Origin: a virus
Taxonomy: Duplodnaviria > Caudoviricetes
Strand: one strand, 5' to 3'
Virus record (IMG/VR): IMGVR_UViG_2907128583_000005
Location: 64,001-128,000 of that record
DNA: 64,000 nt
Under the pieces are notes generated by a model. It saw nothing but the letters and a program-made list of their open reading frames with translations, made no database searches and was not told the origin of the DNA. Numbering within the stretch: the first letter of the stretch is position 1; the number at the start of each line of letters is the position of its first letter. The translations under genes were made by a program, and so were the position numbers. Positions 1 to 64,000 of the stretch are shown here, piece by piece.

Positions 1-112
1 TTCTTGGGTTACATACACGCTTGATGAATTTATTTTTTGAACGGTAAATTCTTTGAGATTTTCGTCTTTGAATAAAAAGCCTCTTATATTCACATATAAG
101 GTTTGCCCCACC

Positions 113-304
113 TCAATTTTTTTCACTAGAATTCTCCTTTTCTCTAAAGTCTATTATACTGATATTTCCACCCGCTTCATTATAGTCAACAAGCGTTCGT
201 TTAATGCTGTCCAACATGACATTACAATTCTCTTTGCTTGGGTTTTGCGAGATGTTGTAGAGCATATTGGACAATCCACGCATAGTAACTTCTAAGTAAC
301 TCAT
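113..304 (-). CDS. hypothetical phage protein
   Basis: 63-aa ORF overlapping the upstream stop (ATGA coupling). Confidence 0.6.
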   Translation of the reverse strand: MSYLEVTMRGLSNMLYNISQNPSKENCNVMLDSIKRTLVDYNEAGGNISIIDFREKENSSEKN

Positions 305-549
305 TGCTTTGCAAACTCCTTTCTACTTTTAATCAAGTTTTCGACCTCTACCTTATATTCTTCAGGACTTGAATGCTCATAATCCGCTATGTCTTCAACA
401 TCTTTAAATAGTTGATAGGTTAAGTCATAGAATAACTCTCTATTAGGTAAAGACTCCCGATATGCATTGATCCGATTTTTATATTTATAAATTTGTTCAA
501 TGCCACAATCTTTCCACATTTTCAACAGTAATAATTCTAATTCGTTCAT
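301..549 (-). CDS. hypothetical phage protein
   Basis: 82-aa ORF with GAGGGG RBS. Confidence 0.7.
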   Translation of the reverse strand: MNELELLLLKMWKDCGIEQIYKYKNRINAYRESLPNRELFYDLTYQLFKDVEDIADYEHSSPEEYKVEVENLIKSRKEFAKQ

Positions 550-578
550 AACATTGTACCCCCCTCATCTTAATAAAA

Positions 579-833
579 TTAGATTTTTATCTCGTTCTTA
601 ATTTCTATTTTAATTTGTTCAAACAATTCTATTGCTTTTTGTTGAATTCCCTTAGAGAACATTGACAGACTGATATATTCTGTTTCTGAACACTCCAATG
701 TCTTTCCAAATAATTTCCCCATCGAGATATCAACTTTAATTTTTGCACTTCCATTAAGTTCATCAGCTTTCCCAAAATAATTTTCACTACTAAGTGAAAC
801 ACTAATCAGTTCACAATCCACACTACTTTTCAT
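579..833 (-). CDS. hypothetical phage protein
   Basis: 84-aa ORF with AAGGAG RBS. Confidence 0.7.
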   Translation of the reverse strand: MKSSVDCELISVSLSSENYFGKADELNGSAKIKVDISMGKLFGKTLECSETEYISLSMFSKGIQQKAIELFEQIKIEIKNEIKI

Positions 834-862
834 TGAATCATCTCCTTAATTGTTTGCGTAGT

Positions 863-1144
863 TCACTTCAAATGATCTGCAATTCTATTTTTGGGCAATC
901 TCATTATAATGGCTGCGCCAAAATCATTTAATGCGTCTTCACCCTTAATTGCATCTTCAGGAATCCAAACTTCAAGTTTGACTCGGTAATAGCCCTTGTT
1001 CTTTCCTTTCTTAGATGGCGCGTAAGTGCTAATCATCCCTGAAGGTGGAGCCAAGACCATTAAACTGTCATTATATTTTTCTAACACTTGATCTACATAC
1101 ATCCCAACCATTTCTTTATTAGCTCCAAAAATCACTTTACTCAT
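863..1144 (-). CDS. hypothetical phage protein
   Basis: 93-aa ORF with AGGAGG RBS. Confidence 0.75.
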   Translation of the reverse strand: MSKVIFGANKEMVGMYVDQVLEKYNDSLMVLAPPSGMISTYAPSKKGKNKGYYRVKLEVWIPEDAIKGEDALNDFGAAIIMRLPKNRIADHLK

Positions 1145-1225
1145 TATATTTATCCTCCTATTAGTATTATTAATACAAAGTTATATGAATATATCATCTT
1201 GATAAAAGACGGCTTTTACGAAGAG

Positions 1226-1513
1226 TTACACAAGCAACTTTCCTTCTAATCGATCATATGCGTTTTTTACATTCTCGCTAACTTCTATGTATTTATTATA
1301 ATCTTTAGTTAAATCAATTACTTTGCCGTTTTGTACCGTAAACTGAAGATGATAGTACTGAATATATTTTCTGCCTTCATATTCAGCAAATTTCCTTCCC
1401 AATGTAACTGCCCTTTTAATTTTGTATTCAACATCAGTGATTGAATCACACTTTAAATAACTAATTGGACAACACACTTTAAACTGCTCAATAACTCTGT
1501 TACTTACTTTCAT
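1226..1513 (-). CDS. hypothetical phage protein
   Basis: 95-aa ORF with AGGAG RBS. Confidence 0.7.
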   Translation of the reverse strand: MKVSNRVIEQFKVCCPISYLKCDSITDVEYKIKRAVTLGRKFAEYEGRKYIQYYHLQFTVQNGKVIDLTKDYNKYIEVSENVKNAYDRLEGKLLV

Positions 1514-1536
1514 TCAACTGTTCTCCTATGTATTAT

Positions 1537-1719
1537 TTAATTTAATATGATTGATTCATTGTTATATGCTTCAGCAAACTCCTTATAGAATTTATTATTA
1601 TTATCAAATTCATCCTGACCATCTTTAATGCCTAGTTCATAGCACATTTTCCTATGTCCTTCTCTGATTTCCTCAAATGCTTTACTCCAAAATATCTTTT
1701 GTATAATGTTTTGAATCAA
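1537..1719 (-). CDS. hypothetical phage protein
   Basis: 60-aa ORF, TTG start after AAGGTG. Confidence 0.55.
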   Translation of the reverse strand: MIQNIIQKIFWSKAFEEIREGHRKMCYELGIKDGQDEFDNNNKFYKEFAEAYNNESIILN

Positions 1720-1726
1720 ATTTAAT

Positions 1727-1951
1727 TCACCTTCCTTCCCGTGAGATTAACGAACTTGCCAAACTTCTCAATCTTATATGGTCTTGGAGAGCTGGACTGA
1801 TATTCCAATAATTCATTATACGTTTTTCGTTAGGCTTAAATTCTATACCTTTAAAATTTGTCTTTTCTCCAATAATAAATGTTGTTGATCTAGGATCACC
1901 ATCAACCCAACAGATATCCAGCAGTGTTTGTGCTTCATGACTTAATTGCAT
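1727..1951 (-). CDS. hypothetical phage protein
   Basis: 74-aa ORF with GAGG RBS. Confidence 0.6.
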   Translation of the reverse strand: MQLSHEAQTLLDICWVDGDPRSTTFIIGEKTNFKGIEFKPNEKRIMNYWNISPALQDHIRLRSLASSLISREGR

Positions 1952-1957
1952 GTTTTT

Positions 1958-2467
1958 TCATCCTCTCAGTGACATAAATAAAATGACAAAGTAATTGAAC
2001 AATAAGTGACTGCAAATTGGAACCAGTATGTTATTTGTCTTATTGTAATAGTGGCTCCATATCACACCAATAAATACGTAACCAAGGAAACCTACTAGAT
2101 TCCAATGCGGTAAAGCAAATAAAACAGAACTTAGTATTGAAGCAATCCAAAAGTTATATTTCTTATGTAGTTTCGTGAATAGATACTTTCTACAAATTAA
2201 TTCTTCTGCTATCGGGCTAAAAATTATAGCGTATATATACATAATTGGCGTTTGAAGATGTGCAGTTGGCTGCTGAATAATAAACAATGATGAAAGTTTG
2301 GTTAGAGCAGAGTATCCCATAATGGCGAAACAAAATGAATTAAATATTGCTTCTCTGTTTATTTTAGTATTGATTTGCTTGTAATCTTCCCTGAACCAAT
2401 ACTTACCGTATTTCAGTATTAACCCCAGAATTATTGTTGGAGCTATATTTACAATGAGGGAAAACGT
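1958..2467 (-). CDS. CPBP/CAAX (Abi) family intramembrane metalloprotease
   Basis: Motifs PIAEELICR, FALPH and CSHLLFN; the frame stays open 49 codons upstream of the listed ATG (2320) to an ACG at 2467 preceded by GGGAGTG. Confidence 0.85.
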   Translation of the reverse strand, partial: TFSLIVNIAPTIILGLILKYGKYWFREDYKQINTKINREAIFNSFCFAIMGYSALTKLSSLFIIQQPTAHLQTPIMYIYAIIFSPIAEELICRKYLFTKLHKKYNFWIASILSSVLFALPHWNLVGFLGYVFIGVIWSHYYNKTNNILVPICSHLLFNYFVILFMSLRG

Positions 2468-2502
2468 ATATCGTCACTCCCTTTGTTGTGGATGTTTTTC
2501 AT
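2449..2502 (-). CDS. putative 17-aa peptide MKNIHNKGSDDIRFPSL
   Basis: AGGAGG plus 8 nt then ATG; overlaps the RBS and start of the CAAX gene. Confidence 0.4.
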   Translation of the reverse strand: MKNIHNKGSDDIRFPSL

Positions 2503-2519
2503 TTCAACCACCTCCTATT

Positions 2520-2552
2520 AAAAAAAAGTACAGGCTTCGTTTAACCTGTACT
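2520..2552 (-). terminator. intrinsic terminator after the DHFR gene
   Basis: AGTACAGG/CCTGTACT stem followed by a U-run on the minus strand. Confidence 0.7.
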
Positions 2553-2599
2553 CATATTATCATATTTATTTATTTTTGTATATAGGTATTTCATTATTT

Positions 2600-3091
2600 T
2601 TATTTATTTACTTCATAGTGAACAATTCTTATTGGATAGCCACTAGATTCTTCTGCTTCAACCTCAATACAATTAATCTCTCTCCATCTGCGATGATCAT
2701 ATAGTGGAAAAAAAGTGTCCCCACTAAACTCTCCCTCGATATGAGTTAGTATCATTTTATCCGAATAAGGAATAAATAACTCATAGACTTCTTTGCCACC
2801 TATTATAAAAGTTTCCTTAGAAGACTCTTTTGCGAATTTCAAGATATCATCTATATTGTTAAAGACTTCACATCCATTTGCTTTATATTTCATGTTTTTC
2901 GTGAGTATAATGTTAGTTCTGTTATTAAGTGGTTTTCCAATACTCTCATATGTTTTTCTTCCCATTACAACGTTATTTCCTGTAGTTTGTGCTTTAAAAA
3001 AGTCCATATCGGCTTTAATTTTCCACGGGAGTCTATTACCGTTACCTATCAACCCATTCTTATCAAGCGCAGCTATAATTATAATGCTCAT
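2600..3091 (-). CDS. folA: dihydrofolate reductase
   Basis: LIGNGNRLPW, VVMGRKTYESI, IIGG and GDTFFP motifs. Confidence 0.97.
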   Translation of the reverse strand: MSIIIIAALDKNGLIGNGNRLPWKIKADMDFFKAQTTGNNVVMGRKTYESIGKPLNNRTNIILTKNMKYKANGCEVFNNIDDILKFAKESSKETFIIGGKEVYELFIPYSDKMILTHIEGEFSGDTFFPLYDHRRWREINCIEVEAEESSGYPIRIVHYEVNK

Positions 3092-3876
3092 ACCGATACT
3101 CGCATTTTAATGGATGGGTGCGATTGATAATCAAGCACCTTTACGTGTTTATCCACATCAAATTCATGAAAGTCTGTTACTGTTGGATCAAGCCACAACT
3201 TAGGGGCAGGATACGATGTACGGTTAAAGATTTCCTTAATAGGCTCATAGTGCTGTTCATACAGATGAGCATTAGTTATTGCTATCATCAATTCTCCAAC
3301 TTGTAAACCTGCTACTTGGGCAATCATATGCACCAAAATGGCTGTCTGAGCTATATTGTAGGGTAAGCCTAAAGCAACATCAGAAGATCTAATAGTTGTA
3401 TGCCAGTTTAACTTACCGTCATTCACATCGGCAATATGATTGAACATACAAGGAGTTAACGACATTTTATCCAAATCGGCAACTGCCCACAAATCAATAA
3501 CCATTCTTCTAGATTGAGGGTTGTTTTTAAGTTCGTCAATCAACTTATTGATTTGATTATGCTTTTTGATTTGAGCGCCATAAGCTTCACCGATAGTACC
3601 ATCAGGCAACTTCCATTCATCCCAAATCTTAATACCTCTATCATTTAACCATTGAACATCGTTCGAACCCTGCTGATAAATCCATAGCATTTCTTTAGTT
3701 AATGTTTTATATCCAGTGAATTTAAGTGTAAGAAGAGGGAACTCTTCAGCAAGATTGAATCGTAATACTTTTCCAAACACTTTTTTGCTACGATCTGTTG
3801 TTCTATTGGTATCTTCGTATCCATTCTCTAGAATATCTCTTACAAGAGCTAAATATTGATTATCAACGGATGACAT
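3088..3876 (-). CDS. thyA: thymidylate synthase ThyA
   Basis: SRR, LTPC catalytic Cys, RSSDVALGLPYN and AHLY motifs. Confidence 0.97.
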   Translation of the reverse strand: MSSVDNQYLALVRDILENGYEDTNRTTDRSKKVFGKVLRFNLAEEFPLLTLKFTGYKTLTKEMLWIYQQGSNDVQWLNDRGIKIWDEWKLPDGTIGEAYGAQIKKHNQINKLIDELKNNPQSRRMVIDLWAVADLDKMSLTPCMFNHIADVNDGKLNWHTTIRSSDVALGLPYNIAQTAILVHMIAQVAGLQVGELMIAITNAHLYEQHYEPIKEIFNRTSYPAPKLWLDPTVTDFHEFDVDKHVKVLDYQSHPSIKMRVSV

Positions 3877-3933
3877 TTTATCCTCTCCTTTTCATAAATA
3901 AAGGCAGTGGAATTACCACCGCCCAAGATTATA

Positions 3934-4713
3934 CTAGTTAAACCGTTTTGCACCAAGCTTAATTTGTCGTTTTACTTCTTCTTCAATCTTAGGTTCTGGA
4001 GCTTCCCAGCCTTCAGGCTTAATTACCTTACCTACTTCATTGTAGTGTGGCTTACCATCAGGGAAAATTTTAGACATGTTTGCTTGATGTACTAAATCAA
4101 AAATTTTATCTGGAATAACAGAAGTCTCAACAAATCCACCTTCAGCAAAATACTTGATGTCAGTAAGAGCATCAATTTGTCCAATTAGACGATCTTCAGG
4201 AAAAGGCTTAGTAAGTTGTTTATCGTAGGTTTCCTCGGCGTTCAGGACTAATTCAGCAAAAAACTTATCGAATCTCTCTTTGTTACCAGCAGTAGCATAC
4301 AACAACTCAATCACTTCCTCAAGAATAAAAGAGGCACGATTGATTGCCAATTTATCTGACAGGATAGTTGGCACATCTGGAGCAGGGCAATTAAATGCCT
4401 TTTGAAATTCACGTACCTTGAAGAAATCACTAGCATGGCTATCATTTTGAATCTTTACATTCTTAAGATGAAGGTTTCCGTTTAAATCAATCTTAATAAA
4501 TCCATCATTAGTAGAAGTCTGCTTATCCTTATATTTTCTGAGCATTTGCGTTTCGAACTTATTTGTACGTCTTTTATCTTTAATGAAGTATGTAACGACA
4601 GTAAGACCATTTAGTTGCCCCTTAACAACACCTTTTACCTTAAGCGGCTTGATGTAAACTTTTTCACCGATATTATAAAATGGTTGTTTTACTTGCTTGT
4701 TATTTTTTTTCAT
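3934..4713 (-). CDS. MazG-like/PRA-PH family nucleoside triphosphate pyrophosphohydrolase with basic N-terminal extension
   Basis: VREFQKAF...EEVIEL...DALTDIKYF...VHQANMSK...GKVIKPEGW pattern. Confidence 0.8.
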   Translation of the reverse strand: MKKNNKQVKQPFYNIGEKVYIKPLKVKGVVKGQLNGLTVVTYFIKDKRRTNKFETQMLRKYKDKQTSTNDGFIKIDLNGNLHLKNVKIQNDSHASDFFKVREFQKAFNCPAPDVPTILSDKLAINRASFILEEVIELLYATAGNKERFDKFFAELVLNAEETYDKQLTKPFPEDRLIGQIDALTDIKYFAEGGFVETSVIPDKIFDLVHQANMSKIFPDGKPHYNEVGKVIKPEGWEAPEPKIEEEVKRQIKLGAKRFN

Positions 4714-4743
4714 ATGTATAGTTGCTCCCTTTTATTGTTTCAT

Positions 4744-6052
4744 TTATTCTATAAAATAAAAATCTTCATCTCGTAATGATTCTGTATTGGCCTTTTGATA
4801 TGAGTTCCCTTTTAATGAAAAAAAGTCCATAGACTTGGTTTTTGTATCCAGTCCATTAATTACGATCTGATTTACTTCTTCATATTCAAAATAAGGATCA
4901 AAACCGATGTTCTGGAGTGCTTTATTTGCATTATACCTAAGGAACTTTTTAACATCGTGAGTTAATCCAACAGAATCATAAATATCTTCAGTATAATTCA
5001 GCTCATTGTCATATAGTTTAATCAATAGATTTAATGCAAAAGTAGATAATTCTTTCTTTGTTACGTCAGATTGCTTATTGTAAATTTCTTGAGCAAGTAA
5101 ACCGATGTATGCACCATGTATCGCTTCATCCATTTATGTTCCATTGAGTTCGCTATGCTCAATGCGTCTATAGCGACTGCTATGTATTTCTACATAGATC
5201 AGACCATATCACTCACCGTTTAGGTGACTCTCCATTTCCACCGTCAATCGCTTACGGTGTACTCTACTTCCTATGAGGTTTCGATGGTCGTTGCAGGTTC
5301 ATTGTGAGAAAAACCATCTGATGAATATCACCAAACATATCCATCAGTAGCTTCCCATATTTTCACACAATGCTTCCCTCATGATTGCCCTCGTCTTTAC
5401 GTTAGGGGTTCCCATGATAAAGAAGAGTTTTTCATAACATATTGCTATGCTAAGCCGCAATTCTACGGATTATTAAGTTAATGATCTCTCCACTTTGCAT
5501 TAATCGTCCCTGACCATAGCACAGTAATGGATAATAAAATCCACTATAAAATAGGAAGCTTTCGAGATAAACCGATGCAACCATTGCCTTATATAACGAG
5601 ATTTCATCATCCTGTTTAGCACCGTTGTAAACATCAACAATAATTGAAGCTTTCTTCTGCAAGTATTTATTTTCTTTTACCCATTCAAATAACAATTTTA
5701 TATCTTCAGAGGAAGCAAGTGTCATAAAGATATTGGAATATGATTTCGCATGTACTGCATTCTCCATCATAGCCATAAAGTTAAGAACTGCTTTTCTCTG
5801 ATGTCCTTTAACAAGTGCTGTAATCGTGGGCATTCCTGTATTTCCTTGTTCCGTATCTAATAATGTTAAGCCAGCAAGAGCCTTTTTGTATGTATCTTTT
5901 TCAGCGACACTCATGGACTTCCAAGTAAGAAGATCTCCGTTTAAACTTATTTCTTCCGGAAGCCAAAACTGTCTTGTGTTTTGATTGTAAAACATTTGAG
6001 TAAACGAATCTTCTTGAATTGACCAATCAGCCGCATCATATATCTTATTCAT
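4744..6052 (-). CDS. nrdF: class Ib ribonucleotide reductase beta subunit, spliced (exon 1 6052-5465, exon 2 5130-4744)
   Basis: [18 protein letters not shown] and FYSGFY; the EIINLIIR|DEAIHG motif is restored when 5131-5464 is removed; true start [10 protein letters not shown] at 6052. Confidence 0.95.
5131..5464 (-). ncRNA. group I intron (334 nt, no ORF) in nrdF
   Basis: 5' exon ends in U (CGU), intron ends in G; P1 CCGU/GCGG with a U.G pair; P7 GACCA/UGGUC; removal restores the frame and the IRDEAIH iron-ligand motif. Confidence 0.93.
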
Positions 6053-6071
6053 ATCATCATTTCCTTTCCAA

Positions 6072-8171
6072 TTAAACCGAACAAGACAAACAATCGTCTC
6101 TGGAAGTGTCTTTAGTACGCGCATAATATAATGTCTTGATGCCTTTATGGTGGGCATATAAATCAATTCTGTTTAAATCTCTTGTAGTGTGAGTGTCTTT
6201 CATAAATAAAGTAAAGCTAATAGCTTGGTCGATATGCTCTTGGATCGTTGCAATCATATCAACAACACGGAACATATCCATATCATATGCTTCTTTATAG
6301 AAAAACCACGTTTCAGGTGAAAGGTAAGGCATTGGATAATAAGTCTTAGAGTTCCCATATGTACGTTGTTCGATTTTTTCCATAATGGGCATCACCGAAG
6401 CAGTTGACGACTGAACATAAGAAATGCTTCCAGTAGGAGCAATTGCTAAACGATATGCGTTTCTTAAGCCATATTTCATAACAGCATCGCATAACGACTG
6501 CCAATCTTGGATTGTAGGGATATAGATACCATCAAAGAGAGTTATTGCTTTGTCAGTTTTAGGTGCATAATCCTGAGTAGTATACTTTTCAAAGTATTTT
6601 CCCGATGCATATTCACTGTCTTCAAAACGGTAAAACTTTTTCCCAGTCTCTTGCGCAATCTCCATAGATCTCTTTAGCGAATAGTAATTAACCATCATAA
6701 AAAATGTGTTTACGAAATCTCTGGCTTGTTCACTTTCATAGGCAATTTTATTTTTAGCCAAGAACCCATGAAGATTCATTGCCCCCAATCCTACAGATGC
6801 CATTAAATCATTTGCCAAACGAATAGCTGGTGCATTTTTAATTGAAGTTCGTTCAGCCACCTCTGTTAAAGCATCCATCGCAATTTCAACAGTTTCCTGA
6901 ATCGATTTATTTTCCATAACATTCACTATATTCAATGAGCTTAAATTACATGAAACGTCCATACCTAAGATATCTTCTTCGTCATAGTCATTGTATTGAG
7001 ATACTTTTGTTAATTGTTGAATTTCAACACAAAGATTGCTGAATTTTACTTTACCTATTTTTTTGAGTGCATGAACTGCATTTACGTTATCCTCGAACAT
7101 CATATATGGATAACCAGATTCAAATCGTAGAGATGCCATTTTTTCTAGTAATTTTCGAGGATTGATTTTATCTTTTCTTATTCTGGGATTTTCGACTAAC
7201 TTATCGTACATTTCATTTATATCCATATCATCTAAATGAACACCATATTCTTTAAATACCGTATGAGGATAAAATACATATGTGTCTCTATCATCCCTAG
7301 CGAGTTCAATAAATTTATCTGGAATTACAACACCAACAGATAAAGTTTTCACTCGAACATCTTCATCTGCTGAGATTTTTTTTGTGTCTAAAAAGTCATT
7401 AATGTCAGCATGGAAGACATTGAGGTATACAGCACCAGAACCTTGTCTTTGCCCCATCTGATCGGCATATCTAAACGCGTTGTCCAGCAGCTTCATAACG
7501 CCTACGACACCTTTTGTCGCATTTTCTACACCTTTAATTGCTTCTCCTTTTGCTCTAATCTTGGTAAGAGAAAGCGATACACCTCCACCAAGTTTGGATA
7601 GTTGCATTGATGTCTCAATTGCTTTTGAAATATCATTCAACGAATCTCCAACTTCCATAAGAAAACAAGAAACAAGTTCTCCTCTTCTTTTGCGTCCAGC
7701 GTTTAAAAAAGAAGGTGTGCTTGGTTGCAATTCTTGATTAATTAACGCTGTAACTAACTTTTTTGCCTTTTTATAATTTCCATTTGCAAGATAAAGGGCC
7801 ACGATTGCTACGCGATCTTCATAGCGCTCAAGTATTTTTTTCTTGTCGTTTGTTTTAAGAGCATAATCATTGTAGAATTTAAAAGCGCTCATAAATGAAG
7901 GGAATCTGAATTTCTTTGCATATGCAATATCATAAATATTCTTAGTTTCTTTATATGTATATTTATTTAAGAACTCTTCCTCATAGTAGTCATTCTCTAT
8001 AAGGTAGTCCAACTTTTCTTTTAAGTTGTGAAAGAAAACTGTATTTTGATTAATGTGTTCAATGAAATATGTTTTTACAGCCTCTTTATCCTTTTCAAAT
8101 TGATACTGTCCATTATTTTGAATCATTATTTGATTGTTTAACTCGATGTGTTTGGCTATTCTATTAGACAA
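6072..8171 (-). CDS. nrdE: class Ib ribonucleotide reductase alpha subunit
   Basis: [32 protein letters not shown] and C-terminal CLSC. Confidence 0.97.
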
Positions 8172-8517
8172 TATTTGTTACCTCCAGTTTCACCTTTTCA
8201 ATGTCATTTAAGTTACCCGATAATTCAAATGTATGAATAAGAGGTGTTTCATATTGTTCTGATATTTTCTTTGCGGCACCATTATAATAACTGCCCCAGT
8301 TCATATTTCCACTACCAATGACACCTTTTAAATTGACATTGTTTTTTCTTAGGAACTTCTCAACTGACAATGGAACCTGCCCAAATCCAGTCGTGTAAGT
8401 GATTAATACGTAAGGTTCATCAACAATTAATCCTTCAACGATCTTTACGCATTTCATTTCAAGTTTCTTTGTAAATCGCTCCACATTACCAGTCAGTGAA
8501 TCATATATAATCAACAT
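8164..8517 (-). CDS. nrdI: NrdI flavodoxin-like protein
   Basis: YDSLTGNVERF, TYTTGFGQVP, GSGNMNWG, FELSG; directly upstream of nrdE. Confidence 0.95.
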   Translation of the reverse strand: MLIIYDSLTGNVERFTKKLEMKCVKIVEGLIVDEPYVLITYTTGFGQVPLSVEKFLRKNNVNLKGVIGSGNMNWGSYYNGAAKKISEQYETPLIHTFELSGNLNDIEKVKLEVTNIV

Positions 8518-8567
8518 TTTTCTTCTCGCATTTAAACCTCCTTATGCCCTACCGCCCACCCATACAA

Positions 8568-10792
8568 TCATTTATGTTTTAGTCTATCTTTTTCTTCTGC
8601 TCTCTTTGCAGAATTGAAACGATTCAGATTACCGACTAAATATCCTGTAACCCTACGAATCCGTGAGATATTCTCTTCATCACTCTCTCCACAAATAGGA
8701 CATTCTTTATTTATCACTCCATCAAAATTACAAGATAAACATTTGTCTATAGGATGATTGACGCTGAAATAACCCATGTTTTTACTTAGTGCATATTGAA
8801 CAATTCTCTTAAATGCTTGCAGGTTGTTCCTTGCATTTCCATCCAGTTCAACATAAGAAATGTGTCCTGCATTAGTTAATTTGTGAAAAGGAGCTTCGCG
8901 CTCAATTTTTTCGTATGCTTTAATCTCATAATAGACTGGCACATGAAAAGAGTTTGTTAGATAGTCTCTATCCGTTACACCCTCAATTTTTCCATATTGA
9001 TCTTGAAGTAATTTTGCAAACTTACCTGCTAGGCTTTCTGCTGGAGTAGCGAAGCAAGTGATATTCATATCATATTCATCAGATTTTTTATCACAATAAT
9101 CTTTGATGTAATAAATGATACTGTATCCCACTTTCCAAGCACTTGGACTTTCACCGTGATGGACTCCAAATAGCGCTTTAAGGCATTCAGCTAGCCCCAC
9201 AAATCCAATGCTAATTGAACCATTACGAAGTAAATCACCAATCTTCTCATTTGGTCTTAGTTTCTCTCCACCAATCCAAGAGCCATTCTGCATCATAAAG
9301 TCACTTGCCTTAGCTGGCTGTTCACACTGAATATTATAACGATGAATTAAACCTTCGAGAGCTACATCAAGAACTTCGTCCAATTTGTCCATAAAACCAT
9401 CAATATCTCTTTCTTCACGACCATTGACTATTCCATATTCGATTCCGAGCTTCGCAAGGTTTATAGAATTAAAAGAAAGATTGCCCCGACCAGACTGAGA
9501 AGGCTCTCCAAAACGATTAGATATTACACGTGTTCTACACAAATAGTTTATATGACATATCGAATCCATATGTCCTCACATTTCTATGAGTATCGGACTA
9601 TCTCTTGGCATTGCTGCCCCTATCTTTTGGATTCCTCTTGGAACCTACTCTACTCACTTCCATCTAAAGATGTGCTTTCGATAGTCTCTAGGCATTTAAA
9701 TAATGGGTCTTAAGGACAAACACCAATATTATTTAGCACGGGATTGCCATATCATTTTTTGACTTAGGTTTCCCCGTTTAGACAGGTTTTATATGAGCAG
9801 TAGATTTATTTACCCATAGTTGCAATTGCTGTATCTGGCTTGTTGGGATCGTAATATTGAAGATTGAAGTCTGCATCTACATTGCAGAAATTCGGAAAGA
9901 GACGTTTGCTTGAACATTCGAGTGCTTTCATGAATAAATCATAATTAGGCTCTCCATCATTCTGATTTATTCCTTTTTTACATTGAAAAATAAGTTGAGG
10001 GAAGATCGCCGTCTCTGAGTGTCCCAACCCATTTATTGATGCTGTTAATAGTGAATCTGAGATTAACCTTCCTTCAGTTGAAGTGCATAAACCAAATGTG
10101 ACGCTGGTAAATGGCACTTGACCTCCAGCACGAGATGCCATTGTATTAAGATTATGAATCAAACTCTCAGACGCTTGATATGTCTCAATCTTTGTTTCTT
10201 CTATTGCATATGTATATGATTTCGGAAATACCTTGCTAAGTTCTGTATTATCTAGATACAGTTGATCATCTTCGACTTCTGTATAAAACTCATTAAAGTA
10301 CTTTTGTCCTTTTCTAAAATGCTTTTTAAATGACTTAGTTACATATGGAGCTAAATCCCAGTCAAATTTTGAAGCTCCACAACCTCCGTATTGGCTATTC
10401 TGTTGACATTGAAAAATAATAGCTGCTTGAGCCATTGCAGTCATGATTGAGTTTGGTGATCTTACAGAGCCTTTATCACTAACTTCAAATCCATTTGCTA
10501 ATAACTTATCAAAGGGAATAAATATGCAGTTGTGTGTCCCAACTGCGTAATGATCTAAATCATGTACGTAAACATATCCTTCATCTATTGCCTTTACCAG
10601 TCTTTCGGGTAGTACAATATTTCGAGCATAAAGCTTACTGAATTCAGAACCAAATCTATTCATTTTTCCACTGTATGATTCACCATTAAGATTTGCATTT
10701 TCTTTTGTTATGTCTTCATTTGTCCCTGAAATAATTCCTTCGCCTAACTTATATATATCGCTCTTATTGTGTTGCGTATGTATCAACTCCAT
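8568..10792 (-). CDS. nrdD: class III anaerobic ribonucleoside-triphosphate reductase, spliced (exon 1 10792-9812, exon 2 9539-8568)
   Basis: HDLDHY and GGQVPF; ATMG|CRT restored by splicing; GRGNLSF, TPAESL, YLTNSFHVPV, CxxC..CxxC and the RRVTGYL glycyl loop. Confidence 0.95.
9540..9811 (-). ncRNA. group I intron (272 nt, no ORF) in nrdD
   Basis: Exon ends GGU, intron ends in G; P1 AUGGGU/GCUCAU; P10 UCUAC with 3' exon GUAGA; P7 GACUA/UAGUC; core resembles the nrdF intron. Confidence 0.92.
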
Positions 10793-10795
10793 TAA

Positions 10796-11059
10796 TTAAA
10801 GTAAATCACTTTGAATGTCGCTATAGCTATAACCATAAGTAAAACCAGAAATACTAATGCCTTTTGCAAATTTATGATTTAAGTTCTCATCGTAAGTATT
10901 TTTATAGTATTCAAGCTTGGTTTTAAAGTTATTCTTCCCGTTGATGATTACCTCTTCGTCTGCGAAACCATCCATTTTAATTCTGACTCCTACAAATGAT
11001 GCTTCATTGGCATTAGCATCTTCAAAGTTCTGAATCAGGCTATTCATAGTTAATTTCAA
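10796..11059 (-). CDS. hypothetical phage protein
   Basis: 87-aa ORF with AAGGAG RBS. Confidence 0.75.
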   Translation of the reverse strand: MKLTMNSLIQNFEDANANEASFVGVRIKMDGFADEEVIINGKNNFKTKLEYYKNTYDENLNHKFAKGISISGFTYGYSYSDIQSDLL

Positions 11060-11118
11060 TTTTATACTGACTCCTTTGTCTTTGGGTAAAAGAACTGTTT
11101 TATCTAAAATGCTATGTA

Positions 11119-11580
11119 TTACTTCTCAATATGAAGCTTGAATAAATCGCCTTTTTCATTAAACTCTTTTATTTCAAATACATAATCAAAATCATCTGCA
11201 TCGCCCATATAAGAATGGTTGAAGTTATAAGCACTTACAATACTGCACTTTGGCATTTCATATTGTACTAATACATCTTTTTGATTTTCTTGTTTTCTAT
11301 AAAAGCCTTCAGCTATAAGTTTGCAATTAACAACTCTACGATTAAAAACTATAGTTTCACAATTTTGAGTTTTACTAAAGAACTTATCATAATCTGACTT
11401 CGTGTCTTCCGATTTATTTAGAAACTTGAGCATGTCGCCATTCAACAGAGCATCTTTAACTCTGATCGTTCTATTTGCTACACTTATGCTCCCTTTTTTC
11501 AGGGTATTGATAGTTGAAATAAAATTTCCAGCCTCATCAAACACATGCAGCTCAATGATATCTCTAATACCATAATTCAC
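11119..11580 (-). CDS. hypothetical phage protein
   Basis: 153-aa ORF with GGAGG RBS, overlapping the upstream gene. Confidence 0.75.
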   Translation of the reverse strand: MNYGIRDIIELHVFDEAGNFISTINTLKKGSISVANRTIRVKDALLNGDMLKFLNKSEDTKSDYDKFFSKTQNCETIVFNRRVVNCKLIAEGFYRKQENQKDVLVQYEMPKCSIVSAYNFNHSYMGDADDFDYVFEIKEFNEKGDLFKLHIEK

Positions 11581-11824
11581 GTTTCCTTACCTCCTCATTT
11601 TCCTGTCTATGATTTAAATAATTATATAATTCATTTACAATCCGACAATTTCTAAATTCCTCTACTCTTTCTCCTAGCAATGCTCTAACCACGAGCCACC
11701 AGTCATCTAAATACTCCCTATCTTTATCTCTCTTTAGATATAATGTATCAGCAGCAATAGTCAAAGCTTCGACTTCACGAGGCAACATATCCTCAACAAT
11801 AAATCTCTTCAATTCATCATTCAT
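11564..11824 (-). CDS. hypothetical phage protein
   Basis: 86-aa ORF with GAGG RBS. Confidence 0.7.
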   Translation of the reverse strand: MNDELKRFIVEDMLPREVEALTIAADTLYLKRDKDREYLDDWWLVVRALLGERVEEFRNCRIVNELYNYLNHRQENEEVRKRELWY

Positions 11825-11840
11825 ATTAAGTTGTCCTCTT

Positions 11841-12062
11841 TTATGTATTTTTGTTTGACACTACTTTATCAAACTCTCTCCAAGCGTCCTTCCAAATCTG
11901 TTCCTTTAGTCCATCATACTTATCAAAATCCTTCTTGCCCAAATACTGTTTAAGTTTCTTCTTTACATAATTATCTTCATGCAGCTTTTTTTCTTGCTCA
12001 GTGCCTATATCACACATAAAACAACTAACGAGTATTTGAGCCAATTCATCACTTACGTCCAT
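11841..12062 (-). CDS. hypothetical phage protein
   Basis: ORF; likely start MDVSDEL. Confidence 0.6.
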   Translation of the reverse strand: MDVSDELAQILVSCFMCDIGTEQEKKLHEDNYVKKKLKQYLGKKDFDKYDGLKEQIWKDAWREFDKVVSNKNT

Positions 12063-12249
12063 TTTTTTCAATCCATCTCTTGATATTGATATGCCCCATT
12101 CGTTCATTTATAAAATCTATCTTATCTCTTTGAGCTTTTTCTAAACTGATTCGTGCTTTTGTTAAACTATCAAGACTCTTATTCAGTCTTTCTATCGATT
12201 CATTTAGCTTAGCAACATTTCTTAATAGCTCAGTGGTTTCTTTACCCAT
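12049..12249 (-). CDS. hypothetical coiled-coil protein
   Basis: 66-aa ORF with heptad pattern. Confidence 0.6.
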   Translation of the reverse strand: MGKETTELLRNVAKLNESIERLNKSLDSLTKARISLEKAQRDKIDFINERMGHINIKRWIEKNGRK

Positions 12250-12371
12250 TACTCATCCCACCTTCGAGGATATGTACCAACAGGATAAGCTATTGAAGCT
12301 ACAAATAACAAGTGGTGAATTGTACCGCTTATCTGTTCCGTTTTGCTCACCTCCTTCTTTATTGTAATTTC

Positions 12372-12417
12372 ATTATATTCATTTATAAAGAATAAGTCAA
12401 TTGTATTTTAATTATTT
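12372..12417 (-). promoter_or_regulatory. sigmaA-type promoter with upstream AT box
   Basis: TTGACT-17 bp-TATAAT on the minus strand. Confidence 0.75.
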
Positions 12418-12452
12418 ATTTATTTTAGTCTACTATTTGTAAAAGGTACATT

Positions 12453-12650
12453 TTACATGAATTCTAAGATGTCTTTCATTGCAAACTCTCGATAATCTCC
12501 TTTAGCATAATCCCAAGCTTTAAGTAACCACTGTTCTTCTGGGTGCCATTCTGTAGACCCATAGCGGATACCTTGAGGATACACATGTCTCAGACTCACT
12601 TCACCTTTATAATTCTTATATTCAAACATCAACTTTTTGTTAAAGTCCAT
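12453..12650 (-). CDS. stand-alone WYL-domain protein
   Basis: YKNYKGEVSLRHVYP...WLLKAWD...REFAMKDI matches the WYL signature. Confidence 0.75.
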   Translation of the reverse strand: MDFNKKLMFEYKNYKGEVSLRHVYPQGIRYGSTEWHPEEQWLLKAWDYAKGDYREFAMKDILEFM

Positions 12651-12687
12651 CTCATATCCCCCCTTCAAATGTGCATTTCATTCAAAA

Positions 12688-13053
12688 TTAAACCGATGTT
12701 TCATCTTCAATATACAAACTATAAATTAATTCATTTTTATATTTATAGTACTGTGTTCCTGCAATGGTAAGAGTGCAATTGTGACTTTTAGCAATTTCGG
12801 GAATATCTTCGAGTTTATCAACTTTAGCCACTAGCATTTTCACTTTTTTCAGTACTCGATCATCTGCATCAACCTCAAACTCGCAGTTAGGATATTTTTG
12901 TCTAAGGTGTTCAATATCTGAAGTTGTGGCATAGGTATGCCCTCCCGTGCCTCTATTTATTAGTAAATGAGTATATCCCTCACTCTCTACAATAAAGTCA
13001 CTATATCTGTTCAAATCAGAAACGAAGTCTACATAAAAATTCATCACACTCAC
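12688..13053 (-). CDS. hypothetical phage protein
   Basis: 121-aa ORF. Confidence 0.7.
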   Translation of the reverse strand: MSVMNFYVDFVSDLNRYSDFIVESEGYTHLLINRGTGGHTYATTSDIEHLRQKYPNCEFEVDADDRVLKKVKMLVAKVDKLEDIPEIAKSHNCTLTIAGTQYYKYKNELIYSLYIEDETSV

Positions 13054-13081
13054 CCTTTCTCTTGATAAAATTTGACTTTGA

Positions 13082-13402
13082 TCAATTCAGTTCAACATCC
13101 CAAGTAAAACCTGCACCATCCACATACTTTATCTGTAACGATTCTAATGAGTGACAATAGCCATCACATCCATTAAAGGGAATTGTGATATATTCACCCA
13201 ACGGACAGTCACTAAGTTGGTGATATCCACTGTAATTATTTTTCAATTCAATGAGTTCATTAATCACTTCTGTGTTAAATTCCTCGGCATTGTACTTAGC
13301 GGTCTCTGTAATGTAGTCTGCGTCATTCGAGTCGGCAACAATAGTAACAACAAAATTATTTAATTCTTCTGCTTGCGGTGCAACTAATTTGTATTTTTTC
13401 AT
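13082..13402 (-). CDS. hypothetical phage protein, paralog of 14552-14878
   Basis: Shares VTIVADSND, HQLSDCPLGEYI and GFTWDV with 14552-14878. Confidence 0.8.
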   Translation of the reverse strand: MKKYKLVAPQAEELNNFVVTIVADSNDADYITETAKYNAEEFNTEVINELIELKNNYSGYHQLSDCPLGEYITIPFNGCDGYCHSLESLQIKYVDGAGFTWDVELN

Positions 13403-13529
13403 TAATAAAACTCCTTATTGTCTTTATGTGATTTTAATGCTTCTCTAAATAATTGTCCTTCATTTCAGTAAATAAATTTACAATATATTCCGATATACAA
13501 TATAGTTACTATTGAAAGGGTGCTGCTAT

Positions 13530-14147
13530 ATGAATCTAACAATTGACTGGGGAACTTTAATAGTTTCTGTCCCAGTAGTTGCTGCCACATGTTTTGGAGC
13601 TATAAAGTTTATTGGTAAAGCTTATCTCAAGCAACACTTCGACCAGAGGTTAGAATCATTCAAAACTGAATTACTTAAGGATACTGAAAAGTATAAATCT
13701 GAATTGGAAAAGGAAAAGAATGTTCACATTAAAGATCTTGAATTTCAGGCGGCTAGGAGCATGAAAATGTTCGATATGTCTTCAAAGGATAAATATCAAG
13801 CATTTATCACTATGTGGGAACAAGTAAGAGTATTTTTCAATCTTTACAATTCCAATCGTGAAAACCCAGAAGAATGTAGAATTGAAGCAGAACGTATTAA
13901 AGAGTCTAAAAAATCTATTAGTATTCATATCTCTGAAGAACTGGCTGAGTTATTTGATAGTTTATATGATATTTCATATAATGCAATTGGAGCCAAAAGA
14001 CATTATTATAGATTAAGAAATGCAGATCCTAATAATGCTACGATGGATAGAGCTCAGGAAAATTTTGAGTCTTATTTAGAGAGAGTAACAACCATATACA
14101 ATAACATTGAGAAACTTTTACGTGACGAGCTAAAAGGCTCTCTCTAA
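13530..14147 (+). CDS. moron: N-terminal membrane anchor plus coiled-coil protein
   Basis: Opposite strand, own RBS (GAAAGGG) and terminator; hydrophobic N-terminus. Confidence 0.8.
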   Translation: MNLTIDWGTLIVSVPVVAATCFGAIKFIGKAYLKQHFDQRLESFKTELLKDTEKYKSELEKEKNVHIKDLEFQAARSMKMFDMSSKDKYQAFITMWEQVRVFFNLYNSNRENPEECRIEAERIKESKKSISIHISEELAELFDSLYDISYNAIGAKRHYYRLRNADPNNATMDRAQENFESYLERVTTIYNNIEKLLRDELKGSL

Positions 14148-14155
14148 AATATTCT

Positions 14156-14178
14156 GAGACCTTAAGGGTCTCTTTTTT
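14156..14178 (+). terminator. intrinsic terminator
   Basis: GAGACC/GGTCTC stem followed by T6. Confidence 0.8.
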
Positions 14179-14220
14179 ATAAAATGCGGCTTTTATAGCC
14201 TACACTAATACATAGAACCC

Positions 14221-14547
14221 CTAATTTATCTTTCTTTTCAATACCTGTTGTGTTGGTTCCATAAGAATCTCAATCTCCTTGTCTAAAGCTTTCTTTTTCT
14301 TGTTCCAATCTTCCCACTTTTGTTGTGTTTCTTGCTGTTGGTGCTGTTCATACATTTGCAGAAATTCTTTATACGCTGCCAATCTGCCAACCTTTTTACC
14401 GTGAGATAATTCCAGTCCATAGTAATCGTCAAAATTGCCTCCAGACCAATCTTCAGGATCGTAGTTCTCTTCATTTTCTTGATTGATTTCATCTACATAC
14501 TCTTGAAGTACATTGATCTTGTTTCTTAATCCTTCAACAATGTCCAT
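14221..14547 (-). CDS. hypothetical phage protein
   Basis: Start MDIVEGL after AAGGAGG. Confidence 0.7.
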   Translation of the reverse strand: MDIVEGLRNKINVLQEYVDEINQENEENYDPEDWSGGNFDDYYGLELSHGKKVGRLAAYKEFLQMYEQHQQQETQQKWEDWNKKKKALDKEIEILMEPTQQVLKRKIN

Positions 14548-14551
14548 TTTA

Positions 14552-14878
14552 CTAACCTCCTTGTAAATTAACGTCCCAAGTAAACCCATCCTCATCAATA
14601 TAAACAACTGATAAGGATTCAAGCGTGTGACAGAAACCATCATATCCATTGTAAGGAATATCGATATACTCTCCCAGTGGACAGTCCGAAAGTTGATGCG
14701 ACTCACCATATTTAAATTTTAATTCAATCAATTCATCTACAATAGCTCCATTAAACTGTTTTGATGTATATGTTCTTGTTGTTGTAATGTAATCTCCATC
14801 ATTAGAATCAGCAACAATCGTAACCTTAAAGAAATCACACTCTTCCTTTCTAGGTTTTGATAGTGTGTATTTACTCAT
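14552..14878 (-). CDS. hypothetical phage protein, paralog of 13082-13402
   Basis: Clear similarity to 13082-13402; GGGAG RBS. Confidence 0.8.
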   Translation of the reverse strand: MSKYTLSKPRKEECDFFKVTIVADSNDGDYITTTRTYTSKQFNGAIVDELIELKFKYGESHQLSDCPLGEYIDIPYNGYDGFCHTLESLSVVYIDEDGFTWDVNLQGG

Positions 14879-14890
14879 TGTTTGTCTCCC

Positions 14891-15313
14891 TTAAATTAGT
14901 TTCATAATTTCTTGATTGATCTCATCAATTTTCTGACTATAATATGTATTTTTCTTTACCTTTGCATCATCAAATTGCTTCAAGTTTTCAACACACTGAT
15001 TCAAATAGTGCTTGATACACTCTTCTTTATCATAGAAAATATTTAGCGATACACCCGTATAAGCCCTGTAGCCAGTATTATCATATGGAGCAATAACTGT
15101 GCTGGACAGTTTCCCACTCTCTTTTAGTTCTCGAAAATGAAATTCTGAATAGTATACTCTTTTATTTTTTGGTAAGTCTTCATTGTTAACCACCACAACT
15201 TTTTTAGGTGGGATATGGCGAATTGCCTTATTGTCTACATCGTTATAACGATAATCACAAATCCAAACTTCTTCCCCAATCTTAGCTTTAGATCTGAACT
15301 CTAAATGATTCAC
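14891..15313 (-). CDS. hypothetical phage protein
   Basis: 140-aa ORF abutting the upstream gene. Confidence 0.75.
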   Translation of the reverse strand: MNHLEFRSKAKIGEEVWICDYRYNDVDNKAIRHIPPKKVVVVNNEDLPKNKRVYYSEFHFRELKESGKLSSTVIAPYDNTGYRAYTGVSLNIFYDKEECIKHYLNQCVENLKQFDDAKVKKNTYYSQKIDEINQEIMKLI

Positions 15314-15706
15314 TTAATAGGCCTTCCCCAATCTGTAATCATCTGCATGTTCCCACTGCTTAAACCATTCTGAGGCATGATAATTAAATACATCATTATG
15401 TTCCTTATAGTTATTGACTGTCCAAGTGAATGATTTAACTTCATAATCACCTAATTCATAAAATTGATGGTCTCCTTCTGTAACCAGCTTCATTCTGTTC
15501 ACTTTCCAGTAAGAGCTAAACGGATAATGCTTAGAATCAGCTTTCATATTGCCCACTTTCCAATTTTCAATTTTTCCATCCAGAAGTAAAACATTAGCAT
15601 GTAATTCATGTGGATATTTGTCCGACCAATGCACAAACTCATGTTTTTTGGCTAAGTACTCGTCCTTATGATCATCTATGTATTTCATGGTTTCCTTTAT
15701 ACTCAC
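15314..15706 (-). CDS. hypothetical phage protein
   Basis: 130-aa ORF with RBS. Confidence 0.75.
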   Translation of the reverse strand: MSIKETMKYIDDHKDEYLAKKHEFVHWSDKYPHELHANVLLLDGKIENWKVGNMKADSKHYPFSSYWKVNRMKLVTEGDHQFYELGDYEVKSFTWTVNNYKEHNDVFNYHASEWFKQWEHADDYRLGKAY

Positions 15707-15738
15707 TTTATCGCTTCCTTTCCTCTAAAATACGCCTT

Positions 15739-16035
15739 TTACTGATTTATTTTGTCTACGATAATTTTGCAAACCTTGTGTCTATATGTATGATTGTAAT
15801 CCTCTTCAGTGGTAAACAAATAGTTCTTAACGACATATTTACTTAATAATCCGTCTCCTTCGCGGGGATTGCTACCTTGATTAAATGTCTTATATTCAAC
15901 AATTGATCCAACTGGAGGTAATACATCAAACGGATTACCCCAACCATAGTACTTTCCACCATCACTATGTCTGTTGACAAGATGCCCATCACAAAGTAAT
16001 TCAAACCTAAATTCACTGAGTGTCAGTTTTATCAA
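15739..16035 (-). CDS. hypothetical phage protein
   Basis: 98-aa ORF. Confidence 0.65.
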   Translation of the reverse strand: MIKLTLSEFRFELLCDGHLVNRHSDGGKYYGWGNPFDVLPPVGSIVEYKTFNQGSNPREGDGLLSKYVVKNYLFTTEEDYNHTYRHKVCKIIVDKINQ

Positions 16036-16041
16036 TTCCCT

Positions 16042-16326
16042 TCAATATTTTGGATTCAAAGATTCGTTTACTGTTGAGTAAATAACTTGAATTTGACTAG
16101 CCCAAGGTTTCAAACGTGGATCTAACTTTCTTATTTCTCCAAATGCAGTTTCAGAAATCTGGTTATAGAAATCGTCCTCACCATACTTGATCCATTCAAA
16201 ACCTTCTCTTAATGCATTAACTCCGTTGATTAACTCAACTATCATTTCTTCTTTAAATAAGTCATCGTCTGAGTAGTATGCTTCCGTAATCTCTTTCAAA
16301 CGTTCTGGTTTTAACCCCATATACAC
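16042..16326 (-). CDS. hypothetical phage protein
   Basis: 94-aa ORF. Confidence 0.7.
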   Translation of the reverse strand: MYMGLKPERLKEITEAYYSDDDLFKEEMIVELINGVNALREGFEWIKYGEDDFYNQISETAFGEIRKLDPRLKPWASQIQVIYSTVNESLNPKY

Positions 16327-16551
16327 CTATTCCTTTTCAGATAAAATCTCACTTTTACGTAGTTAATCTCCAATATTACTAAGAACAGATTCGATTTCTG
16401 CAACAAGTGAATTAGTTTCTTCAATCGCGTCTGCATTAAAACTCATGTCACCAGCGATAGAATCCATCCATTCCTCCAGATCCTCTTTGGCTAACTTAAG
16501 CAATCTTAAAAGATTTTTTTGTTGGTCTATGATTTCCACACTTTTCTCCCC

Positions 16552-17004
16552 CTATGCCCAATATGAGATTGCATCTTCAAACTTAATCCAAAATGTTTCT
16601 TCGAGTTCTTCATCTGTTTCAATATTGTAGAACTGAATAAGCATATCATTCCGATGATCTTCTTTAACCACAAATCCTTCTGGATGTGGAACCCAACCGT
16701 CTGGAGGGGTAATACTCAGCTCCTTCAATTTTTCCATTGTCTTTTCAAGCGTCCAAGTTAGTTCACAAACAAATCCAGTGTAATCTTTGTTTTGGTTGTA
16801 GCCATAATTTCTTTCAGCCATTTTGTTTGTCTCCTCTTCGATAATAGGTTTGTAATTTTCAATCAACTCTTCCTCTGTCATTGCGGGCGTACTAAGTGCT
16901 TTTGCACCTACTGGAGACAACTTATACATTGTGACTATTTCTGATACCTCAAGTCGCTGTCCTGTTGATATCAATTTAAACCGATCTCCCATATTAATAG
17001 ACAT
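16552..17004 (-). CDS. hypothetical phage protein
   Basis: 150-aa ORF with AAGGAG RBS. Confidence 0.7.
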   Translation of the reverse strand: MSINMGDRFKLISTGQRLEVSEIVTMYKLSPVGAKALSTPAMTEEELIENYKPIIEEETNKMAERNYGYNQNKDYTGFVCELTWTLEKTMEKLKELSITPPDGWVPHPEGFVVKEDHRNDMLIQFYNIETDEELEETFWIKFEDAISYWA

Positions 17005-17037
17005 CGCTCATACTCCTTTCTTTATCAAATATATCTT

Positions 17038-17313
17038 TTACTTGCTTGATCTTTTTCTTAACTTTCTGCCAAGAATAAATGTCGATATAAACGCAGATAA
17101 ATAAAAAATGCTATATCCAACAAAGCCAGCAAAGATAATTTTAACAATATTAATAGTTATGATATATGAATCAACTGTTGTGGCTCTTACTGCATCAATT
17201 AGTCCTACTATTCCTCCGACAAACATAATATAGAATCCTACATATACTGCCGACACAATCCCCAATAAAAAGAATACGATAGAAAAAATCTTCTTCAAAT
17301 TAACATCCTCCAT
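17038..17313 (-). CDS. small two-TM membrane protein
   Basis: Two hydrophobic segments and a basic tail. Confidence 0.7.
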   Translation of the reverse strand: MEDVNLKKIFSIVFFLLGIVSAVYVGFYIMFVGGIVGLIDAVRATTVDSYIITINIVKIIFAGFVGYSIFYLSAFISTFILGRKLRKRSSK

Positions 17314-17450
17314 TATGTATACTGACTAACCTCACCCAAATCGAGATTTTTTCACTTGCTAGTCATGTGCAATCCCCACTATCGTCGTGTTTTCCATCTC
17401 AGCATAAGCCAACACTCCTAGTTGATTGCATAGCCCAGTTTGTTGTATTG

Positions 17451-17858
17451 CTATTTAAAGAAAATGCTATACAAAAAATATGTAATGTAAATTGTATCAA
17501 TTGGATAAAGAATTTTATTCAGCAAGAGTCTGCTCATGGGTTTACGATTAAATGCATATAGTATTAAGCAAACACCGTTAATTAGTTTAAGCAAGAATTG
17601 TAAGATTCCATATGCTAATAAGTATTCATTCGTTGAAAAATATATTGCTGATAAAAAATAGAATGTCAGAGGGATTGTCCCAACTACGAAAGTAAGAATT
17701 AAAAATAACCAGTTCGGATTTGGGATGAGTGAATCTAATCCATTTATCGATTCTTTTAATTTTTGTTGTGATATTTCTTTGGGTTCAAGCCATCTTTTAT
17801 AACCGCTAATATTCAAAAAAAGCATAACCAATCCCAACAATATATAAGTTACAGTCAT
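17451..17858 (-). CDS. membrane protein
   Basis: About four hydrophobic segments; GAGGG RBS. Confidence 0.7.
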   Translation of the reverse strand: MTVTYILLGLVMLFLNISGYKRWLEPKEISQQKLKESINGLDSLIPNPNWLFLILTFVVGTIPLTFYFLSAIYFSTNEYLLAYGILQFLLKLINGVCLILYAFNRKPMSRLLLNKILYPIDTIYITYFLYSIFFK

Positions 17859-17898
17859 ATAAAAACCCTCTCTGGCTTTATCTTTTTGTGTAAAAGCA

Positions 17899-18159
17899 TT
17901 ATTTTATCTTGATATATCTATTCAAGATTCGCTTAAAAAGCTCCTTATCTTCACTGCTGACCCTAACGAATTCCTTTTTATCTTCCTCATGAATAACCGT
18001 ATTATCAACAACCATATTTACAATTTCATTATTATGATCTATTTCCGTGTAAATTGATGTCGTTTGAGCAACATGATCCCCTGCCATATATGGTTTAGAT
18101 GGATTCTTTTTCTCTACCACTTCTTCAATAGTAATCAAAAGATTTCTATTTTTATTCAT
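17899..18159 (-). CDS. hypothetical phage protein
   Basis: 86-aa ORF. Confidence 0.65.
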   Translation of the reverse strand: MNKNRNLLITIEEVVEKKNPSKPYMAGDHVAQTTSIYTEIDHNNEIVNMVVDNTVIHEEDKKEFVRVSSEDKELFKRILNRYIKIK

Positions 18160-18233
18160 TTAGGTGCACACTCACTTTTCATCAAACTTGTATTTACATT
18201 CACATACGTTGTTCAATATTTAATATGGCTCCT

Positions 18234-18473
18234 CTATATTGTTCTACAACCTTTATGATATTGTTTGCCTCTATATTTAAATCGAGCAATAAACGTTTTG
18301 ATAAGCAACAATCCTTCGTTGACTCTTTCGACAACTATTACTCCAAATTTAGTCTTCCAGCTTATCTTTCCTACGATATTAGGAATGGCAGCCACCTCTT
18401 TAATGAGGCGACCCACTCCAACATTACTTTGCTCACATCTTGTTCTCGCATGATCGGACACTTTAATACGCAT
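18234..18473 (-). CDS. hypothetical phage protein
   Basis: 79-aa ORF with SDHARTR motif. Confidence 0.65.
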   Translation of the reverse strand: MRIKVSDHARTRCEQSNVGVGRLIKEVAAIPNIVGKISWKTKFGVIVVERVNEGLLLIKTFIARFKYRGKQYHKGCRTI

Positions 18474-18477
18474 AAAA

Positions 18478-18699
18478 TCACCGTTTTACAGACTTACGAT
18501 TCTTGCGTTGCGCTGCAAATTTCGTGAGTGTAGCCCCTTCTTTTTGTCCATTCACGGCAGGCTTAACAAATTGAAACTTTAATCCTTCTTTAGTCGCGAT
18601 TCGTTTTGCCTTTTTTACTGCTCCAAGACAGTCAGTTGGTAGATTGTTGATTACCACGTTTTTGTTTTGCGTGTTTACTGCGATTCCGTAAAATTTCAT
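18478..18699 (-). CDS. hypothetical basic protein
   Basis: 73-aa ORF with GGAG RBS. Confidence 0.7.
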   Translation of the reverse strand: MKFYGIAVNTQNKNVVINNLPTDCLGAVKKAKRIATKEGLKFQFVKPAVNGQKEGATLTKFAAQRKNRKSVKR

Positions 18700-18729
18700 A
18701 TGTATATTTCTCCGTTCTTATATGTCTTT

Positions 18730-20386
18730 TTATTTTGTTTCTCTATATTCTTCTATAAATAATTGGAGTGTTTTAGTTACTTTGAATTTTGGTCTATAAA
18801 CTTTCCATACATTTATATTTAATGTTCCAATTGCTTCAATCTCACTAAAGACTGGAACACTTTTATAGTAATTTACGTCAGTCTTAAACTTCATAAGCTG
18901 AAGCTTGTCGCAGTCAATTTTAACGGTGTTGTTGGACTGGCCAATCAACTTCTTATCTGACACAAATAGCCCTTTAATAAGAAATCTACCCTGTTTGAAT
19001 TTATTACCTGTGATCCGATAGAATTCAGAAAGATAGTTGATTAGATTTTCGTTTACCTGATTGATGTCAAATTCAAGGTCATAATATAATGAATTATCTG
19101 CAACAAAATTCTGAAGCTTTCCGTTAAGCTCTTGACGTAATACTTCAATGTCTTTTTTCAACAATTGAAGACCACCAGCTCCATCATGTCCACCTGTATA
19201 AATAACGCTATTGCAATCACCAAGCATATCTAACATTGAAAAATCTTCTAAGCCTCGAAAGCTTCCTGCATATGTATCCTCACTGTCTCCATTACCAAGT
19301 ACAATTGCTGGCCTACTATATGTTCTGGACAGTTCTTGCGCTACTAGTCCATTCATACCTTTTCCAAGAGTATGATCAATAACAATAACAACTTTGTCGT
19401 TTTCATTTACTAAAGGTTTTAACCTAATTAATGCTTCAGCTTGTACTGTTTTTCGTCTTTCATTTAATCTAATCAAATCTTTAACCAATAATTTAATCTC
19501 TGGACTGTCCTCGTCGCACATCAGAAAATCTATAGCCAACTGAATATTGTCTGCTCTCGTGGCTGCTGTAACGGCAGGGCTTACTCCGTATAAGAAGTCT
19601 GTTGCTGAAAGGTTGTTTAAATCAAAGTTCATAGCTGCAAATAATACTTTTAATCCTGCATGACGCAATCCCTTCAAGGATAGTTTCGCAAAATATCTAT
19701 TCTCTAACTCTATCATTGACATCATGTCTGCCATCAATGAAAACCCCGGCAAGTCAGATAATTGATGTGCATAATGTGTATTCATGTAATCATCAATTAC
19801 CTCGCAAACTTTGAACACAAGTAATCCACCACAAGCATTTTTATTTGGATATTTACATCCTTCTTGCTGAGGATTCACTATAATCGCATAGGGATTATTG
19901 TTAGTAATGGTATGATGATCAATAATTAAGCAGTCAATACCTTTATCAACCAATGCCTTCATCGATTGTGTATCATTACTTGAACTATCTACAGCAATAA
20001 ACAACTTTGTTCGTTTAGGAATTGAATCAATTAAATTATTGATCGAGTGACCTTCGCTTCGTTCATTGCATACATAATGTACATCGTCTGTGAAATTTTT
20101 TAGATACTTGTATAGTAGTACTAATGATGTTACGCCGTCATAATCCTAACTAATCAGGATCTCCAGAAATCGTAATTGTTTCACGACTTCTTATTGCAAG
20201 TATGATTCGTGTTGCTAGTGCATCTATATTTTTGAGTAGGTATGAATTGCATATTACATTTGTCAATGGGTTCAAGAATTGATCAATATCTTCGATACCA
20301 TTGATTTTAGCCAACTTACCATATGTATTGTCGTATGCTTCAAACGGAATTTTGGGTTCTCTCTGTTTCCATCTCAATACCTTCAT
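18730..20386 (-). CDS. RecJ-like DHH/DHHA1 ssDNA exonuclease (SPbeta YorK-like), interrupted by a 10-nt insertion at 20143-20152
   Basis: Part 1 ends ISGDPD*; the shifted frame resumes YDGVTS...ERSEGH...IAVDSS...IIDHH...GSFR...GGHDGAGG. Removing 10 nt gives motif I GDPDYDG and one 548-aa protein. Confidence 0.9.
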
Positions 20387-21251
20387 TCTCCTTATCTCGT
20401 AACCTTCCAGTCATTTGTAAATATTTTTTATTTTTTCTTGTTAAATATGTATTGGATTTATCATACAAATGATTTAGTATTTTTGGCACTTGTTCATTCC
20501 CACAATAAGATAAACCTCTGCAATATCCATCTCTACCCTCATTTCGTATAGAGAGCTTTGGTGTATGATTTGTAATTCCCACTTCAACAAAATAATTTGC
20601 TATAATAGTACATATCTCTTCGTATGTTGTAAACTGCACTCTCGCTTTCAGTCTCTTTTTAGATCGATCACAAACGTATCCGCACATAATTGATCCATCA
20701 GCATCTAAGACTCCTCTAATAAAATGCCTAATGAGATGTTTTGGTAGTTTATCAACAATCTTTTTAGTATTATGTCGGTTTGCAACTAAACCGTAGTCGT
20801 TGTGTAGTTTTCCTGCAAAGTACTTATTAGAAATATATAGCCTCACTACATCTTGCGCATTATCAAAATTACTTTTAAGCTTATACTTTTTTATTGTGTA
20901 ATTTGCCTCTAAACTAATTTTTAGTTTTTCTAAATGCTCCCTATCCTCTTCCGCTAAGTCCAACTTAAACTCGTAATAACAGATCCCATTTCTAACTCTA
21001 CTGCAAACATATCCGTCGCACCAAATAAACCCCAACCAATAAGCCTTATCTTCTGAGTCTATTTTATCGAAATAATTCTTGTTGAAACTGTAGATGCTAC
21101 CATTCTGCCTCGCTTGAATATTTGATTCTTTAAACCACCTATCCAGCACCTTGCTGTCTCTAATATTGAATATCTTTTTTATTTCATTTTTTGGCTTTCC
21201 TTGTTCATACAATTTCCTCAATAATTCTGGAGTACATCCTCTGTCTGCCAT
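20340..21251 (-). CDS. free-standing LAGLIDADG homing endonuclease
   Basis: Two motifs, AYWLGFIWCDG and HFIRGVLDADGS; ends with YLTRK; no intein splice motifs seen; possible ATA start at 21275. Confidence 0.9.
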   Translation of the reverse strand: MADRGCTPELLRKLYEQGKPKNEIKKIFNIRDSKVLDRWFKESNIQARQNGSIYSFNKNYFDKIDSEDKAYWLGFIWCDGYVCSRVRNGICYYEFKLDLAEEDREHLEKLKISLEANYTIKKYKLKSNFDNAQDVVRLYISNKYFAGKLHNDYGLVANRHNTKKIVDKLPKHLIRHFIRGVLDADGSIMCGYVCDRSKKRLKARVQFTTYEEICTIIANYFVEVGITNHTPKLSIRNEGRDGYCRGLSYCGNEQVPKILNHLYDKSNTYLTRKNKKYLQMTGRLRDKENEGIEMETERTQNSV

Positions 21252-21448
21252 ATGGATTTTGTTTGAAGGTTCTATATAATCACTCCTTGTACTTCTTTAT
21301 TGAATACTTATTTTGAATTTTTCAGGTAGTGTAATTTTAAGGTTATTGTTAATTGCTTTCATAAAACTATAAGTGAGATACCTATTCTCTCTTCCTGTCT
21401 GTTTATTTACGATTTTGATATTCACCATATCAATCACTCCAGTTCAGG

Positions 21449-21613
21449 TTAGTTTATTCCTAAGTATTCCAACATTTCTTTCTTCTCTACCTCACTGAAA
21501 TTCTTCCATGCAGCCTGTAACTCCAACATAATACAGTTAAACTCACGCCAATTACCCTCGCTGTTTTTTGTGACAATCCCATACCCATTCAGCATTACAT
21601 CTAAAGTTTCTAT
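21449..21613 (-). CDS. small hypothetical protein (ATA start)
   Basis: AAGGAGGTG RBS followed by ATA and 54 open codons; not in the ORF track. Confidence 0.5.
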   Translation of the reverse strand: METLDVMLNGYGIVTKNSEGNWREFNCIMLELQAAWKNFSEVEKKEMLEYLGIN

Positions 21614-21626
21614 TCTAATCACCTCC

Positions 21627-21896
21627 TTATTTTGATACGGATATTACATGTGGGATTCCTCGTTGCTTGTCCTTTATAAATACTTCATTCGTATCCAAGT
21701 TAACAATCTGATAATCTCTATACATATCCACGTACCACCACAACACATAAGAAACGTGTTCTAATGAACTCCATATAGTCGCTTTATTGGTAGTCTCAAC
21801 GTCTTCATATGGATGATCAGTACCCGAATCTACATGTAAGAGATACTTATCTGTCGCCACATCTTGAATTACAAACCTGTAGTGTATATCTGTCAT
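21627..21896 (-). CDS. hypothetical phage protein
   Basis: Start MTDIHY after GAGGAG. Confidence 0.7.
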   Translation of the reverse strand: MTDIHYRFVIQDVATDKYLLHVDSGTDHPYEDVETTNKATIWSSLEHVSYVLWWYVDMYRDYQIVNLDTNEVFIKDKQRGIPHVISVSK

Positions 21897-22089
21897 TGCT
21901 GTTTCTCCTCTCTGAACGTAGATAATCCTTAATAACATTTATGAATCTGAGTCCTAAAATAAAGTCTCCGTGATTAATATTGGTTTCAGTGGTTGTCCAT
22001 TCTGTTTCATATCCATGCGCAATCAATATAGACTGAATTTCATTTATAAATTCTCCTTGCTCCCCTTGGTTGTACCGATAAAAATTCAT
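21847..22089 (-). CDS. hypothetical phage protein
   Basis: 80-aa ORF with AAGGTGG RBS. Confidence 0.55.
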   Translation of the reverse strand: MNFYRYNQGEQGEFINEIQSILIAHGYETEWTTTETNINHGDFILGLRFINVIKDYLRSERRNSNDRYTLQVCNSRCGDR

Positions 22090-22128
22090 TTTATTCCACC
22101 TTATAAAATAGTAGTTTTACTCATCATT

Positions 22129-22530
22129 TTATTGTTTTTCCATTCGCTCTGCTGCTTCATCAATAAGTGCTTCAAATGATTGTTTAGTCGTTTTAGCCAT
22201 CATCATCCATCCTTCAATTTCCCAAGGCGACATCTCAGTATTGATATCTCGAAACTTGCTTGACAGACCCTGAATCTCTTGTTGAAGATAATAAAATCGT
22301 TTATAAAACCCTACATCTGTTATAATAGGATGTTTTCGTGTATCTGGCTCATGATAAACTGAATTTACATCAGTCCAGAAAATCTCACCGTTCTCTACTT
22401 CTACATACAAATTATCTCCAACCACTTCTTTTACCAATGCTTGCAAACCAATATTAAAATCATTATCACTTCTTGCGATTTCAACATATGTATCTTTTAA
22501 ATAAGAATAATCCTTTGTTTTAATCTTCAT
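22129..22530 (-). CDS. hypothetical phage protein
   Basis: 133-aa ORF with AGGAG RBS. Confidence 0.75.
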   Translation of the reverse strand: MKIKTKDYSYLKDTYVEIARSDNDFNIGLQALVKEVVGDNLYVEVENGEIFWTDVNSVYHEPDTRKHPIITDVGFYKRFYYLQQEIQGLSSKFRDINTEMSPWEIEGWMMMAKTTKQSFEALIDEAAERMEKQ

Positions 22531-22569
22531 TTTTAACTGTCTCCTATAATAGTTTTTATTTACTAACTT

Positions 22570-22902
22570 TTACTCAGCATAATTATGACGATCTTTAAAC
22601 ATTCTTTTAAATCTCATTAAGGTTACTTCATCTAATCCAAACTCTGTTGCGTCCGCAATTAAAACTAATTCAAAATGTTTGTCTGTGTAATAGTCACTCA
22701 ATGAGAGAAAATGCATTTCATTTACATCGTTATATGTAAAAATTTCGTCCCTCTTTGCATCATAACAAAAGAGATATTCTTTTCCTGCTTCGAAACAATG
22801 ATCCGCTTCTTCGTTTGGTTTTCTTCCATATATGATCATGGACTCTCTACATCTTACTCTAGCTAACATCAATTTCCTTTCGTTACGTCTATTCCCCAAC
22901 AC
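22570..22902 (-). CDS. hypothetical phage protein
   Basis: 110-aa ORF with AAGGAG RBS. Confidence 0.75.
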   Translation of the reverse strand: MLGNRRNERKLMLARVRCRESMIIYGRKPNEEADHCFEAGKEYLFCYDAKRDEIFTYNDVNEMHFLSLSDYYTDKHFELVLIADATEFGLDEVTLMRFKRMFKDRHNYAE

Positions 22903-23110
22903 TATCTCTCCTTTTTATAAAATCTTGTTTTTACTTTTTAATATTTGAATCTACACCGAGTTTTAAATTTATAACTACTCATACTAACTCCAACCAAGCG
23001 TTCAATTTCATCTTTGTACTTCTTTCTTCTAGTCAAGAAATATAATATCTTATTTCTTCGAATTTTTTTTTGTATCTCTTTACTACTCAACCAGAATTCG
23101 TTGAGATCTT

Positions 23111-23665
23111 TCATTGGTCAATCACTTTCCATTCTCCTGTAGAAATCATCTCTTTAACTTGTTCAATAGAATATTGAAGCTGCCAATACGAGATAGGAGT
23201 TGTAACAATATAGAAGTTACCGCATTTGTCAGCCTTACATTTGACTTCTTTGGTAGTAAAATAAAATGAATCTTTTAGTTCGATTTCGTACTTGGTATTA
23301 CTTTTACTTGTTAACTCATTAAGTTCTTTAAGCAGTGAATACATCGCTTTATCCTTCAAAGAAATCAATTCATTAATATATTCATCAGTAAATTCGTTTC
23401 TTCTCATATCAATTTGTTGCTTTAGATAACTAATCCGTTTTTCTTTCTCTACTCGTTCTACGTGACTCTTCGTGTCTACCTTGGACACAATCCATCTTGT
23501 AGGCTTAACCCCTTGATTGGAATCCGTAATTCTTAGTACTCTACCTGTTTCATAGCCATTTTGAGTGTCACAAACAACTAAATCGTCTTTTTTCAAATCA
23601 ATGTCAGTGTAAAATGCGTATGGTGTTTGACTTCCGTTGTGTTTTACAATTGCAATTTTAGCCAT
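23111..23665 (-). CDS. hypothetical phage protein
   Basis: Start MAKIAIV after AAGGAG; YAFYTD..LKKDDLVVCDT motif. Confidence 0.75.
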   Translation of the reverse strand: MAKIAIVKHNGSQTPYAFYTDIDLKKDDLVVCDTQNGYETGRVLRITDSNQGVKPTRWIVSKVDTKSHVERVEKEKRISYLKQQIDMRRNEFTDEYINELISLKDKAMYSLLKELNELTSKSNTKYEIELKDSFYFTTKEVKCKADKCGNFYIVTTPISYWQLQYSIEQVKEMISTGEWKVIDQ

Positions 23666-23681
23666 ATGTATTATTCTCCTT

Positions 23682-23918
23682 TTATTTGCTGTATGCCTGA
23701 GACCAATTCTTATATTCATCTGCTCTAATAGCAAAATAATCGCCATCATGTTGAAAACATTTATAAGCAATAAGTGTATTAACCGAGTTTTTAATATTCA
23801 CTCTATCCCCGATAGATACGGGAATCCATTGATACGGCTCATTAATTTCATCAAGCCAAAACAAGAAATTTTCCCATTCTAGCTTTGATACAATTTGAAA
23901 GTTGTCTGCTTTAAACAA
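23682..23918 (-). CDS. hypothetical phage protein
   Basis: 78-aa ORF with AAGGAGG RBS. Confidence 0.7.
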   Translation of the reverse strand: MFKADNFQIVSKLEWENFLFWLDEINEPYQWIPVSIGDRVNIKNSVNTLIAYKCFQHDGDYFAIRADEYKNWSQAYSK

Positions 23919-23966
23919 ATCACCACCTCCTTGTAAAAGTATATTTTTATCAACTCAGAGAGTTGT

Positions 23967-24287
23967 TTATTCTGCCAATTCTAGATTAAAATTCACCTGA
24001 TGATGAAGTACCCATCCAGTTGCATTTTGGTTAACGTTGTGACAATAATATCTATCTTCTGGAATATCATTATCACTTGCGGGAATAGTATCTAAGATCC
24101 ATAACATATCTTCATTTTCCCAATTGTAGCAATCTAATTGGTCGTCTTTAACCCAGCAGATTCCGTCCAGAATTAGTTCGTTTTTTTCGTTGTATCTAAT
24201 GTTTGGTTCATAGATACTAACTCTATTCTTTTCAATTTCAGCAAACATTTTTACGTTCCCCCTTTCTTCATGAAACTCCTCTTTCAC
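23967..24287 (-). CDS. hypothetical phage protein
   Basis: ORF of up to 106 aa. Confidence 0.65.
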   Translation of the reverse strand: MKEEFHEERGNVKMFAEIEKNRVSIYEPNIRYNEKNELILDGICWVKDDQLDCYNWENEDMLWILDTIPASDNDIPEDRYYCHNVNQNATGWVLHHQVNFNLELAE

Positions 24288-24336
24288 TAATTCTATATTT
24301 CTATTATAATTAGTGTAAAAAGTTAGGAAGTTTACA

Positions 24337-24645
24337 ATGAATAACAGTGTTTCAAAGGTTAAAATTGATGACTATTATACAAATAACGGAACAAGCTTTT
24401 GCGACCTATTAATATATTTAGATGACAATTCAATAATAAAAGCAAAAGCAAAAGAGATTGAAGGAACTTGGATCTTTTATTCTGCCGACTTTACTACTCG
24501 TCCTTGCCCCAACTGTAAGCAAATAGCTTGGTGTCATTGTGCTAAGAAACTTCTTTCCTTCCCAGACAAACCACTTAACAAATTTATAAAACAAGAACTT
24601 ATGGTATATCGCTTAGGAGATCCGTTTAATTACTGGAGTAAATAA
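24337..24645 (+). CDS. plus-strand small protein with putative Zn-binding CxxC..CxC
   Basis: CPNC...WCHC; AGGAAG RBS; stop lies inside an 18-bp palindrome. Confidence 0.6.
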   Translation: MNNSVSKVKIDDYYTNNGTSFCDLLIYLDDNSIIKAKAKEIEGTWIFYSADFTTRPCPNCKQIAWCHCAKKLLSFPDKPLNKFIKQELMVYRLGDPFNYWSK

Positions 24646-24659
24646 AATTCAAATTTTAT

Positions 24660-24989
24660 TTATTTCTCAATTTTATACGAAATGATCTCAGCACTAACGA
24701 TAGAATCTTCAACGTCTCCAATATCTATTAGTACTCTTTTTTTACCATTAAACAATACTACTTCCTGAATATATCCAGCTTCATCTACGCTGTTAATATG
24801 CTTCTTGTTGAGTTCATGTTCGACGGGAATAAAATCTCCATCTGCAACAGAACTGATAGCCGTCTTAAGGATTGAACTCCCCATTGTGTTTCCCCCAACT
24901 TCATATATTATTGCTCCTTTATAATCTTCAAACATTAGGGTAACTTTCACTTGATGGATATTAGAATATCCAGGGTTGTAAAATTTCAT
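24660..24989 (-). CDS. hypothetical phage protein
   Basis: 109-aa ORF with AAGGAG RBS, bounded by palindromes. Confidence 0.75.
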   Translation of the reverse strand: MKFYNPGYSNIHQVKVTLMFEDYKGAIIYEVGGNTMGSSILKTAISSVADGDFIPVEHELNKKHINSVDEAGYIQEVVLFNGKKRVLIDIGDVEDSIVSAEIISYKIEK

Positions 24990-25104
24990 TTGTTTGTCTC
25001 CTTTTCTTTATATAAAATCCAACTTTTATATGGTCACATTAGCATGTTTGAGAGGTTGTTAGCTGTGTATGAAATTCCGATCAACCTCTACTATGTATCA
25101 ATCA

Positions 25105-25350
25105 TCATTTTAATTTATAGAATACTTTTCTAGAGCACATCATGAAAGAACTCGATTCAAAACCTGCATCGTTTACTATAAATAACTCAGCTTCGCCTAT
25201 ACTACTAATACTAGATTCCCACCTACCTAAAACATATAATTCCCCCTCTGTTAAATCTAATCCCCCACATAAATTCTTAGTGATAAAAACATGAGTTGCT
25301 ACGCTTAAATCCTCTGTCGGCTCTAAGCTGGCAAGTTGATGACTAGACAT
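25105..25350 (-). CDS. hypothetical phage protein
   Basis: 81-aa ORF downstream of a promoter. Confidence 0.65.
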   Translation of the reverse strand: MSSHQLASLEPTEDLSVATHVFITKNLCGGLDLTEGELYVLGRWESSISSIGEAELFIVNDAGFESSSFMMCSRKVFYKLK

Positions 25351-25379
25351 GTGACCATCCCTCTCTGTTTCATATTTTC

Positions 25380-25427
25380 ATTATATTTATTTGTTTAATA
25401 TAAGTCAACAGTTTTATTTCATTATTT
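25380..25427 (-). promoter_or_regulatory. sigmaA-type promoter with upstream AAATAATGAAATA box
   Basis: TTGACT-17 bp-TATAAT. Confidence 0.75.
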
Positions 25428-25508
25428 ATAATTGTTTAACTGACAGTGTTTCAGCTTATAAAAAAGGGAGGTTCTTACGCCTCCATTTAGATAAAAACTA
25501 TATTTTAC

Positions 25509-26582
25509 TCAGACTGATACTTTGAATTTACACTCCTCATATAGAGTATTGAATACATCTTCTCCTCTGTCACATGGACTGTCTTTGTCCTTAAACAAGT
25601 TTCTATTGTCATATAAAGCATACACATTTCTAGTTTTCCCGAACTTAGCTGCTTGTTTTCTTACTGCTTCTACTGGCTTGTCTTTATCTAACGCTATAAC
25701 TATCTCTACATCATGGCTTAATTCCTTTATCATCTCAACCTGCCATTCACTTAGATCGTCACCACTAATAGCAACACAGTTTCGATGACCGTATTGACTA
25801 ATTAACCAGCAAGTTTTTTCACCTTCAAATATCAATATCTCTTTTCTTTCTAATATGTAATACAAGGCTCGATGCCAATTGTAAAGTTCAATCATCTTGT
25901 TGAAATTGATAAGATATAAGAACTTATAAATATTCTTCTCTTCGTAGTCACCAAATATGGTTCTTCCTTTTATAGATACAATATCCCCAAAGCGATTGTG
26001 TATGGGGAAGATTATACGTTGGCTTCTTAAGTCAAAGCCTATTTGAAATTCTCGCTGTATTTCGCATGACACCCCCTCATCTAAATAAGTTTGATGAGGG
26101 TACATGACAAATTGATTTAATATTTCATCATCATAGGTGTCATTCTCAAGGTTACTTAACTCTCTTTTTTTCTTACGTTTCCGTCTAACATCCTTGAGCC
26201 AATCGAGTTGAACTAAACTAGGTGGAGGCATATAGCTGCTGTCTAAAAATTCTTTGTAGCCTAATTGTTCACATATCCATCTTTTAGCTTTAGGCAATCC
26301 TCTTTGTCTGTCATCTTCTGATATTTGATCAAAAACTATATAAGATACTAATCCATAAATATCTATATCTGACTCTCCAAGCGTCCTAATTCTGCTTGAT
26401 AGGCTTTCATTTAAATAAACTTGAACTGATCTTTTATTTGGCGATTCAAATTTGTGGGGGAGTTGCGCCTCGTAGCGATTATTCTTTTTTTCTACATATT
26501 CGCAACCCATTGCTTCTAAAAGTTCTCCAACCCTTGATTCCTCTATGATTCTTTCCTTTATTAACTTCAGATCATTGCTCAT
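25509..26582 (-). CDS. DnaG-type DNA primase (YorJ-like)
   Basis: RIIFPIHN...SIKGRT; TOPRIM IFEGEK and IALDKD; follows the helicase. Confidence 0.9.
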   Translation of the reverse strand: MSNDLKLIKERIIEESRVGELLEAMGCEYVEKKNNRYEAQLPHKFESPNKRSVQVYLNESLSSRIRTLGESDIDIYGLVSYIVFDQISEDDRQRGLPKAKRWICEQLGYKEFLDSSYMPPPSLVQLDWLKDVRRKRKKKRELSNLENDTYDDEILNQFVMYPHQTYLDEGVSCEIQREFQIGFDLRSQRIIFPIHNRFGDIVSIKGRTIFGDYEEKNIYKFLYLINFNKMIELYNWHRALYYILERKEILIFEGEKTCWLISQYGHRNCVAISGDDLSEWQVEMIKELSHDVEIVIALDKDKPVEAVRKQAAKFGKTRNVYALYDNRNLFKDKDSPCDRGEDVFNTLYEECKFKVSV

Positions 26583-26601
26583 GCTGCTCCTCCAAAGGAG
26601 T

Positions 26602-28092
26602 TTAACGTCCATTATTAGGTACGACTACTAATGCTACCTCTTTCCAAATATTAAAATCATAATTCACTTCAAACACTATTTGCTCATCCTCAGATCCTTC
26701 ACGGTTTTTAGGTAGGAACAGAATGAGATATTTTTTCCCCGGGTCTAATTTATACGGTTTCTTGTGCCATCCACCAAAACCACTATCCTTCTCCCAGTTA
26801 TATGGATCTAATTCGTTTTTTCCACCGGGATATTCGTCTGCAAAAATCAATCTGCCAGCCATTACAACGGCTGCTACTTCTACAATCTCTGGTGATTTAC
26901 CAATACAATCTAAATCTATGTATCTAAACTCTTTACCAATTTTAAGTTGAACTGTTGCTATTGTGGCGCAATTATTAGACTCTTCTTTGATACAGTCATA
27001 CAGTTCTTGAGCTGAGTTGGAGAAAGCAAGCCATCGCTCTACGTTCTGTGATAAATCAGGTTTAAATGTATCAAAATAAATATGCTTATAACCTAATGGT
27101 CTATAAAGTTCTATTCTATTAATGACGTCTTCAATTCGATACTTCTTGAGCTGCACGAATTTAATAAAGTCTGGACGGTGTGTCTGCAACCATTCGGCAG
27201 CTTCTTTCAGGGTTTGTTTGATTTCTGCACTAAATCCACCCCTGTTAACCGTATCTCGTGCCACTGGCTTTTTCAAAATTCTTGCGGCAACGGTCACTAG
27301 AAGTCTTGTCCTCCATCTTTTTATCCCTTCTTCATTTGCAAAGATAATTCCTTTTTCTCCGCTCTCAAGTAACCCCAAAACGCCTTTCTCAGTTAAAATG
27401 CTTGATTTCCCCACACCTGAAGGAAGAACGAGATACATTAAGTTTCCAAGCTTTTGCCCGTTGATCTTCTTATTTAGCCTAGGAGACTCGAATAGCGGTA
27501 TTCCTGCATCTTCTCCTGCCTCCAATTGATCAATGGTCTCATCTAGATTATCTATAAGATTGTATTCAATTACTTCTCCACTATTTACATGAGAAAAGGA
27601 TTCTTTGTGTTTAAATTGAAAGAAGCTTTGCATCTGTTTAAGTGACATATTAGCCAATTTTGAAACCAGATTTGTGTTACTAATATCCAATAACCCTTGC
27701 TTTTGAAGATTACGAAGTGACTCATATTTTTGTACTTCGCTAAAATGATATTCATCATTTCCTTTGTCTCCGTCACACTCTGATACGACTTCATCAATTG
27801 TTGAGAAGCCGCCATAATCATTATAATAATCAAAGTATGACTTCTTGCCATTTTCAGAAGGCTTAGATGTAATAAATGAGTAAGTGGTTACATCATCAAA
27901 TAATCGAATACCACTTTCATACATCTCTTTTCCAATGTAAAAGTAGAACCACCATATACCCTCTGTAAAAGTATCTTTACTAATTTTATGGGTTTTATAT
28001 TTACCGTATAGACTTGGTGTGTTCCATAAATAACCGATAAATATAGACTCATGAACTTTCGATGGATCTACAAATTCTTTGATATATTCTAT
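26602..28092 (-). CDS. DnaB-like replicative helicase (YorI-like)
   Basis: Walker A LPSGVGKS, ANEE, YFDTFK, TVQL, KNREG; probable ATA start at 28092 after AGGAG. Confidence 0.9.
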   Translation of the reverse strand: MEYIKEFVDPSKVHESIFIGYLWNTPSLYGKYKTHKISKDTFTEGIWWFYFYIGKEMYESGIRLFDDVTTYSFITSKPSENGKKSYFDYYNDYGGFSTIDEVVSECDGDKGNDEYHFSEVQKYESLRNLQKQGLLDISNTNLVSKLANMSLKQMQSFFQFKHKESFSHVNSGEVIEYNLIDNLDETIDQLEAGEDAGIPLFESPRLNKKINGQKLGNLMYLVLPSGVGKSSILTEKGVLGLLESGEKGIIFANEEGIKRWRTRLLVTVAARILKKPVARDTVNRGGFSAEIKQTLKEAAEWLQTHRPDFIKFVQLKKYRIEDVINRIELYRPLGYKHIYFDTFKPDLSQNVERWLAFSNSAQELYDCIKEESNNCATIATVQLKIGKEFRYIDLDCIGKSPEIVEVAAVVMAGRLIFADEYPGGKNELDPYNWEKDSGFGGWHKKPYKLDPGKKYLILFLPKNREGSEDEQIVFEVNYDFNIWKEVALVVVPNNGR

Positions 28093-28111
28093 TGTTACCA
28101 CTCCTAACGAA

Positions 28112-28693
28112 TTACACAAAATCAGAAATGTCTAAATCATCTCGTTTATTAATATATATATTTTTAGTTGTAAGAGATTGATCTCTTTTAGACTCTTGTT
28201 TTTCAACTCGTTTTACTGCTTCTAATTGTTTCTTTTTATTCTGTCTAATTCTCCAAGCATCATTTAAATGGCTCATCATAGTAGAGATTGTATAATTGAC
28301 CTGATTAACGTCGTTCCAATCTCCGATCTTTGTAGACATTGCATATAAGTTGTTTTTCTCAGATAGCCTATAAGCTTCAAGCATTAGAGCATAGTCAGGC
28401 CCTGTTCTCCACTTTGGAATTTTCTTGCCTTTTTTATACTCAAAGCCAGCACGAAGATGCTTTAATCTTGTTATATTTGCTATTGATAGTGTAACTAAAT
28501 CGTGAAACTTTATTATGTATTGATATAACTCATCCCATTGCTCATTTTCAATTCTAGTTGCCTCTTGTTCTTTCTTAAACCTCTCATAACAGTATTCTTT
28601 ATGGTAATACCTTTTGTGTTCTAAAATCATATCTTCTCTAAGTCCATATTGACTGCAAATTGGACACTTAACTGGTCTTGCCAGTTTAATCAC
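28112..28693 (-). CDS. Zn-finger replication protein (YorH-like, possible helicase loader or origin protein)
   Basis: N-terminal CPIC..YYH..C; C-terminal DISDF; position just before the helicase. Confidence 0.6.
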   Translation of the reverse strand: MIKLARPVKCPICSQYGLREDMILEHKRYYHKEYCYERFKKEQEATRIENEQWDELYQYIIKFHDLVTLSIANITRLKHLRAGFEYKKGKKIPKWRTGPDYALMLEAYRLSEKNNLYAMSTKIGDWNDVNQVNYTISTMMSHLNDAWRIRQNKKKQLEAVKRVEKQESKRDQSLTTKNIYINKRDDLDISDFV

Positions 28694-28698
28694 CCCCT

Positions 28699-29535
28699 TC
28701 AGAATTTAAAACATTCAAACTCAGGCAATCTCAACAAATTGTTTTTCGTAAACCCTCTATGTTTAACTACGCACTTAATAACTTCTTTAATGTAGACTGT
28801 ACTTTCTGTTTCCTTTACTTTAAGCTGCTGGAATACCTTGTACCCTGCTTTTCTCTCATTTGAGCCTACCGCTAAAGTTAAGACACCTGCTATTCGTTCG
28901 CCATCAGATAGTAGCCAACCAAATTCATCTTTTTTATAACCAGCAATGTAGTACTCACCAACATCATAGGCAATTACTTTAAGCCACTTATCTGATCTTT
29001 TGTCAATCTCATATTTCGAATTTATTTCTTTCTGAACGGTTCCTTCAAGCTTTTGTTGCTTAGTAAGATTAAAGTACTCAACTCCGTGTCCCAAGATGAA
29101 TTTTGTCTTTTTGTAATAATCATTATCCTTAAATGCTGACTCCAGTATCTCTTTACGCTCAATTAACGGCAAGTGGGTAACACTTTTTCCATTATAATTA
29201 ATGATATCGAATGCACAAAAAGTTACTTTGTGTTTACTTTTTCTTGATTTAAACCTTTCCATAACTGATTCAAAATTTGGTTTTCCTTCTGAGTCAGTAA
29301 CAATTAGTTCCCCATCTAGAGTTGTTCCATTTTCAATTGGAATATTATCAATAAGCTCAGGGAACTTGCCAGTTACTTCGTTCTTATGTCGTGTATATAG
29401 CCTTACTCCATCTCGCGTATCTACAAGAAGTCTTATCCCATCAAGCTTTAACTCTGTTAAATGCAAATTACTGTTAAATGGCTCATTGTTATCTGCCTTA
29501 TGCAGAAGCATTGGAGATACAAACATATTCATCAC
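28699..29535 (-). CDS. ATP-dependent DNA ligase
   Basis: ELKLDGIR (KxDG), LDGEL, AFDI, EGTVQK, WLKV. Confidence 0.95.
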   Translation of the reverse strand: MMNMFVSPMLLHKADNNEPFNSNLHLTELKLDGIRLLVDTRDGVRLYTRHKNEVTGKFPELIDNIPIENGTTLDGELIVTDSEGKPNFESVMERFKSRKSKHKVTFCAFDIINYNGKSVTHLPLIERKEILESAFKDNDYYKKTKFILGHGVEYFNLTKQQKLEGTVQKEINSKYEIDKRSDKWLKVIAYDVGEYYIAGYKKDEFGWLLSDGERIAGVLTLAVGSNERKAGYKVFQQLKVKETESTVYIKEVIKCVVKHRGFTKNNLLRLPEFECFKF

Positions 29536-29778
29536 CCATTTAACAGTATATCAAATGAGTATATGCTATTTCTGCGGTAAGTTATGTATATCGTTTAAAA
29601 TGAAGATTTTATTCAATCTCATGATACACTTGTAAAACATTTGCGTTGTCGATTAATTGATCGTGTTCATCCAATACCATAATGAATGAATCATCCATTG
29701 GAATATAGACACCCGTTTCATTGAGGTGCTTTACAATGATCTTCCTAACCTCTTCTAGACTTAGTGTATATCCGGCTG

Positions 29779-29994
29779 TCATTCCATCTCCTCCTCGATT
29801 AACTCAAAGCGCTTGACACCATTGTTTGTATATCCAAAGAACATATCTACTGGTCTAGCCCAAATGTTATTATCTTTATCCTTGTAGATCACCAAACCAT
29901 CCATTGTTTCAGTGTGTGTAGCCATACTGACAATTGTGTAGTAATTTCCTTTATAATGCTTGTATCTAGCTCCCTTAGTTACTTCGTACACCAT
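29779..29994 (-). CDS. DUF1653-like protein
   Basis: YKHYKGNYY...ATHTET...WARPVDMF...RF. Confidence 0.85.
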   Translation of the reverse strand: MVYEVTKGARYKHYKGNYYTIVSMATHTETMDGLVIYKDKDNNIWARPVDMFFGYTNNGVKRFELIEEEME

Positions 29995-30033
29995 TTATTT
30001 TCCTCCACTATGTATTTTGGTAAAATTGAACTT

Positions 30034-30891
30034 TTACTCAAAAACCTCTTCGTCTGTACTATGTATGTATTGATCCAGCTCTTCTTCGTCGAATACTTTA
30101 TCTATCACTTCTGATACCCATTCTAATGATACTGTGAAATCACTATCTTGTTTTTTCTTATCTTTTATTGCTTCGATTACCGTTTTGAATAATGACAAGT
30201 CTACACCAGTGAGTTGTTCCTCTAGTACTGTCGGGTCGTTTAGATTGAGATCGCCACATTGTAGAATCATCTTCAGATATTGGCCTGCGTTGATTGACCA
30301 CCCTCTTTCAATGTACTTGCGAGAGCGTACAATAGAAGCTACTGGATATTTAGATCCTACATATTTTAAGTCTTTTGTTATAATGGACTCTAAAGCTTTC
30401 TGAGGTAAAACTAATTCATTCTTGTGTGGAATATAATAACAAGTACAATGAACAAAATCGTAGTTTTCGTGGACTTCTTCGGGATCTCCATAAAATCTAG
30501 TAATTAACTGCACATTATCAGATAGTGTAATGGCGTTTGTTGAAAGAAAAACTGGATTAAAACCTTCTTTGTATTTGGCTTTTGCTACTCCTCGACTTGG
30601 TACAAATACACTAACTCTGTCCTTAATTTTTTTAACTGTAGCTCCATATGTATCATTTGTACTTCGATTAAATTTGTTCACATAATATTCTGCTACTTGT
30701 ATACATGACTCTTGATCCATAAAGTAATAATCATAATCATTAGGGTCTTCTTCGAGTAATAGTGAAACAATAGCGCCTCCTGTAATAAATGATTTCTCAT
30801 TAACCAACTTAGCAATTTCTTCATTTTTAATTGACGCAATAAAGCTTCGATGAGCTTCTTGTAGTTTTCTTTTTATGCTTCTAATGTTCAT
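30034..30891 (-). CDS. conserved phage protein with polymerase-beta-type nucleotidyltransferase signature
   Basis: ITGGAIVS...PNDYDYYF, YDFVHC, R..KY..RGW. Confidence 0.6.
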   Translation of the reverse strand: MNIRSIKRKLQEAHRSFIASIKNEEIAKLVNEKSFITGGAIVSLLLEEDPNDYDYYFMDQESCIQVAEYYVNKFNRSTNDTYGATVKKIKDRVSVFVPSRGVAKAKYKEGFNPVFLSTNAITLSDNVQLITRFYGDPEEVHENYDFVHCTCYYIPHKNELVLPQKALESIITKDLKYVGSKYPVASIVRSRKYIERGWSINAGQYLKMILQCGDLNLNDPTVLEEQLTGVDLSLFKTVIEAIKDKKKQDSDFTVSLEWVSEVIDKVFDEEELDQYIHSTDEEVFE

Positions 30892-30964
30892 TCAATCTCT
30901 CCTCTATATAATTAGTATTAATATTGATCCTTATCTCATTTTCGTTATTTTTGTATATTTAATA

Positions 30965-31234
30965 TTATTTAATTACTACTTCCATTTCCAAAGCCACAAC
31001 TAACTTCATCAAAAAATCAAAGCTTGGTACATATTTGTTTTCTTCCAGTTGAGTAATTTTAGTGACTTCCACTTTTGCAAGATCAGCCAGCTCGTCAATA
31101 TCTATGTTATTGTCTTTACATTTTTTTACGAGTGCATTTGTCAATTTTGCTTTCATTGCAATTTCTTTTTTCTCATTTTCGGACTTATAGTTTAATCTAC
31201 TTTTCAAATCTGTCCATGTTTTATATTGCTCCAT
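30965..31234 (-). CDS. XRE-family HTH transcriptional regulator
   Basis: ELADLAKV...ITQLE...PSFDFLMKL. Confidence 0.85.
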   Translation of the reverse strand: MEQYKTWTDLKSRLNYKSENEKKEIAMKAKLTNALVKKCKDNNIDIDELADLAKVEVTKITQLEENKYVPSFDFLMKLVVALEMEVVIK

Positions 31235-31250
31235 ATTTATCTTTCCTCCT

Positions 31251-31439
31251 TTAAACTAGCAATGTTCCAAAGTTATCACTTACTCTGACTTCGTAAACTC
31301 CTTTAAGTCTCCAAACCTCTTCCTTATGTAGCTTAGTCTTTAAGTGTACAAAGCTAACTTTGATTTTTGGATAATATACTTCTCCATACTCCTTCAACAA
31401 TTCAGGTTGCTTAGTATATACGAAATACTCGTTCAACAT
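31251..31439 (-). CDS. hypothetical phage protein
   Basis: 62-aa ORF with AAGGAGGTG RBS. Confidence 0.7.
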   Translation of the reverse strand: MLNEYFVYTKQPELLKEYGEVYYPKIKVSFVHLKTKLHKEEVWRLKGVYEVRVSDNFGTLLV

Positions 31440-31496
31440 ATCACCTCCTTGTTTTAATGAAACTACATCATTTCTTTCTCGTATCCAATCTACATT

Positions 31497-31709
31497 TTAC
31501 GGTAATTTTGTATGTATTTTTTCAATATATAATTCTTCGCTTTGTTGCATTAATGAATCAATTTCATCATTAAGTCGCAATATTTCATTTTTATTATCAT
31601 CTTCTACCGCGACATGTAGTTCCTCGTATTTCCAACCTAATTGATGGTAAAGTTCCGACAGATTTTCATAGAGACTCAAAATATCACCTCCTTCTCGTAG
31701 TGGAATCAA
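31497..31709 (-). CDS. hypothetical phage protein
   Basis: ORF; internal AAGGAGGTG suggests a start at LSLYENL. Confidence 0.6.
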   Translation of the reverse strand: MIPLREGGDILSLYENLSELYHQLGWKYEELHVAVEDDNKNEILRLNDEIDSLMQQSEELYIEKIHTKLP

Positions 31710-31713
31710 CCTT

Positions 31714-32394
31714 TTATCTTCTTCTTCCTCTTCTTATTCTCGTTCTTTGTATACTGTTATGTTTCTCTATCATCTTATCTTTTTTTCTTATTTCTTTTTT
31801 ATAATTATCAGAGATTTTACCAATATGCTTTTCAATTTTTTTCATTTCCTCGTAAACATCTTTAATATCTCTAGGAACAGAATTTACATAACCTGCGTAC
31901 ATGTTTAAATCAAGTTCATAGGATCTGCTGTAACAGTTATTGTCAATATCTCGATAATTTATCTCGATATAAAAGCTAGGGAAGTTTTTATCATCATCCA
32001 TTAACTGTATAAAGCCCTCAACAAATGCAGTCAAAGATTGTCCTGGTGCTAAAAATGCAACCCCTTCTTTTATCATATGTGCTTTATCTATATGGGTAGA
32101 TACTACGCTTCTATTCTTTGGTTTAAGTTTAATCTTTATATCTTTAGCAGGAATATTCCCGATATTAGATAGATGAAAATATACATTTCGTAGGTTTACT
32201 GAGTTGAAGTAAGCAATTATATTAGGAGTATTATTTTCTTTCCTGATTTCTTCATTTTGTCTAACGGTGTCTGCACTATATCTTTGTGAATTTCTAGCAA
32301 ACCAAACATTAAGCGCAGTCAATAAAACTGTTAACAAAATATTTATAAAACCTACTAATGAGCTATTTTGTAGATACCATTGGTTAAAATCCAT
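31714..32394 (-). CDS. membrane-anchored hypothetical protein
   Basis: N-terminal TM helix, NIGNIPAKDI motif, basic tail. Confidence 0.8.
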   Translation of the reverse strand: MDFNQWYLQNSSLVGFINILLTVLLTALNVWFARNSQRYSADTVRQNEEIRKENNTPNIIAYFNSVNLRNVYFHLSNIGNIPAKDIKIKLKPKNRSVVSTHIDKAHMIKEGVAFLAPGQSLTAFVEGFIQLMDDDKNFPSFYIEINYRDIDNNCYSRSYELDLNMYAGYVNSVPRDIKDVYEEMKKIEKHIGKISDNYKKEIRKKDKMIEKHNSIQRTRIRRGRRR

Positions 32395-32429
32395 AAGACT
32401 TCTCCGATCTCTTAAAGTAGATTTTTACT

Positions 32430-32645
32430 TTATGATTCGTTTTTAGTTCCTCTACTATATCTTGATTTAATCCACTCTAAAAAATTTCGGGATTGCTGAG
32501 GATTATAAGCTTGCAAAAACTCATTTACACTAATTTTTAAAGTCTCTTCCAAATATTCTTGCAGTTCTTCGCGAGTAGTGTAAAAGTAAAATTCGCTATG
32601 TTGATTCGTAGAAACTAACTGTATATCATATCTCTGCTCATTCAT
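32430..32645 (-). CDS. hypothetical phage protein
   Basis: 71-aa ORF with AAGGAG RBS. Confidence 0.65.
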   Translation of the reverse strand: MNEQRYDIQLVSTNQHSEFYFYTTREELQEYLEETLKISVNEFLQAYNPQQSRNFLEWIKSRYSRGTKNES

Positions 32646-32904
32646 GTTGTAGTCTCCTTGTTGTCATATAAATTGCATTAGCACAAAGTATATTTCGGAT
32701 CAAAGTAAACTTTTATCTGTTTCTAAGGATTGATTCAGCATAGGATAGGCTTTCTTGTACATTCCCTGCGACTTCTCCAGATAGAACTTTTTTAAATTGA
32801 ATTATGACCCATTCTAAAGCATCATAGCACTCTTCAACCATATGCTTGTTCTCGTTCTGCATACCTAAGCCTCCATTCTTAGTAAAAGAAAGATTTTAAT
32901 TGGA

Positions 32905-33114
32905 TCAGTCAAATGCGTTTTCTTCATCTGAAAAATATTTGCGATTTTTTCCAGTGGCCTTCTCAAGGTCACGAATGTTAACCATAATATGATTTGAGTA
33001 ATGAGGGATTTCAGTCATTTGGTCTAAGATAATGTACAAATTCCTTAATGTTTCTTCTGCCTCGACCATTCTTCCTTTGTTATACCCCAACACATAATCC
33101 GTACTTGTGCTCAT
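32905..33114 (-). CDS. hypothetical phage protein
   Basis: 69-aa ORF with GGGGAG RBS, between palindromes. Confidence 0.7.
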   Translation of the reverse strand: MSTSTDYVLGYNKGRMVEAEETLRNLYIILDQMTEIPHYSNHIMVNIRDLEKATGKNRKYFSDEENAFD

Positions 33115-33152
33115 ATTATCTCCCCATTTCTATGTAAAAGGAAAATTTGATT

Positions 33153-33404
33153 CTATTTTTCTTTTGGTTTAATGTTTGCAAGGTAAACAATCAATACTAG
33201 ATAAAATAAAGAACATATCCATGCCAACACTGGACCTTCTTTCCAAGGAGACACGTTATAGATAAAATTAAAAGGCAAAGCAAATACGACTATCAGTAGA
33301 ACTACAAAAACAAATTTTATAAACAATGTTTCTTTTCCCAATCTAATGGTGCCACGTAGATAGAATAGAGCAACTAGAAATATAAGAACCTGAATCCAAG
33401 GCAT
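33153..33404 (-). CDS. small three-TM membrane protein
   Basis: Hydrophobic ORF bounded by palindromes. Confidence 0.65.
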   Translation of the reverse strand: MPWIQVLIFLVALFYLRGTIRLGKETLFIKFVFVVLLIVVFALPFNFIYNVSPWKEGPVLAWICSLFYLVLIVYLANIKPKEK

Positions 33405-33440
33405 TTTTTATATCACTCTTCCCGTAAAATGTACGATTTA

Positions 33441-33974
33441 TCAGAATCTCAATTGATCATAAATCTTCACAAAAATCTTAGCAATATTCTTAGCGTCATC
33501 AATCCCTCTGTGATGGGTTCCCTCCATTGGCAGTTTAAGCATAGTCAAAGCTCTTTCCATGCCTACGCCTCGCTCCCTACCAATCATCCTCCCATGCTGA
33601 TGCTTGAGACTGATATGGTTATCCGTCGATTCACATGCGATTTGATGTAGTGCACAATCCTTCTGCAACTGGTTCTTATCATAGAACCCCCAGGAGCAGA
33701 GGACATGAGGTTCATTGCCTATCCACTCTCGAAATTGACGGATTGCCTGCGGATAATACATTGCAGCATCCACATCCGCCTGAGAGATGGAGGTAAGCCG
33801 CTTACAAAAATCAGAAAGCTGTGGGCTTAATACAGGCTTGACAAAAATTTGGAATTCACTTACAGTCTTCAGCCTATCATTGAGTTTTACGGCTCCGATC
33901 TCAATAATTTCGTTTTGTCTTTTGCGGTCATTTTCCCAACAAGTAGCTTCTAGATCAAAAATTATGTAGTTCAT
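33441..33974 (-). CDS. DEDDh 3'-5' exonuclease (ERI-1/KapD-like)
   Basis: IFDLEATC, EIIEIGAV, SWGFYD, HRGIDDA. Confidence 0.93.
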   Translation of the reverse strand: MNYIIFDLEATCWENDRKRQNEIIEIGAVKLNDRLKTVSEFQIFVKPVLSPQLSDFCKRLTSISQADVDAAMYYPQAIRQFREWIGNEPHVLCSWGFYDKNQLQKDCALHQIACESTDNHISLKHQHGRMIGRERGVGMERALTMLKLPMEGTHHRGIDDAKNIAKIFVKIYDQLRF

Positions 33975-34010
33975 TTCTTAATCCTTTCTCACGCAAAGTA
34001 TTTGTTTTAT

Positions 34011-34211
34011 CTATAGTAACCAGTCTGATGATTTATAGCGTCTTGTGAAGTAAAGTAGCAATATCCCAATAAGGAAGGATGTTCCTCCAATAAAATAACC
34101 TCTTAGACTGTTTATGCTAAAAGCCATTGCTAATATTGCAACTCCCAATCCACAAGGAAAATACCCGAAAATACCTCTTACCAAAGCCATGAAAAAGAAT
34201 TTCCGATTCAT
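34011..34211 (-). CDS. small membrane protein
   Basis: Two hydrophobic segments; GAGGGG RBS. Confidence 0.65.
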   Translation of the reverse strand: MNRKFFFMALVRGIFGYFPCGLGVAILAMAFSINSLRGYFIGGTSFLIGILLLYFTRRYKSSDWLL

Positions 34212-34306
34212 AAATCCCCCTCTTTTCTAATATGTAATTTATTATACAAACGAACAAGGATACTAATTGGTTTCAAATGTGATTTTCTAAATATGAAAGT
34301 CATATT

Positions 34307-34504
34307 TTATTCTTTAATATCATTTCCATCTTCATCTATTAATCTACTTCCTCCACCAAATTCCCAGCCATTAGATTCAACAAACTCTATAAACTTATCA
34401 ATAAATTCATCGTGATCAACGTTTCCTTCAGTAGCAAAAACTGCTCCGCTAATTTTTATGCCTTTTTTCATGGAATCCTCTCCTTTAATTGATATATAGC
34501 CCAT
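34307..34504 (-). CDS. small acidic hypothetical protein
   Basis: FIDKFIEFVESNGWEFGGG; likely start MKKGIK. Confidence 0.65.
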   Translation of the reverse strand: MGYISIKGEDSMKKGIKISGAVFATEGNVDHDEFIDKFIEFVESNGWEFGGGSRLIDEDGNDIKE

Positions 34505-34961
34505 AGTTTTTCGTCGCGTTCCCAGTTGAAATTACCAGTTTGTTTTCTCCTTCTTTTACTGCTTCGCTTAACTTAACAACAAAGTGTTTTTTAAAGTAAT
34601 ACCTTGAGTAAAAATCAACTGATTCATTTTCAGGTTTGTCGTTGTATATGACATTATCATTCAGTACTACAACAAGTGGTTCCGCACTATTGATGTACCT
34701 ACCATAAATATATAAATCAGCCTTTCTTTTTTTGTATTGAGAGACATCAATTGAAAATTTATTTTGATCATCTAAATCAATTTCTTCTTCGTAATAGTTA
34801 TTAGTTTCATCTAATAAAACACCTATTCCAACGCCATAAAAGAAAGTATGAGGGTCTCCAAAGTTTTTATCAAATTGATATCTAATATAATTTGGCACTT
34901 GTAAAACAACTAAAATAATTAAAACAATAAACAGACTGAGAAAGAACTTTTTCTTATTCAT
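34485..34961 (-). CDS. membrane-anchored or exported protein
   Basis: N-terminal signal/TM segment. Confidence 0.75.
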   Translation of the reverse strand: MNKKKFFLSLFIVLIILVVLQVPNYIRYQFDKNFGDPHTFFYGVGIGVLLDETNNYYEEEIDLDDQNKFSIDVSQYKKRKADLYIYGRYINSAEPLVVVLNDNVIYNDKPENESVDFYSRYYFKKHFVVKLSEAVKEGENKLVISTGNATKNYGLYIN

Positions 34962-35260
34962 TTCACTTCCCTCTCACTTTTTGATGAAGTCGCTTATCTT
35001 TTGTTAAATTCATTCTATCCCACTGATACTATTTAAATAAAACTCACATTTTATCAAGATTAGATTCAACAGCTTGCTTTCTCGACTTATAGTTTGAATC
35101 TGCACTTATAGAAGTTCTCCAATAATTAGATTCTTTCCATACATTCATGACATGTTTATCATTAACGTACACAATATATCTATTTTCTGAAAACTTCTCC
35201 AACCTGTATTTCAAAGCAAATACACCTCGCTAAATAAAAGATTCGTTTTACTTTCTATTT

Positions 35261-35557
35261 CTATCTCCACAATTCAATATTTTGGACACGGCTATCTAGA
35301 TCATCTATATTTGTATCCATGTCTTTAATATGAGATTCTAGATCGTTCAACCTCATATCTAAATCTTCAGTGTCATAAATATTTCCTTTATCTTCGACAT
35401 CTTCAACTCTTGTTTTTAAGCTTTCAAATTCTTCTGTTAGTCCCTTCAGTGCCTTATCCTGCTGGTAGCTAACATAAGACTGGTAGCCCAATAAACCTAC
35501 AATTAAAACACCTAGGCAAATACATATTATTTTTTTGAACAAATAAGATTCCTCCAT
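35261..35557 (-). CDS. membrane-anchored coiled-coil protein
   Basis: TM helix then heptad repeats. Confidence 0.7.
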   Translation of the reverse strand: MEESYLFKKIICICLGVLIVGLLGYQSYVSYQQDKALKGLTEEFESLKTRVEDVEDKGNIYDTEDLDMRLNDLESHIKDMDTNIDDLDSRVQNIELWR

Positions 35558-35599
35558 TAATGTTTAATCCTATCGGGTGTATTTAGAAGATTAATTTTA

Positions 35600-36079
35600 T
35601 TATTTATAATTTTTCAAAATTTCTTTTATAAGATCAGTATATAAATTAGACATCTCGTTGTTCCACTCGTATCTAACCTTATCAGTATTATCAAATATTG
35701 TTATGTCTAATTTTCGTGTTTTGTTTCTTACTTTTGGTGGCAAGAGGTCTAGATTATTAAATAATATATGTCTAATGCTTTCTCTATACTTTACTAGATT
35801 AAATTTCGCAAATGTTTTACTAGATTCAGAATCATATTCGTATGAAATCATCCTCTCCTGACCATCAGCTTCAAGCACTTGATTTAACACTTTAAATTCT
35901 TCATATTTCCTGCTCATTTCCTTGTCTTCAAGATTCCAATTCCTCAGTCTGTTATCTTTTTCTCGTTCTCTGCGTGTTTGAAACCAATTGTTTAAAAGGC
36001 TTACTAGTGAAGCTACCAAACCACCTATAAGAGCTGCCCATCCTGCATTCATAACAGTGTCTTCTCCTTGCTTATTCAT
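35600..36079 (-). CDS. membrane-anchored hypothetical protein
   Basis: N-terminal hydrophobic helix AALIGGLVASLV. Confidence 0.7.
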   Translation of the reverse strand: MNKQGEDTVMNAGWAALIGGLVASLVSLLNNWFQTRREREKDNRLRNWNLEDKEMSRKYEEFKVLNQVLEADGQERMISYEYDSESSKTFAKFNLVKYRESIRHILFNNLDLLPPKVRNKTRKLDITIFDNTDKVRYEWNNEMSNLYTDLIKEILKNYK

Positions 36080-36109
36080 TTTAAAGGGAAGCGAATTTCT
36101 GTAAAAGTG

Positions 36110-36895
36110 TTATTTTATTGCGCGCTTCCTATCGATAATACTTCCCATAAGTTGCTTAATACCAATAAACATGACAAGACCGAATGTGATTGGCGATACA
36201 CACAACGACCTCCAAAAATATATCTTACTATTGTACCAATTGAATGTTTTTTCTATATTCGCTTCACCTGTATAATCATCTTCAATTACTATTGCACCAT
36301 CAATAGGTCTAATAAATATTCTGTTCATATCTACGTTCATTGGATTAATTATTATCTTATAGTCTCTTGGATCTGATTCGCTATAATGAGAGTACCAGAA
36401 AGAGTTAAATTTAGGTTCCTTGTTTTCATCAGTTCGAGAAGGGTGAAACCAAACAAATTTCTTAGTTGCATCACTGAATTTAAAATTGTAATTTGAACGT
36501 GCGCTACTATTTGCAATCAATCTAATTATCCCAGTTCTTTCAGCCTCTTCAATTTCGTAAGGAAATAAGTGGTCGGTATAATGTATTAAATTCCTTCCAT
36601 TCAATTTTTCATACTCTTCTTTTGTGATCCGTCTTATGTAATATCTCGATTTCAAAGGATAGAGTAAAGGAACAAGAACAAAGTATCCTATGTACGGGAT
36701 TATGACAGAGATGATACTGGGCAAACCGGGTATAATACCTTCAATCCAAATAGATATCAATAATGCTAAAATCAATAGTATTAGCGTATAAAGTAAAATA
36801 GTGACCAATTGTAATGCATGTCTGATTCTACCGATTTTCCCACGCAATTTTTTTCTTACTTTTCTTTGCGTCATCTCCAATATTATCACCACCAA
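36110..36895 (-). CDS. membrane protein (2TM, soluble domain, TM)
   Basis: Hydrophobic segments flanking a LIHYT-containing domain. Confidence 0.75.
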   Translation of the reverse strand: MVVIILEMTQRKVRKKLRGKIGRIRHALQLVTILLYTLILLILALLISIWIEGIIPGLPSIISVIIPYIGYFVLVPLLYPLKSRYYIRRITKEEYEKLNGRNLIHYTDHLFPYEIEEAERTGIIRLIANSSARSNYNFKFSDATKKFVWFHPSRTDENKEPKFNSFWYSHYSESDPRDYKIIINPMNVDMNRIFIRPIDGAIVIEDDYTGEANIEKTFNWYNSKIYFWRSLCVSPITFGLVMFIGIKQLMGSIIDRKRAIK

Positions 36896-36917
36896 TAAAA
36901 TTTTATCTTTTTAATCC

Positions 36918-37175
36918 TTAGTTATTATATTCTCTATCTATTTTCTCAGATATCTCTTTTTCTATAAGCAGTTCTTCGAAACGTTCAATGGCTTCTTCGG
37001 GATTGTTGCTCAGTTGTACCGAATCTATGTATGTATCTCTAAAACTGTCATTATCTCCAACCCCATTTGTATCCAACCATTTTTCAATTATAATCTCAAA
37101 ATGACTAGCCTTGTGACGATATTTGGCTGCTTTCCTAATTGAATCCCTAATTTCTTTAGAGATTTTAGTCTTCAT
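36918..37175 (-). CDS. hypothetical phage protein
   Basis: 85-aa ORF with GAGGTG RBS. Confidence 0.7.
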   Translation of the reverse strand: MKTKISKEIRDSIRKAAKYRHKASHFEIIIEKWLDTNGVGDNDSFRDTYIDSVQLSNNPEEAIERFEELLIEKEISEKIDREYNN

Positions 37176-37212
37176 ATGCTGTCACCTCTCTTTATAGAAC
37201 TAACTTATTACC

Positions 37213-37425
37213 TTATGCAGTAGCTCTTTTTTCAATTTTATCAATATCATTTTTTAGTTCATACCAACATTCAACTACCCAATTGCTAACTTCTAATCCT
37301 CTGTTAGCTTTAATTTCCTCGTTGCCTTTTCTCATAACTAATGAGCCCAAACCGATAAATGGACATGTCCAACCTTTGTAGTCACCAATATTCTTGTAAA
37401 TAAGATCAATATCTTCTTGTTGCAT
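37213..37425 (-). CDS. hypothetical phage protein
   Basis: 70-aa ORF with GAGGAGG RBS. Confidence 0.7.
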   Translation of the reverse strand: MQQEDIDLIYKNIGDYKGWTCPFIGLGSLVMRKGNEEIKANRGLEVSNWVVECWYELKNDIDKIEKRATA

Positions 37426-37538
37426 CTCTATCCCTCCTCGATGCTTAACATAGCAATATTATACAACATTTTCCTATGTATTTCTCAACAACTTATACAT
37501 ATTATTTTATTATTTTTGTTTGTTTAAGTCAAGCTGAA

Positions 37539-37922
37539 TTATTCCAACCTGACCAATTTACTCAAGTCAACATCCATATAAGCAGCTATCCTTACTTCTA
37601 CATCATTCCTAATTTTAGACCAAAGAAATCGCATGGTGTGAGTATATCCACGACATAGATACTCGGTCACCAAATCTTTATCTGACCTAACCCCCTCATA
37701 AACTTTTATGCCTCTCTGTCTCATTTTTTGACGAACCACTTTTAAATCTGTCAATACTCTGCTTTGTAAGCCCTCTAGATATAAAACAAACAATTCCTTC
37801 ATCTTTAAGTCAGACTTCTTGATCTTGCTTATGTTAAGCTCCAATACATCCAACACATAAGGTAGTTGTATAAAATCAATTACAAGCTGAGTGTCTTCAT
37901 TAGATGTTTTATAATTACTCAT
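37539..37922 (-). CDS. YhjD-like protein (probably SOS-regulated)
   Basis: LPYVLDVLE...EYLCRGY...IRNDVE resembles Bacillus YhjD as I recall it; LexA box immediately upstream. Confidence 0.6.
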   Translation of the reverse strand: MSNYKTSNEDTQLVIDFIQLPYVLDVLELNISKIKKSDLKMKELFVLYLEGLQSRVLTDLKVVRQKMRQRGIKVYEGVRSDKDLVTEYLCRGYTHTMRFLWSKIRNDVEVRIAAYMDVDLSKLVRLE

Positions 37923-37940
37923 GCTGTACACACACTCCTA

Positions 37941-37952
37941 GAACGTTTGTTC
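37941..37952. promoter_or_regulatory. LexA/DinR (SOS) box
   Basis: GAAC-GTTT-GTTC abutting the RBS of 37539-37922. Confidence 0.75.
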
Positions 37953-37977
37953 TTATAGTGTACAACTAACTAAATAA

Positions 37978-38262
37978 CTATTCAATAGCATCGTATCTAA
38001 ACATGTTCCTATCTGCTTCAACAAGAACTCTTTGTCCAACATATTCGCCATCTATGTATAATTCGAATTCATAACCTTTGTATTCAACCAAGAGAGTATT
38101 TGAAGGAATGTTCCCGTAATTCCTTGTGTACTCCTCTCCACTAGGCAACTCAAACCGAACAACAATTAGACTGTTCATATGATTTGTTTTAAGGTAAATT
38201 CTAAAAACAGTGTCTGATTTGGGTGGAAACTGATACTGAACATTAGTCTTCTGTTTTGCCAT
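37978..38262 (-). CDS. hypothetical phage protein
   Basis: 94-aa ORF with AGGAG RBS. Confidence 0.7.
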   Translation of the reverse strand: MAKQKTNVQYQFPPKSDTVFRIYLKTNHMNSLIVVRFELPSGEEYTRNYGNIPSNTLLVEYKGYEFELYIDGEYVGQRVLVEADRNMFRYDAIE

Positions 38263-38298
38263 TATTATGTATTCTCCTATCTTGGTAAAACGATGCTT

Positions 38299-38586
38299 TT
38301 ACTTGCTTTTAACTTCTGATAGCTGCTGAACAAATCCTTCGTGTTGGCTGATTGTTTCAAGTGAAATATCTACATCGTATAATTTATTTTTCACTACCTT
38401 GAATGTTTTGTCTGAGCTAATAATAAATCCATTTTTTTGACCATCTTCATCTGTAAACACCATAATATCTCCCTTACTCGTCCTGATCGTTTCAATATAT
38501 TTTTGGTCGTAATATGTCTTATAACTTTTTTCGCATCCCATCAGAATTAAAACTAAAGATATAGCAATAAACATTTTAAATTTCAA
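38299..38586 (-). CDS. putative lipoprotein
   Basis: Signal peptide with lipobox LMGC. Confidence 0.75.
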   Translation of the reverse strand: MKFKMFIAISLVLILMGCEKSYKTYYDQKYIETIRTSKGDIMVFTDEDGQKNGFIISSDKTFKVVKNKLYDVDISLETISQHEGFVQQLSEVKSK

Positions 38587-39145
38587 TTGAAATACTCTCC
38601 TTTAATTCGATTAAAGCCTTCTTATATTTCTTCACACGGTCATAATCCTTCTTTGTTGGCTTTTCAAGCCTACTCAAATCCATATTGTCTTCAATATCTG
38701 CAATTTTGACAGTTCGGGCTAACTCATTTTGTTTACAACGTGCAATGAACTCCCAATACGTTTCATTCTCTTGTCTTGTCAAAGCAATAACTGCATCAAT
38801 AATTTGGTCAGTGAAATCTTCTGACAGCTTCTCTTCAGTCATAGTTGTATCTTCTAAGATATCATGCAGTACTGCCACAATTTGTTCTTCATTTGATTTC
38901 AAATTCATCATTACACGCAATGGATGTAAAATATATGGATTACCACCCTTATCAAGTTGACCATTATGCATGGTTGAAGCAATTGAGATTGCTTTGTTTA
39001 AGTTGTTTACTATCTTGAAGCAATCCTCTCTATACAAAACTGTTCCTATTAACAACCATCCTTTTTTATAATATTGAGCGCCATATTCTTGTCCAACTAC
39101 CAATTCATCATAGTTATTATGCCACTTAGAATATATGACCTTCAT
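38576..39145 (-). CDS. HD-domain protein of the RelA/SpoT hydrolase (HD_4) type
   Basis: HNGQLDKGGNPYILHP, AVLHDILED, VKIADIEDN. Confidence 0.9.
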   Translation of the reverse strand: MKVIYSKWHNNYDELVVGQEYGAQYYKKGWLLIGTVLYREDCFKIVNNLNKAISIASTMHNGQLDKGGNPYILHPLRVMMNLKSNEEQIVAVLHDILEDTTMTEEKLSEDFTDQIIDAVIALTRQENETYWEFIARCKQNELARTVKIADIEDNMDLSRLEKPTKKDYDRVKKYKKALIELKESISIEI

Positions 39146-39192
39146 TAGCATCAACCTCCTTGCAATCTATTCCTTCTAAAAGCCCAATTTTA

Positions 39193-39402
39193 TCAGTCAT
39201 CTTCCATGTGAATTTCATAGTGTTCAGGACATGCCTTTCTGTTCAACCAAGCACTTTCACCACACGCCCCAAAATCAAATTCGTACAACTTGCCATCCGA
39301 TCCAATGCCAAAGCAATAGCTTTCACCTTCAGTTAAAAAACGATCTTTAAACATGTCCCATATTTTATATTTCATTTTTCTACTCCTATCCATTGAATCC
39401 AT
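39193..39402 (-). CDS. hypothetical protein with YopX-like N-terminus
   Basis: MKYKIWD start motif. Confidence 0.5.
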   Translation of the reverse strand: MDSMDRSRKMKYKIWDMFKDRFLTEGESYCFGIGSDGKLYEFDFGACGESAWLNRKACPEHYEIHMEDD

Positions 39403-40060
39403 AAATCACATCCAACTCAAAATCACGCTGCGGCTTTAACGTGTATAATGTTTTGCCTTTCTTCCTTACATATCTACAACAATTACCTGTGCCCCCCTTC
39501 GATCCATCCCAAGCAGCGACAGCGATTCGTGATTTATCTACCATGTATTCATTTCTTTTTTGCATTTTCGCTACATGATACTCACCAATAGGCACTCCCT
39601 CTACCCCATATAGTGGCAGCTCGTCTACATAAACAACTTCATCTGCTGTATCAAGCATCTTCTTGTACCACAGTTGGGTCTCTTTATCTGACCATTTTAT
39701 TGGCTGCTTTTTAAATGGTACAGCGACAATATTGACGATGCTGGAGTAGTAATTTTTCTTTAGTCCTTGTACTGTCCAAAAGGCTATTTGGTCAAACCCA
39801 ATTGCTCCACCGGATATAAAACGTTCAACTCCCTCATTCTTAATTAAGTCAATTAACACTGTTTCAATTTTGCTTTTTATGTATTTTGATTGTTTATCCA
39901 TAAGGCTGTAGCAATTTCCTAATTTATTCGGGCGGTGTCCTGTGAATGATACTGTTTTACTTTCTAGGTTCTCCTGTATTCTGCGTTCTTCACGTCTTCT
40001 GTTTATTTCTTCTCTTCCCTCAGGGGAGTTTAACCATGCAAAGTCAACCATTAGCATCAC
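39386..40060 (-). CDS. YspA/DUF1273 SLOG-family protein
   Basis: SFTGHRP, FISGGAIGFD, MQKRNEYMVD, WDGSKGGTGNC. Confidence 0.9.
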   Translation of the reverse strand: MMLMVDFAWLNSPEGREEINRRREERRIQENLESKTVSFTGHRPNKLGNCYSLMDKQSKYIKSKIETVLIDLIKNEGVERFISGGAIGFDQIAFWTVQGLKKNYYSSIVNIVAVPFKKQPIKWSDKETQLWYKKMLDTADEVVYVDELPLYGVEGVPIGEYHVAKMQKRNEYMVDKSRIAVAAWDGSKGGTGNCCRYVRKKGKTLYTLKPQRDFELDVIYGFNG

Positions 40061-40273
40061 CTCTTTCTTAAAAATCTAAAATCTCTGTAACGTTACAATT
40101 AAAATAAATGACCCCATCATTAAATAGAAATATGTTTTATGAGAGAATTTTGACTCGTTAGTGAAACTTATGAGGCGACAAGGTAGATATAATATTGCCA
40201 GCGCCGCCAACATACCCAAAGCAGTATTAAGATAAGAAATTAGAATTTTTTGTCACCCTTTATATTAAAATGT

Positions 40274-40474
40274 TCATTTTATCATTTCTTTTAGATCTGC
40301 CACAATTTCTTTGTATGTATACTCCCTTTCCAATGACCTAATCGAATCAATGGAATGAGGTTTAATGGGTAGACCTCCCCACTCATCTGGAACCATCACA
40401 GGATTTCTAAAAGCCTGTTCCGTAAGAATCTTTTCTTCATAGACAACTATCAACTTACTTAACTCTTCTTTCAT
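40274..40474 (-). CDS. hypothetical phage protein
   Basis: 66-aa ORF between palindromes. Confidence 0.65.
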   Translation of the reverse strand: MKEELSKLIVVYEEKILTEQAFRNPVMVPDEWGGLPIKPHSIDSIRSLEREYTYKEIVADLKEMIK

Positions 40475-40527
40475 CCTTCTCGTCCCTTCTAAATCAAATA
40501 TGTATTTGATTTGATTTTAATTGTTTA

Positions 40528-40938
40528 TTAATCCCGCACTACGCATCTATTGTTTTCCCAGTGTTCAATTATACCTCTGTCACTTTCTATTTCATTCAAA
40601 GCGTCTTTCGCCTTCAGAGCTTCTTCATAGTTAATGGTTGCAGAGAATACAATTCCACTTCTTCCTTTGACAACGTAAACTTCGTTTTTGATGGGCTTCA
40701 CATTCTCTCCAATTCCCTGCTTTTCCTCCCCTAAATCATCCAGTTCGCAACATGAATCAACATAAATATCAAAACTCCGCAAGAACGCTGCCTCCGCGTC
40801 AGTTAATTCTTCGCCCTCTTCCAGCTTATCATGCAACTCATTTGCTAGATCGAAAAGAGAACTCATCATTGCATCAAAACATTGATAATTGTAGTCCTCT
40901 CTTTCTTCCATAAGCAATTCTTCTTGTTCTTTGTTCAT
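40528..40938 (-). CDS. acidic hypothetical protein
   Basis: 136-aa ORF with AGGAG RBS; very D/E-rich N-terminal half. Confidence 0.75.
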   Translation of the reverse strand: MNKEQEELLMEEREDYNYQCFDAMMSSLFDLANELHDKLEEGEELTDAEAAFLRSFDIYVDSCCELDDLGEEKQGIGENVKPIKNEVYVVKGRSGIVFSATINYEEALKAKDALNEIESDRGIIEHWENNRCVVRD

Positions 40939-40969
40939 AGTTTAATTCTCCTATTCGTATGTATTTATT

Positions 40970-41179
40970 CTAAGCAAATCCTCTACACTCATTTATCTCG
41001 TACTCATCTTCAAATCTATCTTGGATAGTCTCGTCTGGGCTATTACACGTCTCAAAGCAATTATATTCCTCCTGTTGAGACAGATCTCCACATTCATGTT
41101 CGAAGTTCTTGCATTTCAAGCAAATACTATCTGTGTTAATCTTCATTTTTCTACCTCCGTTTTTCTCCTTTATATTCAC
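40970..41179 (-). CDS. small Cys-rich protein
   Basis: CLKC..C..C..C..C; likely start MKINTD. Confidence 0.6.
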   Translation of the reverse strand: MNIKEKNGGRKMKINTDSICLKCKNFEHECGDLSQQEEYNCFETCNSPDETIQDRFEDEYEINECRGFA

Positions 41180-41234
41180 TTATGCTCCGTTTTTCAAGCT
41201 CGATATTTTAATGAAACACGCATTTTACACCAAA

Positions 41235-41492
41235 TCAATCGTAATAATTTTCAACTGCATCATTTGCTAGTTTAAAAATATCATCATCTTTTGTCTGCAC
41301 CGTAATCTTGTATAATACTTTTTTAAGCTTTTCGCTTCTTTTGTTCCACATCTTACAAGCTCGATCACACATAGTCCACTCTGCCTGAATGATCTTGTTT
41401 TCTTCCTCTAGGATTCTAATCTTTTCCATTAAACTTTCAATCGTTTTGCCCATTCCAATAATTTCGTCAGCACTAATCTTACATTCGCTCAT
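41235..41492 (-). CDS. hypothetical phage protein
   Basis: 85-aa ORF with GGGAG RBS. Confidence 0.7.
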   Translation of the reverse strand: MSECKISADEIIGMGKTIESLMEKIRILEEENKIIQAEWTMCDRACKMWNKRSEKLKKVLYKITVQTKDDDIFKLANDAVENYYD

Positions 41493-41533
41493 TTTAATTT
41501 CTCCCTTTTAATGTTTTAATAAAATTTGACTTT

Positions 41534-41902
41534 TCAATTGCTATTCAATAAAGACAAATCGTACCCAGAATCAATAAACATAATTGTCTTCTTTCTATTG
41601 CAGTCATTACCCAAATATGTATATATCTCATCCATATCGTCTGCTGTAAAATTAGTTCCTAAATATTCATTGATAATTGCCCTAAATCGTTTCTGCCAAT
41701 ACTTACTTACTCCCTTGCAGCTTGGTCGCGATAACCATGCCAAGACCTTTCTTTTGATATCCCATTCTGTCTCAACATCCTCAAGAAGAAGAAATATGTT
41801 ATTCTTGGGTTCGATTATTAACTCGAACTTGGAATTGATAAAACAATCAGGCGAATAACGCTCAACAACTCTCATAAATTTTTGTATTTCAATTAGGTTC
41901 AT
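41534..41902 (-). CDS. conserved hypothetical phage protein
   Basis: 122-aa ORF; KVLAWLSR..IYTYLGN..FIDSGYD. Confidence 0.75.
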   Translation of the reverse strand: MNLIEIQKFMRVVERYSPDCFINSKFELIIEPKNNIFLLLEDVETEWDIKRKVLAWLSRPSCKGVSKYWQKRFRAIINEYLGTNFTADDMDEIYTYLGNDCNRKKTIMFIDSGYDLSLLNSN

Positions 41903-41916
41903 ATCGCTCTCCTTAT

Positions 41917-42165
41917 TTATTTACTGAAGCAATCATTAGTGCTCTCACGGATTCTTTTAATTAAATCCTCGCCCTTTTCTTCGTCCCATTGATTTAAATA
42001 AATACACTTCCAACCCAAGCAGTATTTTTTCTTCTGGTAGATTTTTAATTTTTGAACAAGTTTGTAGTAAGTCATCCCATGTTCTCTACTCGTATTAACT
42101 CTTACTTCATCAATTTTTATCATGTATCGTTTACCATCTTCGTTCCAATACTTCTTATACATCAA
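41917..42165 (-). CDS. hypothetical phage protein
   Basis: 82-aa ORF with AGGAGG RBS. Confidence 0.65.
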   Translation of the reverse strand: MMYKKYWNEDGKRYMIKIDEVRVNTSREHGMTYYKLVQKLKIYQKKKYCLGWKCIYLNQWDEEKGEDLIKRIRESTNDCFSK

Positions 42166-42340
42166 TTTCCTCCTTCTTAGAAAAAATATTCAGTAAATAA
42201 TCTTCATATATCGATCTAAACGCCTCTTCTTCCTGCTCCCACAAATTTTCTGAGACATCTATCCCATATCCAGCATTACATCCTTGTCGGAAAAAATAAC
42301 AACATAACTGCCTAAAATCATCTTTTTTTATGTATGGCAT
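42155..42340 (-). CDS. hypothetical phage protein
   Basis: 61-aa ORF with GGGAG RBS. Confidence 0.65.
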   Translation of the reverse strand: MPYIKKDDFRQLCCYFFRQGCNAGYGIDVSENLWEQEEEAFRSIYEDYLLNIFSKKEEIDV

Positions 42341-42343
42341 ATT

Positions 42344-42532
42344 TTACGGCTCCCATTTATAAAGCTCATATTTATCATCTGTCAATTTATAAAAATCGGA
42401 ACTATAGTCTCCCGAAAACTTTTCATTCAGGAAATCAACAATAGCGTTGCCATAGTGCTCACTTACATTCTCACAAACTAATTTGTCACTCACTGATTCC
42501 CTGTCAAAATTATCTATGCAGACAATCTTCAT
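42344..42532 (-). CDS. hypothetical phage protein
   Basis: 62-aa ORF coupled to the upstream stop. Confidence 0.7.
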   Translation of the reverse strand: MKIVCIDNFDRESVSDKLVCENVSEHYGNAIVDFLNEKFSGDYSSDFYKLTDDKYELYKWEP

Positions 42533-42753
42533 TCTAATTCCTCCAACGCTTCCTCTAAACTTTTAATTTCGCCCCAACCATATTTATAATAAAAGCTATG
42601 GTGATTATCATGACTATCTATGTATAACTCATAGTAATCTTCGCCTTCTTCGTTGCATCCATTCACCCACCATATATCCATGTTTGGGTCATTTGTTCGC
42701 TCTCCTACCATGTGCCTTGTGACATCTGGCAATCTTTTTAACTCAATAATCAT
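42529..42753 (-). CDS. hypothetical phage protein
   Basis: 74-aa ORF with AGGAGG RBS. Confidence 0.7.
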   Translation of the reverse strand: MIIELKRLPDVTRHMVGERTNDPNMDIWWVNGCNEEGEDYYELYIDSHDNHHSFYYKYGWGEIKSLEEALEELE

Positions 42754-42987
42754 ATTTTCTCCTCCTTATAAAACGTGCCTTTTACTGAAACAGTTTAATG
42801 AACTCCTCTTTCTTTGCGCTTGCTTCATTCTCCAATTTTACTAATTCAGAATTTCTTCCCCAAGATGATAACACGATAGTCATCGCGCTCGTTTCTTTAT
42901 TTACTTGATCGTTAAACATTTTTATTATTTTCTTGTATTGAGCTTCTGATATTTTTCTCATTGTTCAACTCCTTATGAAACAGACCA

Positions 42988-43179
42988 TCAACTATTCTTA
43001 ATTAAGTTTACTTTATTATCAATAAATTCAATCGTTCTCTCAAATGCTGAGTAATCTAAGTTGTTCATTGTTTCTTCTTGTAACTCAAGTAAAGTTTCCT
43101 TAATAGCTTTGTAGTGTTGAAGAATCATTCTCTTTTCGTTGACTTGTAGTTTATTATTATCGAAGCGTCCCATACCCAA
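42988..43179 (-). CDS. hypothetical phage protein
   Basis: ORF of about 60 aa. Confidence 0.6.
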   Translation of the reverse strand: MGMGRFDNNKLQVNEKRMILQHYKAIKETLLELQEETMNNLDYSAFERTIEFIDNKVNLIKNS

Positions 43180-43212
43180 TTCTCCCCTTTCTTAATAAAA
43201 GAACTCTTTTAG

Positions 43213-43617
43213 CTAATTTCTATGATCGATTGTCCAAACAACTTCCTTATGATTGTTACTTTGAGATTGAAATTTCCATCCATTGTTTGTCATTTCTACG
43301 GCGTGTTGAAGATACTCTTCATAATTTTCATATTCATAAGTTTTAATTTCATACAGAAGCTTTGGCAAACTGCTTTCCTCCTCTATACTTTCTTTTTTCA
43401 ATTGTATAACTTCAGAATGATTAGCTTGCTTGCTAATTAGCGACTCTGGAATTAAGTATCCTCTACAAATCGGACATTTGTCATAATCAAATACCCACTT
43501 CTCCCCACAGCCCTCATAGTGAGATAGATGGAATAAATGCCTCTTGGGTACTCCAATACAGTGATACATTTTACTCACCTCTTTTTTTGAATTGATATGT
43601 ATCTTTCCATAAATCAA
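43213..43617 (-). CDS. hypothetical Zn-ribbon-like protein
   Basis: C..GC...CPIC; likely start MYHCIG after GAGGTG. Confidence 0.6.
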   Translation of the reverse strand: MIYGKIHINSKKEVSKMYHCIGVPKRHLFHLSHYEGCGEKWVFDYDKCPICRGYLIPESLISKQANHSEVIQLKKESIEEESSLPKLLYEIKTYEYENYEEYLQHAVEMTNNGWKFQSQSNNHKEVVWTIDHRN

Positions 43618-43660
43618 TTATAGCATCCATCTTGTTTGATATCAATATATTTCATTATTT
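43618..43660 (-). promoter_or_regulatory. sigmaA-type promoter with upstream AAATAATGAAATA box
   Basis: TTGATA-17 bp-TATAAT. Confidence 0.65.
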
Positions 43661-43674
43661 TTGCTTATTTAAAT

Positions 43675-43700
43675 AAAAAAAACCTCCATTAAAGGAGGCT
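43675..43700 (-). terminator. intrinsic terminator after the Gp157-like gene
   Basis: CCTCC/GGAGG stem followed by U8. Confidence 0.75.
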
Positions 43701-43705
43701 TTGCA

Positions 43706-44218
43706 CTAACTAATACGCAAATGCTTTTTATCTGTCACTAATTCAACACCTTCAACAACTTTACCCTGTTTTACGGCAGCCAATAACCCCTTGGTATCAA
43801 TCTTATCGGGTTGCGGAATTCTGTATGTATTAGGAATAGCTCTTTCATTCACAATATTAATGGATGGAGGATTCTTTTGTAGTCTAACTTTAAATAGACC
43901 TGCGTCTATCTTGTCAATTTTATTTACTTCTAGCACAGCTTGAGTGTAGCTCTTTAATCCTTCTATTTTGTTCTGAAGGTATTTGCGTTTTTTTGCAAGT
44001 CGATCTTCTTCTTCTTTTAAGGCTTTGATATCTCCCTCGATGTTTTTCATGAACTTAGCGATATTCTCTGCCTTATTACTAATCTCATCTTCAATAGATT
44101 CTAGTGTCTCAATGTACAGTTGCAAATCATCTTCCGTTAAATCGTCATTGTCCCACGCAGAATCTACAAAATTGTTAAATACTCTATACTGCTCCCCAAG
44201 CTCATATAACTTACTCAT
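43706..44218 (-). CDS. Siphovirus Gp157 family protein
   Basis: MSKLYEL...KAENIAK..IKALKEEEDRL...LQKNPPS...KIDTK...GVEL. Confidence 0.9.
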   Translation of the reverse strand: MSKLYELGEQYRVFNNFVDSAWDNDDLTEDDLQLYIETLESIEDEISNKAENIAKFMKNIEGDIKALKEEEDRLAKKRKYLQNKIEGLKSYTQAVLEVNKIDKIDAGLFKVRLQKNPPSINIVNERAIPNTYRIPQPDKIDTKGLLAAVKQGKVVEGVELVTDKKHLRIS

Positions 44219-44393
44219 ACTTTATCATCCTTTTGTATGTATTATGGTAAAATCTATGTTTTATACTAGTAAATAGTAACAAAACTTTTCCTTGCTATAT
44301 ATTTTTATTCATATTATACTTTTTCAGTAAGTTTTTTTGGGAAGTAATGCTGGCCAGCTTACTATATAACCCCAATATCAAGGAGGATATACT

Positions 44394-45554
44394 ATGTTAA
44401 AAGTAGCTAAAGTTGCTTTATCTGTTTTGCTCCTATCAGCATCAATCCCTTCTTTAATGGCAAATGCCCAAGAAAATGCTACTCCCAACAACTATGACCA
44501 GTATATTAAAGAAGCGATTGAACAAGAAATCTTACTAGATAAAGGTGCATCTAGTACTGCAAAAGGCATGTCAACTTTGAGCAATAAGGAATTCGATAAA
44601 ACTTTAGACAACATCACAGAAAGTTCTAGCATTAGTCAAACCACAAAGGAAAACATCAAAAAATTAGAAAATGCAGAAGTTGTTCTTCTAGACTTCGATT
44701 CAGATGGAGAATTAATTAACGCAACTTCCTCCGATAAAGGCGATATCCGATCAAACTTTGAAACAAGAGAAATCACAACTACAGAATCTACATACGGAAC
44801 TGAACCACATGAAAGAATCTCTACACAATCTTACTTAGGTAATCAAGGAAACACAGCAGGCAAAGAAACAGGGGCATTCCATCGCCTTCAAACTCCCGCT
44901 AGTAACACTAATAAAATATATAATGGCGTAGTTGCAGACTCTGTTGTTTTGCCAACTTATAATATCACTGATGCTTTGAAATATTCAGAGGCAGCCTACT
45001 TATACACTGGTGTTGATGGAGTAGCTGAAGTTGGATTTGAAGGAATTGCTTCTCAGTTTACTCCAGCTGGGTGGTATCCAATGTTCCATGCAAAATCAAA
45101 TCATACTGTTGATTCAGGAAATACCAATGGCATACCACAACCTAGTAGTGGAAAATATTATTATGATACAACTAAAAAGTTCTATGGTGGTGACAAAATT
45201 AACGGCTATAAAGTATATTATTACTCAACAGACTCAACCCTCACCATTAGAGAGCAAATAAATTACTCGGATATTTATGTTGTTAGATTTAATGGGTTAG
45301 GAAGTACAGGTAGATCAGTTAAGCGGCTAACTGCAATAGCTATGGGCTCTGCCACTTCAACCACCAGCCCATTCCACTATGGATACACTACACCTGCTAT
45401 TTGGAACAATATGAAATTTCTAACTAACAATAGTTCCAGTTCAGTTTACCCAAGTAGTGTCTCCGGATTAAGCAACGATGTATGGACTCATGGAGGAAAA
45501 ATAGATTATACCACGTCAGGGCAGTCAGAAAGATATGTCTTTTCAGTAAATTGA
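44394..45554 (+). CDS. secreted protein (moron) with signal peptide, acidic pro-like region and S/T/Y/G-rich domain
   Basis: Sec signal ending ANA; AAGGAGG RBS; own promoter TTGCTA-17 bp-TATACT at 44292-44320. Confidence 0.85.
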   Translation: MLKVAKVALSVLLLSASIPSLMANAQENATPNNYDQYIKEAIEQEILLDKGASSTAKGMSTLSNKEFDKTLDNITESSSISQTTKENIKKLENAEVVLLDFDSDGELINATSSDKGDIRSNFETREITTTESTYGTEPHERISTQSYLGNQGNTAGKETGAFHRLQTPASNTNKIYNGVVADSVVLPTYNITDALKYSEAAYLYTGVDGVAEVGFEGIASQFTPAGWYPMFHAKSNHTVDSGNTNGIPQPSSGKYYYDTTKKFYGGDKINGYKVYYYSTDSTLTIREQINYSDIYVVRFNGLGSTGRSVKRLTAIAMGSATSTTSPFHYGYTTPAIWNNMKFLTNNSSSSVYPSSVSGLSNDVWTHGGKIDYTTSGQSERYVFSVN

Positions 45555-45585
45555 TTGTACTTTGAATTAAAAGGAGAAAGACATC

Positions 45586-46056
45586 ATGAAAAGATTCTTT
45601 ATGGTTTCTGTGTTTCTTATTTTTTCACTTGCATTAAGCGTACAAGCCAGTGCAACAAAACATCCTTATAATTACACAATTAATGTGGAGGTAAACAATG
45701 TTCCTGTTAATTTCGGAACTAATTCAGATGCGCCTCCGTATATTGATAATGCTACAAATACAGCTTTTGTTCCTCTTCGTTTTGTTTCTGAAAATTTAGG
45801 TGGCAAAGTAACAGATTGGAATAAAGCTTTGCAACAAGTCACCATCCAATCGAAAGACGGAACTGTAATTAAATTAGCGGTCGGTAGCAAAATTGCGTAT
45901 GTCAATGGTGAAAAGAAAACCTTGCTTGTTGCACCGCAAAGTCCGGCAACTCGCATTCAAGTTCCATTGCGAATTGTTTCTGAAGTATTGGGAGCTAAAG
46001 TTAATGCTAAAAAAATAGATGGAACATTGAATGTGAACATTACAACTTCCAATTAA
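45586..46056 (+). CDS. copper amine oxidase N-terminal (stalk) domain secreted protein
   Basis: Signal peptide; AFVPLRFVSENLGGKV and VPLRIVSEVLGAKV repeats. Confidence 0.9.
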   Translation: MKRFFMVSVFLIFSLALSVQASATKHPYNYTINVEVNNVPVNFGTNSDAPPYIDNATNTAFVPLRFVSENLGGKVTDWNKALQQVTIQSKDGTVIKLAVGSKIAYVNGEKKTLLVAPQSPATRIQVPLRIVSEVLGAKVNAKKIDGTLNVNITTSN

Positions 46057-46070
46057 TAATTCTCTAATCT

Positions 46071-46100
46071 AGACCACCTTTATGATAAGGTGGTCTTTTT
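46071..46100 (+). terminator. intrinsic terminator
   Basis: AGACCACCTT/AAGGTGGTCT stem followed by a T-run. Confidence 0.85.
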
Positions 46101-46291
46101 CATGTTGTTTTTGTTCGACTTAGGAAGAGTGATCCTTTTTCCCAGCTTTTTGAAAGATAGACTTTAAAAGAATTAAAACTTTGTTGTATAATCTTGACTC
46201 AATAAAAGTCCTCTTTTATACAATTACTTGTGCTTTATTTAATGAGAAGTCTATAATATAAATACTAACTCTCACTAAAGGTGGTAACTTA

Positions 46292-46735
46292 ATGGTGCTC
46301 TCTCCTAAGCCACTCAAAGAATTTGATAAATCAAAAATCAATTTTTCTGACGGCACTCGTTACTTATTAAATAGTAGAAAAAATACTGCAATCAAGATAC
46401 CATCAACTGTAATTAAATTGTTACTGAAATTAAATGCTAACATATTTCTAGCGGACACTTTGATCACAGCTCTTCATCTAAGGTCATTTGGACATGATGA
46501 CCTTATAATTAAAAACTGGCACGAATCTTCTTATCGCATGTATGCATTCCCCAATTCAGAGCCAAACCAGAGGTTTTTGAAGTTTATGAGTACCGTATTT
46601 AAGTCAACGTCTCACGAACTAACTGAGAACGAAGTGGATACCTTAATCTACTTTTTTGCAAGAGTTCCTCATGGATATGCCCTCCCCGATAACCTTATTC
46701 ATTGTCACTATGAACTGAGACACACTATTCTCTAG
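46292..46735 (+). CDS. plus-strand hypothetical protein (moron)
   Basis: AAGGTGG RBS, upstream TATAAT, downstream hairpin GAGCGG/CTGCTC plus T-run. Confidence 0.7.
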   Translation: MVLSPKPLKEFDKSKINFSDGTRYLLNSRKNTAIKIPSTVIKLLLKLNANIFLADTLITALHLRSFGHDDLIIKNWHESSYRMYAFPNSEPNQRFLKFMSTVFKSTSHELTENEVDTLIYFFARVPHGYALPDNLIHCHYELRHTIL

Positions 46736-46772
46736 GGAGCGGTCTGTAAGGCTGCTCTTTTTAATCAAATTT

Positions 46773-46976
46773 CTATTTGATTAGATTCAAATAAATAGAA
46801 CAAGCTAGAATAAAAGCTACAATATCGTCGATAGTTCTAGGTGTGATTGTGCCATAAAATATTTTTTCTGCAATCGTCCATAGAAGACCTATCACGCAGT
46901 AAATTACCAATACATTAATAAAATCAATGATAAAAAGAAGTGTGCCAGTAAAAAAGTTAACCAAGAATATAACCAC
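46773..46976 (-). CDS. small membrane protein
   Basis: Hydrophobic ORF between palindromes. Confidence 0.6.
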   Translation of the reverse strand: MVIFLVNFFTGTLLFIIDFINVLVIYCVIGLLWTIAEKIFYGTITPRTIDDIVAFILACSIYLNLIK

Positions 46977-47032
46977 TCCTTTCTAAGCAATTAGCATTGC
47001 TTCTATTTGCTTCAACTAAAATTGCGATTTTA

Positions 47033-47824
47033 TTAATAATATAAATCGTCTAAAAATCGTTCTTTATGTATCAACAATTCTTCTTTAATTTCTTTATAGC
47101 TCTTTTTCAGCAATAACAACGAAGCAATAGTCTTTTCTACTTTTACTACTTTTCTCAAGTCTTCCGTAGAAAGCGCATCTCTTAAATTATCATTCTTATC
47201 CAGATCGTAGTATTCTTTCATTTTCTTTGCGTTAGAATCAAAAATAATCTGATAGACTAAGTTCGTAAATGTTGAATACTCAAATCCATCTTTTAATCCA
47301 CCAATGAAATAGTGTTTGATAGCATCTGTCAGTTGAACACGTTCAATCCGTGCTATTTCTCTTTGTACTGCCCATTCCTTTTGTTCTTTTAATGATACTT
47401 GCTCAATGTTCAATAAATAATGTCTTATTGATTTTGCTATTTCGCTATCTCTAAGCAGCATACCAATTCTAAGCATACCTCTTCTATTTAATAACATTAA
47501 GCTTCTTGTTTTGCTTCCTACAATTTTGTCAGGTACATTATGTACCTCGCAAAATTTAGCTAATGACTTACCTTTTAGTACTCTAACTTCTGAATAATCA
47601 TTAAACTCCTCTCTATTTCTTTTAATAACTTGTTTAACAGTTTCAATGCTTGTTTCATAATAATTCGAAATAGTCTCAATAGTAACTTCGTTTTTGTCAC
47701 CTAGAGTAGCAAAGAAACTAAAGCGTTCAAGCACATTATCTCGGAATACATGATCGTCTCGCAGATCTCTTAGTTCAATTAAATTTTCTTCGTTTATGTT
47801 TTTATTATTTTTATCTTTTCTCAA
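47033..47824 (-). CDS. putative phage DNA-binding/antirepressor-like protein
   Basis: RRGMLRIGMLLRDSEIAKSIRHYLL domain plus R..LTDAIK...YSTFTNLVY...NLRD C-terminal domain. Confidence 0.6.
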   Translation of the reverse strand: MRKDKNNKNINEENLIELRDLRDDHVFRDNVLERFSFFATLGDKNEVTIETISNYYETSIETVKQVIKRNREEFNDYSEVRVLKGKSLAKFCEVHNVPDKIVGSKTRSLMLLNRRGMLRIGMLLRDSEIAKSIRHYLLNIEQVSLKEQKEWAVQREIARIERVQLTDAIKHYFIGGLKDGFEYSTFTNLVYQIIFDSNAKKMKEYYDLDKNDNLRDALSTEDLRKVVKVEKTIASLLLLKKSYKEIKEELLIHKERFLDDLYY

Positions 47825-47857
47825 TTTAGCATTTCCTTTCTATATAAAATTCTTATT

Positions 47858-48352
47858 TCACAGTATTTTTTGGTTAGATCTCCACATTAAATCCATGTAT
47901 CCATCTTGACTATCAATTCCCCAATCTTCAAAAATCGACTCTACTGTTTCTTCCTTTGATATGACTATGAATAAATCTCCAAGTTTACCTATGTATGTTT
48001 TTTGAGCTTCGTTTGAATAATCACTTTCACCTTCCCAATGGACATATATCTCATCCTTTGAGTCATCATCGTACACAATATCGATAACAACAATATCACC
48101 ACTAGTAAGACGGTCAAAGGTGTTTTGTTTAAAACCTTCATCTTCCACACCAAACACTTGATAGTCTGTATTTGCATTTTTATTAACAACAATTGAAAAA
48201 GTATCGCATATATCCATAAATCTAATGTCGCCATAATGTCGAATAATGCTTTTTCTAACATTAGTAACACTAAAATTTCCTATGTATTTGGCATCAATCG
48301 ATAAAGATTCACAATTCTCTAAACCAAACAAAATCTCTTTTAATTTCTTCAT
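47858..48352 (-). CDS. hypothetical phage protein
   Basis: 164-aa ORF. Confidence 0.75.
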   Translation of the reverse strand: MKKLKEILFGLENCESLSIDAKYIGNFSVTNVRKSIIRHYGDIRFMDICDTFSIVVNKNANTDYQVFGVEDEGFKQNTFDRLTSGDIVVIDIVYDDDSKDEIYVHWEGESDYSNEAQKTYIGKLGDLFIVISKEETVESIFEDWGIDSQDGYMDLMWRSNQKIL

Positions 48353-48363
48353 TAAACCACTTC

Positions 48364-48639
48364 CTATGTATTTTTATTTGATCTAGCTTTAGCCATTCTA
48401 TCGGCAGCAGCCTTTCTCTGTTCGGGTGTCCAGTTACGTCCACTACTCTTGGTACGAAATGAAACCTGTCCATAATCACCCTTGAAGTAGTGACCACCAT
48501 CTGCATCAACTCGAAGCAGCTCTAAACCAGCCTTTTTGATTTTTGTGATTGTTTTAGGTGAGCAACTATACACTTCCCACTCATTTGTTTCATCGTTACA
48601 GACACATACTGTTTCACGCTCAATTGCTGTTAGACTCAT
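48364..48639 (-). CDS. conserved hypothetical phage protein
   Basis: ERETV...TPEQRKAAADRM. Confidence 0.75.
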   Translation of the reverse strand: MSLTAIERETVCVCNDETNEWEVYSCSPKTITKIKKAGLELLRVDADGGHYFKGDYGQVSFRTKSSGRNWTPEQRKAAADRMAKARSNKNT

Positions 48640-49151
48640 TATTTTTTGGATCTCGCTTTCTTAAGTTTATTTAAAATTTTTCGTGCCTTTTTTGAGGCAG
48701 TAGCCTCTTCGTGCAGTACCGATGATACTATATGATCTGTATTTATCAGTTTAACTTTTTCACTTTCTACTTTTCTGCCTTCAAGAAAAGCCCCTCTTAA
48801 TTCGATTTCTTTCAATGCCTTATCTCTACTCTTCTCATCGTCATATTCAACATCTACCCAATACTCCATTATCCCATCAACCCCATGGACAACCTCAGCT
48901 ATTTCATAATGATTTCCCTCAATACTTATACTTTCACCCTTGTCTAATAACCTATGGAACTGGTCTGTTTCTTTAAGTGTAATGAGTTCTAAATCTTTTG
49001 TCTTTTTAAATCCTAAACGACCATCATTATCCGATTTATCATTATATTTAAAGTCGCCGATCCCAATAGAATAACCCCACCAACTTAAAGGCTGACTTCT
49101 CTCCATATAATAAATTTTCTTAGTAGTTCTTGCCTTTATAATACTCTTCAT
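48639..49151 (-). CDS. hypothetical phage protein
   Basis: 170-aa ORF with AGGGG RBS. Confidence 0.75.
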   Translation of the reverse strand: MKSIIKARTTKKIYYMERSQPLSWWGYSIGIGDFKYNDKSDNDGRLGFKKTKDLELITLKETDQFHRLLDKGESISIEGNHYEIAEVVHGVDGIMEYWVDVEYDDEKSRDKALKEIELRGAFLEGRKVESEKVKLINTDHIVSSVLHEEATASKKARKILNKLKKARSKK

Positions 49152-49375
49152 TTGTACATTCCCCTTTCAGTGTAAAAGTTTCATTTCATCGTGTTTCTGT
49201 TTGTTCTATCTTCAAACGACTATTCAAATGACCACAGATCTTACATCTTTTTTCATGAGTGAACCAATTTCCTTCTTTGACTTCAAGCAATTCGTATTCA
49301 TGCTTATGATTACTTTTTTTAGTCGGCATAATGCCCTCCATTTCAAAACCCTATCATTATGAAATGCTGATTTCA

Positions 49376-49753
49376 TCAAATATTTACTTCAATATGTATT
49401 TTATTTTTATTAATTGACTTCAACGAAGCACCTAGATTCATCTCTAAATCTCTTTCTAGCGATACCTCTTCTTTTCCCTCAAAGTACTCTCTAATCATTT
49501 CTTTTGCATAGTTTATAATTAGTTCTTGGTTAGCGATCAATTCAACACATTTTTCAAGAAATGAGCTTCGCAATTCGTTACTCCAATCATGTATAATAAT
49601 ATATTTTTTTAGTCTGATCTTCTTAAACTTTCCATGGCATTTGAATGCCACTTTAATTTTTAGTGAGTCAATTTTATAGTCCCCATTGTACCCTGCACTG
49701 ACAGACACATCTGCTTTAACTTTCACCGTTATCCTCCAATTCCCAATCTTCAA
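49376..49753 (-). CDS. hypothetical phage protein
   Basis: ORF of up to 125 aa between palindromes. Confidence 0.65.
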   Translation of the reverse strand: MKIGNWRITVKVKADVSVSAGYNGDYKIDSLKIKVAFKCHGKFKKIRLKKYIIIHDWSNELRSSFLEKCVELIANQELIINYAKEMIREYFEGKEEVSLERDLEMNLGASLKSINKNKIHIEVNI

Positions 49754-49822
49754 CTCTCTCTGACTTTTGAAGCATATACTCTCACATATTTGTCTTTATT
49801 CTTGATCAAAGATCGATTTTAT

Positions 49823-50014
49823 TTACACATCGCTTTTTAATTGATCTAATATTGTTCTATAATCAGAGAACTTTTCTTTGTAAATTTCAATTCGACTTTG
49901 AACTAACTCCAACTTATGCCCCAAATCTTCCTTTTCTCTCTCTAAATCAGAAATAAAGTTTTCGTAGTAGTCTAACTGCTGCTCAATAAAATGTTTTGCG
50001 CTTTGAACGCTCAG
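49823..50014 (-). CDS. small coiled-coil protein (CTG start)
   Basis: AAGGAG RBS then CTG and 63 open codons; fills the space between palindromes at 49805 and 50034. Confidence 0.55.
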   Translation of the reverse strand: MSVQSAKHFIEQQLDYYENFISDLEREKEDLGHKLELVQSRIEIYKEKFSDYRTILDQLKSDV

Positions 50015-50177
50015 ATAAATCTCTCCTTTCCTGATGAAATATCAATTTCACACACGATATAATTTAATTTTAATATGTTGTTCACATTATATTCACTATC
50101 GTTACATTTATTTCAAACTATTGTTTACTTATGGTAATTTTTTCTCTATGATAGATCTGTATCCCAAATAAGAGAGG

Positions 50178-50501
50178 ATGATTGAGATGAAAAAGAAACT
50201 TTTAGTTGGCTTGTTGACTGTTGTTGCGTGTTTCACTCTTGGATCAACATCTTTTGCTGCAAGCACTGAAACAGCAAACCCCAACAATGTATCAACGGCA
50301 AGTGTTGTAACTCCTTCTGCGACAAAATATATCACTTGGCAAATTGTTTTACCAAAGTCTCAGTTCCCTACCCTTGGAGATATTCCAACAACTACTAGTT
50401 ATAACGTAGATCCATATCGTGGAACATTAACGCTGAGTTCAGTTGATGGACAAACTGGTTACACTTGGACAGTCACTTATGCTGGATGGGTTACTTATTA
50501 A
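50178..50501 (+). CDS. small secreted protein (moron)
   Basis: Signal peptide ending SFA; T/Y/W-rich C-terminal domain; downstream ACCTCC/GGAGGT hairpin. Confidence 0.8.
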   Translation: MIEMKKKLLVGLLTVVACFTLGSTSFAASTETANPNNVSTASVVTPSATKYITWQIVLPKSQFPTLGDIPTTTSYNVDPYRGTLTLSSVDGQTGYTWTVTYAGWVTY

Positions 50502-50596
50502 TATTTAAAACTGTATAAGACCTCCTTGAGTATTTTTATATATTTGAGGAGGTTTTAACCTCGCATATTTGTTGAAGTTACATTTCATTAAAATCT

Positions 50597-51001
50597 TTAT
50601 TTTACTGGGTAGTCTTCCTTATAAATTTTTTCATACAATCGTCTTACGTCCACTTGAAAGTAAATTTTTTCTGGCTCCAAAGGATCACCAACTTCAAAAG
50701 TCCAATCCCCGATCAAACCTTTCTTAATTTCGACTTCATCAATTAAACTCTCTTTGTAGTTAGCTTTAAGCACAAACTGTTCATAGATATCCAACCCTTC
50801 ATTGTCATCATATTGCCAATGTAGTAACGTTACCAGAAGTTCTGAGTTAGCAATTCCTGTATTATGAATTAACTGGATAATCTTTTGATCTGTAAACTTT
50901 TTAAAACGATTATCATTATTGAAATAATAATCGAAAACGTGAATTACATTTCCTATATCATCAGTTACTACTTTTGCATATCCATCAATAGGCGTAGCCA
51001 T
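50597..51001 (-). CDS. hypothetical phage protein
   Basis: 134-aa ORF with GAGG RBS. Confidence 0.75.
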   Translation of the reverse strand: MATPIDGYAKVVTDDIGNVIHVFDYYFNNDNRFKKFTDQKIIQLIHNTGIANSELLVTLLHWQYDDNEGLDIYEQFVLKANYKESLIDEVEIKKGLIGDWTFEVGDPLEPEKIYFQVDVRRLYEKIYKEDYPVK

Positions 51002-51033
51002 AAATAGCGCATCCTCTCCATCAAAATTAAAAT

Positions 51034-51246
51034 CTACTCTTCATAAAACCCTTTAATGATTTCCTGTATATTTGTTTGCTCTATTGGTGGCAACATTGAT
51101 ATAACATCCAACAGCATTTCATACTTATGTATGAGTTTAATTCGCTCATTGCAGTCATTTTCTGAATAAACAAACCTATTTGAGCCGTATAATTTATCAT
51201 ACATACTGTGCTTGGCATCAGCTAAGTAAAACAAAAACTCATCCAC
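51034..51246 (-). CDS. hypothetical phage protein
   Basis: 70-aa ORF with GAGGTG RBS. Confidence 0.65.
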   Translation of the reverse strand: MDEFLFYLADAKHSMYDKLYGSNRFVYSENDCNERIKLIHKYEMLLDVISMLPPIEQTNIQEIIKGFYEE

Positions 51247-51261
51247 ACAAACACCTCACAT

Positions 51262-51564
51262 TTACATAGTTCTGTTATACATGTATTTCATCTCTTCTTT
51301 TAAGGAGTCATACCCAAACACCTGAGTTACTTGAGGAAAAATCACTTTACTAAAGCACGATCCCAAATGTCTAACTGTTAAGATAATTTTATGATCCTTG
51401 TCTGATCGTTCATCAAGTTCAACAGACTTTTCATACAATAGACTTACTATAAACTCTGGTGGACATTCATCGTGTCTATACTCATTTTCAACGACTTCAT
51501 TTACTATTCTCTGAATAGCGTCAATGATATCCATCGCAAACACATCCTTATTCCACCGTCTCAC
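51262..51564 (-). CDS. hypothetical phage protein
   Basis: ORF of up to 100 aa. Confidence 0.65.
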   Translation of the reverse strand: MRRWNKDVFAMDIIDAIQRIVNEVVENEYRHDECPPEFIVSLLYEKSVELDERSDKDHKIILTVRHLGSCFSKVIFPQVTQVFGYDSLKEEMKYMYNRTM

Positions 51565-51665
51565 ATATGATCTTTTTATTTAAATGGCTAGTTCAATGAA
51601 AAATAAATTTCGCATTCCTTCCTCAAAAAACTAAATACCCCTTACTGATAGCACTAAGATCTATT

Positions 51666-51911
51666 TCATAGAGTTTCAGATAGTACCAATTTACTTCCTT
51701 TGATATGTCTGGAGAAATTTTTATTTTTTGAAACAGAGCTAATTGACGGATAAGCGCTATCTATATATCCGGTCTCAATATTAACCAATACAATGGGATA
51801 CTCATCTTCTTCAATATCCTCTGCAATGATATATACTCCAGAATCCTCGTCAATCAACAAGTCCCCTGTTTCTAATTCAACTAGCTCAGGTTCATTTTGA
51901 ATAAACTTCAT
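51666..51911 (-). CDS. hypothetical phage protein
   Basis: 81-aa ORF with GAGGAG RBS. Confidence 0.7.
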   Translation of the reverse strand: MKFIQNEPELVELETGDLLIDEDSGVYIIAEDIEEDEYPIVLVNIETGYIDSAYPSISSVSKNKNFSRHIKGSKLVLSETL

Positions 51912-51943
51912 CTTATCTCTCCTCTTCCGATCAAATACAGGTT

Positions 51944-52147
51944 TTACAAAATTTCTATTACCAACATCAGGTCAATATCCACGTCTATCATTGGGTCATA
52001 ATTACTCAAAGTATCAAATTCTATACGATTATCATTTAGATATTCTAAAGCTTTATCATGTGATGCCCATATATCGTCATTATTTTTGTCGATAAGAAGA
52101 ATATCCTTAGGCATAGTTAAGCCATATGCTATCCACTTATACATCAC
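51944..52147 (-). CDS. hypothetical phage protein
   Basis: 67-aa ORF. Confidence 0.6.
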   Translation of the reverse strand: MMYKWIAYGLTMPKDILLIDKNNDDIWASHDKALEYLNDNRIEFDTLSNYDPMIDVDIDLMLVIEIL

Positions 52148-52325
52148 TCTCTACCTCACCTAGTCGTTCGATAAATTCCTGCACCTTTAACCCATACTGA
52201 GTCCTTGACTCCTTGGCTGCTTCAATAACCTGATTAATATTTGATCCTTTAGCTTTTACCTGCTTAACCATCTCATCAACGGAAGTTTCATTTATGTATT
52301 TAATCGTCTTAGTTCTGCTCATCAA
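52137..52325 (-). CDS. hypothetical phage protein
   Basis: 62-aa ORF, coupled to neighbours. Confidence 0.6.
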   Translation of the reverse strand: MMSRTKTIKYINETSVDEMVKQVKAKGSNINQVIEAAKESRTQYGLKVQEFIERLGEVESDV

Positions 52326-52504
52326 TATACATCCATTTTATCTTCAACAATTTGTTTTAAGTCGTAAATCTTATCGCGTAACTCTTGAAGCTCTCCATAA
52401 TCAATATCCTCAATTTCCAAGTAATTATATAATTCGGATAATCGTTCAAAGTTAAATGGCAACACTTTATCACTTCCAATCCAACAAAATTTCTCTAACT
52501 TCAT
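52322..52504 (-). CDS. hypothetical phage protein
   Basis: 60-aa ORF, coupled to neighbours. Confidence 0.55.
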   Translation of the reverse strand: MKLEKFCWIGSDKVLPFNFERLSELYNYLEIEDIDYGELQELRDKIYDLKQIVEDKMDVY

Positions 52505-53006
52505 TCCAGTTGTTTACTCGAAAAAATCGCTTCTCGTCAAGATTGTGTGGTGCATTATACAGAATCTTATTCCCTTTGAAATTCTCTAAATTTTTAGGTT
52601 TATCGTCAATTAAATAATTGGCTGCTATTATAGATTTGTCCCTTGTAAATACAAATTTATTTTCATCTAAAAAAGGGAAGTGTTTTACCAGCCATTTATA
52701 TTTAGGCACAACATTGTTCAAGTTGAATGGAGCTGTCACAATGTAGATATCATAATTGTAGTTCAATTCTTTCAGTACTTCTTGGCATCCCTCCATTACG
52801 GGCAGGTTATAAAAGAAGTCAGGTTCATCAAGATATTTATAAATTTTAATCCCACATTCTTCTTTGCATAGATGATGCCAATTCCAAGCGTTAATTTGAT
52901 CTGGGTGTAAATCATCACTGTAGTCAAGATTGTAACGCCGTACCCACTCACTGAGCAGGTCGGCAATAACATTGTCCTGATCGACAGCTAATACTTTCTT
53001 AGCCAT
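52470..53006 (-). CDS. 5'(3')-deoxyribonucleotidase (HAD, NT5C family)
   Basis: AVDQDNVIAD, IVTAP, KYKWL..HFPF, LIDDKP..APHN. Confidence 0.92.
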   Translation of the reverse strand: MAKKVLAVDQDNVIADLLSEWVRRYNLDYSDDLHPDQINAWNWHHLCKEECGIKIYKYLDEPDFFYNLPVMEGCQEVLKELNYNYDIYIVTAPFNLNNVVPKYKWLVKHFPFLDENKFVFTRDKSIIAANYLIDDKPKNLENFKGNKILYNAPHNLDEKRFFRVNNWNEVREILLDWK

Positions 53007-53289
53007 TCAATCCCTCTTTCTGTTTTCTTAATTCAACTAAAGCGAGTATTCCATAACCGATTTGATCAAGTAATGTATCTTCAATTGATTCTTCAACCTT
53101 AGCCTTACTTCCTTGAACCAAGTTTTCAAGTCTTCTCATTTTATCGTCCATGCGGATTAGTGCACTTAGAATTCCATATTTCTCAAACTGGATACTAAAA
53201 GAATTTCCGTAATCATGGTTCTTTCTTTTTAGAAGCGACTCAACCTCACCACAAATCTTCTCAATTCGCTGTTCCTGATTGTTTTCGAT
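52999..53289 (-). CDS. DUF1599 / nucleotide-modification-associated protein (non-canonical start, missing from ORF track)
   Basis: Translation ENNQEQRIEKICGEVESLLKRKNHDYGNSF...IRMDDKMRRL...ESIEDTLLDQIGYGIL; only ATA (53295) or ATC (53289) is available after the GGGGAG RBS. Confidence 0.8.
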   Translation of the reverse strand: MENNQEQRIEKICGEVESLLKRKNHDYGNSFSIQFEKYGILSALIRMDDKMRRLENLVQGSKAKVEESIEDTLLDQIGYGILALVELRKQKEGLNG

Positions 53290-53758
53290 CTTTATTCTCT
53301 CCCCACTTAATCACTCGTACTTTTACATGTTTCTTTCTACCAAATTGTCTTGCTTCACTTTCTGTTCTGACATACACATCAATCTTATGGCCTTTAATAG
53401 CTCCACCTTTATCCTGCACTACTCTTCTGCCTACACCATCTATATAAACTACTGTACCTTTAGGCAGCACCCTCCAGTCAGCAGCTATTGTTTCACCAGC
53501 CTTGGTCATTTTACCTGAAGCTGTCCTTCCATAATCTTTGTTGTGTACGTTCCTGCCTTGATTATTGGTGTATGCTGTTAACTCAAAACGATCCCATCTA
53601 TATGTATCTACTTGTTTGATCTTATCCAACTTAGCAATCTGTGTTTCTTCCTTGGTATTAGTCGTGTTTTTCATTTCTCGTACTTGATTGACACTTTGTG
53701 CTTCAGTGTTGTTCCATACTGATAGCGCCAATAGTAGAGAGAGGATTAGCTCACCCAA
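53261..53758 (-). CDS. 3D-domain cell-wall protein
   Basis: LTAYT, TASG, IAADWRVLPKGT, DKGGAIKGHKIDVY, FGR. Confidence 0.92.
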   Translation of the reverse strand: MGELILSLLLALSVWNNTEAQSVNQVREMKNTTNTKEETQIAKLDKIKQVDTYRWDRFELTAYTNNQGRNVHNKDYGRTASGKMTKAGETIAADWRVLPKGTVVYIDGVGRRVVQDKGGAIKGHKIDVYVRTESEARQFGRKKHVKVRVIKWGENKDRKQSGTAN

Positions 53759-53828
53759 CGTATCACGCTCCTGTTTTAGTATGAAGCCCCACTTTTATGT
53801 GAGGCTGTTACACATAAAAATCTATAAA

Positions 53829-54227
53829 TTAAAATTCATAAAATTTAATTGAAGGTTTAATATATCCCTCTTTAACAAGTATTGATTTAGCTTTCTTATT
53901 CTTCAAAAGATCTACCATATTCAATAAGTCTGAAACCTCTTTACTGTTAAGAATCAACTCGTTGCTGTAAGTATACTCAATAATATAGGAGTCTAACTCC
54001 TTCTGTAGATTGCTGGTTAAAGTCTGCCCATATTTCAATGATTCCTTTAATTCATCGCTCATTATGCCTCTTTGAATAATTAAAGAGAAATCATACACGC
54101 AATCTTTTTCTCCATCAGTATTGATAAAATTCATCTTTGTAATTGGTCGAATACTCAGGTCACTTTTTGCTTCAAAATTCTTCTGTTTTAAGATTCCAAT
54201 AGCCAAATCTTTGCTCATTCTTATCAT
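53829..54227 (-). CDS. hypothetical phage protein
   Basis: 132-aa ORF with AAGGAG RBS. Confidence 0.7.
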   Translation of the reverse strand: MIRMSKDLAIGILKQKNFEAKSDLSIRPITKMNFINTDGEKDCVYDFSLIIQRGIMSDELKESLKYGQTLTSNLQKELDSYIIEYTYSNELILNSKEVSDLLNMVDLLKNKKAKSILVKEGYIKPSIKFYEF

Positions 54228-54328
54228 TTAAAAACTCCTTTTAAGTCCATATGTCATTGTAAAACAGTTGACTTCGTACATATGGACTTCTATTTATAAT
54301 AAAATCTGTCTTTTACTGGAGCTATGTA

Positions 54329-55507
54329 TTAAGCTGGCAACTGGAACTCGGTAATTAATTTAAGTGCTTCGGTAAGACCATCCACATCTGAAACTGTTGG
54401 GTATGCTGCTGTTCCAAGAATTTTTTTGAATTCAGGAACAATGTATTTTGTTAGTTGATCATTAGTATATCTTTCTTTTTGTTGATTAATTTGATTAATT
54501 AAATCTTCAGCATTTAGTTTCTCTACCTCTTGTGTTGCAAATTCCTTAGCTTGTTCATTACGTTCTTGTTCTTGTTCTACCTTCAGTTCTTCAATGTTCT
54601 TCTTTGTTTTTTTAAGTTGCCCCTTAACTGCTTTCTCAAACACCTTCATGAAGTTCTCTGCACTATACTCTACTGGCTCTTCTGGTAGATCTGTATAGCT
54701 TCCACCAGCGATAGAAATATACTCAGTTGGTCTAAAAACCATCACCGTACGAGTTTCATGAAAGTTGTGCCCTTTTTCTTTTCCTGCTTTAGTCTTAACA
54801 TTTTCTGAAACTTCACTACCTGCTTTATCTGTAACAACAACTTCATTAAATAGGCAGCAAATCAATCTTGCTTGAGATTCAAAGATCTTTCTTCCTGTTT
54901 GATGCATCATAAGTTCGACAGAATTATATTTCATACCATTATACAGAGTAGTTTCTTTTTCCTTAGTCCATGCCATTGCCATAATTCCATATTTAGCTGC
55001 TTTAAGAGCATCGATAGGCTTTTTCATTTCATCATAGAGTGCAGTGTATCCATTCTCTGCCCCCTTAGAAGCTTCAGTTAGTTCTTGCAATGAAACAAGT
55101 CGAGCGACACCATATTTTTTTGCTCTATCTTTTAGTAACCAAGCCGTTGCTGCATCAATACAACGATCTGCCGTATCGAATCCGATCAACTTAACTTTTT
55201 TATTTTCTTTTGCTTCTTGAACGAGACCGGGAACCACGTCTTTCTTAAAAAACTCCCATTGCTTCCAAGCATCTTCGTCCGACCCTTCTTCAAAAATAGG
55301 TAGAACGTTCTCCTCCAATTCCCAAGTCTCGAATCCTGGCTCCCATGCGATAAGCAGTGTTTCTTCTACTGGATTTTTGTAGTGCATTTCAGTTAGTTCT
55401 TTCCAAAGTCGCGTTTTTCCTGTTTTATACGTACCTGCAACCAGACTTGTGATAGAATGCAGCTCAACTTTAGGCGTATTACCTACAACTTTATTTCTCC
55501 AACTCAT
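54329..55507 (-). CDS. AAA/P-loop NTPase (YorG/Sak4-like recombination protein)
   Basis: GTYKTGKT Walker A, IGFDTAD Walker B; adjacent to the SSB-like gene. Confidence 0.8.
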   Translation of the reverse strand: MSWRNKVVGNTPKVELHSITSLVAGTYKTGKTRLWKELTEMHYKNPVEETLLIAWEPGFETWELEENVLPIFEEGSDEDAWKQWEFFKKDVVPGLVQEAKENKKVKLIGFDTADRCIDAATAWLLKDRAKKYGVARLVSLQELTEASKGAENGYTALYDEMKKPIDALKAAKYGIMAMAWTKEKETTLYNGMKYNSVELMMHQTGRKIFESQARLICCLFNEVVVTDKAGSEVSENVKTKAGKEKGHNFHETRTVMVFRPTEYISIAGGSYTDLPEEPVEYSAENFMKVFEKAVKGQLKKTKKNIEELKVEQEQERNEQAKEFATQEVEKLNAEDLINQINQQKERYTNDQLTKYIVPEFKKILGTAAYPTVSDVDGLTEALKLITEFQLPA

Positions 55508-55596
55508 TAAATGAATCTCTCCCTGTTATATGTATTTATGTTTGGTCTGCGCTTTTACACACAGACCGTTTTCTAATAAATTGTAAAAATCTACTC

Positions 55597-56751
55597 TCAC
55601 GCGAAAGGATCATCGCTATTTGCTGTAAATGGATCATCGGATGGATTGGCTGTTTGGTTAAACGGATCATCACTTGCAACACTGCCACCAAATGGATTTT
55701 CATTTGTCAAAACAGCAGACTTCTTGACCTCTTCTTCAGTAAGCAGTTCACGCATAAGGCTTCCCTGGACATAACTGGTTACTTCAAGTCCCTTTTTGTC
55801 TCCGTTTGTCACACGTTCTTTTCTTGTTACTTTTTGAGTACTATCTACACTACTAAAAGGATCGTCCGAAGCTAGTTCTTCCACTACATCTACGTAGGCA
55901 AATGTTGCCCGGTTATTATCTTGTCCTGTTGCTTCGATGAAATCATATGTATTCAAACTTGCAAATGCATCTGCCATTGAAATCTTTCCTTCTGCTGCCT
56001 CTGTTTGATAACAAATCAATTCAACATCTTTTGGCTCAGAACGTTCTTTCCCATAATCAAGAAATAGTCCGTTTATTTTTGTATCTCCACCTTCTTCTTG
56101 ATAAGTGCTTCGAATACCAAGTTGCATTGTAAAGTAATTTACTTCTCTGAAATTTTCATCATTAAAATCTGTAATGTAATCAAATTCTTCTCCAGAGTGC
56201 TTAACTGTTTGAGTTGTGCCATCATCGTTAACAATCAGGCCATCTTTGATTGGGCGAACAGAATTGATGATGCGTTTCAGATAAACCTTTTCCTCGCCAC
56301 TGTCTGGAGTAAAGACATCAAATTGATATTGTCCTCTTACTTCATACCACTCGTCTACTTTAATCAACTCACCAAGCCGCTCTGTTTTATCCCAATCTAC
56401 TTCAATCGGATGATATGTATTGTCTGGAAAAGCTTCTTTGTTATTTCTGTCAGCCCAAGCTACTTTGTGAGGTTTTTTATGTGTACTACTATAAGGATAA
56501 GCCCATTGCTGTTCCATACCCGACAATTCCACTCGAAGGCGATTACTCAATGCTGTTTCAATTTCAAATTGCAGTACTCTACGTTGTTTATTTGTTTTCG
56601 TAGTTGTTTGTTGATAAATAGGCTGTTTAACCCAACTGTCTGTTTCTTGATCCTTTTTGCTAATCTCACTTACTTTCCCGATAAATCGAAATGCGCTTTT
56701 AAATTCTTTGCCACCGTGCTTCTTGTTCACTTTAATCTTATAGTCTGCCAT
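55597..56751 (-). CDS. putative single-stranded DNA-binding protein (YorF-like)
   Basis: F.FIGKV N-terminus; acidic tail with repeated SDDPF; position next to the AAA NTPase. Confidence 0.65.
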   Translation of the reverse strand: MADYKIKVNKKHGGKEFKSAFRFIGKVSEISKKDQETDSWVKQPIYQQTTTKTNKQRRVLQFEIETALSNRLRVELSGMEQQWAYPYSSTHKKPHKVAWADRNNKEAFPDNTYHPIEVDWDKTERLGELIKVDEWYEVRGQYQFDVFTPDSGEEKVYLKRIINSVRPIKDGLIVNDDGTTQTVKHSGEEFDYITDFNDENFREVNYFTMQLGIRSTYQEEGGDTKINGLFLDYGKERSEPKDVELICYQTEAAEGKISMADAFASLNTYDFIEATGQDNNRATFAYVDVVEELASDDPFSSVDSTQKVTRKERVTNGDKKGLEVTSYVQGSLMRELLTEEEVKKSAVLTNENPFGGSVASDDPFNQTANPSDDPFTANSDDPFA

Positions 56752-57053
56752 ATGTATATTATTTCTCCTTTTTATGTTTGATTATTTTTATTTGATTAAT
56801 TTAAGTCTAATCAATCATAAAAAGGAGGGCTTCTCAACTTGTTCTTGATTCATATCACCACCTTGTTAAGTGAGATGTATTGCATCTATATAATCGCACT
56901 TGGCGTTATTATTGTATGTACTTCTTTAAGAGTTATTTTAGCTCCTACATTGAAACTAAGTAAATCCGCTATCGTAAGACCTGTTCATGTTTTGACATCT
57001 CCTTTCAGTTATATCTTATCTATATAATCACACATTTTTGTGTGTTATTTTCT

Positions 57054-57130
57054 TGGTGGGTCTTGAGGGATTTGAACCCCCGACCAATCGGTTATGAGCC
57101 GACCGCTCTAACCAACTGAGCTAAAGACCC
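57054..57130 (-). tRNA. tRNA-Ile2 (anticodon CAT, lysidine type)
   Basis: GGGTCTTTAGCTCAGTTGGTTAGAGCGGTCGGCT-CAT-AACCGATTGGTCGGGGGTTCAAATCCCTCAAGACCCACCA; full cloverleaf, encoded CCA; body resembles Bacillus tRNA-Ile2 rather than Met. Confidence 0.9.
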
Positions 57131-57204
57131 TTGTTCATTGCCTTTTGGTAACAGTCTATCTTGATAAAAGTATTCTTTTATGACGTCGATTACCTTGCTA
57201 ATTA

Positions 57205-57248
57205 AATATAACACGCTTACTCATTATAGTCAATGTATTTCATTATTT
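57205..57248 (-). promoter_or_regulatory. sigmaA-type promoter upstream of the tRNA, with AAATAATGAAATA box
   Basis: TTGACT-17 bp-TATATT. Confidence 0.65.
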
Positions 57249-57333
57249 TTAATTGTATAATCATTATACATTTTTATTTCTAGCTATAAAGTATGTAATC
57301 AGCCGAACCATACGCTCGGCAATGGCTATGCAA

Positions 57334-57708
57334 CTAAGACAAGGCTAAGTGTAGCAAATTTGAGTATTTATTTTTTTCATACAAGCTATATAATGTTTCT
57401 GGATCTGTTACTTTTAATCTAGCTAACTTAAAACCATCAACTTTTTCTTGACATAATCTCTCAAGTGCCATGATATTATTATCATTATAATCAACAATAA
57501 ACTCACTCTTGTCCTTATATCCTTCTTCATTGATCAACTGTTTTCTTTTTTCTGAGAGATAAATATATTCAGAGCCAGGATTACCATTGCAAAATAAATA
57601 CATTTTTTGTCTGTCAGAGTCACTTCTCAAAAGGAACTCAATTTTTTTAATTATTATTGTGGCGCTTTTAGGTATATCAAGCCGATAAATTAGTTCGTCT
57701 TGCTGCAT
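57334..57708 (-). CDS. hypothetical protein
   Basis: 124-aa ORF with AAGGAG RBS; promoter TTGCCT-16 bp-TATAAT at 57744-57771. Confidence 0.75.
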   Translation of the reverse strand: MQQDELIYRLDIPKSATIIIKKIEFLLRSDSDRQKMYLFCNGNPGSEYIYLSEKRKQLINEEGYKDKSEFIVDYNDNNIMALERLCQEKVDGFKLARLKVTDPETLYSLYEKNKYSNLLHLALS

Positions 57709-57867
57709 AGCATTATCTCCTTGCTGTCGAATTCTATACTTTTATTATACGAGATTACTATAATTAGGCAACAACTTTACACACCATGTCTAAATATATT
57801 GACTTAATCAATATACTGGAAAAACGTCCATATAGTGTGTCACTTTTTGTCGAATCGTTTTATTCAG

Positions 57868-57920
57868 GAACTTATGTTCGTATTTATTTTGATTATACTA
57901 CTGCCAAAAGGCATAAGCAA
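57868..57920 (-). promoter_or_regulatory. sigmaA promoter with downstream LexA box
   Basis: TTGCTT (57920-57915)-17 bp-TATAAT (57897-57892); GAAC-TTAT-GTTC at 57868-57879. Confidence 0.75.
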
Positions 57921-57940
57921 CATAAATCCAAAAATAACTC

Positions 57941-58354
57941 TTATTTTTTATTGTTTCTTAATTTTTGTAGCATTTTTTTCACATTGGTTAAATGTACCGC
58001 AGCTATCTCTACAAAGCTTTTTTTGTTTTTATCAAAGTATATCTCATATACCTTTTCATCAATTTCATCAATTTTAGTAACGTCAGCCATGCTCCCTCTA
58101 CCTACTCTTACGAAGCCTTCAATATTCTCAAATAAACGCATCGTCTGTTCCGTTCTTGTTTCATCGATATACTCGCCCATATCTGTTATGTATACAATTC
58201 TTGTTTGCCCAGTTCTTCCACTTTTCTTTTCAGTTCTAAATCCTTGAATTTCAGATACTGGCAGCATAATTGCTACTTCGTCTATTTTGTCACCTATCTT
58301 TTTAACTACTTTTATAGTATCCGTTGATTTCAATTTTTTCACCTCATAATTCAT
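57941..58354 (-). CDS. stand-alone LytTR DNA-binding domain protein
   Basis: GFVRVGRGSMADVTKIDEID resembles LytTR F.R.HRS.IVN..KI; no receiver domain; follows agrBD. Confidence 0.7.
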   Translation of the reverse strand: MNYEVKKLKSTDTIKVVKKIGDKIDEVAIMLPVSEIQGFRTEKKSGRTGQTRIVYITDMGEYIDETRTEQTMRLFENIEGFVRVGRGSMADVTKIDEIDEKVYEIYFDKNKKSFVEIAAVHLTNVKKMLQKLRNNKK

Positions 58355-58397
58355 TTGGTGTCTCGCCTCCCAAAAGAAGAACGAGACACCAAATATC

Positions 58398-58520
58398 TTA
58401 TTTCAATTCTTCTGGCACTGCTTCTCCATGGATCAACGTCCAACTAGCAGTGCTTACTACTGTTACAGCCAGCAGAGAGCAAAAACTACCAACAATCAGC
58501 ATAAGTTTGTTCAATTTCAT
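58398..58520 (-). CDS. agrD: AgrD-like cyclic lactone autoinducer propeptide (40 aa)
   Basis: MKLNKLMLIVGSFCSLLAVTVVSTASWTLIHGEAVPEELK: amphipathic leader, S-WTLI-H core, charged PxxL tail; GAGGAGGTG RBS; ATGA overlap with agrB. Confidence 0.88.
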   Translation of the reverse strand: MKLNKLMLIVGSFCSLLAVTVVSTASWTLIHGEAVPEELK

Positions 58521-59053
58521 ACCTTTTCACCTCCTCTCAAGCGTATCAAGAGGAGACTTTGTACTAAAGCTGCTAAATTCAAAACTGGAATATTAATCGT
58601 ATATATTAGCGTAACTAATATTAAAGATATAATTTTAAACCATTTAAAATTTTTTGGTTTCACTCTTGTTTGCTGTTCGATCTTACTTGGTGCATACAAC
58701 ATTACTAATATTATACTCGCTAGGTACATAGCGAAAGAATAATTATCGAAATAATTGCCACACAATGCAATTAAAATTATAACAAGAGATGAAAAAACTA
58801 TACACATTTCTGCTGATTTAAAATGAAACCCACCTGAAAACATTCTTACTGATGAAAAACCAATTAGTGCAAGTATTGCTTCTTTGGTAATCCCCAGCAA
58901 CATTGATGCTATTAAAACAATAAATATTGGAATGGTATTCGATATAATAAATTTAATTGTATACCTTACTATTTGTTGTGACGGTAATTCATCAGGATAT
59001 TTCCTTTTAGCTGCAATACTCCATTTATCAGCCAACTGATTAATCATATTCAT
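58517..59053 (-). CDS. agrB: AgrB-family peptide-processing membrane protein
   Basis: RMFSGGFHFKSAEMC (catalytic His/Cys), YAP motif, multiple TM segments. Confidence 0.93.
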   Translation of the reverse strand: MNMINQLADKWSIAAKRKYPDELPSQQIVRYTIKFIISNTIPIFIVLIASMLLGITKEAILALIGFSSVRMFSGGFHFKSAEMCIVFSSLVIILIALCGNYFDNYSFAMYLASIILVMLYAPSKIEQQTRVKPKNFKWFKIISLILVTLIYTINIPVLNLAALVQSLLLIRLRGGEKV

Positions 59054-59681
59054 TTTTAATTTCCTTTCTTCTTTCTATAAAAATCAGTAAGACAAATATT
59101 ATTATCCAAAAAACTACGCTAATAGTCATATTATCGAAAGTTGGCTTTGTCATTACAGACACTCCGATCAGAGAAATAATGAATAATACAACATTAGAGA
59201 CATTAATTTTGAATTTCAAAGTATATTGATACGGCAGTGTTGTAAAGAAAACAGATCGTTTTCTTAATGCAAGGCTTATTAAGATCATTGTTGAGTCACC
59301 TAAAAATTGAATCAACGTTCCATAATCTTTTGTTGTTGTAAAAAAATCAATTTTTAGTGTTAATGCGAGTATGACAGCAGTTAAAGTTTGTAAAATCATC
59401 TGCACTAAGAAACTAATTCCCGATATTCTCAGTGATGAAAGAGGGGATAACTTAAATAAAATTACAAGAAAAAGAATCATGCATATAAGGTTTGTCACGG
59501 GAGCAATCCTATTCGGAAAACCATATTCCATATATAAGTAGGAACCCACCGAAATACACAGGCTTGAAACGATAAATTGTATCCAATAATCTCTTATTTT
59601 TACCGAATACATACCAAATCCAAAAATAAAAATCGCCATTCCATCCAACATTGAGAATATTATGTATTTAGCTGTTTCCAT
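59040..59681 (-). CDS. polytopic membrane protein resembling an AgrC sensor domain without the kinase module
   Basis: About 213 aa, roughly 7 TM segments, no HisKA/HATPase motifs; overlaps the agrB start. Confidence 0.65.
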   Translation of the reverse strand: METAKYIIFSMLDGMAIFIFGFGMYSVKIRDYWIQFIVSSLCISVGSYLYMEYGFPNRIAPVTNLICMILFLVILFKLSPLSSLRISGISFLVQMILQTLTAVILALTLKIDFFTTTKDYGTLIQFLGDSTMILISLALRKRSVFFTTLPYQYTLKFKINVSNVVLFIISLIGVSVMTKPTFDNMTISVVFWIIIFVLLIFIERRKEIKNEYD

Positions 59682-59728
59682 GTTTGCCCTCACGTTCTTA
59701 TAATTAAATATAATGAATTTATAATGTA

Positions 59729-59757
59729 AATATATCATGCGTTTATGTTGATGTCAA
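59729..59757 (-). promoter_or_regulatory. sigmaA promoter of the agr-like cassette
   Basis: TTGACA-17 bp-TATATT. Confidence 0.75.
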
Positions 59758-59794
59758 CACAATTTTCCATAAAAAAAAGTAGAATAAGAAATAC

Positions 59795-60772
59795 TTATTC
59801 TACTTCAGGATAAACTCTTTTTATGGTTTCTTCATTGAGGAAATCTTGAGTATACATTGTACTGTTGATTATACCACCATCACGCAAACCAACATTAAAT
59901 TGTTTACATATCTTATGAATATCTGAACGATCTAAAGATTTTTTGTTATCACGAAGGTATTCTATTCTTGCCATTTCTAACATGCCTGAATTTCTTATAT
60001 CGATTGGAGATAAACTTGGCCTATTCAGTTTTTCACCAAACTTTGTAACAACAAATGTTATTAATGACTGTTTAACTTCTTCTCCTCTCGTGCTCTTTAT
60101 TATATATTCATTGTCTTTTAATTTGGAAGTATCTTTTCTTTTGCTACCTTCACCAAAATTGGATTTGTACACTTCTTCTTTATCGGCTGCTAAAAGAGAT
60201 TTAATTAAATATTCACTAACAATAATTTCTCTTTCTGTTGTTTCATAGCGGTCTACATTTGTTAATTTTATTTTATTATTAGCCTTATCGATATTTTCCA
60301 CTTTTAAGGTTCTTATTTCAGAACTGTTTCTACCCAGAATACCTTCAAATATTGATAGAATTATCGCTATATCTCTATAACTATCCAATTCAGATAAAGC
60401 ATCGTCTAAATGCTCTTTTTTAATTAATGTTTGTTGTGGTACAAATTTTTCAAAGTCGCTTTTCCCTTTCATTGCTGCAAGTGGATTCATTTTATCTTTT
60501 CTAAGCCCTTGCGCACTTGCCCACTCAACGTATTTCCTGAGAATTGACCCATAATTCATTGCACTACTTAACTTTGTTGGAGCTAGAAGATAAATAACCT
60601 CTTCAAATTCACTCAATGTAAAATCATAAAGGTCTTTTTCCAATCTCATTTCCACTCTGCTTGCACGTTTTAATTTTCCTTCGTAGTTTTTACGAGTGTT
60701 TTCTCTAAATTCACTTAAAAATCTTTTTTTGATCTCTGGATTATATAGGCTATCCCCATATATATTATTCAA
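59795..60772 (-). CDS. YopR/MrpR(SroF)-like master repressor with tyrosine-recombinase fold
   Basis: YNPEIKKRFL..E..LEKDLYDFT..YVEWA..N..FEGILG..SEI..LSP..IRNSG..QDFLNEE matches SPbeta YopR as I recall it; 325 aa; directly downstream of a YopQ-like gene. Confidence 0.8.
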   Translation of the reverse strand: MNNIYGDSLYNPEIKKRFLSEFRENTRKNYEGKLKRASRVEMRLEKDLYDFTLSEFEEVIYLLAPTKLSSAMNYGSILRKYVEWASAQGLRKDKMNPLAAMKGKSDFEKFVPQQTLIKKEHLDDALSELDSYRDIAIILSIFEGILGRNSSEIRTLKVENIDKANNKIKLTNVDRYETTEREIIVSEYLIKSLLAADKEEVYKSNFGEGSKRKDTSKLKDNEYIIKSTRGEEVKQSLITFVVTKFGEKLNRPSLSPIDIRNSGMLEMARIEYLRDNKKSLDRSDIHKICKQFNVGLRDGGIINSTMYTQDFLNEETIKRVYPEVE

Positions 60773-60776
60773 TTTG

Positions 60777-62111
60777 TTACACCTCTTTGATTATATTTTC
60801 AAAATGTTTTAGTATGTCCCCTTGAATGCGAGTAGACGAATAAGCTCTTTTAGCCTCAAATAAATCTATAAGTGTTTTATCGTTACTTAAATCAAGACTA
60901 TCAATTATTTTATTTAACTCCTGTGGATTAATGCTTTGATTATCTTTTTGATACATTTTATAAGCGATCACTGTATATCCAAAAAACATTAAAGGGTGAT
61001 TTATATAGCTCTTATCATACTTTTCTCTATTTTCCAAAAAAGCATCCACATACAAACTTATCAAAATACCAAAATATTTCACAAGATAGTGAGATACATT
61101 TTGATAATCAAGATACGTCTGAGGATTAAATGTTCTTTCAATCGCTAAATTTAAGATACTGAAAGTTGTCAATTGCCCAACAGCAGTATTTGGCTTAGTT
61201 GTAGAGGCAATTCGAATACCTTTAAGTTCGCTGTCTTGGTTGGTTTGTAATTCTTTTACAACAGAAGCAGATCGCCCAGTAGCAGAAAGTTCTTTCTTTC
61301 TGTCTTTATTTAAAATGTTGATTGTATTTATCTGACCAAAAAATTTAGAGGCAGTTTGCTGATCATAAGTTCTAATCGATAGTTCAAAATTAAAATTTAA
61401 ATCATTTTTCTCATTCATTGCTTTGACAGTAGCCTGCAAACGGTGAAAACCATCCAATATACTTATAGTAGCATCTTTGTTTATAATTAATTGTCCAAAC
61501 TCGTCTTCTTTCGGAATCCAAGTTACTGGTTCTGATTCAAAGTTATAAACGTTAAATCTTATGGTATCAGTTAAATAGTCATTCGCAACCAGTTTATTAG
61601 CAATAGTTCTCACGGAAGACTGATTTACAATAGGCGTTTCAATAATTCCATCGTTGCGATTGCCTTTATATTTTAATCCTCTTTGAGACCTTGGATCGTA
61701 TATTATCATCTGCGATTCAAACATCTTATTTAGAAGCTTGGCTGATATTTTTGAAGAATATGCTTTTTCGTCAATTTGTATTGCATTAAAAGTCAAAGGT
61801 AGACTTATTGTTTCACTAACAAATTCTGATGCTACACTTTCTTTTGCTTCTCTAATTTCAGTCGCTGTAAAATGTTCAAGTGGATCTATACCACCAAAAA
61901 CACTATTAATGCACTCAGTAAAGACACATAATAAGGGTAGACTAACCTCTTCAATGCTTTTCTTTTTTAAAATAATCTCGTTTAATGTTCCATAGGGAAC
62001 TCCTAGTGAGTTTAATCTGTCATTTACACTAAGTATCTTCTTTCTACTTGTCTTATGTTCATCAATTATCTCAGTAATTATCTTTTCTACTTCTCTACGG
62101 TCAGTTTTCAA
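60777..62111 (-). CDS. YopQ(SroE)-like DndB/DGQHR (ParB-like) domain protein
   Basis: SQRG, ILDGFHRL, FFGQIN; synteny with the YopR-like gene. Confidence 0.78.
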   Translation of the reverse strand: MKTDRREVEKIITEIIDEHKTSRKKILSVNDRLNSLGVPYGTLNEIILKKKSIEEVSLPLLCVFTECINSVFGGIDPLEHFTATEIREAKESVASEFVSETISLPLTFNAIQIDEKAYSSKISAKLLNKMFESQMIIYDPRSQRGLKYKGNRNDGIIETPIVNQSSVRTIANKLVANDYLTDTIRFNVYNFESEPVTWIPKEDEFGQLIINKDATISILDGFHRLQATVKAMNEKNDLNFNFELSIRTYDQQTASKFFGQINTINILNKDRKKELSATGRSASVVKELQTNQDSELKGIRIASTTKPNTAVGQLTTFSILNLAIERTFNPQTYLDYQNVSHYLVKYFGILISLYVDAFLENREKYDKSYINHPLMFFGYTVIAYKMYQKDNQSINPQELNKIIDSLDLSNDKTLIDLFEAKRAYSSTRIQGDILKHFENIIKEV

Positions 62112-62169
62112 ATGTGATACACTCCTTTATTAAAGAATTATAACACATAAATATAATAAATATACACGA

Positions 62170-62952
62170 TCATTTTTTCCTAAGTTTATCTAACAAATTG
62201 TGATTATTACCTTCCAAAACCAGAACTTTAGTCACATCTTTTAAGTCTTTTGTATTCATTAATTCGATTTTATTTAGAATTTCATTCTTTATTTTATTCT
62301 CACAAGTGATGCAGAATTTCTTTCCTTCAATAAAAAGAAACTGCGAATAACATCTTTCGTATTCACATACTTTTTCCCCAACTTTCTTTGGAGAAAATTC
62401 TGCTTTTTTCATTGCTTCTGTCCAACTCAACCCCTTATTGTTCATTGCACTAGAAGATGGTTTTAGTTTCAAACTATCATATTCTACTTTTGTTGGAATG
62501 TAACCTATTTTTTTAATGGAATTTTTTAAATCAACAATCATTGATTCAATGCTTGTATATTTGTTTTTCAAATTTACTTCAGCAGCTTTGCATATTTTCT
62601 CTATTCCAAAGTGGTCAGATATATACTCCCAAGCAGGCTCAAAATTACCAGCTTCATAATCCACTTTATCTACATACCCATTTAATACATTTAATAATTT
62701 GAAATTACTGATTGCTTTTATTCTGTTTTTTTCTAATAAGTATTCTTCTTTTGTTGGAATACCAGCTTTTTTCAAGAAATCTTTAAAATTTGTTTTAGCT
62801 TTTCTATTGTAGGTATCCCATGTAGTAGTTTTTTCTTTGTTTCTATAAAAATCAAAGAGTTCTACTGTGAGGTATCCTCCTGCTTGCTTTGCCGCCAACT
62901 TTGCTTCATTTATATATTTATTTTCAAGCTCCATATTCATGTTACAATTCAC
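62170..62952 (-). CDS. protein with homing-endonuclease-associated repeats and a C-terminal Zn finger
   Basis: IGYIPTKVEY..PSS...SWTEAMKKA repeat; CEYERC...KKFCITC. Confidence 0.6.
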   Translation of the reverse strand: MNCNMNMELENKYINEAKLAAKQAGGYLTVELFDFYRNKEKTTTWDTYNRKAKTNFKDFLKKAGIPTKEEYLLEKNRIKAISNFKLLNVLNGYVDKVDYEAGNFEPAWEYISDHFGIEKICKAAEVNLKNKYTSIESMIVDLKNSIKKIGYIPTKVEYDSLKLKPSSSAMNNKGLSWTEAMKKAEFSPKKVGEKVCEYERCYSQFLFIEGKKFCITCENKIKNEILNKIELMNTKDLKDVTKVLVLEGNNHNLLDKLRKK

Positions 62953-63494
62953 CTCTCAACAAAGTACCTGTTGGTCATATACCAAGCTTTACCCTTCACT
63001 GTATCAACCATACCCTTCTTGCTATCCAAGAATACAATATCTCCACATTCCTTACAGCCCCATTTATTCCTCTTGTACGCTGACTCTTCTATATAGGAAG
63101 CTCCACATTTACACTCTACCTGAATCAATACCTTGTGCTGGCTGTATGCATCTGCTAATTGCTCTTTAGCCTTACTTACTACTACTGGTTGCTGTATTGC
63201 TGCTACATATTCCCTTTGCTCAGAAAATTCATTATGTACTTTAAAATCTGCAACAAGCTCAGGATTCAATCCGAAGTATTCTTTACCAACTGTGGTTACA
63301 TATTTACTCCCAACACGATAAGATTCTATCCAGTCCTGTATTTGTTTCGTGGATAGGTTTACACTTCCTTTAATACCGCTATTTAGCGTGTAAGTCATAA
63401 CAAAGTAAAGATAAGTTCCCATAATACACCCCCATCTAAATATACTATAAGCGATAATTATTATCAAAGAGTAAAAAAAATAAGCGTAGCACAT
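62949..63494 (-). CDS. hypothetical Zn-ribbon protein
   Basis: CKCG...CKECG; likely start MGTYLY after GGGGTG. Confidence 0.7.
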   Translation of the reverse strand: MCYAYFFYSLIIIIAYSIFRWGCIMGTYLYFVMTYTLNSGIKGSVNLSTKQIQDWIESYRVGSKYVTTVGKEYFGLNPELVADFKVHNEFSEQREYVAAIQQPVVVSKAKEQLADAYSQHKVLIQVECKCGASYIEESAYKRNKWGCKECGDIVFLDSKKGMVDTVKGKAWYMTNRYFVER

Positions 63495-63533
63495 ATATGC
63501 ACGCTCATCATTAGATTATTATTTACTCTCAAG

Positions 63534-63917
63534 TTATACCTTTGTTACTAACTTTTCTTTCTCAAACTCATCAACAACGATCCTAAGTCTTATAAGATTC
63601 TTTTGCTTCTCTTTTTTATAATTCTTTATATGTAATTTTACTGCTTTTAAGGCTTTATTGAAATACTCTTTGTCATAATCATTATGAATATTCAACAAAT
63701 AGTATTTTGTTGCGTCTGCGGTAATCTTGCTCCTATATCCCTCACCCTTCATCATAGAACAAAAATCGGAGATATGAGACAGAGCTGTTCCTCTGTGCAT
63801 TCCTGATAACAGTGAAATGGAATTTAACGCAGAACCAAGATCCATCTCATTATGAAAAACCTTTCTAGAATATTCGTATGCGGTTTCAATCATTAGTCTT
63901 GTTATTATTTTCCCCAT
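63534..63917 (-). CDS. hypothetical protein
   Basis: 127-aa ORF with GAGGAG RBS. Confidence 0.7.
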   Translation of the reverse strand: MGKIITRLMIETAYEYSRKVFHNEMDLGSALNSISLLSGMHRGTALSHISDFCSMMKGEGYRSKITADATKYYLLNIHNDYDKEYFNKALKAVKLHIKNYKKEKQKNLIRLRIVVDEFEKEKLVTKV

Positions 63918-64000
63918 TATTTTATATCACTCCTCATTGTTGTGTTCTTCTATCCATTTAGCTATATCTAGGTTAGTTTTAACAACTTCATCTTTCTTAG

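What the first reader, a model, noticed from the sequence alone, without database searches (positions are those of the whole stretch)
20140..20165. Candidate programmed ribosomal bypass: 10-nt gap in the RecJ catalytic motif
Seen: the mRNA reads GGA GAU CCU GAU UAG UUA G GAU UAU GAC GGC. The take-off codon GAU (20155-20153) is followed directly by UAG, and an identical GAU (20145-20143) lies 10 nt downstream. Resuming there gives GDPD-YDG (DHH motif I) and 470 more open codons with all DHH/DHHA1 motifs intact. The insert is not a simple tandem duplication: it folds back on the upstream coding sequence as GAUCCUGA-UUAG-UUAGGAUU, an 8-bp stem with the stop in the 4-nt loop. Stop read-through would not rescue the gene, because an in-frame UGA follows 4 codons later. 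Known: matched codons, a stop and a stem-loop are the elements of T4 gene 60 hopping and of yeast mitochondrial byps. Inference: this is a minimal bypass element in an SPbeta-like phage. Alternatives are an inactivating mutation or a collapsed group I intron P1 remnant (AUCCUGAU/GUUAGGAU ends in a U.G pair like the P1 helices of the two real introns here).
Basis: partly seen in the sequence, partly recalled or inferred. Interest (0 to 1): 0.92.

Follow-up and report, generated by a model that had tools for sequence, protein, structure and literature searches.

The report
Ribosome-hop gap in phage recJ
A Paenibacillus prophage carries ten untranslatable bases, starting with a stop codon, inside the catalytic motif of its RecJ-type nuclease gene; diverged relatives keep 9- or 10-base versions while the gene stays under selection, so ribosomes most likely hop over the gap, and a selfish DNA-cutting enzyme gene next door appears to have brought it in.

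Summary
The 10-nt insert is real. It is identical in contigs of three public runs. It is not unique to this isolate.

- **Conservation.** Six diverged relatives (68-78% aa identity) carry 9- or 10-nt versions at the same codon boundary. All have GAU-UAG at the 5' edge. The last triplet is GAU or GAC in five and GGC in one.
- **Selection.** Both halves evolve at dN/dS 0.02-0.10. Third-position variation runs right up to both edges of the gap.
- **Stand-alone N-part ORFs.** All 15 in public protein data end at GDPD.
It exists only in the window.
- **Downstream stem.** A 13-bp covarying stem begins 16 nt after the first base of the landing codon in the six relatives. It is not present in insert-less relatives.
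- **Origin in the window.** A LAGLIDADG homing-endonuclease cassette, the recJ N-part and the insert are foreign. Identity to insert-less phages jumps to about 99% from 42 nt past the gap. This breakpoint splits the stem.
- **Other elements at the site.** A second relative has the same endonuclease plus an insert. A distant phage has a mini-intein at the same boundary.

Best reading: a natural short tRNA-Asp hop in a mobA/gene 60-like cassette. No protein evidence exists. Earlier agents of this scan reported the same phenomenon on other genomes.

The parts
20150..20386 (-). recJ N-part ORF. It has 78 codons from ATG 20386; a gene caller used TTG 20377. It ends GDPD followed by TAG.
   Evidence: 15 of 15 stand-alone homologues in public protein data end at GDPD
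20153..20155 (-). Take-off codon GAT (Asp, second D of the GDxDxDG motif I)
   Evidence: invariant GAT in 7 of 7 insert-bearing genes
20146..20152 (-). Untranslated gap: TAG stop plus TTAG
   Evidence: TAG invariant 7 of 7; the rest varies (TTAG, TTAA, CTA, CCA, TTA)
20143..20145 (-). Landing codon GAT. Decoding resumes at TAT 20142-20140.
   Evidence: GAT in 4, GAC in 2, GGC in 1 of 7
18730..20142 (-). recJ C-part: 470 codons plus the stop, with DHH, DHHA1 and RecJ_OB domains
20142..20161 (-). Real in the window but not conserved.
20118..20130 (-). 5' arm of the downstream stem (donor-type sequence in the window)
   Evidence: alignment A4 columns 96-108
20081..20093 (-). 3' arm of the downstream stem (recipient-type, L009-like, in the window). 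Only 9 of 13 pairs form here.
   Evidence: A4 columns 133-145
20340..21251 (-). Free-standing LAGLIDADG homing-endonuclease gene (303 aa). It overlaps the recJ start.
   Evidence: a 56% identical orthologue sits at the same place in L027
20372..21277 (-). About 906 nt of endonuclease cassette that replace about 11 nt of HEG-less relatives. The cassette is inserted just after the old recJ ribosome-binding site (AAGGAGTGATT).
20101..20371 (-). Tract of foreign (donor-type) recJ sequence running from the cassette through the insert to 41 nt past it. It is 71-88% identical to L009/L011.
19667..20100 (-). Tract nearly identical to the insert-less phages L009/L011 (5 mismatches to L009 between +42 and +397)

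Best explanation
The 10 nt form a conserved coding gap that ribosomes skip.

Proposed mechanism (inferred unless marked as shown):
1. With peptidyl-tRNA-Asp on GAU (20155-20153) and the slowly decoded UAG in the A site, the anticodon lets go.
2. The mRNA slides 10 nt (9 nt in some relatives).
3. The same tRNA re-pairs with the GAU/GAC that ends the gap.
4. Decoding resumes at UAU. The product is one 548-aa RecJ-type nuclease with an intact GDPD|YDG metal-binding motif.
5. In the older insert-bearing lineages, a 13-bp stem starts 16 nt after the first base of the landing codon. It would reach the ribosome's mRNA entrance just as the landing codon reaches the P site. It would then act as a stop or ruler for the slide, like the forward slippage barrier of T4 gene 60.

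Proposed reason for the gap (inferred): it lies in the recognition site of a free-standing LAGLIDADG homing endonuclease that sits directly upstream of recJ, and it shields carriers from cleavage.

Origin in this prophage (mosaic shown, homing inferred): endonuclease gene, recJ N-part and gap arrived together by a homing-type gene conversion into an insert-less phage. The conversion ended 41 nt past the gap, between the two stem arms. This copy probably hops less well than its relatives.
For: SHOWN

Insert conserved and variable in length:
- 7 of 26 distinct recJ relatives read as DNA carry an insert at the same codon boundary. Four are 10 nt and three are 9 nt.
- A one-base length difference between homologous inserts is incompatible with ordinary in-frame decoding. 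Both forms nevertheless persist.

Edges of the gap:
- GAU-UAG is invariant in 7 of 7.
- The last gap triplet is GAU (4), GAC (2) or GGC (1).

Purifying selection on both sides:
- N-part dN/dS is 0.02-0.10 in the 16 of 21 pairs that are computable.
- C-part dN/dS is 0.05-0.07 in the 3 computable pairs. The other 18 pairs have saturated dS with dN 0.13-0.24.
- Variable sites by codon position are 2/0/9 in the 10 codons ending at take-off. They are 2/2/11 in the landing codon plus the next 10 codons.
- No start codon lies between the gap and those downstream codons.

Protein-level support:
- 15 of 15 stand-alone N-part ORFs (13 not from this genome) end at GDPD.
- About 10 more C-part calls begin just after the junction.

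Phylogeny:
- All 7 verified inserts and 9 of 11 truncated calls fall in one 27-row clade (SH-aLRT 96).
- The basal branches of that clade bear the insert.

Downstream stem:
- 87 of 91 cells pair and 3 pairs show compensatory changes. The covariation score is reached by 1 of 500 shuffles. Slid controls pair 26-56%.
- MFE is -11.9 to -21.5 kcal/mol in the 6 relatives against -1.9 to -10.2 in 12 insert-less genes.
- 0 of 300 synonymous recodings fold as well in 5 of the 6 relatives.

Endonuclease link:
- The cassette is absent from the 4 closest relatives.
- An orthologue (56% aa) sits at the same insertion point in L027, which also has an insert.
- There is a sharp identity switch 41 nt past the gap.
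- A distant phage (L093) has a mini-intein at exactly the D|x boundary, with a truncated homologue of this endonuclease upstream.

Other:
- The insert is retained in contigs of two RNA libraries.
- TAG is an ordinary stop here (31 of 156 long frames). The provirus record encodes only tRNA-Met.

FROM THE LITERATURE
- Synthetic stop-hops and the MobA/gene 60 cassette are documented, including loss of the endonuclease with retention of the bypass and GAU/GAC take-off and landing pairs. Sources: 10.1101/2022.08.31.505936 (abstract, introduction, sections 12 and 16 read) and PMC5009743 (passages found).
Against: - There is no protein, ribosome-profiling or reporter evidence. The single polypeptide is inferred.
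- In the window the downstream stem is degraded (MFE -5.9; 119 of 300 synonymous recodings fold as well). The copy is a recent recombinant, so its lack of decay says little about this copy on its own.
- L014 ends its gap with GGC, which pairs with the tRNA-Asp anticodon only through a central G-U.
- The link between stem and insert rests on few independent contrasts. The four insert-less relatives inside the clade that were read as DNA form one subclade.
- 5 of 7 insert-bearing loci have no endonuclease beside recJ. 4 complete insert-bearing phage genomes have no member of this endonuclease family at E 0.001 or better (positive control).
- The endonuclease's target was not tested.
- From recall, not from a call: unassisted stop-hops in E. 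coli run at about a percent or less. Output could therefore be low.
- RNA-library contigs cannot exclude DNA carry-over, and they drop rare variants.
Confidence: 0.65

Rival explanations
1. In this prophage the insert simply inactivates recJ. It was dragged in with the homing endonuclease, or left as a cleavage-resistant scar. The gene is a young pseudogene that has not yet decayed, and any hopping is negligible.
For: - The window copy is a recent recombinant.
- Its downstream stem is no better than synonymous recodings.
- The 4 closest relatives lack the insert.
- The host has its own recJ-like gene in related genomes (second matches at 24-25% identity).
- There is no direct evidence of a full-length product.
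Against: - The same insert type persists in 6 diverged relatives with dN/dS of 0.10 or less on both sides and saturated dS. As a family it is not inactivating.
- The window keeps GAU-UAG and a matched GAU.
- A 5-nt direct repeat would allow easy precise loss, yet the insert is retained in three independent assemblies.
Confidence: 0.2
2. The gene works as two polypeptides. A 75-78-aa N-part ends at GDPD, and a C-part starts at an internal start codon. The two assemble non-covalently without any hop.
For: - Gene callers report both pieces.
- Five relatives have ATG about 10 codons after the gap.
- Split enzymes beside homing endonucleases are known for T4 gp39/gp60 (10.1101/2022.08.31.505936, section 12).
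Against: - The 8 codons between the gap and the first possible start (YDGVTSLV) change only at synonymous sites in 7 sequences.
- They hold part of motif I (DG).
- L015 and the window have no ATG there. The window's first start codon in frame is TTG at 20004, 47 codons in.
- No conserved ribosome-binding site was seen in alignment A4.
Confidence: 0.05
3. The insert is removed at the DNA or RNA level in a fraction of molecules. One route would be slippage between the GATTA repeats. Normal translation then reads the repaired template.
For: - A 5-nt direct repeat flanks the 10-nt form.
- Insert-less genes are nested among insert-bearing ones in the tree, so precise losses do occur over evolutionary time.
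Against: - Contigs of one DNA run and two RNA libraries show no gap or joint at the site, although contigs hide rare variants.
- The 9-nt forms lack the 5-nt repeat.
- The raw-read run that was tried laid nothing (X21).
Confidence: 0.04
4. Stop-codon read-through, a suppressor tRNA or a single +1/-1 frameshift rescues the gene.
For: In the three 9-nt variants the gap is in frame. Read-through of UAG would give a full-length protein with three extra residues.
Against: - In the 10-nt forms, UGA follows four codons later in frame 0 and UAG blocks the +1 frame just before the landing codon.
- No suppressor tRNA is present in the provirus.
- Three extra residues would sit inside the metal-binding motif.
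Confidence: 0.02

Closest known systems
Phage T4 gene 60 50-nt translational bypass with the MobA homing-endonuclease cassette (10.1101/2022.08.31.505936; PMC5009743)
   Same: - Matched take-off and landing codons.
- UAG directly after take-off.
- The gap sits at invariant catalytic residues of a phage DNA enzyme.
- A stem lies at the ribosome's leading edge on landing.
- A homing-endonuclease gene lies just upstream, and the cassette moves with a co-conversion tract.
- Lineages exist that lost the endonuclease but kept the gap.
- tRNA-Asp GAU/GAC pairs occur in some MobA cassettes.
   Different: - The gap is 9-10 nt, not 50.
- There is no conserved take-off stem-loop and no room for an internal Shine-Dalgarno.
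- The host gene (recJ, not topoisomerase) and the phages (Paenibacillus siphophage-like prophages) differ.
- The endonuclease is LAGLIDADG. MobA's family is recalled as HNH; no call checked it.
- recJ is not split into two genes with added tails.
- No sequence homology to the gene 60 cassette was sought or seen.
- Nothing here has been shown experimentally.
Synthetic 'stop-hops' in E. coli (Weiss et al. 1987, as described in PMC5009743 and in the introduction of 10.1101/2022.08.31.505936)
   Same: Peptidyl-tRNA leaves a codon that is followed by a stop. It re-pairs with a matched codon a few bases downstream, independent of frame.
   Different: - In the synthetic cases 9 nt specify one residue (codon-stop-codon). 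Here 12-13 nt do.
- This case is natural, conserved, and accompanied by a selected downstream stem.
- PMC5009743 states that no natural in-frame stop-hop is known (passage found).
[quoted passage not shown]
   Same: A short coding gap in a phage gene, proposed but not proven to be hopped.
   Different: - That case is proposed to hinge on the rare UUA codon of Streptomyces and to be regulatory. This one uses a stop codon and is tied to a homing endonuclease.
- I saw only the review's passages, not the primary paper.
Collaborative or trans homing: a free-standing endonuclease plus an endonuclease-less intron or intein that interrupts its target (PMC2790892 and PMC2988022; search listing and abstracts only)
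   Same: - A free-standing endonuclease sits beside a gene whose conserved site carries a small intervening element that would block cleavage.
- L093 shows the intein version at the same recJ codon boundary.
   Different: The intervening element here is neither spliced from RNA nor from protein. It has to be handled by the ribosome.
Byps of Magnusiomyces capitatus mitochondria (as described in the introduction of 10.1101/2022.08.31.505936)
   Same: Short disruptive inserts are bypassed so that a functional protein is made. Some landing mismatch is tolerated.
   Different: - Byps are 27-55 nt, number 81 copies and spread like GC clusters. The A-site codon is an unused sense codon, and the ribosomes are mitochondrial.
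- Here there is one site, 9-10 nt, a stop codon and a bacterial ribosome.

Membership tests
Programmed translational bypassing (gene 60 type) | Take-off and landing codons readable by the same peptidyl-tRNA | tested here: met
   GAU to GAU in 4, GAU to GAC in 2, GAU to GGC in 1 of 7
Programmed translational bypassing (gene 60 type) | Slow-to-decode codon (stop) directly after take-off | tested here: met
   UAG in 7 of 7 DNA sequences; 15 of 15 N-part ORFs end at GDPD
Programmed translational bypassing (gene 60 type) | Both flanking ORFs kept as one protein under purifying selection although the gap cannot be decoded | tested here: met
   dN/dS 0.02-0.10 on both sides; 9- and 10-nt forms coexist
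Programmed translational bypassing (gene 60 type) | Take-off stem-loop with the take-off codon in its 5' arm | tested here: not met
   Present only in the window. No covariation and 79% of cells paired. No better than shuffles in 6 of 6 relatives.
Programmed translational bypassing (gene 60 type) | Structure at the ribosome's leading edge on landing (forward slippage barrier) | tested here: met
   A 13-bp covarying stem starts +16 from the landing codon in 6 of 7. In the window only 9 of 13 pairs form. Its function as a barrier is inferred from spacing only.
Programmed translational bypassing (gene 60 type) | Nascent-peptide signal | tested here: inconclusive
   Arg at -10 from take-off in 15 of 15 insert-bearing N-parts, against His in the four insert-less relatives read as DNA. 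This could be shared descent.
Programmed translational bypassing (gene 60 type) | One polypeptide made from the two frames | not testable with these tools
   Needs mass spectrometry, reporters or ribosome profiling
MobA-type endonuclease/bypass mobile cassette | Homing-endonuclease gene adjacent to the bypass gap and moving with it | tested here: met
   Window and L027 have the endonuclease at the same insertion point plus an insert. The window has a foreign tract from the cassette to 41 nt past the gap. In 5 of 7 the endonuclease is absent, as in some MobA lineages.
MobA-type endonuclease/bypass mobile cassette | The gap blocks cleavage by the cassette's endonuclease | not testable with these tools
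   Needs cleavage assays. The only indirect support is a mini-intein at the same boundary in L093.
MobA-type endonuclease/bypass mobile cassette | Homology to the MobA endonuclease or the gene 60 cassette | not tested
   The enzyme here is LAGLIDADG by Pfam. No comparison with MobA was run.
RecJ / DHH phosphoesterase | DHH, DHHA1 and RecJ OB domains with motif I GDxDxDG | tested here: met
   Pfam: DHH 61.3 bits, RecJ_OB 31 bits, DHHA1 23.1 bits (below its 25.9 cut-off). Alignment to solved RecJ chains 8y30, 5f54 and 2zxo. In the window, motif I is complete only if the gap is skipped.
LAGLIDADG homing endonuclease | LAGLIDADG domain(s) in a free-standing ORF | tested here: met
   PF14528, 24.9 bits against a cut-off of 22.5. 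L027 orthologue 26.2 bits. Nuclease activity was not tested.
Pseudogene | Relaxed selection, with further stops or frameshifts accumulating | tested here: not met
   No further stops in 7 of 7 insert-bearing genes; dN/dS 0.10 or less. For the window alone the test has little power because the copy is recent.

The most novel reading that the evidence does not exclude
Phage recJ genes carry a natural, evolutionarily old 9-10-nt 'hop' cassette. Peptidyl-tRNA-Asp leaves GAU at a UAG stop. The mRNA slides until a selected 13-bp stem hits the ribosome entrance. That stem sets the landing register like a ruler. This would be a second, independently evolved endonuclease-plus-bypass mobile element. It is far simpler than T4 gene 60 and works on Gram-positive ribosomes. 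At the same recJ codon boundary, other phages use a mini-intein to solve the same problem.
Probability: 0.55. Interest if true: 0.9.

Novelty: new variant of a known kind. Interest (0 to 1): 0.85.

Why it matters
**Rarity.** Apart from T4 gene 60 with its homologues and the yeast mitochondrial byps, programmed bypassing is almost unknown. Reviews state that shorter natural counterparts were long expected but not found (PMC5009743, passages).

**A minimal test system.** This would be a compact natural example for asking what a ribosome needs in order to hop:
- about 80 nt of cassette;
- 9- and 10-nt variants;
- a near-cognate landing variant;
- one copy (this window) in which recombination has split the downstream stem.

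**Evolution of selfish elements.** The site shows convergent solutions to the same conflict with homing endonucleases. The conserved target is shielded while the enzyme is kept: a hop gap in one lineage, an intein in another.

**Annotation.** Gene callers split these genes into a 75-aa 'hypothetical protein' and a truncated DHH protein.

Tried and rejected
**Searches that added nothing**
- A near-identity DNA search of named phages found nothing. By protein, the nearest named phages are under 37% identical.
- The first genome-contig scan with window-specific peptide patterns found no relative.
- The pattern scan for variable gaps gave 4 chance hits that are not recJ (L041, L043-L045).
- Searches of the family (401 genomes) and of two further genera (7 and 74 genomes) added no new insert-bearing locus.

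**Data I could not reach**
Their insert status is inferred from their N-termini only. P0017 and P0060 lie outside the insert clade and may be ordinary miscalls.
- Raw reads of X21 laid nothing, so no read-level test of insert-less subpopulations or of transcript ends was possible.
Table S2 of 10.1101/2022.08.31.505936 could list further cassettes that I could not see.

**Readings rejected**
- A Shine-Dalgarno-like GGAG upstream, or AGGA in the gap, as signals. They are not conserved in alignment A4.
- A suppressor tRNA or reassigned TAG.
- An Rfam family at the site.
- An assembly artefact.

**Not run:** Structure prediction, complex prediction and the protein atlas. No claim here depends on them.

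**Literature on recJ bypass.** A claim that a recJ bypass is not in print rests only. Those searches cover CC-licensed PMC papers and bioRxiv.
Full report
**1. The observation**

On the minus strand the window reads GGA GAT CCT GAT TAG TTA G GAT TAT GAC GGC. Coordinates are: first GAT at 20155-20153, TAG at 20152-20150, second GAT at 20145-20143.

- The frame that starts at ATG 20386 ends at this TAG after 78 codons (…ISGDPD).
- TGA is the fourth codon after the TAG.
- The frame of the second GAT is open for 471 codons, down to the stop at 18732-18730.
- In that second frame another TAG lies directly before the landing GAT. Neither read-through nor a single +1 shift can join the halves.
- Pfam places DHH, DHHA1 (E 1e-4, 23.1 bits, below its 25.9-bit cut-off) and RecJ_OB in the C-part.
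- An intact relative aligns to solved RecJ structures with GDpDfDG over GDyDaDG. The extra bases therefore sit between the second Asp and the next residue of motif I.
- The insert can also be written GATTA-GTTAG-GATTA, with a 5-nt direct repeat.

**2. Not an artefact**

The window is part of a 218-kb IMG/VR provirus record. It lies in a genome held as G034.

One contig from each of three public runs covers 19700-20700 with no differing letter, gap or joint. X2 is a DNA run that may be the source. X3 and X4 are RNA libraries from two other studies. RNA-library contigs do not prove transcription and they hide rare variants. A raw-read run (X21) laid nothing.

**3. Not unique**

| Source | Result |
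|---|---|
| Four closest relatives in viral contigs (83-95% aa in the C-part) | All lack the 10 nt |
| Degenerate pattern scan | Two contigs at only 77-78% aa identity carry the identical insert; neighbouring codons differ at synonymous sites |
| Alignment-based scan of viral contigs | 11 loci, 5 with an insert |
| Metagenome scan | One more with an insert (L027, 68% aa) |
| Genome contigs and GTDB genomes | None with a 9-10-nt insert |

In all, 7 of 26 distinct relatives read as DNA carry an insert at the same codon boundary. The gaps, listed after the invariant GAT take-off codon, are:

| Locus | Gap plus last triplet | Length |
|---|---|---|
| window, L012, L013 | TAG TTAG GAT | 10 nt |
| L015 | TAG TTAA GAT | 10 nt |
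| L027 | TAG TTA GAC | 9 nt |
| L019 | TAG CTA GAC | 9 nt |
| L014 | TAG CCA GGC | 9 nt |

Protein data add two things:
- 15 stand-alone N-part ORFs all end at GDPD. 13 are not from this genome, and several are from named Paenibacillus species.
- About 10 C-part calls start just after the junction. One of them (P0003) reads through the insert in the other frame, which implies a further 10-nt variant. Their DNA could not be fetched.

**4. The gene is kept as one protein**

- N-part dN/dS among the seven insert-bearing genes is 0.02-0.10 in the 16 of 21 pairs that are computable.
- C-part dN/dS is 0.05-0.07 in the three computable pairs. In the other 18 pairs synonymous sites are saturated, with dN 0.13-0.24.
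- None of the seven has a further stop.
- Variation right at the edges is coding-like. Variable sites by codon position are 2/0/9 in the ten codons ending at take-off, and 2/2/11 in the landing codon plus the next ten.
- The eight codons after the gap (YDGVTSLV) change only synonymously, and no start codon precedes them. This argues against a separately initiated C-part.
- Homologous inserts differ in length by one base while both halves stay conserved. That excludes ordinary triplet decoding through the gap.

In a tree of 76 C-parts, all seven verified inserts and 9 of 11 truncated calls lie in one 27-row clade (SH-aLRT 96). The basal branches of that clade bear the insert, and 11 intact genes are nested inside. 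The simplest history is one old gain followed by several precise losses or replacements.

**5. Signals**

It is not conserved:
- 79% of cells pair, and no pair covaries.
- The same stretch folds no better than shuffles in 6 of 6 relatives.

RNAalifold instead found a 13-bp stem at alignment columns 96-108/133-145. It starts 16 nt after the first base of the landing codon.
- 87 of 91 cells pair. All four unpaired cells belong to the window.
- Three pairs carry compensatory changes. Two of these are double synonymous changes in L015.
- The covariation score is reached by 1 of 500 shuffles. Slid controls pair 26-56%.
- MFE is -11.9 to -21.5 kcal/mol in the six relatives, against -1.9 to -10.2 in 12 insert-less genes.
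- Against 300 synonymous recodings of the same peptide, none folds as well in 5 of the 6 relatives. The count is 30 of 300 for L015, 119 of 300 for the window, and 28-246 of 300 for four insert-less relatives.

The spacing matches what the literature describes for the gene 60 forward slippage barrier: a stem at the ribosome's leading edge when the landing codon reaches the P site (10.1101/2022.08.31.505936, introduction). That this stem acts as a barrier here is my inference. The association with the insert also rests on few independent contrasts.

**6. The endonuclease and the origin of the window's copy**

*The gene and its insertion point.* A 303-aa LAGLIDADG gene (21251-20340) overlaps the recJ start. 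About 906 nt (21277-20372) replace about 11 nt of the four closest relatives. The cassette is inserted just after the old recJ ribosome-binding site.

*A second carrier.* L027 also bears an insert. It has a 304-aa orthologue (56% identical) at the same point.

*The conversion tract.* Against L009/L011 the window is 71-88% identical from the cassette to 41 nt past the gap. After that there are only 5 mismatches to L009 between +42 and +397. Endonuclease gene, N-part and gap are thus one foreign tract in an otherwise L009-like gene. This is the pattern expected of homing with co-conversion from a cut near the gap. The tract ends between the two arms of the stem, which explains why the stem is broken only in the window.

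*The site is targeted elsewhere.* A scan with an alignment of the endonucleases gave 47 distant loci, and 3 have recJ directly downstream.
- In L057 and L068 the motif is intact.
- In L093 a mini-intein of about 130 aa (Pfam Intein_splicing, E 5e-13) sits exactly between VDCD and CDG, with a truncated homologue of the endonuclease upstream.
- The same codon boundary is therefore interrupted by different elements beside this endonuclease family.

*Against a strict link.* Five of seven insert-bearing loci have no endonuclease next to recJ. Four complete insert-bearing phage genomes have no family member at all (positive control). The MobA literature reports the same pattern: the endonuclease is lost and the bypass is kept (section 12 of the preprint).

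**7. Other routes excluded or unlikely**

- TAG is an ordinary stop in this provirus, ending 31 of 156 long frames. The only tRNA gene is tRNA-Met (for the window).
- No Rfam family matches the site.

**8. Comparison with what is known**

*Closest system.* The closest known system is the T4 gene 60 bypass with its MobA cassette. Shared features are:
- matched codons;
- UAG after take-off;
- a downstream barrier-like stem;
- an adjacent homing endonuclease;
- loss of the endonuclease with retention of the gap.

*Differences from gene 60:*
- the gap is 9-10 nt rather than 50;
- there is no conserved take-off hairpin and no internal Shine-Dalgarno;
- the host gene is different;
- the enzyme is a LAGLIDADG endonuclease.

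*Other comparisons.* Synthetic stop-hops are the closest mechanistic precedent. The review PMC5009743 says natural in-frame stop-hops are not known, and it names Streptomyces phage Hau3 terminase as an unproven candidate.

*Is it in print?* I found no paper that combines translational bypassing with RecJ.

*Earlier scan notes.* Earlier agents of this scan reported the same phenomenon on other genomes, and first readers noted the endonuclease idea on this one. Those are AI notes, not independent evidence.

**9. Verdict**

The bypass reading is well supported for the family by comparative evidence, but it is unproven biochemically.

For this particular copy, productive hopping is likely weaker than in its relatives because the downstream stem was split by the recombination that brought the cassette in.

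| Reading | Confidence |
|---|---|
| Hop | 0.65 |
| Young pseudogene (this copy) | 0.20 |
| Split protein | 0.05 |
| DNA- or RNA-level removal | 0.04 |
| Read-through or frameshift | 0.02 |

Noticed in passing
L035:1480-1520 (genome G053, C3): A recJ relative (60% aa) has one extra T at the same motif. It reads GAT CCC T GAC TAC GAT, that is CCC_UGA_C, a classic +1 shift-prone context. Both halves are open. It could be a programmed +1 frameshift, a pseudogene or an assembly error.
   Followed up: partly
L093:3471-6231: A distant phage recJ (27% aa) carries a mini-intein of about 130 aa exactly between the second Asp of motif I and the next residue. A 176-aa truncated HTH/LAGLIDADG-like ORF lies directly upstream.
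   Followed up: partly
L057:3501-5568 and L068:3501-5568: Homologues of the endonuclease (30% aa) sit directly upstream of recJ-like genes with an uninterrupted motif I (VDSDPDG). This endonuclease family recurrently neighbours phage recJ.
   Followed up: partly
window 20186-20184 and the same column in relatives: Arg at position -10 from the take-off codon is present in 15 of 15 insert-bearing N-parts. The position is His in the four insert-less relatives read as DNA. It could be a nascent-peptide signal or simple hitch-hiking.
   Followed up: no
L009:2255-2290, L010, L011, L018 (recJ start region): In insert-less relatives the conserved recJ frame has no ATG, GTG or TTG near its ribosome-binding site (AAGGAG). 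The frame passes through ATA. The same site now precedes the endonuclease cassette in the window (21277 upstream).
   Followed up: no
window 1-64000: Rfam at gathering score finds only tRNA-Met (57057-57130) and no group I intron family. This was not examined further.
   Followed up: no
window 19667-20100 versus later parts of recJ: recJ is mosaic beyond the junction too. After the near-identical stretch to L009 (+42 to about +475), mismatches become dense again. N-parts are much more diverged than C-parts, even between insert-less relatives (dS 0.89 versus 0.17 for L009 against L010).
   Followed up: partly

What the first reader, a model, noticed from the sequence alone, without database searches (positions are those of the whole stretch)
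57941..59757. Phage-encoded agr-like signalling cassette with a kinase-less receptor and a receiver-less LytTR
Seen: promoter, then a ~7-TM protein with no kinase domain, AgrB, an unannotated 40-aa AgrD (core S-WTLI-H, so a Ser lactone rather than a thiolactone), and a LytTR-only protein. The first three genes overlap. The cassette sits directly downstream of the YopQ/YopR-like repressor pair. Known: canonical agr needs AgrC kinase and AgrA; SPbeta-like phages use arbitrium (AimR/AimP) near this module for lysis-lysogeny decisions; membrane-inhibitor/LytTR pairs (LRS) signal without phosphorelay; C. difficile phage phiCDHM1 carries agrDBC. Inference: a cyclic-peptide, phosphorylation-independent communication system that may inform the lysis-lysogeny choice or interfere with host quorum sensing.
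Basis: partly seen in the sequence, partly recalled or inferred. Interest (0 to 1): 0.88.

Follow-up and report, generated by a model that had tools for sequence, protein, structure and literature searches.

The report
Prophage agr-like cassette without kinase
A large Paenibacillus prophage carries, next to its repressor genes, a four-gene cyclic-peptide signalling cassette whose receptor has no kinase and whose DNA-binding regulator has no phosphorylation domain, which makes it a testable candidate for a new kind of phage communication.

Summary
On the minus strand lie a strong promoter, a 213-aa seven-helix membrane protein, AgrB, a 40-aa AgrD (ring SWTLI) and a LytTR-only protein. They sit directly after yopQ/yopR homologues, inside a low-GC, roughly 165-kb prophage of the P. 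polymyxa group.

New here:
- The membrane protein is a true homologue of the sensor module of AgrB-linked histidine kinases (hhalign 98.8%) but has no kinase part.
- The four-gene cassette is a common, apparently undescribed chromosomal system. The sensor family was found in 257 of 401 Paenibacillaceae genomes, and LytTR followed AgrD in 36 of 40 and 19 of 31 sampled loci.
- A separate, well-supported clade of the cassette sits after yopR in ten related prophages. Other versions sit after yopR in five more, and one lies in the lysogeny module of Brevibacillus phage Abouo.
- No arbitrium receptor was detected.

The mechanism is inferred: peptide binding to the sensor controls the LytTR protein by contact, not by phosphorylation. 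A role in the lysis-lysogeny choice is circumstantial. I class it as a new variant of known kinds, with interest 0.78.

The parts
60777..62111 (-). YopQ-like (DndB/DGQHR family) gene of the SPbeta-type repression module
   Evidence: PF14072, E 4.1e-12. TIGR03187, E 4.9e-12. phmmer with SPbeta YopQ, 1.8e-34. phrog_5732, 8.1e-85.
59795..60772 (-). MrpR/YopR-like master-repressor homologue (tyrosine-recombinase fold)
   Evidence: PF22822, E 1.2e-22, and PF22823, E 2.3e-11. phmmer with SPbeta YopR, 2.7e-21.
59776..59806 (-). Intrinsic terminator-like hairpin plus T run that ends the yopQR unit
   Evidence: It is the only terminator-like site in 57250-59900. It is conserved in all 10 loci of the phage clade. 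RNA-library contigs of two studies end at 59824 and 59839, which is only a weak hint.
59729..59757 (-). Cassette promoter TTGACA-17-TGnTATATT, 13 nt after the terminator's T run
   Evidence: 11 of 12 positions, TG present. Conserved in 10 of 10 phage-clade loci.
59040..59681 (-). Stand-alone seven-helix sensor module with no kinase (213 aa)
   Evidence: No Pfam family. AlphaFold pLDDT 89.6. hhalign against N-terminal domains of AgrB-adjacent histidine kinases: 98.8%, E 5.3e-17, 178 columns. phrog_15604, 2.2e-10.
58517..59053 (-). AgrB peptidase/cyclase
   Evidence: PF04647, E 1.7e-23. R70, G74, G75, H77, C84, A121 and P122 are invariant in 38 of 38 aligned homologues.
58398..58520 (-). AgrD precursor, 40 aa, with predicted ring SWTLI (Ser, so a lactone) and tail HGEAVPEELK
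   Evidence: TIGR04223, 16.3 bits, below the cut-off. Positional homologues in related loci. The Ser lies 10 residues before the conserved Pro of PxEL in 50 of 72 family members.
58352..58395 (-). Stable RNA hairpin between agrD and the LytTR gene
   Evidence: Free energy -28.1 kcal/mol, z -7.3, and 0 of 200 shuffles fold as well. By eye, an inverted repeat is readable at this place in 9 of the 10 phage-clade loci, with different sequences; the printed L092 stretch was too short to show its second arm. Only the window's copy was folded.
57941..58354 (-). LytTR-only DNA-binding protein (137 aa from the ATG; probably 130 aa from the TTG at 58333)
   Evidence: PF04397, 22.9 bits. 20 of 24 homologues hit PF04397 and no other family. 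Profile against AgrA 3bs1, 2.9e-5. AlphaFold pLDDT 90.2. Foldseek against the AgrA LytTR domain, 1.4e-5.
57868..57880 (-). LexA (Cheo)-box-like palindrome CGAACATAAGTTC just after a -10 element, downstream of the cassette
   Evidence: It is the only match in the 64-kb window, against 0.17 expected. A near-identical GAACAyrrGTTC element stands at the same place, just after a -10 hexamer, in L121-L125, read by eye. The Cheo-box consensus itself is recalled.
57334..57708 (-). orf124, a conserved phage backbone gene that follows the cassette
   Evidence: No family found. It is syntenic in L003-L007 and L121-L125. In prophages without the cassette, its homologue is the next marker after MrpR at 11 of 40 places.

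Best explanation
This is a phage-borne copy of a four-gene, agr-derived cyclic-peptide signalling cassette that works without a phosphorelay.

How it most likely works:
- A near-consensus promoter, insulated from yopR by a terminator, drives the sensor gene, agrB and agrD. A hairpin then lowers read-through into the LytTR gene.
- AgrB, which keeps its catalytic His and Cys, cuts the AgrD tail and closes a five-residue ring, SWTLI. The ring residue is Ser, so the product is probably a lactone.
- The peptide is sensed outside the cell by the 213-aa seven-helix protein. This protein is a homologue of the membrane sensor of AgrB-linked histidine kinases that has lost, or never had, the kinase.
- With no kinase and no receiver domain, the signal most likely passes by direct contact. 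The sensor's conserved, positively charged cytoplasmic loop (residues 139-160) and tail would hold or release the LytTR protein, which then binds DNA. This is the logic of LytTR regulatory systems.

What is shown: the parts, their homologies, their conservation, their wide chromosomal distribution in Paenibacillaceae, and repeated capture by temperate phages beside lysogeny genes.

What is inferred: peptide structure, sensor-peptide binding, sensor-LytTR contact, and the targets.

The likely use for the phage is to read the density of lysogens or infected cells and feed that into early or lysogeny gene control. An alternative use is to give lysogens a private signal.
For: Parts:
- AgrB, with invariant H77 and C84 in 38 of 38 homologues.
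- AgrD with a canonical tail and a Ser in the ring register.
- LytTR fold without a receiver domain.
- Sensor homology to kinase sensor domains: 98.8%, E 5.3e-17. Those kinases carry SPOB_a, HATPase_c and HATPase_c_5. AgrB was confirmed by Pfam next to one of them (L296); similar 213-216-aa ORFs stand next to the others. Natural split forms also exist, with a 149-168-aa sensor; in L302 the next ORF is a separate kinase by Pfam.
- No fused long form among the 65 family representatives, which are 121-229 aa long.

The four genes behave as one unit:
- The sensor gene is followed by agrB, with stop and start overlapping or within a few bases, in 31 of 31 and 40 of 40 sampled loci.
- LytTR follows in 19 of 31 and 36 of 40. 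Two more loci have tandem double LytTR proteins, judged by eye.
- The sensor family occurs in 257 of 401 Paenibacillaceae genomes.

Phage linkage:
- The window lies in a 218-kb provirus record. The low-GC block starts at a serine recombinase gene next to hflX.
- Synteny yopQ-yopR-cassette-orf124 holds in 5 of 5 related IMG/VR proviruses and in 5 species genomes at only 27-34% sensor identity.
- The 10 phage-clade sensors form one clade, SH-aLRT 100.
- A cassette follows MrpR at 10 of 40 MrpR places in 401 genomes, in three arrangements.
- Brevibacillus phage Abouo has the cassette between its integrase and regulator genes.
- No AimR: phmmer gave no hit at E<=1, and NF038310 scored at best 16.7 bits against a cut-off of 70.

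Contigs of RNA libraries of one study cover parts of the cassette, including a piece that bridges lytTR, agrD and agrB.
Against: - No test of sensor-LytTR contact or of peptide binding was possible.
- The LRS hallmark is absent in the phage clade. Only 13 nt separate the yopR terminator from the -35, so there is no room for 9-bp direct repeats upstream of it. In chromosomal copies the repeat search was inconclusive.
- Nine orthologous chromosomal loci of the P. polymyxa group have sensor, AgrB and AgrD but no adjacent LytTR. So the sensor is tied more tightly to AgrBD than to LytTR.
- The outer half of the sensor is not specially conserved in the phage clade, although the peptide ring is almost constant there (mean identity 0.35 outer against 0.49 inner).
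- The AgrD and LytTR family scores for the window's own proteins are marginal.
- RNA evidence comes from contigs only, which cannot exclude DNA carry-over.
Confidence: 0.55

Rival explanations
1. The seven-helix protein is not the receptor. It is instead an accessory factor for making, exporting or tolerating the peptide, working with AgrB. The LytTR protein would then be controlled in some other way.
For: - Its gene always sits next to agrB, overlapping it or ending within a few bases of its start, in 31 of 31 and 40 of 40 loci.
- Nine P. polymyxa-group loci keep sensor, AgrB and AgrD without an adjacent LytTR.
- In a second phage arrangement the gene lies between agrB and the peptide gene.
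- In S. aureus a second membrane protein (MroQ) is needed for peptide maturation. I saw this only in the abstract listing of a preprint.
Against: - It is homologous to kinase sensor domains at 98.8% probability.
- It has no protease or transporter family and no conserved His/Glu catalytic set. The conserved residues are Q98, Q125, F146 and the cytoplasmic loop.
- AgrBD alone made a cyclic peptide in a heterologous host for another P. polymyxa agr locus (PMC12180512, section 7 read).
Confidence: 0.2
2. The cassette is a moron: a chromosomal quorum-sensing unit picked up by the phage. It is expressed in lysogens for the benefit of the host or of the lysogen population, and has no input into the phage's own lysis-lysogeny control.
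For: - It has its own strong promoter and is insulated by the yopR terminator.
- It occupies a variable slot after yopR that holds other genes or none in related phages.
- The same cassette type is mostly chromosomal.
- PHROGs files the sensor family under 'moron, auxiliary metabolic gene and host takeover'.
- RNA-library contigs from cultures cover parts of it.
Against: - It has been kept in the same place, between the repressor operon and a LexA-box promoter, across prophages whose MrpR is only 32-39% identical.
- The sampled prophages show three arrangements that fall in three separate sensor lineages, all beside yopR, and the cassette also lies between integrase and regulator genes in Abouo.
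- No other communication system was detected.

None of these points excludes the moron reading.
Confidence: 0.35
3. The sensor signals through an unlinked host kinase or other host partner, as in the naturally split sensor-plus-kinase forms. The LytTR-only protein would then be an independent regulator.
For: Split forms exist in other Bacillota, with a 149-168-aa sensor gene; in L302 the next ORF is a separate kinase by Pfam, followed by an AgrB-like ORF read by eye. In addition, 39 of 41 Paenibacillus genomes encode GHKL (PF14501) kinases.
Against: - Those Paenibacillus kinases have full sensor domains of an unrelated type (hhalign 1.4%).
- The LytTR gene travels with the sensor in most loci and in phages of two genera.
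- A phage cassette that depends on a host kinase would not explain the co-inherited LytTR protein, which has no receiver domain.
Confidence: 0.1

Closest known systems
Canonical agr quorum sensing (AgrB, AgrD, AgrC, AgrA; Staphylococcus aureus type)
   Same: AgrB with the conserved His/Cys pair. A short AgrD with a hydrophobic leader, a five-residue ring position and an acidic PxEL tail. A multi-helix membrane sensor homologous to kinase sensor domains. A LytTR DNA-binding output.
   Different: No DHp or ATPase domain on the sensor and no receiver domain on the regulator, so no phosphorelay. The gene order is sensor-B-D-regulator. The ring residue is Ser.
LytTR regulatory systems (HdrRM, BrsRM of Streptococcus mutans; PMC6193735, abstract and passages read)
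   Same: A LytTR regulator without a receiver domain, co-encoded with a membrane protein. Signalling would be by sequestration.
   Different: - The membrane protein is of a different family. No Pfam family matched, including the DUF2154 that the paper names for HdrM.
- The gene order is reversed.
- The operon direct repeats just upstream of the -35 are absent in the phage clade.
- Here a dedicated peptide-making pair (AgrBD) is part of the unit, whereas the paper says the LRS signals are unknown.
Clostridioides difficile phage phiCDHM1 agrD-agrB-agrC (PMC3901668; search listing and abstract seen)
   Same: A temperate phage that carries agr-type peptide production and sensing genes.
   Different: By that abstract and a review (PMC11945551, passages), phiCDHM1 carries an AgrC kinase and no regulator. 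Here there is no kinase, and a LytTR-only regulator is present.
Arbitrium (AimR/AimP/AimX) of SPbeta-like phages
   Same: A phage-encoded peptide signal located next to the yopN-yopR repression operon of an SPbeta-type phage (SPbeta annotation).
   Different: - No AimR or AimP homologue here.
- The peptide would be cyclic and sensed at the membrane, rather than linear, imported and bound by a cytoplasmic TPR receptor.
- The cassette lies downstream of yopR, not upstream of the operon.
- The ring is almost constant (SWT[LVI][IV]) across deeply diverged phages.
Brevibacillus phages Abouo and Davies, gp44-gp47 (NC_029029, NC_022980)
   Same: In Abouo the same four genes stand in the same order. 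My profiles give sensor 2.1e-30, AgrB 8e-50 and LytTR 4.5e-14. The record annotates gp46 as a cyclic lactone autoinducer peptide, and the cassette lies in the lysogeny module. For Davies only the AgrB gene and a neighbouring membrane-protein gene were seen.
   Different: It is a 45-kb phage unrelated to the SPbeta type. gp47 is annotated 'peptidase'. The paper on these phages only lists 'Accessory gene regulator B family' in a figure legend (PMC4909266, passages). Its sensor groups with a chromosomal P. jamilae copy, not with the window's clade.

Membership tests
agr system (AgrBDCA) | AgrB membrane peptidase with catalytic His and Cys | tested here: met
   PF04647, E 1.7e-23. H77 and C84 are invariant in 38 of 38 homologues. 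Their catalytic role in S. aureus AgrB is recalled, not tested.
agr system (AgrBDCA) | AgrD precursor with a Cys/Ser ring position and a charged C-terminal tail | tested here: met
   TIGR04223 gives 16.3 bits, below the cut-off of 19. Position, length, the PxEL tail and the Ser register are shared by 50 of 72 family members. Whether the peptide is made was not testable.
agr system (AgrBDCA) | AgrC: membrane sensor fused to a histidine kinase (DHp plus GHKL ATPase) | tested here: not met
   The sensor module is homologous, but the protein ends after helix 7. No kinase family was found, and none of the 65 family representatives is longer than 229 aa.
agr system (AgrBDCA) | AgrA: receiver domain plus LytTR domain | tested here: not met
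   LytTR only. 20 of 24 homologues hit PF04397 and none hits a receiver family. The model is a single beta-rich domain plus a C-terminal helix.
LytTR regulatory system (LRS) | LytTR-family regulator without a receiver domain, co-encoded with a membrane protein | tested here: met
LytTR regulatory system (LRS) | The membrane protein inhibits the regulator by binding it | not testable with these tools
LytTR regulatory system (LRS) | Pair of about 9-bp direct repeats, 11-13 bp apart, just upstream of the operon's -35 (PMC6193735) | tested here: not met
   In all 10 phage-clade loci the yopR terminator ends 13 nt before the -35. In 20 chromosomal loci the best repeats matched only 6-8 of 9 positions and stood at no fixed place.
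SPbeta-type lysogeny module | MrpR/YopR and YopQ homologues in tandem | tested here: met
Arbitrium | AimR receptor (NF038310) with an adjacent AimP | tested here: not met
   The best NF038310 match in the whole 218-kb record scored 16.7 bits against a cut-off of 70, while the control found B. subtilis. phmmer with SPbeta AimR gave no hit at E<=1. None was found within 10 kb of 40 MrpR genes.

The most novel reading that the evidence does not exclude
SPbeta-like phages of Paenibacillus, and independently other temperate phages of Paenibacillaceae and Brevibacillus, use a cyclic AgrD-derived lactone as a phage-phage or lysogen-lysogen signal in place of arbitrium. A kinase-less AgrC-type sensor reads the signal and releases or traps a LytTR protein. 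That protein acts on the promoters between the repressor operon and the LexA-box early promoter, so it tunes lysogeny or induction. This would be the first agr-type signal shown to control a phage decision. It would also be the first LytTR-sequestration system with a known ligand.
Probability: 0.25. Interest if true: 0.92.

Novelty: new variant of a known kind. Interest (0 to 1): 0.78.

Why it matters
- Known peptide communication in phages is the arbitrium type, with a linear peptide and a cytoplasmic receptor. A membrane-sensed cyclic peptide beside the master repressor of an SPbeta-like phage that lacks arbitrium would be a second, mechanistically different channel.
- The cassette type occurs in about two thirds of the Paenibacillaceae genomes sampled. 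I could not find it described in print.
- It would link two fields. It gives LytTR regulatory systems a candidate ligand, and it shows that an agr sensor can work without its kinase.
- The system is small, self-contained and found in a non-pathogenic, genetically tractable host, so the open questions are directly testable.

Tried and rejected
- DNA search of the region against 50,697 phage records found no match.
- Sensor model against the PDB: Foldseek gave 0 matches at E<=0.001. The sequence profile gave nothing below E 0.23. A wider VIA-align search was accepted but had returned nothing.
- The protein atlas returned only unnamed clusters. Cluster names were all 'hypothetical protein'.
- Sensor profile against the N-terminal domains of 30 Paenibacillus PF14501 kinases gave hhalign 1.4%. 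Those kinases have another sensor type, so the homology had to be found in other Bacillota.
- I asked whether the acetyl-modifying gene agrE of P. polymyxa (PMC12180512) is this membrane protein. The main text does not describe AgrE and its table S3 is in closed supplements. The published ring ICFGLF was not found in any locus I held. A degenerate pattern search in 31 genomes gave only chance matches; the one I inspected, L213, lies inside an unrelated gene. A second paper places a canonical agrBDCA in the paenibacillin cluster (PMC13700820, passages). I concluded, without proof, that those papers concern another agr locus.
- The direct-repeat search upstream of chromosomal cassettes was inconclusive.
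- The leader motif AAATTCATTATATT occurs 15 times in the window at up to 2 mismatches, against 6.2 expected. The matches are scattered on both strands and I could not interpret them.
- ATTCGACA occurs 3 times against 2.0 expected, so it is not enriched.
- Outer against inner half conservation of the sensor was inconclusive.
- RNA: in runs X1 and X3 only a yopR-side contig was laid, although the index says they hold 0.95 of the words. The uncovered cassette part there says nothing.
- A viral-contig scan with the MrpR alignment returned only the five proviruses already known.
- The chance estimate for 10 of 40 MrpR places holding a cassette (P about 3e-22) assumes independence, which shared ancestry violates. 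It shows only that the association is not random placement.
Full report
**What is there**

Five features lie in a row on the minus strand of the window.

- A promoter, TTGACA-17-TATATT with a TG extension, at 59757-59729.
- A membrane-protein gene. The ORF is 59040-59738. The likely start is the ATG at 59681, behind GAGGG, which gives 213 aa like all 8 close homologues.
- agrB, 58517-59053 (PF04647, E 1.7e-23).
- A 40-aa agrD, 58398-58520. TIGR04223 gives 16.3 bits, just under its cut-off of 19.
- A gene for a LytTR-only protein, 57941-58354. PF04397 gives 22.9 bits against a cut-off of 22.6.

The first two genes overlap by 14 nt, and agrB and agrD share ATGA.

Directly upstream lie homologues of SPbeta YopR/MrpR (PF22822/PF22823) and YopQ (DndB family). 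phmmer against the SPbeta proteins gives 2.7e-21 and 1.8e-34. They are followed by a terminator-like hairpin with a T run. There are two small corrections: the start of the first gene, and a probable TTG start for the LytTR gene at 58333.

**The setting is a prophage**

The window is bases 64001-128000 of a 218,271-bp IMG/VR provirus record rated 99% complete. The first 50 kb have 40-45% G+C and carry glnA- and hflX-like genes. The HflX protein is 99% identical to that of Paenibacillus jamilae.

A 594-aa serine recombinase gene follows. After it, G+C drops to 31-37% as far as about 214 kb. The cassette lies in the middle of this block. Its neighbours have PHROG families. Downstream lie a conserved 384-aa gene and an AAA_24 gene. 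Their counterparts follow yopR in Brevibacillus phage Sundance, where the record annotates the AAA_24 counterpart as a Sak4-like annealing protein.

**The individual proteins**

- AgrB keeps R70, G74, G75, H77, C84, A121 and P122 in 38 of 38 aligned homologues.
- AgrD reads MKLNKLMLIVGSFCSLLAVTVVSTASWTLIHGEAVPEELK. The Ser lies ten residues before the conserved Pro of the PxEL tail. The same register holds in 50 of 72 family members. About 20 others have Cys at or next to that place, and 2 could not be placed. A Ser there implies a lactone. Natural Ser-lactone autoinducers are known to me only from recall.
- The LytTR protein folds with pLDDT 90.2 into a beta-rich domain plus a C-terminal helix. 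Its best PDB matches are the AgrA LytTR domain (E 1.4e-5), ComE and a B. cereus LytTR domain. Of 24 homologues, 20 hit PF04397 and none hits any other family.
- The membrane protein has no Pfam, NCBIfam or PDB relative. Its model has pLDDT 89.6 and seven long helices. By the positive-inside rule (my reading) the N terminus is outside. The most conserved stretch, LRKRxxFFTTLPYQYxLKFK (139-160), and the C-terminal RRKE tail are then inside.

**The key new result on the membrane protein**

A profile of 42 family members was searched in 401 Bacillota genomes and matched 57 of them. Outside Paenibacillaceae, the matches were either the first 185-205 residues of open frames of 440-496 aa, or short frames of 150-205 aa.

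Four of the long proteins were scanned. All four carry SPOB_a, HATPase_c and HATPase_c_5 domains. A 213-216-aa ORF stands beside each; the one scanned (L296) is AgrB by Pfam, and the others read as AgrB-like by eye. For one of the short ones (L302), the next ORF is a separate kinase by Pfam, followed by an AgrB-like ORF.

Profile-profile comparison of the family with nine such N-terminal domains gives 98.8% probability, E 5.3e-17, over 178 columns. So the protein is a genuine stand-alone version of an agr-type kinase sensor. None of the 65 family representatives found among 1.84 billion proteins is longer than 229 aa. The abundant PF14501 kinases of Paenibacillus itself have an unrelated sensor (hhalign 1.4%).

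**The cassette type is common and mostly chromosomal**

The sensor profile matches 257 of 401 Paenibacillaceae genomes, often several times per genome.

| Sample | Sensor gene next to agrB | AgrD homologue | LytTR-only gene after AgrD | MrpR nearby |
|---|---|---|---|---|
| 31 best loci | 31 of 31 | 30 of 31 | 19 of 31 | 5 of 31 |
| 40 lower-ranked loci | 40 of 40 | 36 of 40 | 36 of 40 | 0 of 40 |

Two further loci have what looks by eye like a tandem double LytTR protein. The main exception is one orthologous locus of the P. polymyxa group: acyltransferase, sensor, AgrB, AgrD with ring SYVYV, then rsmD and coaD by my reading. It lacks an adjacent LytTR in 9 genomes. Ring sequences are very diverse across the family.

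I found no description of this architecture in print:
- Searches found none.
- The two P. polymyxa agr papers concern peptide ICFGLF and a canonical agrBDCA (PMC12180512 sections 6, 7 and 10; PMC13700820 passages).
- Supplements that I could not open may bear on what AgrE is.

**Phage linkage**

Five related IMG/VR proviruses of 158-202 kb keep yopQ, yopR, sensor, AgrB, AgrD, LytTR and orf124 in that order. Five species-representative genomes keep the same order, plus further shared phage genes, over 20 kb. Protein identities there are only 27-34% for the sensor and 32-39% for MrpR.

In a quick IQ-TREE of 84 sensors:
- The ten sensors of this kind form one clade (SH-aLRT 100) on a long stem.
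- Three prophages with the order AgrB, sensor, peptide, LytTR after yopR form another clade (93).
- Two prophages with a cassette 2.3 kb after yopR nest inside a chromosomal clade.
- The Abouo sensor pairs with a chromosomal P. jamilae copy (99).

Of 40 MrpR-family places in 37 of 401 genomes, 10 have such a cassette within a few kb downstream. At 11, an orf124 homologue is the next recognised marker. None has an AimR relative within 10 kb.

In Brevibacillus phage Abouo the four genes lie between the integrase and the regulator genes. The whole provirus record has no AimR. NF038310 scores at best 16.7 bits against a cut-off of 70, and phmmer with SPbeta AimR finds nothing. In SPbeta itself, aimR-aimP-aimX lie just upstream of the yopN-yopR genes.

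**Regulatory anatomy**

In all ten loci of the window's clade, the yopR terminator is followed 13 nt later by the strong promoter. That leaves no room for the upstream direct repeats that define LytTR regulatory systems (PMC6193735).

A stable hairpin follows agrD (-28.1 kcal/mol, z -7.3). By eye, an inverted repeat is readable at that place in 9 of the ten loci, with different sequences; the printed L092 stretch was too short. Only the window's copy was folded. That fits a structural role, perhaps lowering expression of the LytTR gene relative to the sensor. This role is my inference.

Downstream of the LytTR gene a -10 element is followed by CGAACATAAGTTC. This is the only match to CGAAC-N4-GTTC in the window (0.17 expected). 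A near-identical element stands at the same place in the five distant relatives. It resembles the Bacillus LexA box, by recall. So the cassette sits between the repressor operon and a probably SOS-controlled promoter.

**Expression**

Contigs from RNA libraries of three studies are identical to the region.
- In one study, pieces cover orf124, part of the sensor gene, the sensor/agrB junction, and one piece that spans the lytTR 5' end, agrD and the agrB 3' end.
- In the two others, the laid contigs cover yopR and end at 59824 and 59839, near the terminator.

Contigs cannot exclude DNA in the library and cannot rank levels. This is weak support only.

**How it most likely works**

The steps shown are the parts, their homologies and their co-inheritance. 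The inferred chain is:
1. AgrB makes a SWTLI lactone from AgrD.
2. The sensor binds it outside the cell.
3. With neither a kinase nor a receiver domain, the sensor's conserved cytoplasmic face holds or releases the LytTR protein.
4. The LytTR protein acts on promoters not yet identified.

Three points weigh against the receptor reading. The sensor gene is tied more tightly to agrB than to the LytTR gene. The P. polymyxa-group loci lack LytTR. The sensor's outer half is not specially conserved in the phage clade, although the ring is almost constant there. The main rival, an accessory role in peptide maturation or export, therefore keeps about 0.2.

Whether the phage uses the signal for its own decisions or as a lysogen trait cannot be told from sequence. 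Three observations argue for a link to lysogeny control: the recurrent position beside lysogeny genes in separate lineages, the long retention at one site, and the absence of arbitrium. The moron-like promoter-terminator layout and the variable slot argue for an accessory trait.

**Verdict**

The finding is real. It is more than chance and is phage-linked. It is a new variant of known kinds, agr and LytTR regulatory systems, and it points to a large uncharacterised family. I give the mechanism as stated 0.55. I give the boldest reading, a cyclic-peptide phage communication system, 0.25.

Noticed in passing
window 57868-57880 (-), and the same place in L121-L125: A LexA (Cheo)-box-like palindrome, CGAACATAAGTTC, sits right after a -10 element between the LytTR gene and orf124. 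It is the only such site in the window (0.17 expected), and a near-identical element stands at the same place in five distant related prophages. It suggests an SOS-controlled early promoter.
   Followed up: partly
L126 (G001:C20) and L133 (G398:C1); also L088, L094, L095, L099-L101, L103, L109, L113: The P. polymyxa-group chromosomes carry an orthologous locus: acyltransferase-like gene, sensor, AgrB, AgrD (ring SYVYV), then rsmD and coaD. There is no adjacent LytTR gene. How that sensor would signal is unexplained.
   Followed up: partly
L128:11246-11968 (+) and L127:11175-11909 (+): After AgrD these loci encode proteins of 240-244 aa that look like two LytTR domains in tandem. This was clear by eye in L128 and not tested in L127. 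L127 also has an AgrD-like peptide ending TIFGAKPVPAELKKKENN, with no Cys or Ser in the usual ring position.
   Followed up: no
L257:7047-9023, L274:7239-9184, L281:7130-9080 (all -): A second phage arrangement follows yopR: AgrB, sensor, short peptide, then a longer LytTR-like protein (153-186 aa). Two of the peptides (…KFWIFCDLEK, …KVWLFCDNKK) lack the usual PxEL tail, so they may be processed differently.
   Followed up: partly
L298:1402-2449, L302:1399-2758: Other Bacillota have naturally split forms, with a 168-aa sensor gene. In L302 it is followed by a separate kinase gene (by Pfam, with helices at its start by eye) and then an AgrB-like ORF. In L298 the next ORF was not scanned.
   Followed up: partly
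G000:C1:48336-50120 (-), outside the window: A 594-aa large serine recombinase gene lies at the jump from host G+C (0.40-0.45) to prophage G+C (0.31-0.37), next to an hflX-like gene. This is probably the prophage's integrase and one attachment end.
   Followed up: no
window 59707-59720 (-) and 14 other places: The conserved leader motif AAATTCATTATATT, just downstream of the cassette's -10, has 15 matches at up to 2 mismatches in the window against 6.2 expected (0 of 100 shuffles reach 15). Related forms stand at the same place in all ten related prophages. It may be an operator, but its meaning is unknown.
   Followed up: partly
L004:7331-7343 and L005 (same place): These two close relatives have a stop codon within the first codons of the window's long LytTR reading frame. 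This supports the downstream start (TTG at 58333 in the window).
   Followed up: partly
All ten loci of the window's phage clade: The predicted peptide ring is almost constant (SWTLI, SWTLV, SWTVI, SWTIV), while the sensor has diverged to 27-34% identity. This is unlike arbitrium peptides, which by recall differ between phages.
   Followed up: partly
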